From a virus: a DNA stretch of 35,240 nucleotides. The translations under genes and the position numbers were made by a program. The first letter of the stretch is position 1. Every line of letters starts with the position of its first letter. The stretch lies in the UHGV virus genome UHGV-0174372. One strand, 5' to 3'. Below are positions 1 to 35,240 of the stretch, one piece after another. The notes beneath the pieces were generated by a model. The model saw only the letters and a program-made list of their open reading frames with translations. It made no database searches and was not told where the DNA came from.

Positions 1-1236
1 GCTGCGAATATTGATGGGAACGACTATCGCGAGAAACTGGAAGAGAAGTTGGCCGATGCTCCTTTCACAGAGCGCCTGAAAACAACCGTACTGAAAGAAG
101 TTTATCTGGTACTGTCAAAAGGTTTGAAAGACAGCGAGTTAAGTAACCTGGAGTTATCTCTTTCGCTGGCTGACGACGTTTTTGTGAACATGGAAGCTGA
201 AGAGTTTCTAAATAAACTCGCCGCTGCGTTAGGTAAATCGCCGTTTATCGATACGTTTAAGAACCATCTTAAACGTCGGCAGAATGAGTTGCAGGTTATT
301 CAGGATCTGCTCGATACGCTGCTTCGGACGAATATCGGTTACGGTGTATTTGACTTCGGGGTTGCTGAGGAAGTCTATAACGGTTTGCCGCCTGATGTGA
401 AACGTGCCGGTGTGAACATTCCGTCAGATATTCAGTTCAACTTAATGAGCACGCTTCTTGACAGTTTTGCCGGTGCGCTTCAGGACTTAGACCAGTCGCT
501 GAAAGACATCAAAACGTATTACCTGTCGAATAATCCGAAGGTAGGCACGCCGCAAGAGAACCAAGTCGCCGCTGTGCATCTGGTTCGTGCGTTAGGCGAG
601 ATCAATGGCCGAATTGAATATACTGCCACGGAATTTGGACGACAGAAAGGTAGTCCTGGTCCAATTTTGCGTGTAAAAGACAAGGTTGAGCTCCTCGGCT
701 ATACCACACGTGAATTAGACAACGGTTGGATGATTGCATCAATCGGTGCTAACTCTTTCTTTGGCTCCACAACAAACCTGGAGATGATGCGCCAGGAGTT
801 GAGCTTAAGTAACGGGGATTACCGTGAGCTGTTGGCATGTCTGATTACACTGGCACGTAGTGGTATCTCGGATGGCGTAGCGAATACTGCGCTAGACAAG
901 TATAAGGTGTTGGAGAAACGTGTCGATCAGGTTGTAAAAACCCTGAAAGAGATGGCACGCCAATCACGTTCTGGCGTCGACAGTCAGAAATGGCAGGCGA
1001 TGGAACAGGCGTTTAAAGACCAGGTGACGCGAGGGGAGAACTTTAACCTTCATGGTCGTGAGCTGACCACGATGATGGTGTTAAACCCTGACCGTAATGT
1101 CTGGGATTCTGTTGCGCACAGTGCAAACATGATTAACATGTGGTGCAAGGCCGCAGGGTCTATGGCAACGGTGTTGAAGCGTGCCAAGTCCAACCCACTT
1201 GTGAAAGGTGGGAAGTTCAATAAACTGATTGATTAA
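1..1236 (+). CDS. hypothetical phage protein, 5'-partial (start outside window)
   Basis: Frame 1 is open from the window edge with no stop before TAA 1234-1236; the ORF-track start at 49 is a TTG. Followed immediately by a strong hairpin plus T-run. Confidence 0.65.
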   Translation, partial: AANIDGNDYREKLEEKLADAPFTERLKTTVLKEVYLVLSKGLKDSELSNLELSLSLADDVFVNMEAEEFLNKLAAALGKSPFIDTFKNHLKRRQNELQVIQDLLDTLLRTNIGYGVFDFGVAEEVYNGLPPDVKRAGVNIPSDIQFNLMSTLLDSFAGALQDLDQSLKDIKTYYLSNNPKVGTPQENQVAAVHLVRALGEINGRIEYTATEFGRQKGSPGPILRVKDKVELLGYTTRELDNGWMIASIGANSFFGSTTNLEMMRQELSLSNGDYRELLACLITLARSGISDGVANTALDKYKVLEKRVDQVVKTLKEMARQSRSGVDSQKWQAMEQAFKDQVTRGENFNLHGRELTTMMVLNPDRNVWDSVAHSANMINMWCKAAGSMATVLKRAKSNPLVKGGKFNKLID

Positions 1237-1243
1237 AAAAGAT

Positions 1244-1286
1244 TACCCTACTCCTCCGGGAGTAGGGTAACTTTTATTATTTTTTC
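1244..1286. terminator. bidirectional intrinsic terminator between convergent genes
   Basis: 11-bp perfect stem taccctactcc/ggagtagggta (1244-1269) with an A-run upstream and acttttattattttttc downstream; lies between the + gene stop (1236) and the - gene stop (1287). Confidence 0.65.
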
Positions 1287-4241
1287 TTAATCGGCGGTAG
1301 TATCGTGACGGTTATAGACAATAACGATATCGTCTTTAAGTCCGATGTCGCCGCTGGCCTCAATGTCCAGCTTTTTACCTATAGTTGCTCTTGATGCTTC
1401 GGAGACAACGGTAAAGAGACGCATGTCTTTATCTGGCCCCATGGCATCGAGTTCAACACCGATAATAGACGCATCGAGGGTTTCACTCAACGCATTACCG
1501 ATTTCTGTTGCAGAGATTGTTAGATGATTACCCAAGTAATCATTGATAACCTGAGACGTTTTCTTACGAATCTGCGTTAAGAGCTCGGTGTTATTACGGT
1601 TAGCAGCTGTTAGGTAATAACGCACGGTGAACTGGTTTTCCGCAGGGACAGGTGTCACTACCCCGTCCTCGGTACGGGCGTCGATATACCCCATTGTTGT
1701 AATCGGCACAAAGTAACCTTCGGTACGTTCTAACAGCATAGGCTTCAAAGTCGGTAGTATTACTGTAACGTAGTTAACGATGTTTTCGATAACTTCATTC
1801 AGATACGATTTTGCAGAAGGCGTCGTCGCGAATTTATATCGCGCATCGAATACCGCCATCTCACTACGGAATTTGATAGAACGCGATTTCGCAATTTTCG
1901 GATTGCCGAACTCGTCTTTAACTAAGTCTCCCTCACGATGTAGGACGATCTGTTCTCCAGCCTCGTCGAGTTTAGGATCACCTTTACGATGCTCGTACGT
2001 AATCTGAAGTGGCGGCGTGCGACCTGCGTCGTAGGTGTAGATTGGTACACCGTTCTCATCGCGTTTAACCACATCGATTTCCCACGTTGCCATCACGTCT
2101 TTTTCGTAATACTGGTAGTTAATGCTGTCAGTAACAGCACGCGCTTTACGCCAGTAGTACGTCATTGCTTTACCCAATTCGATTTTGAAAATCTCGTGAG
2201 TAATACCAATAGCATCGCGTGACGGGGCAGTGATTAACGCATCCATTTCCGCACGTTCGTAATTACCAGGATAATAACCGGTGCAGCCGTAGAACAGGTT
2301 GAAGTCCGTTGTCAGCGGTACAGGCGTTTCCGTGGGTGTGCTACTACTAATGCGTGTATTCGTTAGCATTAGTTCGTCGTTACGGTCAACGTCTAGGTTG
2401 GTTTCCAGCAGGAATTCCCATACGCGTTCACTACCCTGTTTACCGACTAACGTACCGTTGATATACGCTAAAGTGTTGTCTGCATTACGTGGACGGAACG
2501 ATAGCTGTGCAAAAACTTGATCGTCAGTCAGTGCTTGATAAGGTGCCTCTGACTTCGTTACGGTGCGCAATACATAACCGGCTTCGGTCTTTTCGATAGT
2601 GTAGTCGGCTGTTACCACACTGAGTTCCGTGCTTACGTTAGTGGCAATAAAGCGTTTGGAGTTTAACGTCGGTTTATCTAATTGATAAATACGAACGTCA
2701 ATGGCTTTATTGTTGATATCCACAACGTAATGGAATGGTGTAAAGAGATAACGATTAGCGTTGGCCGCGTTAATCAAATCTTCTTTACGCATGGTTTTTG
2801 CCAAGACCGTCATTTCCGCATCAACCGTCAAGCTGGTGTCGGTGAACCGATAAAGTGTGTCAGGAAGAATCGTCAGGCGATTACCGTTAACCTTTACCGT
2901 CGGTAGATTAACCAATTCATTCCAGGAGAAATAGAACGGTGCCGTGATCGTCCCGATGGGAGAACTGACATTGGGAATTGTCGATTCGAGCATCGGTGCC
3001 GTTAAGAAGTATGTACGGCTAGTAACATAGTCGTTTGGTTTCGACAACGTTAGATCGTAGTCAGAAACCGTTGCTTCTAATTGTTTCTCCGTTACAGGGA
3101 GTTTTCGTGCACCTACCGCGTTATTGACCACACGTGTACGCAAATCTTCGAACGTGAGCTGGCTACGACCACCTGACAACATTTTACCTGCTTTTGCAGC
3201 CATCTGTTTGATGGAAAAACTCTTAATCGGGTTAACGTAGTTTTCGTCGTATTCACCGTTTAAATCACGCAATGTAAACGTGTATTCGTCAGACGGATAA
3301 GCTGAGATATCGACACTTAAAGGCCCTAAGGTCGTGTAGATATCCATACGAATTTCGCCGCTGACCAAATTCTTTGCCATGTAGATCGAGGGGATAGTAC
3401 ACCGTATAACACCGTCACCGACCTGGATTAACGCGGTTGGGGTGTTGGGGTCGTAAACGTCACGACTGTGCGTATGCTGAATTTCAACCCACTTGTTATC
3501 GTTGGTTGATTTCATCCACACCCTTACGTAGAAAAATTTGTTAGTGTAATGGCGGGTCATGACAAAGGTATTTTTCCCCGCAACGGTGTCACTTTCGTTC
3601 TTCACCGCATACTGCATAACTGGGATATGGATTGCCAGTAGTTGCGAGGCCGTGGTGTTAGACGATGTCAATTCCCAATCCAGCGCATTCGTCGATACAG
3701 GAGAAATAGGTGACTGCGTTTCGGTAATCCAAAGAACCTGAAATGCCGGGTTTTCATTGGTGCCGTAAGGAAGTACCCTGATTTCAATCGGGTACTGGAT
3801 GGCAAAGGTGTAACCTGACACCGTGAAAACTGTGTCACGTGGGATAACAACCTTACGCACACCCGCTATTTGTAAAGGGTACGCCTTGGAGATTAAGCTA
3901 TCAACATCGATTAATAACAACAACTCGGTGGTTGAAGGTTGGGCGAACACATCAACGTAGTCCACATCGGACATATGTCGGAACAGGTCATCGTACGTTT
4001 GCGCCATCGATGGAAATGTTTTTGGCACTGATTCTTGCAACCCCATAAGCGTTGCATGGCCCAACATTGTCCCCATTTCCGCCAAATAAACAACAGGGTC
4101 TGTTGGGTCACGTAACACTATTTGGCCTTCGGCGTCTTCTACATCCAGAAGCTGATTCAAGAGCAGTGTTTGCATCGCTGCCGGATGGTGGGCAAACAAC
4201 AATATGTTCTTTGCCAAAGTATCGTAAGTCGTAGAACTCAT
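1287..4241 (-). CDS. hypothetical large phage protein (984 aa), probably virion-associated
   Basis: Long uninterrupted ORF; its ATG (4239-4241) shares one nucleotide with the upstream gene's TGA (TGATG overlap), implying translational coupling. No motif recognised by eye. Confidence 0.8.
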   Translation of the reverse strand: MSSTTYDTLAKNILLFAHHPAAMQTLLLNQLLDVEDAEGQIVLRDPTDPVVYLAEMGTMLGHATLMGLQESVPKTFPSMAQTYDDLFRHMSDVDYVDVFAQPSTTELLLLIDVDSLISKAYPLQIAGVRKVVIPRDTVFTVSGYTFAIQYPIEIRVLPYGTNENPAFQVLWITETQSPISPVSTNALDWELTSSNTTASQLLAIHIPVMQYAVKNESDTVAGKNTFVMTRHYTNKFFYVRVWMKSTNDNKWVEIQHTHSRDVYDPNTPTALIQVGDGVIRCTIPSIYMAKNLVSGEIRMDIYTTLGPLSVDISAYPSDEYTFTLRDLNGEYDENYVNPIKSFSIKQMAAKAGKMLSGGRSQLTFEDLRTRVVNNAVGARKLPVTEKQLEATVSDYDLTLSKPNDYVTSRTYFLTAPMLESTIPNVSSPIGTITAPFYFSWNELVNLPTVKVNGNRLTILPDTLYRFTDTSLTVDAEMTVLAKTMRKEDLINAANANRYLFTPFHYVVDINNKAIDVRIYQLDKPTLNSKRFIATNVSTELSVVTADYTIEKTEAGYVLRTVTKSEAPYQALTDDQVFAQLSFRPRNADNTLAYINGTLVGKQGSERVWEFLLETNLDVDRNDELMLTNTRISSSTPTETPVPLTTDFNLFYGCTGYYPGNYERAEMDALITAPSRDAIGITHEIFKIELGKAMTYYWRKARAVTDSINYQYYEKDVMATWEIDVVKRDENGVPIYTYDAGRTPPLQITYEHRKGDPKLDEAGEQIVLHREGDLVKDEFGNPKIAKSRSIKFRSEMAVFDARYKFATTPSAKSYLNEVIENIVNYVTVILPTLKPMLLERTEGYFVPITTMGYIDARTEDGVVTPVPAENQFTVRYYLTAANRNNTELLTQIRKKTSQVINDYLGNHLTISATEIGNALSETLDASIIGVELDAMGPDKDMRLFTVVSEASRATIGKKLDIEASGDIGLKDDIVIVYNRHDTTAD

Positions 4242-5539
4242 CAGTTATTACCCGTCGGTAGTGAAGCGGCATTAGCGTTATCTAGTAATCCCGCTTTCTT
4301 GAGAATATGTTGGTAGTCTGCTTGGTAAACATACCAGGTAAGTTTGCGTCGTACGGAATCGATGTGTGGATAACCGTAATAGTTGAATAACGGCAGCAAT
4401 TGTGGTGCGATGGGGACTAATTGATCACTAGCAATCGGGATGAAGTTGCCCGATTGAATAGAGCCTGGCTGCGGGAGCATATCGGGATTAAAAATGGAAA
4501 CGGTGCGGTTAAACATTTCCATGTATAACGGATCGTTAAACCGCGCACCGATAGCTTGCCAGTTAATAGTAATCGTAACATCATCGTTTAACTGCGGTTT
4601 GGAGTTATCAACGTTCGCCATTTGACCCGCGTTATCGTTCATTGGCCACGCGACACAAATCGTCCAGAAACGGGTGATGTTTCCCAGAGCATCGTAACGC
4701 ATCCCGTAAATTCGTGACTGATAATCGATTCTGCGTCGAATGGAGTTACGCATTTTCGGACGGAACTTACCCATCTTCACACCAGACATATACTCCAGCC
4801 ACACCCCCATCATTTTCATTAATGGGTCGCCATAGGGGTTGTTTAATGACATGCTGATGGAAAAGCTGTTGTTAACTTCGTGGGTAGAGTCAACCATCCC
4901 CCACTGTTCACGCATTAAACCTTCACTTGCCATCCAGTTATCAATAGACTGATCGGGTGCACCACTAAGGCTAATCAGCTGCGTACTGAGTATTGGTATG
5001 AACGCTTGTAGATTATCGAATTTTACTTGAGGCATAAACGGCGTACCTAAGCGATTCTTCCGCCTACCGTTTTCCATAGGTGCGTCCGTAAATCCGAGTT
5101 CAAAATCGGGGTCAAGCGCAGCTAAAATCGAATAATCTATGGAGTCCTTTGGCTGCATTGCCATGTTCGACATTTTACGAGACTTAGCAATGTTGTCGTA
5201 GCACAGGTTAAAATCGGGCCGGGTAATAAAAGTTAGTCCACCGTATTCTCGGTTGATTGGCGTGGGGTTAGACGCCATCATATGGTTGAACCCCATGTAG
5301 GGGTTGGTCAAACGCTGCGCAGCAAGACCCAAACCTACAGTAAGACGGATACGATCGTTCCATGCCGTAAGTTCAGTATTAGCGTCGTAAGGCGTCGGGG
5401 GGTTAGCATTACTAATCCTTCCGTCGAAATACCCTGCGACCGAAGGCACTGCGTCCGCATTATTCGGATTGTGGAGAGAATCGTCGTAATCAGTATTCGG
5501 GTCATACCCCGGATCGTTCTTATCTGTCTCGTCACTCAT
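4241..5539 (-). CDS. hypothetical phage protein (432 aa)
   Basis: Long ORF; GGAG Shine-Dalgarno inside the palindrome aactccggagtt about 6 nt upstream of the ATG (5537-5539); stop overlaps the start of the 984-aa gene. Confidence 0.8.
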   Translation of the reverse strand: MSDETDKNDPGYDPNTDYDDSLHNPNNADAVPSVAGYFDGRISNANPPTPYDANTELTAWNDRIRLTVGLGLAAQRLTNPYMGFNHMMASNPTPINREYGGLTFITRPDFNLCYDNIAKSRKMSNMAMQPKDSIDYSILAALDPDFELGFTDAPMENGRRKNRLGTPFMPQVKFDNLQAFIPILSTQLISLSGAPDQSIDNWMASEGLMREQWGMVDSTHEVNNSFSISMSLNNPYGDPLMKMMGVWLEYMSGVKMGKFRPKMRNSIRRRIDYQSRIYGMRYDALGNITRFWTICVAWPMNDNAGQMANVDNSKPQLNDDVTITINWQAIGARFNDPLYMEMFNRTVSIFNPDMLPQPGSIQSGNFIPIASDQLVPIAPQLLPLFNYYGYPHIDSVRRKLTWYVYQADYQHILKKAGLLDNANAASLPTGNN

Positions 5540-5565
5540 CTTTAACTCCGGAGTTCATTAGGAAA

Positions 5566-6672
5566 ATGTTAGAAAAAACGTTTGAGACAAGCGTTGTCTC
5601 TTTCCTCTCCAGACTTCCCATGCTGTTTCGTTCACGTGCGGAGTCGATGGAGGAATTTAACTCGGTGCTCTATAACGAGCACATTACCTTAGTCGAACAA
5701 AGCCTGCTGGGTTTAGATTACCTTCCGGGAATTCTGGAGAAAATCCAAATTTTGCTGGCAGGAAACCAACTAACGGCTATCTCCCTGTTAACTGGTGTAC
5801 CGGATGTCGATATTATCGGTACACTGGATCAGGTCAGCACACGTCGTAGTGCGCTCGATAATGCAGTCCGCAGCGGTTCCCGCTTAGCAGCGCTTGCGGT
5901 CGGCGAATCTGCCCGTTATGGTTTACCGTCATACGATAAAATCGGCATTGCGGTCGGCGAATCTGCTCGTCGCGTTGCCCAAGAATCAAAAGGTTCGGTC
6001 AGTGGCGGGAAAGGTGATCCGATTAAACAGCTTTTCGATCAAGAAGGGTTGTCCAACGGGAAAATGTTCTCAGTAACATTCGAACGTGACGGTAATAAAG
6101 TCGAACTCCCAATGCGTTTACGTTTGGATGTGAAATCCTTACCGACCGAACAAATTGAAACACTGATTGCGTTCAGTGACCAGACGAAAACATTCTGGGA
6201 ACGTTGGCTGCGTGCACGCGTTGGCGCGTTGAGTTACGTAAAAGACATTGCGTTCTGTAACGACCTGGTAGAAGAATATCGTAAGAACCGTTATCGCGAT
6301 AAGTCCGGTTATTACCGTAAGATGATGGAGAAGAAGAACGGTAACTGGTTGTCTGGTCTGCTGTCTTTGGCACCGTCTATCAATAACGCTTCTTCCGTTA
6401 TGGTGGTTTCTCAAGACACCATCGACGGTTTGACCGCACAGCTAGGTGGCGAATTTGACGATTTCAATATCCGTCAGCGTGTGTTCAAAGACACCTTGAC
6501 CGTCTACTATGTTGTTGTGGACACCACCTGGAATCGTGTCACTATTTATACCCGTGGTCAGAACGGCTCTCAGGAACTCGATAAATCTGACTTTAGTAAA
6601 TCGAAGTCTGGTAGCGCCGATGTAAATAAAATCATCGAAGCGTATCGCTCTGGCGCTCAGCCAGTTCTTTAA
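5566..6672 (+). CDS. hypothetical virion protein (368 aa) with duplicated AVGESAR motif
   Basis: ATG 5566 with upstream aggaaa; contains a 19-bp in-frame direct repeat encoding AVGESAR twice, plus AQES; these are candidate prohead-protease sites. Confidence 0.8.
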   Translation: MLEKTFETSVVSFLSRLPMLFRSRAESMEEFNSVLYNEHITLVEQSLLGLDYLPGILEKIQILLAGNQLTAISLLTGVPDVDIIGTLDQVSTRRSALDNAVRSGSRLAALAVGESARYGLPSYDKIGIAVGESARRVAQESKGSVSGGKGDPIKQLFDQEGLSNGKMFSVTFERDGNKVELPMRLRLDVKSLPTEQIETLIAFSDQTKTFWERWLRARVGALSYVKDIAFCNDLVEEYRKNRYRDKSGYYRKMMEKKNGNWLSGLLSLAPSINNASSVMVVSQDTIDGLTAQLGGEFDDFNIRQRVFKDTLTVYYVVVDTTWNRVTIYTRGQNGSQELDKSDFSKSKSGSADVNKIIEAYRSGAQPVL

Positions 6673-6682
6673 GGGGTAAGGC

Positions 6683-7618
6683 ATGGCAATCCCGAATATG
6701 CTCGCTATGTTGTTGCCGAGCTTTGAAGCAACAAACTTGAAAAACCAACTCTCATCAAACTGCGATGCGATTGGTGAACAACTTTTACCGCGTTTCCAGT
6801 CTCTGCAAGAGCTGGTAGCGTCGAAAGAAGGCAAGCCGTTTAAATCGAAAACGGTGCAGGACATGTCGGATGATTTGGTTAAATACCTGCGGAATTCCGG
6901 TCTGGAAGCCAAAGGTCTCCGTAATCCTTCGATGCTGGAATACATCGTTGCCTCGATGGAAAACACGCTACAATTGCGTTCTTTCTTAGACCAATGTATT
7001 ACGCGTGACATTGGTAAAGCGTTAGTCACGTCTTCAATGACGTTTAATAAATTAACGGTGCTCAGACTGCTTGACCTGATTGACTTCTTTACAGGTTACA
7101 GTGCCACCTTACTTAACTACGTAACCGCAGAAGAAATAGCCGCCGTAGAAGGCTCGAATATTGAAGTAAAAGGCGTCGGTCCGAATGACCTTCAATACCT
7201 CAATACTCGTTCTATTTCTTACTGCATTGCTGTCCGTGTGTTGGCAACGCCGCTGAATAAACTGAAAGCGGATTATGCGGAAATTCCTGAAGCGATCTTT
7301 AACGACGAAACTTACGGTGAGTTGGCGCAACAGTTCGGTTCGAGCTCCGTTGACCCACTGGGAATGAGCAGTGTACCGTTCCCAATCTCGCTGATATTGC
7401 GCGTACGTTTGAATATCGCTGAACGGCAGATGGATAAGTACGACGAGTGTGTAGAAGCGGCGAAAGCGGCGGAACTGCGTATCTTACTTTACAAAAAGCA
7501 AGTCGCAGAAGGTAAGGGTGATGCCCACATTGAGAAACTGATTGAAATCAGTGAAAAGCATCTGATGGAACTCAAGCACAAGCGTGAGCGTCTTGAAAAG
7601 AAATACGGTTTAGCGTAA
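6683..7618 (+). CDS. hypothetical phage protein (311 aa)
   Basis: ATG 6683 preceded by aagggg at 6-nt spacing; lies 10 nt after the previous stop, so same operon. Confidence 0.8.
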   Translation: MAIPNMLAMLLPSFEATNLKNQLSSNCDAIGEQLLPRFQSLQELVASKEGKPFKSKTVQDMSDDLVKYLRNSGLEAKGLRNPSMLEYIVASMENTLQLRSFLDQCITRDIGKALVTSSMTFNKLTVLRLLDLIDFFTGYSATLLNYVTAEEIAAVEGSNIEVKGVGPNDLQYLNTRSISYCIAVRVLATPLNKLKADYAEIPEAIFNDETYGELAQQFGSSSVDPLGMSSVPFPISLILRVRLNIAERQMDKYDECVEAAKAAELRILLYKKQVAEGKGDAHIEKLIEISEKHLMELKHKRERLEKKYGLA

Positions 7619-7635
7619 ACCGTTAGGAGAGGCGA

Positions 7636-8196
7636 ATGTTTGAGCACGATAGTCCTGAATTTAATGTTGCTGTAGAGCGCATTAAATCCTACATGTCGAT
7701 TTTATCGAAAAACCCAATCGACACACACGATGACGAGGTTATTCACAAAACACTGGAAGCCGCCGCCGTTATTTTACCGTACTTTCGTCTGATGGCTGCT
7801 GATTCTTTGCAGCAAGTATTATATGACGAATATCCGCAGGTCGGATTTACCTTTAATACGTTTTATAACGAAAGTGTAGATTTCTTGCTGGATGGTAAGC
7901 GACGTAATGTGACGTTAGGGCAGTGGTCGACTTTGCTGTCGTCGTATATGAACGATGTTCGTAACACGAAGAATGTTGAACAGACGGGTGCATTAGGCTC
8001 GCGTCTATTAGCTGCTGCGTTTGGTCGCCGAGGTACTGTACGTAATATGGGCTCTGCTCACCAATCTGTTGAGTGTAGCAAACGTCTTTTATCTTATGCA
8101 GACCATGAACTGCTGGCACGCTGGATGACGCGCCCGAACGGGTTGTCCGACATGATCTCGTCGTTAGCAGTGTTTTTGAAAATCGCACGTCCCTAA
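7636..8196 (+). CDS. hypothetical phage protein (186 aa)
   Basis: ATG 7636 preceded by aggagagg; ORF ends at 8196. Confidence 0.75.
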   Translation: MFEHDSPEFNVAVERIKSYMSILSKNPIDTHDDEVIHKTLEAAAVILPYFRLMAADSLQQVLYDEYPQVGFTFNTFYNESVDFLLDGKRRNVTLGQWSTLLSSYMNDVRNTKNVEQTGALGSRLLAAAFGRRGTVRNMGSAHQSVECSKRLLSYADHELLARWMTRPNGLSDMISSLAVFLKIARP

Positions 8197-8255
8197 GGGG
8201 GCCCCTCATTCTAGGGGCGTGTAATTGGGTTATATAACCAAAGGAAATAAACGAA

Positions 8256-9527
8256 ATGGCAAATTTCGCAAAAACTCGCGCCGCTCGTGAATCGATGGAA
8301 GCGGCCGATGAAGTAATCGACGGTATCAGCAACGTTGAACCGGCAGAAGAGAACCTGGACGTCCAACTTGCGGACGTAGCATCTATCGACGGTCAGCTCG
8401 ATCAGCTGGAAACCGACGGTGAAACCCTGGCTGCCGATACCGAGCGTACTGAAGACGCTATCGAACAGGCGGAAGAAGCCGTTGCTAACGGTGAAGAAAT
8501 GCCGGAAGAAGCGGTTGCCCTGCACGAAGTGGCACAGGAATCCATCGCACGTCGTTGGTGCCTGGAACGTACTAAACTGGCTCGCGAATCCTATCGTCGT
8601 GGCCGTGGTATGACTGCTGCTGCCCAGGAAGGTTGGAAAGAAACCCTGAAAGATCTTTACGATCGTTTCATTCAGTTCTGTAAAGAAGTGATTGCGAAGA
8701 TCAAAGACCTGAAACTGAAATATTTCAATGTCGGTAAGACCGCACAGAAACGTGCGAAGAAATATCAGGAAATGCTGCGTAAGCTGGGCAAACAGAAGAA
8801 AGATGAAATCTCTGGTGGCTTTATCACCAAGCTGTCTATCGAAGGTAAATTCGATGCTGCTGGCTCTATCGCTATTGCGAAAGAAGTTACCGCCGGTAAA
8901 GCTAAAGGTTCCATCGGTGCTCTGGAAAAACAAGCTGGTGAAGCTGTGACTGCCGTTACCAAAGGTGACGATGACGCATTCAAGGCAATGCGTGGTGATC
9001 AGCCGGTAGAACTGTTTGGTAAAGCTGCTTCTAAACTGCACACTCTGCCGAACTTTGAAAAAGGCGATGCGTCTAAACTGCTGGCGCTGCCGGGCAACGC
9101 TTACATTCAGGCTGGTACTAAAGAACTGGCTGGCGGTCACAAGTTCACTGCAATCGCGTTCATGAGCACCGGCGACGCTTCTGACGATAAAGACGTGAAA
9201 ACTCCGTCTGTTTCTGAAATGGCTGGCGCTGCTTCTGCTCTGGAAGCGATCGGTAAAGGCTTCGAAGCCGTACTGAAAGATTTCCGTGCCTACGATTCTG
9301 AAATCGTGAAGCTGCAACAGGCTGCTGAGAATGCTGCTAAGGCGCTGAACAACGAAAAAGACGATAGCAAGTGGGATGGCCTGCGTAACGCACGTCAAGC
9401 TGCCGATTGGTCTGTTAAGAACTACCAGACCCTGAACCGCGCAGTTAGCTATGTTGCTAACACCGTTATTAGCGGTCTGAATGGCTACCTGGGTGCTGGT
9501 ATCGGTGCTTACGAAAAATCTAAATAA
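8256..9527 (+). CDS. high-abundance virion protein, paralog A (423 aa); candidate protease-processed internal head protein
   Basis: ATG 8256 with aaggaaa Shine-Dalgarno; strongly biased codon usage (ctg/cgt/ggt/aaa/gaa); N-terminus MANFAKTRAARES; internal AQESIARRW and ARESY; C-terminus GLNGYLGAGIGAYEKSK shared with the next gene. Confidence 0.85.
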   Translation: MANFAKTRAARESMEAADEVIDGISNVEPAEENLDVQLADVASIDGQLDQLETDGETLAADTERTEDAIEQAEEAVANGEEMPEEAVALHEVAQESIARRWCLERTKLARESYRRGRGMTAAAQEGWKETLKDLYDRFIQFCKEVIAKIKDLKLKYFNVGKTAQKRAKKYQEMLRKLGKQKKDEISGGFITKLSIEGKFDAAGSIAIAKEVTAGKAKGSIGALEKQAGEAVTAVTKGDDDAFKAMRGDQPVELFGKAASKLHTLPNFEKGDASKLLALPGNAYIQAGTKELAGGHKFTAIAFMSTGDASDDKDVKTPSVSEMAGAASALEAIGKGFEAVLKDFRAYDSEIVKLQQAAENAAKALNNEKDDSKWDGLRNARQAADWSVKNYQTLNRAVSYVANTVISGLNGYLGAGIGAYEKSK

Positions 9528-9571
9528 TCGTTTAGATTCGTAGTTCCGTACAGTTCTTGAAATAAATCATC

Positions 9572-9592
9572 AGGGGAACGTATTGTTCCCCT
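9572..9592 (+). other. GC hairpin without U-tract between paralog genes (possible attenuator or RNA processing site)
   Basis: 8-bp stem aggggaac/gttcccct with a 5-nt loop, sited in the spacer just upstream of the paralog B ribosome-binding site; no T-run follows. Confidence 0.3.
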
Positions 9593-9609
9593 TAGAGGAA
9601 AAGCTTAAA

Positions 9610-10875
9610 ATGGCGAATTTCTACAAAAACAAAATTGCTCGTGAGTCTATGGAGTCTACTTCTACTGTAGTTCCAGACGGCATCGAACTGCCAGCAGAAT
9701 CCGTAGAAGGCACTCTGGCCGATATCGAGCATGACACCAAACCGATCGAAGCTCTGGACGCTGACGCTGAACTGCTGGCAGAAGACGGTGACGAAACTGA
9801 CGCTCAGCTGGATGTTCTGGACGAAGCTCAGGCTGCTGCTGACGGTGAAGGTGCTGGCGAAGACGGTGAAGAACCGATGGACGCCGAAGAAGATATGCCG
9901 GACGACGCTGCGACTGCGCTGGACGTTGCTCAGGAATCTATCCGTTCTCGTTGGAACTTCGAACACCGTTCTTCTGTTGCTCACGAATCCTACGGTTCTC
10001 GTAACCGTCGTCAGGTTGCTCGTGAATCCCTGTGGGAAGACATCAAAGCCTTCCTGGGCCGTATTCTCGATTGGCTGAAAGAACAAGGCCGCAAACTGAA
10101 AGATCGCTGGCTGAAATTCCACAACCAGGGTAAATCTATTCAGGCACGTGCTAAGAAATACGATGAAGTTATTCGTAAGCTGGGCAAACAGAAGAAAGAT
10201 GAAATCTCTGGTGGTTTCATCAAGTCTCTGTCTATCGACGGCAAGTTCGTCGGTGATAATATTCCGAAACTGAAAGGTATCCTTAACCAGGTCTCCTCGT
10301 TCTATAGCGCTAAGATGCCTGCCATGGCCGCTAAAGCTGCTGAAGTGGTTTCCGATGTTACCAAAGGTAATGGCGTTAAAGTTGAAAAACTGAAAGCCGA
10401 CTTTACCGAACTGTCCAAACAAGACAGTCTCCAAAACTTCAAGCTCGGTAACATGGCGGTGAAAACCGAGTATGACAACGAAGGCGGCTTCAGCTCCACC
10501 TTTGTTGAAGCTGAAAACAGCGTTGAAACTAGCGTGAAAACTCCGTCTGTTGGCGAACTGGCCAAAATCAATGCTCTCTTCAACGAAGTGGGTAAACAGA
10601 TTGAGAAGAACGTTCAGGATTACCGTAAAGTCGAAAGCGCGCGGAAAACCTTTGAAGATAATATCGATAAGCTCCTGAAAGAAGTCGATAAAGTTAAGAT
10701 CGACGAAAAACCGGAACTGACCGAAGGTGTACGTGCTGCCCGTCGTTTCATCACCAGCGTTAACCAGGGTCTGTCTCTGGGTGAGAAGGTTATTGCTTCT
10801 ACTCAGAAACACCTGGCCGGTGGTCTGAATGGCTACCTGGGTGCTGGTATCGGCGCTTACGAAAAATCTAAATAA
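9610..10875 (+). CDS. high-abundance virion protein, paralog B (421 aa)
   Basis: ATG 9610 (the track start at 9583 is a TTG) with gaggaaa Shine-Dalgarno; N-terminus MANFYKNKIARES; AQESIRSRW, AHESY, ARESL; a 41-nt tract identical to paralog A (10174-10214 vs 8778-8818) and a near-identical 54-nt 3' end. Confidence 0.85.
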   Translation: MANFYKNKIARESMESTSTVVPDGIELPAESVEGTLADIEHDTKPIEALDADAELLAEDGDETDAQLDVLDEAQAAADGEGAGEDGEEPMDAEEDMPDDAATALDVAQESIRSRWNFEHRSSVAHESYGSRNRRQVARESLWEDIKAFLGRILDWLKEQGRKLKDRWLKFHNQGKSIQARAKKYDEVIRKLGKQKKDEISGGFIKSLSIDGKFVGDNIPKLKGILNQVSSFYSAKMPAMAAKAAEVVSDVTKGNGVKVEKLKADFTELSKQDSLQNFKLGNMAVKTEYDNEGGFSSTFVEAENSVETSVKTPSVGELAKINALFNEVGKQIEKNVQDYRKVESARKTFEDNIDKLLKEVDKVKIDEKPELTEGVRAARRFITSVNQGLSLGEKVIASTQKHLAGGLNGYLGAGIGAYEKSK

Positions 10876-10893
10876 TCCCTGATTGTTTAGTAA

Positions 10894-10940
10894 GAGAACC
10901 ACCCTGTAATGGGGTGGTTCTCTCTTTTCTTTTTTTTTCG
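10894..10940 (+). terminator. intrinsic terminator
   Basis: 11-bp stem gagaaccaccc/gggtggttctc followed by a long T-run (ttttctttttttttcg). Confidence 0.7.
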
Positions 10941-10950
10941 ATTAAAATAA

Positions 10951-10978
10951 TTTTCAGATATATATTACCTAGGTGAGA
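10951..10978 (+). promoter_or_regulatory. candidate phage early promoter (TATATTAC core), copy 1
   Basis: ttttcagatatatattacctaggtgaga; a 27-nt tract identical to 19206-19232, placed just after a terminator and about 50 nt upstream of the next ATG. Confidence 0.45.
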
Positions 10979-11028
10979 ATACTGTGTAATCTCTTTACGA
11001 CTTGTTTATTACGTTTAGGAGAAATATC

Positions 11029-11670
11029 ATGAGCCGCATTAATTTAACCGATTTTGTTGATGGTGTTGTGTCTATGGATAAAGGTGTCGTTACGATGGTG
11101 GCACCGAATAGTAAAGTTGTTACTTTAAATCCGGTAGAACTGATTTCTATTTCTACCTGGTTGCGCTTACTTTCTGGTAAGAAACCTAAAGACCAAGCGA
11201 AGGGTGGCTTATTAGTTGGTACACGTGAGTTTGTTTTCAAAGACATAACCCAAGATAAACTGGACAGCATTGCTAAAGAACTGAACGGCAAGCATAAAAC
11301 TCGCGACATCGGGAGTGCCGAACATGACGGTGTAACGTACCATGCATTTCTTGATAGTCACGTAGCATTGCGTGAAAAAGAAAATGGGTTGTACGAATCA
11401 GTTAGTTTCTTTCATTTAATCGCACCAACAGAAAACGAAGCTGTGTATGAAACCGTTGAAAAATCGGCGGAAGCTGTTATGGAAACGGTGTCAGAACTTA
11501 TAGAAGGGATGAAAAGAATCCCACGTGTGTTGAAAGTTACTGATGGGGCTTTCGATTGTTTTAAATTATTACCCCTAATAGCTAGTAAAGAATACGAAGA
11601 TGAGAACACCTTCGGACTATTCGAAATTAGTCTTTCGGAAGCAGTTGTTACTTTCTTTGAAGATTTATGA
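11029..11670 (+). CDS. hypothetical early protein (213 aa)
   Basis: ATG 11029 with aggag at 7-nt spacing (the track start at 11002 is a TTG); more AT-rich codon usage than the structural genes; followed by a terminator. Confidence 0.75.
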   Translation: MSRINLTDFVDGVVSMDKGVVTMVAPNSKVVTLNPVELISISTWLRLLSGKKPKDQAKGGLLVGTREFVFKDITQDKLDSIAKELNGKHKTRDIGSAEHDGVTYHAFLDSHVALREKENGLYESVSFFHLIAPTENEAVYETVEKSAEAVMETVSELIEGMKRIPRVLKVTDGAFDCFKLLPLIASKEYEDENTFGLFEISLSEAVVTFFEDL

Positions 11671-11674
11671 GATA

Positions 11675-11705
11675 AAAACCCTCTACGGAGGGTTTTATTT
11701 TTTCG
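11675..11705 (+). terminator. intrinsic terminator
   Basis: Stem aaccctc/gagggtt with tacg loop followed by ttattttttcg. Confidence 0.6.
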
Positions 11706-11723
11706 ACCTTTAGGAGAATAGAA

Positions 11724-12275
11724 ATGAACAAATTTAATATTTTAGACGCTGAAGTCGTATCTGAAACCAGTTTACAGCAGGAAATCTTTCGCATTCAGTT
11801 TGGCGATAAAACCCTTATCGTCCCACGCCCGGTAATGATTGGACTGGCTATTTTTATTAACTGTGCGCATTGTAATGGTTCTCAACTCTCCACGCTCACT
11901 TACAACAATTACGAATTCTATATTCCGGAACACCTGGAATATAATCGCTTCATTGCTTTACGCCCGTTCTACAAGTTTATGTTAGACGCAGGTTATTCTA
12001 CACTGACGAAAACGTACATTCGTGATTATTCGAAGCTGGAAACGTTCTATCGTCGTCGCGGTTATCGTGTTCCTGAGCCTATTGACGGTTTTCAAACACG
12101 CGTTGTATTACTTAAACCGCTAGAAAAAGAACTGGCTTGCTATAAACTTGATATTGAGCAGAAGTTACTGCGTGAGGATTTGTTGAATTTATACAATCAG
12201 CTTTCAGTTGTACCGAAAGCCACAGTAGAAAACATTCTACCTGATTACGGAATTAGACAATATCAGGAAGGTTAA
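11724..12275 (+). CDS. hypothetical early protein (183 aa)
   Basis: ATG 11724 preceded by taggagaa. Confidence 0.75.
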   Translation: MNKFNILDAEVVSETSLQQEIFRIQFGDKTLIVPRPVMIGLAIFINCAHCNGSQLSTLTYNNYEFYIPEHLEYNRFIALRPFYKFMLDAGYSTLTKTYIRDYSKLETFYRRRGYRVPEPIDGFQTRVVLLKPLEKELACYKLDIEQKLLREDLLNLYNQLSVVPKATVENILPDYGIRQYQEG

Positions 12276-12276
12276 A

Positions 12277-12582
12277 ATGAAACTCAAAGCCGATGCGATA
12301 TGTGTTGTTAAGTTGCCGGAAAGTAATGTGGTGTACTGCGTAAAACGGCTAGACATTCGATTACTGATACCGAGACTTAATGAACCTGGTTGGAATGGGG
12401 ATTTGATGATTCCACTGATCAGGCCACTCCCTACGAACGATGGCAATATAACGCATTTGCATATGGAAGCCAAAGGGCGGTACATCACCGTTTATCATTT
12501 AGCCGATCAGTACAAAACGACCCGGTATACCCGAAAAGATTTTATACGCCATTTAAGAGGCTCACTGGAGATAAAGAAATGA
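12277..12582 (+). CDS. hypothetical protein (101 aa)
   Basis: ATG 12277 with aggaagg Shine-Dalgarno, 1 nt after the previous stop; its TGA overlaps the DHFR start (ATGA). Confidence 0.6.
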   Translation: MKLKADAICVVKLPESNVVYCVKRLDIRLLIPRLNEPGWNGDLMIPLIRPLPTNDGNITHLHMEAKGRYITVYHLADQYKTTRYTRKDFIRHLRGSLEIKK

Positions 12583-13115
12583 CAATTACAGTTTCGATGA
12601 TAGCTGCTGCTGGGTTGAATAACGAAATTGGGAAAGACAATAAACTGCCGTGGCGTATTCCCGATGACTTAAAGAATTTTAAGGCTCTTACGTCAGGTAA
12701 AGTTATTGTGATGGGAAGCAAGACATGGGAATCGTTAGGGTTTAAACCCCTGCCTAATCGTCACCATGTCGTGTTGACGAGAAGACCTGGTGGTGTGCCT
12801 GAAATCGATGGGGTGCTTAACCTTAAGGGTGAAATGGGGTCGATTATTGAATTCCTCAAAACCGAGGTTGAGAAAAAGGGTTATCCTAAGGAAATCTTTA
12901 TTATCGGCGGCGCAGAAATTTACCATCAGGCGTTACCTTACGTGGATAAGATTTACTTGTCACGCGTAGAAGTTAAAGTCGATGGTGCAGATGCGTTCTT
13001 TCCTGAAATCGATCGTAACAAGTTTAGACTGGTTTATAACTTAACGCACGCTTCCAAACCGGATAGTGATGTTCCACGTTGGCATTATCAGATTTGGAAA
13101 AGAGATGGGCACTGA
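12579..13115 (+). CDS. folA: dihydrofolate reductase (178 aa)
   Basis: Translation carries the DHFR fingerprints as I recall them from E. coli FolA: MIAAAG..IG..LPW..P.DL..FK near the N-terminus, VIMGSKTWESLG, PLPNR, IIGGAEIY and YLS..EVKVDGDAFFP. GGAG lies 8 nt upstream of ATG 12579. Confidence 0.9.
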   Translation: MTITVSMIAAAGLNNEIGKDNKLPWRIPDDLKNFKALTSGKVIVMGSKTWESLGFKPLPNRHHVVLTRRPGGVPEIDGVLNLKGEMGSIIEFLKTEVEKKGYPKEIFIIGGAEIYHQALPYVDKIYLSRVEVKVDGADAFFPEIDRNKFRLVYNLTHASKPDSDVPRWHYQIWKRDGH

Positions 13116-13401
13116 GTTTGTAACCTTAGAAAAGCTCTTTTTAGGTAGAGTTGCGAAAGGGAAAATAGCGCGCTTCACCTGGTATCCTTCCTCTGTAAAG
13201 CACGCCTTTATACGTCGTTTACATCAAGAGAAAAGCGTCAGGTTGATCTTGATAGTGTTGTTTGAAAACAACCGTGGACTGTTGATTAACAATCAGCGTT
13301 TTGCGGCAGAGATTTGGGCAACCACCTCTGGGGGCGAGGAAGCGTCTGTTGGCTTCGCTAACGACGAGATTATCTTTGAAGGTATACCTTATCTGTTATA
13401 G
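13105..13401 (+). CDS. hypothetical protein (98 aa), start uncertain
   Basis: ATG 13105 preceded by ggaaaagag; overlaps the last 11 nt of DHFR; ends at TAG 13399-13401 just before a terminator. Confidence 0.45.
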   Translation: MGTEFVTLEKLFLGRVAKGKIARFTWYPSSVKHAFIRRLHQEKSVRLILIVLFENNRGLLINNQRFAAEIWATTSGGEEASVGFANDEIIFEGIPYLL

Positions 13402-13414
13402 GTAGGATAAACGT

Positions 13415-13450
13415 AAAAGGGGACTTCGGTTCCCTTTTATTTTTTTTTCA
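13415..13450 (+). terminator. intrinsic terminator
   Basis: Stem aaaaggggac/gttccctttt (one G-U pair) with ttcg loop, followed by a T-run of at least nine. Confidence 0.7.
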
Positions 13451-13490
13451 TTTCGCGCCTGTGATATGACTATAACGAAGGAACAAGCCA

Positions 13491-14999
13491 ATGCAACAGT
13501 ATTTTGAAATTCCGTCGTTAGACGCGACCATTCGCAAACCAATAATCGATGGTGTTATACAACGTGTACTTAATGAGTCTGGTATTGATACAGCAGCGGT
13601 TGTTTTCCTCGATGAATTCAATAGCGCCCATCAGCCGGATTCTACTTTAGGTGATGGTACAGAAGTAGAGTACAGTTCACCTGAAAAGGTTTACGTTGAA
13701 GTAGAAGAAGAACGTGATGAGTGGGCAAGAATCAACCGTCAGGTTGGTCAGCAGGCTGAACCGTACTTCTTCGAGAATTCCGTCGATCAGGTACGCGCCT
13801 GGCCCGTTAGAACGATGTATAACGTAACGGTAACGTTACGACGTACCAGTGCCTCACGTGATGAGTTATTGCGCTGGACAAACCGTTTAGACTCGTTAGT
13901 GGACATGGGTCGTTATTCGACCATGACAGAGTCAGAAGCGTTCTATTATATCCCTAAACCCGCGTTAAAGTTGTTGAATGCCTGCTACGTTGCTGCAGGA
14001 ACACGAGTACCAGCGTTTGACGATTTTAAAGCCTATTTGAAAGCGTATTTTACGCCCGACGTATTTCGTGCGGCCAATGTTGCCGGGGGGCAGGAAACCA
14101 TTGCGGTACGTTACGCACCTACGCGTTTAGAAACGGTATATGACGTTCAAACACCGGCCTGGGATAAAGATGAAAACCACTGGGAAGCAACGTTCGTTAT
14201 TCGTTTCTCTTATCAGCGCCCTGAAGAGATTGTGGTTTCGTATCCGTATATCATCAATCAGACACCACTGCCTGATGAATATTGGCCAGAGATAGACCCA
14301 CCGTGGGTATCTAACGAAGAACTGGTGTATCGTCATCCGCAACAAAAGAATCTCGATTCAACCTGGTGGATTAACGAAACTCGTCAGTATATTCGTCTCC
14401 CGTATTTGTTATCTCCCACGGAACAGTTCCATCGTACGCACTCCCCGTTTAAAGATAAACTCTTACCGATTTTCGGTACAGATGTTGTTTTTGAACCGGA
14501 CAACATGTTATCGCCGAAGGTGATGTCTACGGAAGATTTACCTTACGAATGGAACGAAGCGTTGCTACCGTATATCGAACATTGTCGTGCGATCGACCCG
14601 ACAGGACAGACGGGCGTTTTCCGTATCGAGTTGTTCGAAGAGGGGCAGATTATCGAACCGCGTTTCTACCATTGGGAAGGAAATACGTTTTCGCTTAAAG
14701 GTCGTGACCTGAAAGTAAATAAGGGTTATTACTTAACCGAGTCGGTCATGTTTGACTGGCGTGGAATGAACCTCTGGCCATTACAGTTATATCCGCAGGC
14801 AGCGAAAGTATTAATTGAGTGGTTGTTCCCGAAATGGGACGTTCCTGATTGGTGGTGGGATAAGCCGGTGTTACCGCCGAGTGTTATCGATGACATTAAT
14901 AAACTGATTCCGAACGTAGAAGCCCGTGTGTTATTGACGGTGCTGAACTCGACCATTATTACCATGCGAGGAACAGAGAATGCTCAAAGCAAAGCGTGA
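13491..14999 (+). CDS. hypothetical phage protein (502 aa), probably structural
   Basis: ATG 13491 with aagga at 8-nt spacing; long ORF. Confidence 0.8.
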   Translation: MQQYFEIPSLDATIRKPIIDGVIQRVLNESGIDTAAVVFLDEFNSAHQPDSTLGDGTEVEYSSPEKVYVEVEEERDEWARINRQVGQQAEPYFFENSVDQVRAWPVRTMYNVTVTLRRTSASRDELLRWTNRLDSLVDMGRYSTMTESEAFYYIPKPALKLLNACYVAAGTRVPAFDDFKAYLKAYFTPDVFRAANVAGGQETIAVRYAPTRLETVYDVQTPAWDKDENHWEATFVIRFSYQRPEEIVVSYPYIINQTPLPDEYWPEIDPPWVSNEELVYRHPQQKNLDSTWWINETRQYIRLPYLLSPTEQFHRTHSPFKDKLLPIFGTDVVFEPDNMLSPKVMSTEDLPYEWNEALLPYIEHCRAIDPTGQTGVFRIELFEEGQIIEPRFYHWEGNTFSLKGRDLKVNKGYYLTESVMFDWRGMNLWPLQLYPQAAKVLIEWLFPKWDVPDWWWDKPVLPPSVIDDINKLIPNVEARVLLTVLNSTIITMRGTENAQSKA

Positions 15000-16350
15000 T
15001 AAACCGTCTTCTTTCGAACCGGTGGAACGCCCGATACCTGAGTTGAATAAACCGCAAGACGGTGTGAAGGAAACCACGAACGTGGTGACACAACCGACAC
15101 GTACAACGGTGACGGATTTAGAGCGTATACCGAAACAGTATCTGATGAAGTACCTGGAAGGGTCTTCCTGGACAGTGGATTTCTTTAATTTCCTGAAAGG
15201 GCGTAACGACGCGAAGAAATTCTTCGATTCGAAGGTACTTACACCTGACCAGCAAGTAGAGAAAATCATCGGGTTAGAATTGCGTGTCACCACGCCGTTA
15301 GATCGTTCTCAGGACACGACAAACAAAACATTCACCATGTCCGGTGCCGCAACAATGGCGAACTCGGTGATTCCCAACGAAGGGTGTTTTTTCGTTGCAC
15401 CGATTGGAGACGGACGGTTCGCGTTGTTCAACGTCACGAACGTTGTGCGGATGTCCAATAACAAAATTGCAACGTATAACATTGAGTATACATTGCTGTT
15501 TGAAGTTGATCCAGAAGTTGCAGAAACCATTCGTCGTTGTACGGTTCGTGAGTATTATTACGTTTCTGAACGTGCCTGGACGGGCGGTGATACGTTACTG
15601 ACACCGAAAGAATACCGTGCGTTTTTGAAGGTCGTTGATGCGATTGCGGATATTGAACAGACTTACGTAAAACGGTTTTACGATGGGGAAACGGCAACGT
15701 TGCTTTTCCCGCACGATCGTCACAGCGATGGGTTGCGTGGTCGCGCGTACTACGATGTGTTCTTAGCACAGTTTGTACGTTCTGTAGGCTTACGCACCGT
15801 TGGTAAAGATATTCAAATTTATCCGCATCCACCAATGCGTGTGGAGGATATTGAAACGGTCTGGACAGCGTTGTTAAATCAATCGCCAACGTTCTTAGCG
15901 GATTACAAACGTGATTCCAGTGTCTGGCAGGTAAAAACCTTCCGTACGATGCAGCATCGAAATTCTGTGACCTGGTCATTAATTTCGGATACCCGATTCT
16001 TTACCGATGAATTAAAACCGGGCTATGGGATGGCGCAACGTTTCCCTGGACAGTGGCCGAAGTGGACGGAGTTTGAACCGGTTGAAGTGGAGAACTATCG
16101 GGGTAATGAAGGTGAATCAATCCCTGCATTTCTACCACTGACTTACGAACCGTATTTGTTAAGCCCAACGTTCTACGAGGGCTCGTACAGTTCGTTATTA
16201 GAATACGGTTTATATCTCTATCTGAATAAACGCCCACTGTCAACGGTAATTGCATTACGGTTGTTTGAAGAAGTTTACCGTTTGCCGAAGGATGCGCAAT
16301 TCTATTACATTCCGATGGTGTATTTGTTGTTACGGTATGCGAGGGATTAA
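14980..16350 (+). CDS. hypothetical phage protein (456 aa)
   Basis: ATG 14980 with gaggaa Shine-Dalgarno; overlaps the previous gene by 20 nt. Confidence 0.8.
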   Translation: MLKAKRDKPSSFEPVERPIPELNKPQDGVKETTNVVTQPTRTTVTDLERIPKQYLMKYLEGSSWTVDFFNFLKGRNDAKKFFDSKVLTPDQQVEKIIGLELRVTTPLDRSQDTTNKTFTMSGAATMANSVIPNEGCFFVAPIGDGRFALFNVTNVVRMSNNKIATYNIEYTLLFEVDPEVAETIRRCTVREYYYVSERAWTGGDTLLTPKEYRAFLKVVDAIADIEQTYVKRFYDGETATLLFPHDRHSDGLRGRAYYDVFLAQFVRSVGLRTVGKDIQIYPHPPMRVEDIETVWTALLNQSPTFLADYKRDSSVWQVKTFRTMQHRNSVTWSLISDTRFFTDELKPGYGMAQRFPGQWPKWTEFEPVEVENYRGNEGESIPAFLPLTYEPYLLSPTFYEGSYSSLLEYGLYLYLNKRPLSTVIALRLFEEVYRLPKDAQFYYIPMVYLLLRYARD

Positions 16351-16351
16351 C

Positions 16352-16891
16352 GTGGCTGAAAAACGTAGCGCAGCATTTATGCTGTTTCACAAGTGGGTGG
16401 GATGGCGTGTCCCTGAATGGACGACGATTTCAACGTACATGTCTCAGGAACATGGATTGTTCTTACCGGAAGACGAGAAAAAAGCACGCGCGATACTGCT
16501 TAATAAAAAGACTGTATACATGCGACCTTTCGAAGTTGCGGTTTATGCAGAATCGGGCGCGGCGTTAGACGTCCACGACCCACATGACGGGATCATCGTG
16601 TACGGGTATATCATGGAACACTTAGCTGATTGGCTAAATTACATGCAGACCCCACACCTGACAACACGTAAAGTCCCTATGGAGGGCTTGCGTCAGTTTA
16701 ATGCGTTAGCGCGTAAACTGTTCCCGGTAGCGAACCGTTACGGTTACTTTAAGAAACCTGAAGTAACAATGGCGGTTTCCGTACAAGCGTTATTTGGCGA
16801 AGTCCGGTTGGAAACAGAACGGCATCAGTTCAACGATACGATTATGCACCGTATTGAACAGATATACCGTAGACGTGGAGGAATTCTGTAA
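16352..16891 (+). CDS. hypothetical phage protein (about 179 aa); GTG start inferred
   Basis: GTG 16352 lies 6 nt after gaggga and 1 nt after the upstream stop; the first in-frame ATG (16379) has no Shine-Dalgarno. The track ORF is open from 16250. Confidence 0.55.
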   Translation: MAEKRSAAFMLFHKWVGWRVPEWTTISTYMSQEHGLFLPEDEKKARAILLNKKTVYMRPFEVAVYAESGAALDVHDPHDGIIVYGYIMEHLADWLNYMQTPHLTTRKVPMEGLRQFNALARKLFPVANRYGYFKKPEVTMAVSVQALFGEVRLETERHQFNDTIMHRIEQIYRRRGGIL

Positions 16892-18210
16892 TGTCGTTTG
16901 GTCGGTTACAGAACATAGCAAACGTGCACATTGCACAAGCGGCGGGATTACCGGCCATCGACTACGTACCCCTTATCACGGTTCGTGGGGTGACGATTGA
17001 CGTTTACAAAACCATGTCGATAATCCATGCCAGTAATTTCGCTCAGGATTTAACGACCATCACGCACCTCAGTGTGGTGATTCCACTGAGCCAGCAACGT
17101 ATTCTTACGTCGTCGGCAGAAGGGGATTTATCAGTTAAAATCCTGATGCGGACAATGAACAAGAAAACCGTAGCGCAACTGAACTACCGAGGAATTGTGG
17201 TTAACAACCACGATCCTGATATGGAATCACCTACAATGTTTTTGGGTGAATCTGACCAAAAAGGGTTGGGTGTGGTAACGTTGGAACTGATGGATGAATC
17301 GATGTGGTTCCTTCGTTGTCGTCAGGTAGGTGGGATTTACCACGAAACAGATGGATTAAGTGTCGTTCGTGCATTACTTGCTGACACATTACCTACCGGG
17401 GATGCACCAGAAGGTCAGTTGGTTGGTGTGGAATACGAGGAAGAAGAACAACAGCCTTATCGTGACATTTTGATTCCCGATTCGCAAAGTTTTCTTTCGG
17501 TTTTCGATTTCATTCAGAACCGCTACGGTGTGTATAGTCAAGGATTAGGTGTCTTCCTGTATAAACACCGTTGGCATATCTTTCAACCGTGGGATTCTAA
17601 GAAATTCTCTACGGCAAAAAAGAAACTGGTGGTGATTAACCTTCCCAGAGAGAAAGTTGCCTATTTAGATAAAACGTGTCACATTGCAGGTGACGTCATT
17701 TATCTGATTTGTGGTGGCGATGTTCACACCTTCGAAGACAAAGACGCCCTCGCGTTAAATCAGGGAACGGGTTATCGCGTGGGTTCAATCCGTGCCTTAG
17801 ATGGACGTGCAAGTTCTTTCTCTCCAGGCGACGTTTCAGCAACGACGTCAGATTCGTTTGTTTCGGCAGCAGACCCTACACAGTACCCCGGTGGTGTTGT
17901 TAATGCACCTATTGATCCAAACGAGCACTTCAGCGACACGGATAAACCTCGTCGTTCTAAGTTGGCTGCCGCCAGAGGGACACTGACCGCAACGACCTGG
18001 AACCGTTCAGCGTACGGTTTATTGCAGCCGGGTATGGCAGTAAAATATCTGTATGCGAATAATTACGGTGTATACACTCGTTATGGGACGTTGGTTGGTG
18101 AAGTTTTCCAAGCTGCCGTTGACGGTGGTTCGATGGCGTCCCCACAATTTAATACCATTAGTCAATTGACGTTGTGGTTGACTAATGAAAAATTTACAAC
18201 CGCTACGTAA
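16891..18210 (+). CDS. hypothetical phage protein (439 aa), possible virion protein
   Basis: ATG overlaps the upstream TAA (TAATG); contains LGES and SAEG motifs. Confidence 0.8.
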   Translation: MSFGRLQNIANVHIAQAAGLPAIDYVPLITVRGVTIDVYKTMSIIHASNFAQDLTTITHLSVVIPLSQQRILTSSAEGDLSVKILMRTMNKKTVAQLNYRGIVVNNHDPDMESPTMFLGESDQKGLGVVTLELMDESMWFLRCRQVGGIYHETDGLSVVRALLADTLPTGDAPEGQLVGVEYEEEEQQPYRDILIPDSQSFLSVFDFIQNRYGVYSQGLGVFLYKHRWHIFQPWDSKKFSTAKKKLVVINLPREKVAYLDKTCHIAGDVIYLICGGDVHTFEDKDALALNQGTGYRVGSIRALDGRASSFSPGDVSATTSDSFVSAADPTQYPGGVVNAPIDPNEHFSDTDKPRRSKLAAARGTLTATTWNRSAYGLLQPGMAVKYLYANNYGVYTRYGTLVGEVFQAAVDGGSMASPQFNTISQLTLWLTNEKFTTAT

Positions 18211-18242
18211 ATTATGTCGTCCGTAACCTAAAGGATTTGTTA

Positions 18243-19043
18243 ATGAGTAATCTACTTACTTTCAGAATGTCTGGCCAAACGTTAATCCAAATCGACAAGT
18301 TCGAAGAAGAGAATTTTTCGAAACCGTCGAAGTTGTTAGAACGTTGCCTTAATGTTATTCCTGGTGGTGAACAACGCCAGTTGGATTACATCATGGCGTC
18401 CAGTGCTGACAAAACGATTTCTGTTATTTATACCGTAGACGGTGTACAGAATTGTCGCTTATTACCAATCGAAGAAAAAGGGACGTTAGGTCATTTGTTG
18501 TTCCTGCACGCGATCACAACTGCCGTGGTGTCTGGTGCTTTAGAAGCGCAATACGGCTTTGCTTATTGTTACTTCTATGCTCAGAAATTAGCTGCAGCGG
18601 TTATTCCAGGGCAACAAGAAACCTATCCTCAGTATATTGAACGTATTCTACCCTCACACTTTAGTGAGTCGGAAGACTATGACTTCAATGCGTTTCGTTT
18701 TACCGTAGTGGGTGAAGCCCGCGATCCTGAATATACCACGGCGGTGCGTGCGGTGGTGCGCTATTCTGTTATTTCTACAGACAGTGGCACATCAAATAAC
18801 TTTAATGAAGTGTACCCGGTCTTGCAGTTAGGTCCTTATGTGACCTTCAACAGCTATGTACCTTTCAGTTGCCAGCTTGTGGGTCCGCAGGATAACGATT
18901 CTATTCTCCCTGTTGCGGAAGAAAAGTCATTGTTTATTCGCGAATCCGTAGAGGCTATTAGCGATAAGCGCTTTATGATTTCTTCGAAGACGGGCATTAG
19001 CGATCCTGAAATCGCTGTAATGGATAAGATGCAAGGTCTGTAA
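18243..19043 (+). CDS. hypothetical phage protein (266 aa)
   Basis: ATG 18243 with aaagga at about 7-nt spacing (the track start at 18237 is a TTG). Confidence 0.75.
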   Translation: MSNLLTFRMSGQTLIQIDKFEEENFSKPSKLLERCLNVIPGGEQRQLDYIMASSADKTISVIYTVDGVQNCRLLPIEEKGTLGHLLFLHAITTAVVSGALEAQYGFAYCYFYAQKLAAAVIPGQQETYPQYIERILPSHFSESEDYDFNAFRFTVVGEARDPEYTTAVRAVVRYSVISTDSGTSNNFNEVYPVLQLGPYVTFNSYVPFSCQLVGPQDNDSILPVAEEKSLFIRESVEAISDKRFMISSKTGISDPEIAVMDKMQGL

Positions 19044-19049
19044 AAACTT

Positions 19050-19090
19050 CCCGTTACCTCTGTGGGTAACGGGAATACCTTTTATTTATC
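19050..19090 (+). terminator. probable intrinsic terminator
   Basis: 9-bp stem cccgttacc/ggtaacggg followed by T-rich aataccttttatttat. Confidence 0.55.
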
Positions 19091-19205
19091 CCTAAACGCC
19101 ACACAGAAGTCATTTCTCCATTAAGACGACTAATTACCCTTCAAAAAGAAAATTGCGTCAGAATGCGTTTTAGAGCGTTCTAGAGGGTATATGGATTCAA
19201 AAAGA

Positions 19206-19232
19206 TTTCAGATATATATTACCTAGGTGAGA
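19206..19232 (+). promoter_or_regulatory. candidate phage early promoter (TATATTAC core), copy 2
   Basis: tttcagatatatattacctaggtgaga, identical to 10952-10978; 47 nt upstream of ATG 19279. Confidence 0.45.
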
Positions 19233-19278
19233 GTTTACGTAATACTCATTTATCGAATACCTAATTAGGAGTTATATC

Positions 19279-19392
19279 ATGATTTCTGTAAAACACAAAA
19301 AAGCTATCTTCGCTGTTGTTATCGCTGTTGTTCTGGGTTGCCTGTACCTGGATATCGACAAAGGCTACGACACTTGCATCGACAACGGTAAT
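19279..19392 (+). CDS. small membrane peptide (37 aa), not in ORF track
   Basis: aggag lies 7 nt upstream of ATG 19279. Hand translation gives MISVKHKKAIFAVVIAVVLGCLYLDIDKGYDTCIRQR: a basic N-terminus then a 16-residue hydrophobic helix. Flanked by the promoter-like element and a terminator. Confidence 0.4.
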
Positions 19393-19430
19393 TCCGTTGC
19401 ACAGTGCACTGGTCGTGGTTAATGTATAAG

Positions 19431-19460
19431 GCACCTTCGGGTGCCCTTAATTTTTTTATT
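19431..19460 (+). terminator. intrinsic terminator
   Basis: Stem ggcacc/ggtgcc with a tight loop, followed by cttaatttttttatt. Confidence 0.6.
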
Positions 19461-19476
19461 AATTGGAGCATAAAAG

Positions 19477-20292
19477 ATGATTACTATTAAAGATTATTTT
19501 CCGCGTGGGCTGAGCAATGAAAACTTCGTTCCAACTGAAGACATTGCCATCGTTGCAGAGTCTAACGATAAGTCTTTTAAACTCTACTTGAGTACGGCAG
19601 CAGGAAAATCCACTCTTATTCTTCGCGAACCTGAAGTGATAAGCATCTGCTCGTTTGGGGGCGGTGTAGAAGGAACGATTAATTGGTTGAAATCCAGAAT
19701 GCATCGTTTACTTATCGTGAACACCGATCCTACGATTCGATTACAGCAATTGAAATCGTTGAATGAAGTTATCGTCGGATTATTGGAACACGAAACGTTC
19801 GGTAATGCTGAGATTGCGGAAGCGATTAAATCTGTAGAACTAATCGAGTGGAGTGATATCGAATACGAACGTGCTGCGTTATTCGCAATGCATGGTGACG
19901 ATAATCCCGTTGTGTTTGCACAAACGTTGGATAATGTTACGGTAACGGCGCGCGTATTGTTTGGTTTACAGCGTGTTGAGTTTGAACTGAAACACGTTTA
20001 TGTAAGTAATACTCCAGAGATGGTGGAAACGTTGACTCGTGCGTTCGCTTACCCATTAGACGGAGAATGGGAACAGCAGATTAATGAAGCGTTAGGCGCA
20101 ATGCTGTTCTTAGCAGGCACACTAAGGAAAGAAGAGAAATTAGAAGGTCGTGTTTATCCAGAATACGATTTTGTTTGTGAAGAATGTGGAACACAGTACC
20201 AAATACGTGTTCCTTTAACCGGCCTGACAATCCCGAGAGCCAACGTGGAATGTAAGGAATGTGGCCATGTTCAATACGTAGCGACTAAATAA
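19477..20292 (+). CDS. hypothetical protein (271 aa) with C-terminal CxxC...CxxC zinc-ribbon-like motif
   Basis: ATG 19477 with GGAG at 8-nt spacing; the C-terminus reads ...FVCEECGTQYQIRVPLTGLTIPRANVECKECGHVQYVATK. Confidence 0.8.
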   Translation: MITIKDYFPRGLSNENFVPTEDIAIVAESNDKSFKLYLSTAAGKSTLILREPEVISICSFGGGVEGTINWLKSRMHRLLIVNTDPTIRLQQLKSLNEVIVGLLEHETFGNAEIAEAIKSVELIEWSDIEYERAALFAMHGDDNPVVFAQTLDNVTVTARVLFGLQRVEFELKHVYVSNTPEMVETLTRAFAYPLDGEWEQQINEALGAMLFLAGTLRKEEKLEGRVYPEYDFVCEECGTQYQIRVPLTGLTIPRANVECKECGHVQYVATK

Positions 20293-20298
20293 AAGCAA

Positions 20299-20340
20299 CC
20301 CCTAATCCTTTTCGGGATTAGGGGTACACTTTATTTATTT
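20299..20340 (+). terminator. intrinsic terminator
   Basis: 10-bp stem cccctaatcc/gggattagggg with ttttc loop, followed by tacactttatttattttcg. Confidence 0.7.
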
Positions 20341-20403
20341 TCGCAAATTCAACAACTTGGATTAAATAAAAGGCTTAAAGCCTCTAACAATCTTCGAGTA
20401 CAG

Positions 20404-20433
20404 ATCTTCACCGAAAGGAGAAGTAACTACTAA
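20404..20433 (+). pseudogene. truncated remnant of a small-ORF paralog (3' end only, no start codon)
   Basis: cag atc ttc acc gaa agg aga agt aac tac taa is about 80% identical to the 3' end of the small ORF at 20590-20763 (..QIFTEKRSEHY*); the same frame is open back to 20293 but holds no ATG, GTG or TTG. Confidence 0.3.
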
Positions 20434-20469
20434 ATAAAATAAAGGGGTGTGACAGCACCCCTTATCAAA

Positions 20470-20556
20470 GCTTTAACTTTTCGAAAAGAGAAGTTAAAGC
20501 AGGGTACGCTGGTGCTACAGCGTACCCTTTACAACACCACTACGTTTCCGTAGTGG
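20470..20556 (+). other. cluster of three consecutive perfect hairpins (candidate structured RNA or regulatory element)
   Basis: gctttaactt/aagttaaagc (10 bp), agggtacgctg/cagcgtaccct (11 bp) and ccactacg/cgtagtgg (8 bp) back to back, ending about 30 nt before ATG 20590. Confidence 0.35.
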
Positions 20557-20589
20557 ATTTCTTTAATCACCCTACAAAGAGGGCTTACC

Positions 20590-20763
20590 ATGAACAATGG
20601 TTACTACTTTACCGACAAAATGCTTGCAGAACAGAGTGCAGCAAAGACCAATTTACAGCAACGTATCTACAAGTATAGTCAGCTCGGCATGGATAAACGG
20701 TTAAAACCGTCTACCAACCGTTTCACGCAGATATTCACTGAAAAGAGGAGTGAACACTACTAA
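20590..20763 (+). CDS. small hypothetical protein (57 aa), ORF-a; not in ORF track
   Basis: ATG 20590 with aagaggg about 6 nt upstream. Translation MNNGYYFTDKMLAEQSAAKTNLQQRIYKYSQLGMDKRLKPSTNRFTQIFTEKRSEHY shares the pattern QQRIYKYSQLG / NQRMDEYVRLG with the next small ORF. Confidence 0.45.
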   Translation: MNNGYYFTDKMLAEQSAAKTNLQQRIYKYSQLGMDKRLKPSTNRFTQIFTEKRSEHY

Positions 20764-20843
20764 CAAATAAAGGAGAGGCGTGTCAGCGCCTCTCCTCCTC
20801 GTACAGTAACCTGCCGAGATGGTGGTCGTAGGTATAATAAAAA

Positions 20844-20958
20844 AGGGGGTGGTGAAGCACCCCTTTTCATAGCTTTAACTTTTCCAAAGAGAAGTTAAAG
20901 CAGTAGAGACTGGCGAAACAGTCTCTACTGTACGGTGTCAACACATAAAGTTGTTGAC
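20844..20958 (+). other. second hairpin cluster (variant copy of 20443-20556)
   Basis: ggggtg/cacccc hairpin with T-run, then gctttaactt/aagttaaagc, gtagagactg/cagtctctac (10 bp) and gtcaaca/tgttgac (7 bp), all before ATG 20990. Confidence 0.35.
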
Positions 20959-20989
20959 GTTTTTTACAACATTACGAAAGGTAATGAAA

Positions 20990-21151
20990 ATGAACGATTA
21001 TCAAATACAGCTGTTCAATACCGCGATGCGAAATCGTGAAAAACAAATTCAGTTTAACCAACGCATGGACGAATATGTTCGTCTCGGCCTCGTTGCGGCA
21101 CCGAAAACGGTTAACAACCACAATATTCACCAACCACCTGTAAGGAGGTAA
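20990..21151 (+). CDS. small hypothetical protein (53 aa), ORF-b, diverged paralog of ORF-a
   Basis: ATG 20990 with gaaagg at 8-nt spacing (the track start at 20951 is a TTG). Translation MNDYQIQLFNTAMRNREKQIQFNQRMDEYVRLGLVAAPKTVNNHNIHQPPVRR. Confidence 0.45.
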   Translation: MNDYQIQLFNTAMRNREKQIQFNQRMDEYVRLGLVAAPKTVNNHNIHQPPVRR

Positions 21152-21291
21152 GTTACTAACTAATAAAGGGGGTGTCGCCACACCCCCTACTTAGTTCAGT
21201 AGTTATCTTCCGTTCATAATTAATAAGCCTTCTGTTTTTTTGCTTTTCGGGACGCATAAGGGGTCGTAGGGGGAGCCGAAGCTCCCCAGAC

Positions 21292-22854
21292 TCAAAAGAG
21301 TTCGTCACCCATACCGCCTGTAAAGACGTTAATCGACGATGCAGTCACTGTTTCTTCTTTATCACAATCCCATGGCAAAATGCCAACATCACGGAAAGGT
21401 ATTACAGTATAATGATAAGCTTCTTTGGTATCGATAATGGTACGGTGTTTACCGCGTTGTACTTCTAAATAGCTGTGACCGTTGACGACACGTTTGTTAA
21501 AATACATCTCACCGTCAGCTTCGTTGTCTAAGCTAGAGCAGTTGTCGTAAAGACCACGACCAGGTAAGCTCTTACAGAAACTTGCTGGGTCGAGTGCTTT
21601 TAATTTTTTGCCTTCTGGTGAGATTTGGTGTGGTGCTAATAGGAAACCACGATTACGTACCACTTGGATGTTTCGCGCGATACGATAAATTTCTTTAATG
21701 TCACTACCCGCAATACCGTTACCGTGCCCTGCTTTGCTGATAGTACCGAAATAGTCTCCGCGTATTCCAGCTACATGATAACCTCGACGTTTTAAATCTA
21801 AAATCAAATCATTCAAATAGTGAATTTTAAAATCGGAGTTTGTGTGTTTTTGGAAAATATACTCCCAACCGTTTGCCCGCATTTTACTACAGAGGTAATC
21901 TGACATTTGTGCATTGTGTAGCGCTTTTTCTTCGTCAGTTGCCGTTTCAGGTGCAACCATTACCGGAGCTGTACCTTCAAAGTGTCCGTAAAGTGCTTGA
22001 TACGCGTAAGCCAAGTTAACATCTAATTCGTTTTCTAAACTTAAATCCAGAATAACCGGTTGTAAGTCACCTTTAACATTCGCCATCACCTTTTCTGGGG
22101 TGTTGAATACAGGAATGCTAATAGAGAGCAATAAACTGAATAATGACTTACAGTTAAAGGGTAGTGCAGGCATTAGCCAGAGTTCTTCGGTGATCCCTTT
22201 GTTACAGCCAAGCATTTGGTTAATTGCTTTCCACCCCGTACGCAACCCGTTCCCTGCCGCTTTCTTACTGATAGAGTCGAATACATGTACGAAGGGTGCT
22301 TTATTGTCAGTAATCAATTCCCCTACCAGAGAAGGAATCTTATTATGAGAGCGTTCACTGAACGTGGATAAGGTATCCTTAAGGTCGTTGAGCGCCGTTT
22401 GTAAATCAACACGCGTTTCAGTGCCGTTCAGTGCGCCTAACGTACGACCCAATTTTTGTTTCAGTTGTACGCCTTGAATAGCTTGACGTAACTGAAAGTA
22501 GTATTGTGCTACTTGGCGATTAAGATGCTCGATGCGTGCTTCTGGTTCTTCTGGAATATCATCTTCCAGGAATTTGGTAATCGTATCGTATAGAGGACGT
22601 ATTTGCGTAGTGGCCAGTTTCAAACGTTTCATGACGTTTGTGTGGTCGTAAGGCATACCGCCGTCTATGATGGATGTGATGATATCCTTGATTTCGACGA
22701 GGGCGGCACGTTCGTCACCTTCTTCTGCGTAATCAGGAAGCTTAGCCTCTAACAGCACTTTTCTTATGATGTCGTGGTCCTTTTCAGGATCGGTCAGAAG
22801 ACTTTCAGCGTATAATGTGGCTAAGGCGGTTATCAACATCATTTTGTTATTCAT
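21292..22854 (-). CDS. hypothetical phage protein (520 aa)
   Basis: Long ORF with aagga 8 nt upstream of the ATG on the minus strand; a GC hairpin (21269-21287) abuts the stop; Gly-rich segment GDYFGTISKAGHGNGIAGSD. No motif recognised. Confidence 0.8.
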   Translation of the reverse strand: MNNKMMLITALATLYAESLLTDPEKDHDIIRKVLLEAKLPDYAEEGDERAALVEIKDIITSIIDGGMPYDHTNVMKRLKLATTQIRPLYDTITKFLEDDIPEEPEARIEHLNRQVAQYYFQLRQAIQGVQLKQKLGRTLGALNGTETRVDLQTALNDLKDTLSTFSERSHNKIPSLVGELITDNKAPFVHVFDSISKKAAGNGLRTGWKAINQMLGCNKGITEELWLMPALPFNCKSLFSLLLSISIPVFNTPEKVMANVKGDLQPVILDLSLENELDVNLAYAYQALYGHFEGTAPVMVAPETATDEEKALHNAQMSDYLCSKMRANGWEYIFQKHTNSDFKIHYLNDLILDLKRRGYHVAGIRGDYFGTISKAGHGNGIAGSDIKEIYRIARNIQVVRNRGFLLAPHQISPEGKKLKALDPASFCKSLPGRGLYDNCSSLDNEADGEMYFNKRVVNGHSYLEVQRGKHRTIIDTKEAYHYTVIPFRDVGILPWDCDKEETVTASSINVFTGGMGDELF

Positions 22855-22867
22855 GGAGCATCCTTAA

Positions 22868-23392
22868 ATGCAAATTCGTTTTAGTCCACCGTGGGAAGTT
22901 CAACCTAACATAGATAAAGGCGCTGCCGTTAAAAGTATAGAATTGCTCCAGGCAGGGTTCTTTAACTGGTTATATGACTGTCCGAATGGTTTCAGTTCTA
23001 TTATCTTACCTGAAGTAAGTCGTTCTGCTATTTATAAAGCACTGATGGCTCCGCCTGTGCTTCCAGGTAAATATTATGATCAGGTGTTACGTCTGGTCGA
23101 ATCAGGCGAAAAGGTTTCCCTTGACGATTTATATGGGGAAACAATTCCTTGTCGCGTACGTTGGGTGTTTACTCAACGTGGTGATACGATTGTGGCGTCA
23201 TTTGCAGAAGCGAAGTCCGGTTCGGGTTTTTCTTCGGGTGAAGACCACGCTGCGAAAAAGATGTTCTGCGCAGAACTTTTTAAATATATGCGTACCAAGA
23301 CTCGCGTCGTGGATGACTGCTTCAGTACCTCAACGCAGTTTGCCGCTAACGAAGTGCTGACGCAATTATACGCATGTCATTTATCTCATTAA
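22868..23392 (+). CDS. hypothetical phage protein (174 aa)
   Basis: ATG 22868 with GGAG 9 nt upstream; divergent from the 520-aa gene across a 13-bp spacer. Confidence 0.7.
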   Translation: MQIRFSPPWEVQPNIDKGAAVKSIELLQAGFFNWLYDCPNGFSSIILPEVSRSAIYKALMAPPVLPGKYYDQVLRLVESGEKVSLDDLYGETIPCRVRWVFTQRGDTIVASFAEAKSGSGFSSGEDHAAKKMFCAELFKYMRTKTRVVDDCFSTSTQFAANEVLTQLYACHLSH

Positions 23393-23404
23393 GGTATTAA
23401 ACAA

Positions 23405-25699
23405 ATGAAAGATACCCGAATCTCTAATCTGGAGAAACTCGTACAAGCTGGTAACTCGCTGGTACAAAGCGTCATTAGTAACAACAGTGCTGGCGAAATG
23501 TGGAACACCATCGTTGCTGGTGAGTCTGTACGTAGCAACACGAAAGTTTTTGGTACCCTGCGTGACGATGCTGCACAGCACTACGCAAACGCGTTTGCTG
23601 GCGGTAAGAAAATGTCCCACGCTGCGGAAGTTGCTTCTGCAATGATTCTGGGTGCTGCTGGTCACGGTATGGACCTGCAAGAAAAAGTAGCGCAAGAATA
23701 CGCTAAGCCAGAATTCCATAGCCGTTTTAACCTGGACGTTGCGATTCCTGGTTCCCAAGCTGGTAACGGCGACTGGGGCAAAGAGCGTATGGTTGTTGCT
23801 CAGGAATACTACACCAACAAAGATTACGACAAAAACCTGGGTCTGACCTGGACGCTGAACGTACGTGCTCTGGAAACTCAGTCTCGTTTCGCTGAGACTC
23901 TGTTCCCGACCATCACCGTTGACACCAACGATGTTGGTATTACCGTACGTACCAAAGTGACCACCGTTTCTCGTGGTGTCATGCACGCGTTACTGACCAA
24001 AGACGTTGTTGAAGATCATCGTCGTAACCTGCACGAAGCGCTGACTGACCACACCGTTCTTCAGGACGAAGCGATCAACATCGTTCCTTACGTAATGGAA
24101 ACCGGTGAAAATGCTGAATACTTCGTAAGCGAAGAACTGGTACCGAACGAATCTGTTCGCCTGGGTCGTGTACCTCCGTACCCGACTAACTACCTGAGCT
24201 TTGCTAAAGACACTCTGAACCTGTTCCAGCTGTCTGCGCATCCGGGTATCGTTCAGGAAGGTTACGACGAAACTGATGAAATCGCACCGGGTTGTGCTCT
24301 GGGCAGCCTGCTGATTTCTGTACGTAAACCGACCGAAGAAGCGAAAGCAGGTAAATTCATTAAACTGCACGTTCGTGACATGCAGTTCGCAACCTTCCAG
24401 CGTCCTGCTGAAGGTGATGGCCGTGAGCTGGTACTGCAATTCCGTCGTACTGCGTTCTCTCTGAATGCGAAAACCACCGACTGGAAAGGCGAAGCTATTC
24501 CGGCACTGAAATCACTGGAACAGAACTCCTACACCCTGCGTTATGTGATCACCATCAACATGTCTCTGTTCACTACCGGTCAGTTCGGTGGTAAAGTTGA
24601 CATCGCTGGTCACAAACTGGAAATCGAAGGTCTGTACGACGCTACCGGTAACAAAGTTGATACCAAATCTGGTACCGGCAAAGTTATCCTGGACGGTCTG
24701 AAACTTGAACTGATGGGCTGGCGCTTCGATGGTACTCGTACCAACGAAAACCGTCGTACCCAGGGTCTGCTGCTTGACCCAATCTGGGAACAAGAAAACT
24801 ACAAACTGCAATACGGTTCTCCGATCCTGACCAAGTCTCCGGTTGGCGTTGAATACGACGATACCGAACGTCTGGACGACCTGATTTCCGCAGTTAACAT
24901 CCGTAACGAACAGCTGGCTATCACTCAGACGCTGTCTTACACCGAAGCGGTACGTAACGCTGCTGCAAGCATGATCACTCCGTGGGACAAACCGGCCATT
25001 CGTGGTCTGGGCCGTCACTGGGTTGCTCCGTGGTTCAAAGAGTCTGACTACAACGTTGATGAAGTTGTACAGTCCCTGGATACCAAAGATGCACTGATCA
25101 ACGCTCGTCAGGGCCTGGTACAGCGTATCGGTAATCAGGTAACTCAGGCTATCCAGGAATCTCGCTTCATTCCTGCGCTGCGTCTGTACACTGCCGATCC
25201 GGACATTCTGCCGAAAGTTGTTATTGCAACTGACGAACCGACTGCATCTATGCTGCTGCTGGTACAGGGCGACCAACGTCTGCTGGGCGATCGCTACGAA
25301 TACGAAGTGATCACCACCAACGATGACCGCTGGCGTATCTACAACGCAGCTGACGGTTCCTGGACTCGTCGTCTGCAATGGTTCCTGAAAGTTCCGACTG
25401 CGGACGATGGTTCCTACAACGTGCTGAACTGGGGTAACCACTTCTGGTCTCCGATCATGGTTACCAATATCAACATTCAGCGTAACGGTTCTACCTCTAA
25501 AGAGCTGGCCGTACAGCCGCGCAACGCGCACATCTGCCACTGCCCGATCACCGGTCTGATCTGGGTTAAAGGCATCACCAAACTGGTTGAAGAAAAACTG
25601 GCTTACAATGTTTCTGTTGAACAGAACGGTCAGAAACAAACCGAAGGTGGTGTAGCAGGTAACGTTGCTGGCGAAGGCAAAGCTGCTGCTGGTAAGTAA
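23405..25699 (+). CDS. candidate major capsid protein (764 aa); product assignment tentative
   Basis: The most strongly codon-optimised ORF in the window; size is in the range I recall for phiKZ-type major capsid proteins; N-terminal SAGE and AGES motifs; strong terminator downstream. Confidence 0.8.
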   Translation: MKDTRISNLEKLVQAGNSLVQSVISNNSAGEMWNTIVAGESVRSNTKVFGTLRDDAAQHYANAFAGGKKMSHAAEVASAMILGAAGHGMDLQEKVAQEYAKPEFHSRFNLDVAIPGSQAGNGDWGKERMVVAQEYYTNKDYDKNLGLTWTLNVRALETQSRFAETLFPTITVDTNDVGITVRTKVTTVSRGVMHALLTKDVVEDHRRNLHEALTDHTVLQDEAINIVPYVMETGENAEYFVSEELVPNESVRLGRVPPYPTNYLSFAKDTLNLFQLSAHPGIVQEGYDETDEIAPGCALGSLLISVRKPTEEAKAGKFIKLHVRDMQFATFQRPAEGDGRELVLQFRRTAFSLNAKTTDWKGEAIPALKSLEQNSYTLRYVITINMSLFTTGQFGGKVDIAGHKLEIEGLYDATGNKVDTKSGTGKVILDGLKLELMGWRFDGTRTNENRRTQGLLLDPIWEQENYKLQYGSPILTKSPVGVEYDDTERLDDLISAVNIRNEQLAITQTLSYTEAVRNAAASMITPWDKPAIRGLGRHWVAPWFKESDYNVDEVVQSLDTKDALINARQGLVQRIGNQVTQAIQESRFIPALRLYTADPDILPKVVIATDEPTASMLLLVQGDQRLLGDRYEYEVITTNDDRWRIYNAADGSWTRRLQWFLKVPTADDGSYNVLNWGNHFWSPIMVTNINIQRNGSTSKELAVQPRNAHICHCPITGLIWVKGITKLVEEKLAYNVSVEQNGQKQTEGGVAGNVAGEGKAAAGK

Positions 25700-25714
25700 T
25701 CTTGCTTAAAAAGA

Positions 25715-25752
25715 GTCTAAGCCCTTCGGGGCTTAGACCTTTTATTTTTTTC
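25715..25752 (+). terminator. intrinsic terminator
   Basis: 10-bp stem gtctaagccc/gggcttagac with ttcg loop, followed by cttttattttttt. Confidence 0.75.
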
Positions 25753-25817
25753 TTTCTATTATTTTTTGGATAGATATTATTAAAGGGAGACGGCCAGTTG
25801 GTTTTAAAGGAGTATGT

Positions 25818-25868
25818 ATGGAAAAAATACAGTTTAAACTAAAGATATGTGTCATCATTAAAATTTAG
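25818..25868 (+). CDS. possible 16-codon upstream ORF or leader peptide (MEKIQFKLKICVIIKI)
   Basis: aaaggag lies 5 nt upstream of ATG 25818; its TAG ends 11 nt before ATG 25880, which has no obvious Shine-Dalgarno of its own. Confidence 0.25.
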   Translation: MEKIQFKLKICVIIKI

Positions 25869-25879
25869 CTTGGGTTCCC

Positions 25880-26890
25880 ATGAAACGTCTTGATATTGAT
25901 GTGGTGCCCAGTATCTCTGAACGCTCGTTATGTCAAACGTCTGGATTGAGGAAACTTGTTACGTTTGAAAATAACACTGGCGTGCCTATCCACGTCACTG
26001 AAACCAGTGGCGGTAGCTTTATTTTAAATGCCTCGAAAAACCCCGCTGATGAGCATGGGGTTATCGTTTACGTGACGTATCAATCATACGGAAGATGCGC
26101 GAATCTCAATGGGTTTGCTGAACTGATGCCGGGAAAACAGTTTTCTCGCTTTTGCGACCAATTGAAAGAAAAAGGGGAGGTAACGTTAGAGTATGCAGTA
26201 AACGATGTTGGTGCGTTGCTGCGAGGAGATTTAGTTGTACTAAAGCAATTAGGCTTTGCTTTCTCAACAACACCGATACGCTTAGATAGTAAACCCCCAA
26301 CTATGCGCCCTGGAGGTGAGCGCACTGAATTTACATTGGGTGTTGTTGTTGTGCAACGCTACGACGAGCCTGACAATTATCGGTGGCTACGTTTCTACGG
26401 TACGAAAATGAAAATCGAACCAATAACGTCACGCTATTATGAACCGGGCGTTTACATGATAATAGGAGGTGGAACGAGGGTGGAAGGGAGTCGAATGATT
26501 CATTTTGAATTTGACGACATTACCTCACCGTTTAGATTATTTAAGGATGAGGCAGCGGCGGACGCGTTTCGATGGCAAGAAGCAGTTCCCGGCCTCTTTG
26601 AGATTAAGCAACGTTTAGAGGAGCAGTACAAAGAAAAATTAGAAAGCTTGGATTCGGCAAAAGACAAGCTGGAATTGGAACACAAGAAACAACTACAGAG
26701 CATGGCTTTAGAAAAGGAGCGATTGACTTTAGCATTCAAGCAACAGGAATTGGAAGCGAAGTCACGGGCTGAGGCGCGTAAAGAATTCTACGAGACGCGT
26801 TCTTACATTCGTAAGGACGGCTCAGACCTATTTAAATCTGTCCCTGCGTATTTGGCGGCGGGTGTCGCATTTATAGGGATGCTAACGTAA
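25880..26890 (+). CDS. hypothetical protein (336 aa) with coiled-coil region and C-terminal hydrophobic anchor
   Basis: ATG 25880; E/K/L-rich heptad-like stretch (..EQYKEKLESLDSAKDKLELEHKKQLQSMALEKERLTLAFKQQELEAKSRAEARKE..); the last 16 residues VPAYLAAGVAFIGMLT are hydrophobic. Confidence 0.75.
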   Translation: MKRLDIDVVPSISERSLCQTSGLRKLVTFENNTGVPIHVTETSGGSFILNASKNPADEHGVIVYVTYQSYGRCANLNGFAELMPGKQFSRFCDQLKEKGEVTLEYAVNDVGALLRGDLVVLKQLGFAFSTTPIRLDSKPPTMRPGGERTEFTLGVVVVQRYDEPDNYRWLRFYGTKMKIEPITSRYYEPGVYMIIGGGTRVEGSRMIHFEFDDITSPFRLFKDEAAADAFRWQEAVPGLFEIKQRLEEQYKEKLESLDSAKDKLELEHKKQLQSMALEKERLTLAFKQQELEAKSRAEARKEFYETRSYIRKDGSDLFKSVPAYLAAGVAFIGMLT

Positions 26891-26900
26891 GGAGCATGGC

Positions 26901-28676
26901 GTGTTTAAAGATGCAATCAAAAAGCTTAAAGAGAGTGGTAAAATAGTACCCTTTAACCGTGCGATTGCGGAAGGAGTCGGTTATACGCAAGCCAAAGATG
27001 GTATTCATGATCGCGTTCATCGAATCTTGAAACGTGAGCTAGATTACCATCCTGTAGAGAACCCTCGTGTTCCTGAAGGCTTGGCCGTGTTGGGTGTTCG
27101 TTTAATGTCGCCGTTCGAAACTTTTATCTATAAGCTGTCTCGCTCAGAGAGCAGCAGAATGGATAAACGTCGTGGGGTGATGTCTATCGCGAATACCGAT
27201 GCGTATATGGTCATGTCGTCGTTCCGTATTCCTGGAGACTCAAGACCAATCTCAAGACCGATTAACTTGCCATTCATTCGTCGCGGTGGGTTGATGAACT
27301 ATTACGGAACAACGTATCACGTTGCGCCTGTCATTCATCAGCCGGGTATCTGTCGTGAGCACGGCGGGGTGTTTGTTAATTTTGACTTTAAACGTAAAGC
27401 GTCATTAAAATTCTGTAAGCATCCAGTACGTATTTTAGTGAATGGGAAGAAAGAAGAGTTGTTCTTGCCCGGAACAAACAATTTGTTTAAAGCCAAAAAC
27501 GCCACACATCCTGACACGGACGAAAAGCCGTTAATGTACTGGCTATTCGGACGTTATGGATTTAAGGAAGCCATCAAACGTTATACTGGCGTGGATGTGG
27601 AGATATACCCTGCATTCAAAGTACCTGAAATCGATCTCGATAAAAAAGTAGTAATCAGTTCAGGTGAGCCTAAACATAATCGGTCGATTATGTACGTAGT
27701 GACGGTTCCTGCAGAGGCTTTACCAAATCTCGATAAAGCGGGATGGGATCAAAACGAGCACTTATTACTCGTGGCGATTTCTGCATTCTTTAAAGCAGCG
27801 CACTATTATTGCGGAAAGCAAGCGATTAAAAACGGCAACGTTGTTCCTTTACCGCCGTTGTTTACCGCGATTAACGAACTTGCAATGGAGGACGATGTTG
27901 TAAACCTGAATTCCTCCGCAATTTGGCGGGAGATTTTGGGGAGAAGTATTGTTGGACTTAAACCGTCCGATATTGAACTGGCACACAGCATGACGAAACA
28001 CTATACGGAGTGTGAACGCTACGTTAACTCAACATTCCGTGGTGAGTTAATGATGTCAGATCCCGATATCCCGGACGATATGGATATGTTTGATTTCTTC
28101 TGGTACGCGACGAAATTGATGGTGAGAACGCGCCTTACGAAACAAGGTGATATTCCGTCAATGTATGGAAAACGTCTGACCGTAACAGATTACCTGTTAT
28201 TGGGTGAACGTGGCTTTACACCTACCATCGCTGCGATTCGTTTCCACTTGGGACAAACGGAAAATCGAACACCGGAGTCTTGTGCGAACATGATACGCAG
28301 TGCGTTGAATAAAGACATTGTAACCAGCCTGGTATTACGCAACATTACCGGCAATGGCGGTGTAAGTTATTTCAACGCTTCTACTGAGTCTATGGTGCTG
28401 GGGGTTTCAACCCATGCTATCAGCCAGACAGAAACAGAATCAAAACGTAACAGCAAGGGCGGTAAGACGGTTAACCTTAATGACCGGACAAAACATGCCT
28501 CTGCATCTCATCTGGAATGTGGTAACGTGTATTACATTCCGAAGTCATCACCGTTCAAATCGGGTATTCTCAATCCGTATATGAAGACGAACACCCAACT
28601 GGTGATGATACGTAATCCAAAACTCAACGAGTTGATCCAAGCAACCGAAGAAGACATTGCGAAGATTGGCCGTTAA
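26901..28676 (+). CDS. hypothetical phage protein (591 aa), GTG start
   Basis: aaggag lies 6 nt upstream of GTG 26901; the nearby ATG at 26896 is in another frame and gives only a 16-aa peptide. Confidence 0.8.
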   Translation: MFKDAIKKLKESGKIVPFNRAIAEGVGYTQAKDGIHDRVHRILKRELDYHPVENPRVPEGLAVLGVRLMSPFETFIYKLSRSESSRMDKRRGVMSIANTDAYMVMSSFRIPGDSRPISRPINLPFIRRGGLMNYYGTTYHVAPVIHQPGICREHGGVFVNFDFKRKASLKFCKHPVRILVNGKKEELFLPGTNNLFKAKNATHPDTDEKPLMYWLFGRYGFKEAIKRYTGVDVEIYPAFKVPEIDLDKKVVISSGEPKHNRSIMYVVTVPAEALPNLDKAGWDQNEHLLLVAISAFFKAAHYYCGKQAIKNGNVVPLPPLFTAINELAMEDDVVNLNSSAIWREILGRSIVGLKPSDIELAHSMTKHYTECERYVNSTFRGELMMSDPDIPDDMDMFDFFWYATKLMVRTRLTKQGDIPSMYGKRLTVTDYLLLGERGFTPTIAAIRFHLGQTENRTPESCANMIRSALNKDIVTSLVLRNITGNGGVSYFNASTESMVLGVSTHAISQTETESKRNSKGGKTVNLNDRTKHASASHLECGNVYYIPKSSPFKSGILNPYMKTNTQLVMIRNPKLNELIQATEEDIAKIGR

Positions 28677-28715
28677 CGAATTAAATTATAGAAAAGACGT
28701 AACAGGAGTATAATA

Positions 28716-30368
28716 ATGGCAACTGTCAATAAAGACGTAATTCGTAACCACATTTATAACACGATCTCCAGTGGTCGTGATGAACTTTTATCGTATCTTT
28801 GTAATCAAGCACGTGCTGCTGGATTGAATGACGACAAATACATGGATAATGCCGTTACTGTCGCCACGTGGTTTGTATACAACCGTCGTCCAGATAACGA
28901 AACTGCATCGGCGATTCTGGCAACTTTTAAATCGACGCTGTATAGTGACTTACTGGGACGTGGTATGCAGCCACTGGACCCGCGTATTCACAGCCAGCTG
29001 GAACAGGAATTCCGTACGACGAATCAGTATGCGGTGCAAGCTAAACAGCTTATGGCGCAATCGAGCACTTTTGGTGGCCCAGCAATGGGTGGGTCTCCGA
29101 GCTTAGCGATGCCTGCGTCTGGCTTCCCAGGCAGCGGCTATGGTAGTCCACAACCAGCACCAGCGGTACAAGGGGGTTCTATCCCAATGTCAACTTACGA
29201 TCCGCGCACAGCGGCACAGAAGCAATCACCGCAACCGCAAGGTAACTTCGGCCAGCCTGCACAACAACCTGCACAGCAACCCGTGCAACAGGCACAGCCT
29301 AAACCAACTGTTTCGCAGTCTATGGTGGAAGCTAACAAGCCGCGTGAGCTCGACGAGAAAACTATCGAAGAACTTGTCGAACGTTACAATAAACCTATCA
29401 TCGACCATTTCCGGGTAGAAATTGTGGAAGACTATTTAGATCACGAACTTAGAGAACAGATTAAGAAAAATATTCTTACGCCGAAAGAACTCAATGAACG
29501 CATCAAAAATTCACCGTATTCTAGCCATCACAATTGGTCAGAAAAGGTTGACGAAATCATCGATAATGAAGACGTCGATTATTGCGTTTATGATGAAGCG
29601 GATGTGATGGTGAAAACCGAAAGCGAGTATAAATTGTTCCCGATGGTGAGTACGGATTCGAGCAAAACTTACCTTCAAGAATTTTATACTGCCACCCGCC
29701 AGGCAATCGATGGTATCGAAGATATTCGCGATATTGACGATCCGGAAGAAATGCTGAAGCGTACGATCGATGAGGTGTTCCGCATCCGTAAAATGTCTGA
29801 GCGCCTACTGCAATATTTCAATACTCAGGCAGAGGAGCCGGATACACTGAAACAAAGCTGTGTGGAGTTCTGTCAGCAGTTTAACGCAACACTCACTGTT
29901 TTGGTTCATAACGCGATTGCTGTTGCGACAAACTACGGTAAAGGAATTCCAGGTACGAAATTTGTACAATTCGATTGTAACTTAAGCGATCTCGAATACT
30001 TCCGTGACACGCTGTTCCCGCGCACTATCGGTGAAAATGGTGTAACCACGGCTGCGGATTTCTTCCGCGAACTGTGCTTGCTGGTTGCACGTTCTGTTCG
30101 TAAACTGCACTTCCGTCTGAAATCTAACGATCGTGCTATTGAAATTTGCCGCGTAACTTACACCATTCAGCTGCCTGCGGATTACCCGTCTGCAAAAGGA
30201 CGCAATATCGTAGAGATTTCCTCCTTCGGTAATGCGTTTGAACCTATTGTCGGTATCTATGAAGCAATTAACCAACGCGCACCTGAAGCTATTGTGAAGC
30301 TGGCTACCCCGTCGGCATCGTATACACTGCTTAGCAATGGTGAAATTACCGCACCGGTGCGTTACTAA
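28716..30368 (+). CDS. hypothetical phage protein (550 aa) with Q/P/A/G-rich low-complexity linker
   Basis: ATG 28716 with aggag at 7-nt spacing; residues about 114-200 are low complexity (..GSPQPAPAVQGG..PAQQPAQQPVQQAQPKP..). Confidence 0.8.
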   Translation: MATVNKDVIRNHIYNTISSGRDELLSYLCNQARAAGLNDDKYMDNAVTVATWFVYNRRPDNETASAILATFKSTLYSDLLGRGMQPLDPRIHSQLEQEFRTTNQYAVQAKQLMAQSSTFGGPAMGGSPSLAMPASGFPGSGYGSPQPAPAVQGGSIPMSTYDPRTAAQKQSPQPQGNFGQPAQQPAQQPVQQAQPKPTVSQSMVEANKPRELDEKTIEELVERYNKPIIDHFRVEIVEDYLDHELREQIKKNILTPKELNERIKNSPYSSHHNWSEKVDEIIDNEDVDYCVYDEADVMVKTESEYKLFPMVSTDSSKTYLQEFYTATRQAIDGIEDIRDIDDPEEMLKRTIDEVFRIRKMSERLLQYFNTQAEEPDTLKQSCVEFCQQFNATLTVLVHNAIAVATNYGKGIPGTKFVQFDCNLSDLEYFRDTLFPRTIGENGVTTAADFFRELCLLVARSVRKLHFRLKSNDRAIEICRVTYTIQLPADYPSAKGRNIVEISSFGNAFEPIVGIYEAINQRAPEAIVKLATPSASYTLLSNGEITAPVRY

Positions 30369-30412
30369 GGGGCTTCGTGCCCCCTAATCTATAGACACCA
30401 CAGGACAGTATC

Positions 30413-30661
30413 ATGGCAGCCTATGTTGATTACAGTAATACAAAAATTGAGTTAAAGGAGATTGATACCGCCGCTCGTTTAAAGCAACAGCTTAATCTGG
30501 AGTTATACCAACTCCAAGTTCGGATGCACGAACGCGAACAGTTCATTGAAAAACGCCCAATTTTCATTGACGAACGCCAAGTGAAACTGATCACTGCGGA
30601 ACTGGAGGTAATGGCCGCAGAGAAATTGTTGTTAGAAGAACGCATTGCCGCTATTGTCTAA
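30413..30661 (+). CDS. small coiled-coil protein (82 aa)
   Basis: ATG 30413 with agga upstream; heptad-like sequence (LKQQLNLELYQLQVRMHEREQFIEKR..); followed by a terminator. Confidence 0.6.
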   Translation: MAAYVDYSNTKIELKEIDTAARLKQQLNLELYQLQVRMHEREQFIEKRPIFIDERQVKLITAELEVMAAEKLLLEERIAAIV

Positions 30662-30670
30662 TCGCCCCAC

Positions 30671-30705
30671 AGGAGAGCTTCGGCTCTCCTCCTTTATTTT
30701 TATTC
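30671..30705 (+). terminator. intrinsic terminator
   Basis: 8-bp stem aggagagc/gctctcct with ttcg loop, followed by cctttatttttatt. Confidence 0.7.
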
Positions 30706-30748
30706 CCCAATTTATTATAGCCGCCCACTATAGTGAGGGAATGAGGAA

Positions 30749-31048
30749 ATGATTAAATATGTCGTTATTAATGTAGACTACGAACGTAGCCCACGTTTTC
30801 GTTTTGAGTTACCTGAAACCAAAGCAACCATGGAGTTTAATCGCTACTTATTAGAGCATTCAAACACAAAAATCAATCACGGTAGATACTGGCTTATCTA
30901 CTATAATGCCCGCAATGAGCTACTGAAAGCCGTCAAGAAATCAGGTCAGTCGGAACTGTTAGTGAAACTGACGGCGTACGATAACGATCCATTAGCAATA
31001 GGAGTGATGCTAGACCTTGCTATTAAGAAAGACGAGATAGCGTGGTGA
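30749..31048 (+). CDS. hypothetical protein (99 aa)
   Basis: ATG 30749 with gaggga at 8-nt spacing; ends at the bidirectional terminator. Confidence 0.6.
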   Translation: MIKYVVINVDYERSPRFRFELPETKATMEFNRYLLEHSNTKINHGRYWLIYYNARNELLKAVKKSGQSELLVKLTAYDNDPLAIGVMLDLAIKKDEIAW

Positions 31049-31062
31049 AAAAAAAGAAAAGC

Positions 31063-31110
31063 TACTCCGACCCCAGAAGGGTCGGAGTAAGCTCGAATTA
31101 TTTTTTTTTG
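31063..31110. terminator. bidirectional intrinsic terminator between convergent genes
   Basis: 10-bp stem tactccgacc/ggtcggagta flanked by an A-run (31048-31062) and a T-run (31098-31109). Confidence 0.7.
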
Positions 31111-31114
31111 CTAC

Positions 31115-33832
31115 TTAGAGAGTTTCATCGGCGTTGTCGTCTGTACCGGTATCCGTCTCGTCTGTGTCTTCAGCAGAAACGTCTTCTTCCGCTGCCGTAT
31201 CGGTTTCCGTCGTTTCATCATCAGACATGTCCAAGTCTTCATCACCGCCCATATCGTCACCACCTAAGTCCTCATCGCCCCCTAAGCCACCGTCGTCTTC
31301 AGAGCCGCCCCCGAAGTCGCTACCGCCGCCGAAGTTATTGGCGTCCTCAGGATTCAAATCAGCCGCTTTTGCTAAGGTTTCAACTTTACCTGTTGTGCGC
31401 TTAGCTAACTGAATCAGCGTCTTCGATGCTGCTGCGATTTCATCAGAAATCATCTTGACGTTTTCACCACGTTTATCTTCGTCGTAGATCAAATCAAACA
31501 GATCGGTTTCGATACCTTGATTACGCAGCCAGTTACGCGTATAGAACGATTTAATCATCGTCTTGAGATCATCAGGCTGCATTTCGATACCTTCGTTCTG
31601 AAGCATATTCGAAATGTCGTCGGTAACAACTAGGTCCGCCAGTTTCTCAATGAACTCATAGCGTTTATCAAACAGATCCGCTTGTGAAGAAGAAGCTGAT
31701 GTGTCTGGTGGTGGTAAGGTGACTTTCATGCCATTGATGAACTTCGCCAGATACTCTGACGTTTGTTTGGTCAAGTCTTCACCTGTTACATTAGGATTTT
31801 GATTGCGAATATATTCAACGATAACACGAATCAGCTCTGCTTGTAACTTAGGAGAAGCTTGCAAACTGTTTGTCACGTAGCGTGTTAACGGCGTAGACAG
31901 GATTTCTTGTTTCTTCACGATTTGTTGAGTCACCAGCAGTGACTTGGAATAAATCTGCGAGGCAAATTCCAGGTTTTCCGGCGTCAAAACAAGATCCGGG
32001 TCTACACACGCGATGTGACAAGTACGACGGAGTAAGTTTTCATCGATTTGTTGATCGGGCACTTTATACTCAGGTGTTGTGTCCGAAACCGACACTTTAT
32101 GACTGGCGTAGTATTCGTTACCCGTCACGTTAAATGCAATCCCGGCATTAGCCCCCATTGACCAAGCGTCATTGATATCACCCCACATCGGTAAACGACG
32201 ATTATAGGAGTTGAGGATATCTGATTTAACCTGGTCAACCGTTTTCTGACCGTTCATATCGTCCGGCGATAACTCGATGTCGTATTGCATGTGACGTGCT
32301 GAGTTCAACACTGAAGAGTTCATCGTTGCGAACAACAGCGCCATCCTGACCGTAGAGATGATAAAGGAACGTTCAGTGATAGACACCCCAATACCATCTT
32401 CGTTAAAGTCCGTTGCAAAGTAGCACAAGTTATTAGCCGGGATATAGACAACCTGTGTGTGACGTTTTGCGAGGTGACGTGCCAGCAGAATACGACCGAA
32501 AGTTTCGGTAATTTTCATGCTGATTTCAGCTCCACCCAATGCCTGGCTTAACGCACGGGTAAATTCGTTCTCAGCAATCTCGCTACAACGGGCACTTAAA
32601 CGGTTGGCGATCTCTGGCGTTATACGAGAGGTATTACCCAAACCCAAATTAGAGCGGTTGATAATACTGTCTGTCATGCCATCGTTGTTAAGGTAGTTCA
32701 TAAAGTTCGCGTCCCCGTAAAGTGAAGAACGTGAGTTGATGAAGTTACCCATATCGTCAATAATGGTCAGAAACCCAATAGGGTTGCGAACGTCGTCGCC
32801 GATAACCAACGGTGCGGTAGACTCAGCAGGCAATAGGCATTCGAAATATTCGATTTGGTTGTTTTCATTCATCGAAATAATCGGAATATCGCCATAAGTC
32901 TGAGTTTTTGGTGTACCTCTGTACGCTTCGTTCAGATCGCCTAAGTTAATGAAGCCTTTTTCAGCCGCATCACGCTGACGATCGTTAAACTGTTGATTAA
33001 CTTCATACGGTGTAGCACCTGTCGGTGTGGCAGGCTTTTCATATGCGGCTTGCTCTAATTGGCCGTAGAGACCAGTACGTGCGTTCTCATGAGCGATTCG
33101 ACGATAAGCATGGGGTAGTAACGTGATACGTGGGTTGTCGGTGATCGAGATGTCCATTTCGAACTTATCTGAGAACATCTTATCATGGTTACTGAAATTG
33201 ATTTTCAGCGACTGCGGTCCTTTAACAGGCCCACGGACACGACTCAGAATAGATTCCACACCCACCCGTTGCCCGTCTTCTTGCCCGTTGATTGGACCGA
33301 GAATACCGAGCTGTTCTTCGAAATAGGCAGCTTGAGAACGACGTACGGATTCGGTAGCGACTTTGGCGTCTAAACCGAACAGCTGGTCAAATCCGTTGTC
33401 CGAGATTATCATCACTGGACTTGCGCCTTTTGTTTTTAACGCGTCGTAAATCCACTGATATAATTTCTTAGGTAATTGACGTACGTTATCATGATAATCA
33501 CGCGTTGGTGCCAGTAGGTCATTACGTAGGTCAATTGGAATGTCTGCGATGTTGTCGTAAATCAACGTGGTGTTGATTAAGTCTTTTGTCGACAGCAAGC
33601 TCGAAGTTGCAATGGTAACAATCGTTTCGAGTTCAGGTAACGCATCAAAGATACGTTCCGCATTTTTGATAGTACGAATACGCGAACTTACAATTCCTGC
33701 AAGTTCCTGACGTGTTGGCGTAGAACCACCCTCGCTACGCGTACCGCGTTGTTGCTGGGGTGCTGGGCCCGTAGTTTTACGAAGAATTGCAGCTACGGCG
33801 GGGTCGCCCGTTAATTTACTAATATCGTCCAT
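31115..33832 (-). CDS. large virion-associated protein (905 aa) with acidic Gly/Asp/Glu-rich C-terminal tail; portal candidate is pure speculation
   Basis: Long ORF with GGAG about 7 nt upstream of the ATG on the minus strand; the C-terminal 70-odd residues read GGGSDFGGGSEDDGGLGGDEDLGGDDMGGDEDLDMSDDETTETDTAAEEDVSAEDTDETDTGTDDNADETL. Confidence 0.85.
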   Translation of the reverse strand: MDDISKLTGDPAVAAILRKTTGPAPQQQRGTRSEGGSTPTRQELAGIVSSRIRTIKNAERIFDALPELETIVTIATSSLLSTKDLINTTLIYDNIADIPIDLRNDLLAPTRDYHDNVRQLPKKLYQWIYDALKTKGASPVMIISDNGFDQLFGLDAKVATESVRRSQAAYFEEQLGILGPINGQEDGQRVGVESILSRVRGPVKGPQSLKINFSNHDKMFSDKFEMDISITDNPRITLLPHAYRRIAHENARTGLYGQLEQAAYEKPATPTGATPYEVNQQFNDRQRDAAEKGFINLGDLNEAYRGTPKTQTYGDIPIISMNENNQIEYFECLLPAESTAPLVIGDDVRNPIGFLTIIDDMGNFINSRSSLYGDANFMNYLNNDGMTDSIINRSNLGLGNTSRITPEIANRLSARCSEIAENEFTRALSQALGGAEISMKITETFGRILLARHLAKRHTQVVYIPANNLCYFATDFNEDGIGVSITERSFIISTVRMALLFATMNSSVLNSARHMQYDIELSPDDMNGQKTVDQVKSDILNSYNRRLPMWGDINDAWSMGANAGIAFNVTGNEYYASHKVSVSDTTPEYKVPDQQIDENLLRRTCHIACVDPDLVLTPENLEFASQIYSKSLLVTQQIVKKQEILSTPLTRYVTNSLQASPKLQAELIRVIVEYIRNQNPNVTGEDLTKQTSEYLAKFINGMKVTLPPPDTSASSSQADLFDKRYEFIEKLADLVVTDDISNMLQNEGIEMQPDDLKTMIKSFYTRNWLRNQGIETDLFDLIYDEDKRGENVKMISDEIAAASKTLIQLAKRTTGKVETLAKAADLNPEDANNFGGGSDFGGGSEDDGGLGGDEDLGGDDMGGDEDLDMSDDETTETDTAAEEDVSAEDTDETDTGTDDNADETL

Positions 33833-33843
33833 TGGGGTCTCCG

Positions 33844-35240
33844 ATGCAGAGATTTAACATATTTCGTGATCAGAACATCGCGTTGGCGAAATCGCTGATT
33901 ATTAAATCAGAATCAATCGCACAACAGATGAATCTGGCAATAACCGAGAACGGCGGTTTCGTTTCCGATAACCGTAGTACGTGGCGATACTACCTGCATT
34001 TAGCAGGACAACGTCACGAAATGGATAAACCCATTTACATCACGTCGCTCGACACGCAAGAGCAGATAGAATTAACGACAGCCAACCTGTCCCGTCATAA
34101 AAAGACCTCTAACGTTTTTCGTTCGAATGTCGAGTATATCGAGGCGTTGATCGCAACTTATCCTGAATACGCGGTTTATATTCGCGGCGTCTTTACGCCA
34201 ATCGATTTAAATTACGCGCTACGTGTAGACGATTGTTCTATTTTGTACTACGACAGTTCGTTAGTAGAATCACAAGAGACGTCATTGATTAGCCGACTGG
34301 AAGCGAGAATTCGTGCAGCCCACGTCCGGTACATGGCTGAGGGTTGGAAGGTCCACAACGATGCGTTTGTGTTAGCTTTCTATTGCATGTTGTTTCCGCA
34401 GCTACCGGGTATAATTGGTTATATTCGTTCTTCTTTACAACATACGACAGAAACACACTCTTTCTTCGTTACCGAGTTTTTAGCTTCGCATCAGGAACTG
34501 CATGAGTTTATGCCGTACCTGACTCAGAAACAAAAATTCATTCTTTATCGAAATATTCGATACTGGGAACGTAACTCAGGGAAAGAGGAGATCTTCGATT
34601 GGCAAATCGATGCGCTACTGACAGGCTGGGGAATGCCTGCGGTTGGGTATAATGTTGCGCAGCAGATTCACGAACCGAAAGATGATGACGATTCAACCTT
34701 AACACCGTTGCCTATCGGTTATCAGCAATCTTTAAACTACACAGAGAAAGACTCTGGACGCGATTTGGATATTGTTACCACTACGGACATAATCCAAAAA
34801 GAGGTGGGGTTAGCGTATAACAACCCGGCGTACGAACCAGAGTACCAAGAAGACTTAGACACGCGACTGAGTCTGACACAATACCCCAACTTAACGACGA
34901 AACTCGTAGAAGTAACCGCCGTTGACCCAGAAGCTATTGAGCGTTTTGAATACACACATAACCTCTTTAATGAATGGGTACATTTGGTGGCGAAAGGAAA
35001 GTATAACATCTACCACGAGATTCTTAACCCGACAAACGGCGATACATTAAAGTTAAGTTCGAAAGAACTGTTGGCACTGTTTTTGTACGCGGCGTATAAA
35101 GGTTACTCCGATGTTGCCCTTGAAGAAATCCCCGTATTTAACGTTTTTGATGTGTTGATTAAACGATGGGTTTCGTTCGATGAAATGGAACAACATCTTA
35201 TCCCGAGTTGGGAGCACCGTTTCGACGCGCTGATTAACTA
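33844..35240 (+). CDS. hypothetical phage protein, 3'-partial (at least 465 aa); not in ORF track
   Basis: ATG 33844; frame checked codon by codon to the window end with no stop; divergent from the 905-aa gene across an 11-bp spacer; in-frame TAA upstream at 33820-33822. Confidence 0.7.
   Translation, partial: MQRFNIFRDQNIALAKSLIIKSESIAQQMNLAITENGGFVSDNRSTWRYYLHLAGQRHEMDKPIYITSLDTQEQIELTTANLSRHKKTSNVFRSNVEYIEALIATYPEYAVYIRGVFTPIDLNYALRVDDCSILYYDSSLVESQETSLISRLEARIRAAHVRYMAEGWKVHNDAFVLAFYCMLFPQLPGIIGYIRSSLQHTTETHSFFVTEFLASHQELHEFMPYLTQKQKFILYRNIRYWERNSGKEEIFDWQIDALLTGWGMPAVGYNVAQQIHEPKDDDDSTLTPLPIGYQQSLNYTEKDSGRDLDIVTTTDIIQKEVGLAYNNPAYEPEYQEDLDTRLSLTQYPNLTTKLVEVTAVDPEAIERFEYTHNLFNEWVHLVAKGKYNIYHEILNPTNGDTLKLSSKELLALFLYAAYKGYSDVALEEIPVFNVFDVLIKRWVSFDEMEQHLIPSWEHRFDALIN

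Follow-up and report, generated by a model that had tools for sequence, protein, structure and literature searches.

The minus-strand gene at 31115..33832 of the window (the complete analysed stretch of 35,240 nucleotides from the UHGV virus genome UHGV-0174372) encodes a protein of 905 aa (plus stop codon), whose identification as the portal of a giant phage of the SPN3US/phiKZ type is supported by sequence comparison and structure prediction. The protein is the orthologue of SPN3US gp81 and a homologue of phiKZ gp129, and ends in a polyanionic tail that is predicted to be disordered (residues 823–905). This tail probably serves as a DNA-repelling brush where the portal faces the inside of the capsid, and possibly also as a docking arm. 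At present, the finding does not amount to a new system; the protein is one to be expected, though with an uncharacterised appendage. It fixes the head-assembly module of an uncultured SPN3US-like phage and fills an annotation gap, since most records of such proteins read 'virion structural protein' or 'hypothetical'.

Identification of the portal protein

Scans of the 905-aa protein and its neighbours against Pfam and NCBIfam yielded no match; the family is recognised by PHROGs only (phrog_3004, 'virion structural protein', E = 0). The protein shares 73 % sequence identity with SPN3US gp81 and matches two portals solved by cryo-EM. For phiKZ gp129 (9xpe, 12 chains), the single sequence gave E = 2e-41 and a profile, which spans residues 44–902, gave 2.5e-66; for Goslar gp36, the corresponding values are 5.5e-25 and 1.4e-51. 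The homologous portal structures 9xpe and 36za both comprise 12 chains. SPN3US gp81 is the portal of this Salmonella phage, was seen in virions by mass spectrometry, is taken to be present in 12 copies (PMC5694885, PMC10052503) and also occurs in tailless heads (PMC5694885, PMC5105663). The portal function of phiKZ gp129 is known from its cryo-EM structure (PMC13250141).

Structure prediction, proposed beforehand as a comparison with the portal fold, agrees with this assignment. The AlphaFold2 model, of moderate quality with a mean pLDDT of 63 and a pTM of 0.54, agrees with the portal fold (wing, stem, clip, crown), with phiKZ gp129 as best Foldseek match (9xpe_M, 633 of 896 residues modelled; E = 5.2e-22, probability 1.00, TM 0.58 on the target). 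Among the listed matches, this was the sole one below E 0.001; the other 49 were likewise portals but weak matches throughout, with E values of 0.012 to about 1, and include those of T4 (gp20), P22, SPP1 and phi29, which have the same wing/stem/clip/crown plan.

The gene neighbourhood, shared over gp73–gp82, corresponds one-to-one in gene order and gene sizes to SPN3US gp73–gp81. A helicase, a 174-aa protein, the major capsid protein (764 aa) and proteins of 336, 591, 550, 82 and 99 aa are followed, in the window as in SPN3US, by a gene for ~905–913 aa on the opposite strand. The same order is found in three related contigs, i.e., the position relative to the major capsid gene is conserved. 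The sequence-only reading had noted five genes between the capsid gene and the oppositely oriented 905-aa gene, and had likened this spacing to that of the portal gene in SPN3US-like genomes. The count proved correct, and the comparison is borne out by the one-to-one gene order with gp73–gp81. Its portal guess is supported by SPN3US synteny, 73 % identity to gp81, PDB portal matches, the Foldseek match to phiKZ gp129 and the conservation of both SPN3US maturation cleavage sites.

Over residues 1–830, the orthologues of SPN3US (gp81, Seoulvirus) and of the Erwinia phages phiEaH2 and Asesino are 73–74 % identical to the window protein. Since no phage record in the collection searched is at least 80 % identical to it, the protein belongs to a distinct lineage, known only from contigs of ~220–228 kb in metagenomes and in isolate assemblies of E. 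coli, Shigella and Salmonella. Homologues are present in ~258 phage records. More distantly, gp129 of Pseudomonas phage phiKZ (PDB 9XPE) and gp36 of E. coli phage Goslar (PDB 11ed) are homologous over nearly their full length and have the same predicted fold (about 22–23 % identity).

Predicted maturation and domain layout

SPN3US gp81 resembles the window protein in length (913 vs 905 aa) and shares both protease sites with it. The sites reported for gp81 are ATE-161 and AQE-254 (PMC5694885, PMC10052503), and the related proteases cut after A-X-E in SPN3US and after S/A/G-X-E in phiKZ (PMC5694885). In the alignment, the two gp81 sites correspond to VATE-161 and IAHE-249 of the window protein. 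Accordingly, A-H-E at residues 247–249 (33086..33094, minus strand) is the predicted maturation cleavage site, residues 1–249 (33086..33832, minus strand) represent the predicted N-terminal propeptide, and A-T-E at residues 159–161 (33350..33358, minus strand) is a conserved protease site within the latter. The Goslar portal differs in this respect, as its model is described as starting at residue 5 and the N-terminal region appears to be retained, whereas SPN3US gp81 loses 254 residues.

For Goslar gp36, stem and clip were assigned to residues 520–642 and the crown to residues 778–923 (bioRxiv 10.64898/2026.04.21.720040). Transferred by HMMER alignment, these domains would approximately comprise residues ~488–608 (stem and clip; 32009..32371, minus strand) and ~709–823 (crown, last helix 788–823; 31364..31708, minus strand) of the window protein. 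The helix-strand-helix pattern of the model agrees with the stem/clip mapping, and model helices are present in the region 715–823. The last of them stops at residue 823, so that the tail directly follows the last crown helix; the corresponding point in SPN3US gp81 is at about residue 826.

Extent and composition of the acidic tail

Residues 832–905 (74 aa), encoded by window positions 31118–31340 on the minus strand, read NNFGGGSDFGGGSEDDGGLGGDEDLGGDDMGGDEDLDMSDDETTETDTAAEEDVSAEDTDETDTGTDDNADETL. They consist of D (27 %), G (20 %), E (13.5 %), T (12 %) and S (5 %), together 78 % as compared to 33 % elsewhere in the protein, and contain 30 D/E and no K/R/H. An acidic Gly/Asp/Glu-rich C-terminus had been noted for just this stretch and is confirmed; its start lies slightly further upstream (31366, residue 823). 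The final basic residue is K822, and the K/R-free acidic segment thus comprises residues 823–905 (31118..31366, minus strand), with 33 D/E among 83 residues, 16 G and no K/R/H. Under the composition of the protein body, the probability of at least 33 D/E in this segment is 1.4e-9 and that of no K/R is 1e-4.

On reading the sequence, the tail may be divided into a Gly-rich sub-region with hydrophobic-Gly-Gly-acidic repeats and an LDM (residues 834–869; 31226..31333), a Thr/Asp/Glu-rich sub-region (870–903; 31124..31225) and the C-terminal tip Thr-Leu (31118..31123; all minus strand). The GGxxDD-like repeats described previously are real at the peptide level (in order: FGGGSD twice, LGGDED, LGGDD, MGGDED). 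In the tail DNA, Tandem Repeats Finder detected no repeats, and just short degenerate copies of 16–18 nt with 72–81 % identity are present; the repeats are old and degenerate at the DNA level. The presumed disorder is likewise predicted, the tail being classed as disordered by the charge-hydropathy boundary and having pLDDT values of 26–31 and no secondary structure in the single-chain AlphaFold2 model. Two plus-strand ORFs across the tail (31042–31404 and 31134–31412) have no family matches; Ser/Pro-rich in translation, they merely read the antisense of a tail rich in GAT, GAA and GGC, and were rejected as genes.

The portal gene converges with a gene for a gp80-like protein of 99 aa (30749..31048, plus strand; phrog_10389, function unknown, pI 8.8). 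The convergent intergenic space harbours, 25 nt past the portal stop codon, a terminator-like hairpin with a 13-bp stem (7 G-C pairs) and a T-run (31052..31090, minus strand). Tail codons, terminator and gp80-like gene lie in a mosaic block (30725..31430) with a nucleotide identity of 88–93 % to locus L009 and 51–75 % to locus L007, both flanks being closer to L007. Codon statistics agree with this mosaic structure: in this lineage, recombination exchanged tail, terminator and gp80-like gene together, as a single unit.

Conservation of the tail among homologous portals

The last 80 residues of 60 homologous portals (20–98 % identity) contain a median of 30 D/E (range 18–44) and of 1 K/R (0–5), as compared to 11 D/E and 6 K/R in a control stretch taken from the same portals. 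Judged from these sequences, such conservation provides the strongest argument that the acidic tail is not due to chance. The almost K/R-free tail comprises 60–110 residues in the homologues and is kept in phiKZ, Goslar, RTH11, Simmy50 and one marine phage. In the portals of phiKZ and Goslar it is Gly/Ser/Thr-rich, with 28 and 24 D/E, respectively, in the last 80 residues.

Sequence and length are far more variable. The tail of SPN3US gp81 follows the same plan, in which FGG motifs are succeeded by D/G, by T/E/D and finally by a hydrophobic end; its identity is 48 % (body 74 %), with 20 gap columns in the alignment, and it ends with PDNVL instead of DETL. Even versus a relative with a 97 % identical body, the tail alignment has 14 gap columns. 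Tail length had been proposed as a check and indeed varies among relatives, with indels even between close ones. Values of dN/dS for the tail (0.08–0.19) are well under 1. The charge of the tail is conserved in these portals and its sequence is not.

The number of glycines per tail varies between 2 and 27 in the 60 portals, many tails being rich in E/T/S/P with few G. FGG/LGGDD-like patterns also occur in SPN3US, phiKZ, Goslar and RTH11, and GLGGDD arrays in Erwinia phage relatives. A family-wide FG-type motif is not claimed, since the excess of hydrophobic-Gly pairs in the 60 tails is small (115 vs 88.8 expected, 1.3-fold) and derives mainly from the closest clade. A hydrophobic residue within the last two positions is present in 45 of the 60 tails, as compared to 12.6 expected from tail composition. 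The endings are varied (ETL, IPL, NVL, PPV, LKF, GVV, FTF), and one subclade is exceptional in ending with EKKEDE, i.e., without hydrophobic tip.

A literature search for acidic portal tails retrieved no discussion of them, the phiKZ and Goslar portal structure papers included, and no paper was found that mentions the tail, or reports an experiment on it, in any relative. For the classical portals of T4, P22, SPP1 and phi29, neither a polyacidic disordered tail of 80 residues nor a propeptide of ~250 residues is reported, and the P22 portal possesses a long helical barrel in place of a disordered tail.

Proposed function of the tail

Twelve copies of the portal protein, from which the prohead protease would have removed residues 1–249 as propeptide (by homology), are proposed to assemble into a ring at the unique vertex of the capsid, which would give passage to DNA and, in these phages, also to the ejection proteins. 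Residues ~250–823 would constitute wing, stem, clip and crown, the crown pointing toward the capsid interior, and the tail would extend beyond the last crown helix as an intrinsically disordered, polyanionic chain with a charge of about −33 per chain (about −400 per dodecamer) and a reach of roughly 8–12 nm. Acting mainly by bulk charge and disorder, the tails would ring the inner channel mouth as an electrostatic and entropic brush, which would extend the negative upper surface seen on other portals and prevent packaged DNA from sticking to the channel entrance or blocking it. In addition, the hydrophobic residues that recur at the C-terminus suggest a flexible arm whose tip could dock on a partner, for instance in a basic or hydrophobic pocket; internal head proteins, core proteins and adjacent portal subunits are conceivable partners. 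Roughly 400 negative charges would be placed where a genome of 220–280 kb and tens of megadaltons of ejection proteins enter or leave. If the tail organises this DNA/protein traffic, it would help to explain the management of protein ejection in giant phages. Its role is directly testable, since an amber-mutant system is available for SPN3US.

A charge-based function is suggested, because the D/E-rich, K/R-poor tail is kept in 60 portals while its sequence diverges. In the T4 gp20 portal and other classical portals, the interior-facing surface is also negative, which is thought to avoid DNA binding; T4 gp20 manages, however, with 8 disordered C-terminal residues (PMC4493910), and a long tail is therefore no general portal requirement. 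We infer an interior location of the tail and its retention in the virion, as well as the brush and docking activities. In favour of retention, the calculated mass of mature SPN3US gp81 (72.3 kDa), tail included, matches its gel position (PMC5694885). Peptides of the SPN3US gp81 tail were sought in the supplements of PMC10052503 and PMC5694885 and none was found; the tail cannot yield tryptic peptides. In a pure brush, the hydrophobic tip and the hydrophobic-Gly-Gly repeats would be needless.

Alternatively, the tail would chiefly be a recruitment arm for prohead assembly, with DNA repulsion as a secondary effect, which we consider a serious but distinctly less likely explanation. Acidic spacer, tip and hydrophobic-Gly-Gly repeats would then bind to a basic or hydrophobic site of a core, scaffold or ejection protein or of the prohead protease, and nucleate the internal protein mass on the portal or anchor it there. 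The internal proteins of SPN3US heads exceed 40 MDa in total, and the authors of the SPN3US work speculate that core proteins are anchored by the portal propeptide (PMC5694885, PMC7411985). The tip enrichment described above agrees with such an arm, as does the co-inheritance of the tail with the adjacent gene for the mildly basic gp80-like protein. However, adjacent DNA in a shared recombination block would be linked even if its parts had no functional relation, and the gp80-like protein, tried as an obvious basic partner, is unpersuasive with a net charge of just +2 despite its pI of 8.8. Moreover, the tip is undocked in the single-chain model and lacking in one subclade.

Also in favour of a recruitment arm, the layout of the tail resembles that of acidic tails of several DNA-handling proteins. 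E. coli SSB ends with ...DFDDDIPF, and the acidic tails of T7 gp2.5 and gp4 end in Phe; all three dock on partner proteins. The disordered acidic stretch with a hydrophobic or aromatic end is common to them and to 45 of the 60 portal tails, some relatives of the window protein even ending with DDDIPL or PDDIPL. The likeness is a functional analogy only: homology and an OB fold are absent, the portal tail is eight to ten times as long as the SSB tip motif, and it is attached to a structural ring inside the capsid.

The tail may interact with basic partners, as remarked in the sequence-only reading. In a bolder proposal, which seems improbable, the twelve polyanionic tails with their hydrophobic tips would tether a specific basic internal component in the prohead, or would thread into the channel as a DNA-like plug that is displaced by incoming DNA. 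Candidates for such a component, held at the inner portal mouth, would be the virion RNA polymerase, a bolus of ejection proteins and the inner-body end; placed there, it would leave first on infection. On either version, the tails would organise protein ejection in giant phages, a family-specific role not recognised so far. A DNA mimic, also mentioned in the sequence-only reading, is not supported, the tail being an unfolded appendage of a structural ring (pLDDT 26–31, no secondary structure, hypervariable sequence) and not a folded mimic of the Ocr or ArdA type, in which a rigid fold presents carboxylates at the spacing of DNA phosphates.

Removal of the tail as a C-terminal propeptide by the prohead protease, with a role restricted to the prohead, is quite unlikely. 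Cut motifs of the related proteases do occur in the window tail (A-X-E at 880, 881 and 901; [S/A/G]-X-E seven times), and the prohead protease gp245 is itself shortened at its C-terminus (PMC10052503). Yet A-X-E is absent from the SPN3US gp81 tail, and the 60 tails share no conserved boundary motif: A-X-E occurs 22 times (28.3 ± 5.1 expected) at non-conserved positions, and [S/A/G]-X-E 145 times versus 142.7 in shuffled sequences, which is no signal for or against cleavage. Furthermore, the cleavages found in gp81 are N-terminal only, and its gel-matching mature mass includes the tail (PMC5694885, PMC10052503).

Still less probable is that the tail binds divalent cations or polyamines with low affinity but high capacity, forming a local counter-ion reservoir at the portal after the model of calsequestrin or RTX-type Gly/Asp repeats. 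The LGGDED, LGGDD, MGGDED and GLGGDD arrays superficially resemble calcium-binding GGxGxD, but their period is 5–7 instead of the 9 of RTX repeats (GGxGxDxUx nonapeptides), no Pfam match including the RTX repeat was obtained, and a Gly/Asp repeat is not the conserved feature, since many relatives are glycine-poor. Finally, a functionless low-complexity sequence arisen by replication slippage and tolerated at the protein end would fit the fast sequence turnover (14 gap columns next to a 97 % identical body), but is hardly credible given the lack of recent DNA repeats, the low dN/dS, the persistence of an acidic, nearly K/R-free tail in 60 portals down to 20 % identity, and the avoidance of basic residues though E-to-K and G-to-R take one base change.

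Identity and genomic context of the portal protein

The minus-strand gene at 31115–33832 of the window encodes a protein of 905 residues matching phrog_3004 ("virion structural protein, head and packaging") over its full length (E = 0). Nearly full-length similarity to the phiKZ portal gp129 (PDB 9XPE, 12 chains; E = 2e-41 for the sequence alone and 2.5e-66 for a profile built from 40 sequences) is accompanied by matches to the Goslar portal gp36 (E = 5.5e-25 and 1.4e-51, respectively) and to 36za, a third 12-chain "virion structural protein" (E = 7.6e-21 and 4.6e-48). The AlphaFold2 model (40 homologues; mean pLDDT 63, pTM 0.54) retrieved phiKZ gp129 in Foldseek with E = 5.2e-22 and a probability of 1.00, the sole match with E < 0.001 among the matches listed; the other 49 listed are weak (E 0.012 to ~1) and are all portals (HFTV1, crAss001, N4, T4 and others). 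Searches of Pfam-A and NCBIfam with the protein found no model for this family, reflecting an annotation gap for phiKZ-like portals. Public records of the family are mostly labelled "virion structural protein" or "hypothetical protein".

The gene order of the window corresponds gene for gene to gp73–gp82 of Salmonella phage SPN3US: a minus-strand gene for a 520-aa DnaB-like helicase, a gene of 174 aa, the gene of the 764-aa major capsid protein (phrog_3231, E = 1e-280), genes encoding 336, 591, 550, 82 and 99 aa, the portal gene on the opposite strand, and a divergent plus-strand phrog_3222 gene (gp82-like) running past the window end. The sequence-only reading had proposed a portal from this position, five genes past the capsid gene and on the opposite strand as in SPN3US. 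Synteny, the matches to solved portals and the Foldseek result together strongly support this interpretation.

SPN3US gp81 is the portal of that phage, and its body (the protein without its acidic tail) is 74 % identical to the window portal. Mass spectrometry detected gp81 in virions and tailless heads, and each virion is taken to contain 12 copies. Cleavage by the prohead protease gp245 at ATE-161 and AQE-254 removes a propeptide of 254 residues (PMC5694885, PMC10052503, PMC5105663). These sites align with VATE-161 and IAHE-249 of the window portal.

The best match in the phage collection shares 74 % protein identity, and no phage record with a portal at least 80 % identical was found. Judged by sequence comparison, the window portal is the gp81 orthologue of a lineage absent from this collection, and its phage appears to be uncultured. 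Near-identical portals are encoded on contigs of ~220–228 kb from metagenomes and from isolate assemblies of E. coli, Shigella flexneri, S. sonnei and Salmonella. This distribution suggests that a giant phage of enterobacteria is widespread and is co-sequenced with isolates.

Composition and domain position of the acidic tail

Residues 832–905 (31118–31340) read NNFGGGSDFGGGSEDDGGLGGDEDLGGDDMGGDEDLDMSDDETTETDTAAEEDVSAEDTDETDTGTDDNADETL. Of these 74 residues, 78 % are G, D, E, T or S, versus 33 % in the remaining protein; 30 are acidic and none is basic. Since the last basic residue of the protein is K822, the acidic feature truly starts at residue 823 (31366), yielding 33 D/E per 83 residues (P = 1.4e-9 for acidic enrichment and 1e-4 for absence of K/R, relative to body composition). 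The GGxxDD-like repeats previously noted are evident in the peptide (two copies of FGGGSD followed by LGGDED, LGGDD and MGGDED). No tandem repeats were found in the tail DNA, which contains at most short copies of 16–18 nt with 72–81 % identity; hence, the tail is not a product of recent slippage.

Domain boundaries were inferred by mapping those of the Goslar portal (969 residues; wing 5–519 and 643–777, stem and clip 520–642, crown 778–923; bioRxiv 10.64898/2026.04.21.720040) through sequence alignment and comparing them with the AlphaFold2 model. Accordingly, the propeptide would comprise residues 1–249, the wing ~250–487 and ~609–708, the stem and clip ~488–608, and the crown ~709–823. The tail (823/824–905) begins after the last helix of the model (788–823). 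It displays no secondary structure (pLDDT 26–31), and its mean net charge of 0.40 combined with low hydropathy places it far into the disordered side of the charge-hydropathy boundary, in agreement with the disorder supposed from the sequence. The described Goslar structure stops at residue 923, directly before FGGGDDFGD... (bioRxiv 10.64898/2026.04.21.720040), so that the last ~46 acidic residues lie outside the described model; for phiKZ, 633 of 896 residues are modelled (9xpe_M). Portals have their crown turned towards the capsid interior (PMC4493910), so the tail is expected to extend into the lumen, surrounding the inner opening of the channel. A disordered polyanion on the interior-facing crown is strongly supported. 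According to a simple polymer estimate, the 83-residue chain has a reach of ~8–12 nm (contour ~30 nm), and twelve tails together carry ~400 negative charges.

Conservation of the tail among relatives

The tail was compared among 60 portals, i.e., 54 full-length homologues from the protein collection (41–98 % identity) and six from phage records (SPN3US, phiKZ, Goslar, Xanthomonas phage RTH11, Erwinia phage Simmy50 and Halocynthia phage JM-2012; five of the six at 20–23 % identity), and is present in all of them. The last 80 residues contain a median of 30 D/E (range 18–44) and 1 K/R (0–5), whereas a control segment taken from these proteins contains 11 and 6, respectively. The tail is 48 % identical to that of SPN3US (20 gap columns), compared with 74 % for the body, and tail glycines vary from 2 to 27 residues. 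The length polymorphism that the sequence-only reading suggested checking for is also found, the 90 % cluster containing variants of 905, 906 and 909 residues that differ mainly in the tail. In 45 tails the final or penultimate residue is hydrophobic (12.6 expected from composition), in many unrelated endings (ETL, IPL, NVL, PPL, PPV, LPV, LKF, EIG, GVV, GAL, FTF); hydrophobic-Gly motifs are weakly enriched (115 versus 88.8 expected). One subclade at 41–48 % identity (P0044–P0046, P0051, P0053, P0055, P0056 and P0058) lacks the hydrophobic tip and has Glu-rich termini of the ...EEEVEEKKEDE type ending in EKKEDE, which may mean that these tails dock on another partner or do not dock at all. Taken together, these profiles strongly support selection that maintains charge, keeps out basic residues and in most cases preserves a hydrophobic tip, but does not conserve sequence.

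Proposed function

Most likely, the tail would act as an electrostatic and entropic brush that stops DNA from sticking to or clogging the inner channel mouth. Such a brush would represent an enlarged version of the negative upper surface noted on the portals of T4, P22, SPP1 and phi29 (PMC4493910). The hydrophobic tip may confer an additional or alternative docking function. According to the main rival explanation, the tail would be an arm that recruits core or ejection proteins while the prohead assembles. In PhiPA3, the portal is located at the phage nuclear shell and interacts with ChmB (PMC10643120), an observation that neither supports nor excludes a role of the tail. Less likely are proteolytic removal of the tail (A-X-E protease-type motifs are neither enriched nor depleted in the 60 tails, 22 versus 28.3 ± 5.1), a cation buffer, and neutral low complexity (tail dN/dS 0.08–0.19, i.e., < 1). 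A discussion of the acidic portal tail was not found in the searchable literature; hence, it represents a known but uncharacterised feature of a known portal family, of which the window portal is a further member, and not a new system.

Recombination block and neighbouring genes

A mosaic block at ~30725–31430 emerged when the window was compared with the related contigs L007 (portal P0078) and L009 (portal P0004). Within this block, the window shares 51–75 % nucleotide identity with L007 and 88–93 % with L009, versus 89–100 % and 73–87 %, respectively, in both flanks. Codon statistics are consistent with this switch (L007: body dS 0.37, tail pS 0.74 with 14 gap columns; L009: body dS 1.21, tail dS 0.35). 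The block begins where the crown ends and comprises the codons of the tail, the terminator hairpin of the convergent intergenic space (31062–31090) and the entire gp80-like 99-aa gene (30749–31048); thus, the tail behaves like a module that can be exchanged. That the gp80-like gene was transferred along with it may reflect plain linkage.

The portal and gp80-like genes converge on an intergenic space of 66 nt, which holds this strong terminator-like hairpin (31052–31090, minus strand, with the T-run that follows it; 13-bp stem including 7 G-C pairs). As an A9 run precedes it, the hairpin may work in both directions. Two plus-strand ORFs across the tail region (31042–31404 and 31134–31412; 120 and 92 aa, Ser/Pro-rich) yielded no family matches and were rejected as genes; they read the low-complexity tail in antisense and could mislead a gene caller.

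At the other end of the portal gene, its start codon (33832, minus strand) and that of the gp82-like gene (33844, plus strand) are 11 nt apart, as also in L007 and L009, so that any promoters must sit within neighbouring coding sequence. The gp78-like gene (28716–30368, plus strand; 550 aa, phrog_8185) diverges more than any other gene nearby: its product has 536, 550 or 564 aa among relatives, and nucleotide identity drops to 34–70 % at ~28700–29400. The protein contains a Gln/Pro/Ala-rich low-complexity stretch at residues ~110–200. The 591-aa protein (26901–28676, plus strand; GTG start, pI 9.3), whose gene lies between those of capsid and portal at the place of SPN3US gp77, matches phrog_2943 ("polymerase", E = 1e-170) and probably represents a subunit of the split RNA polymerase that these phages encode.
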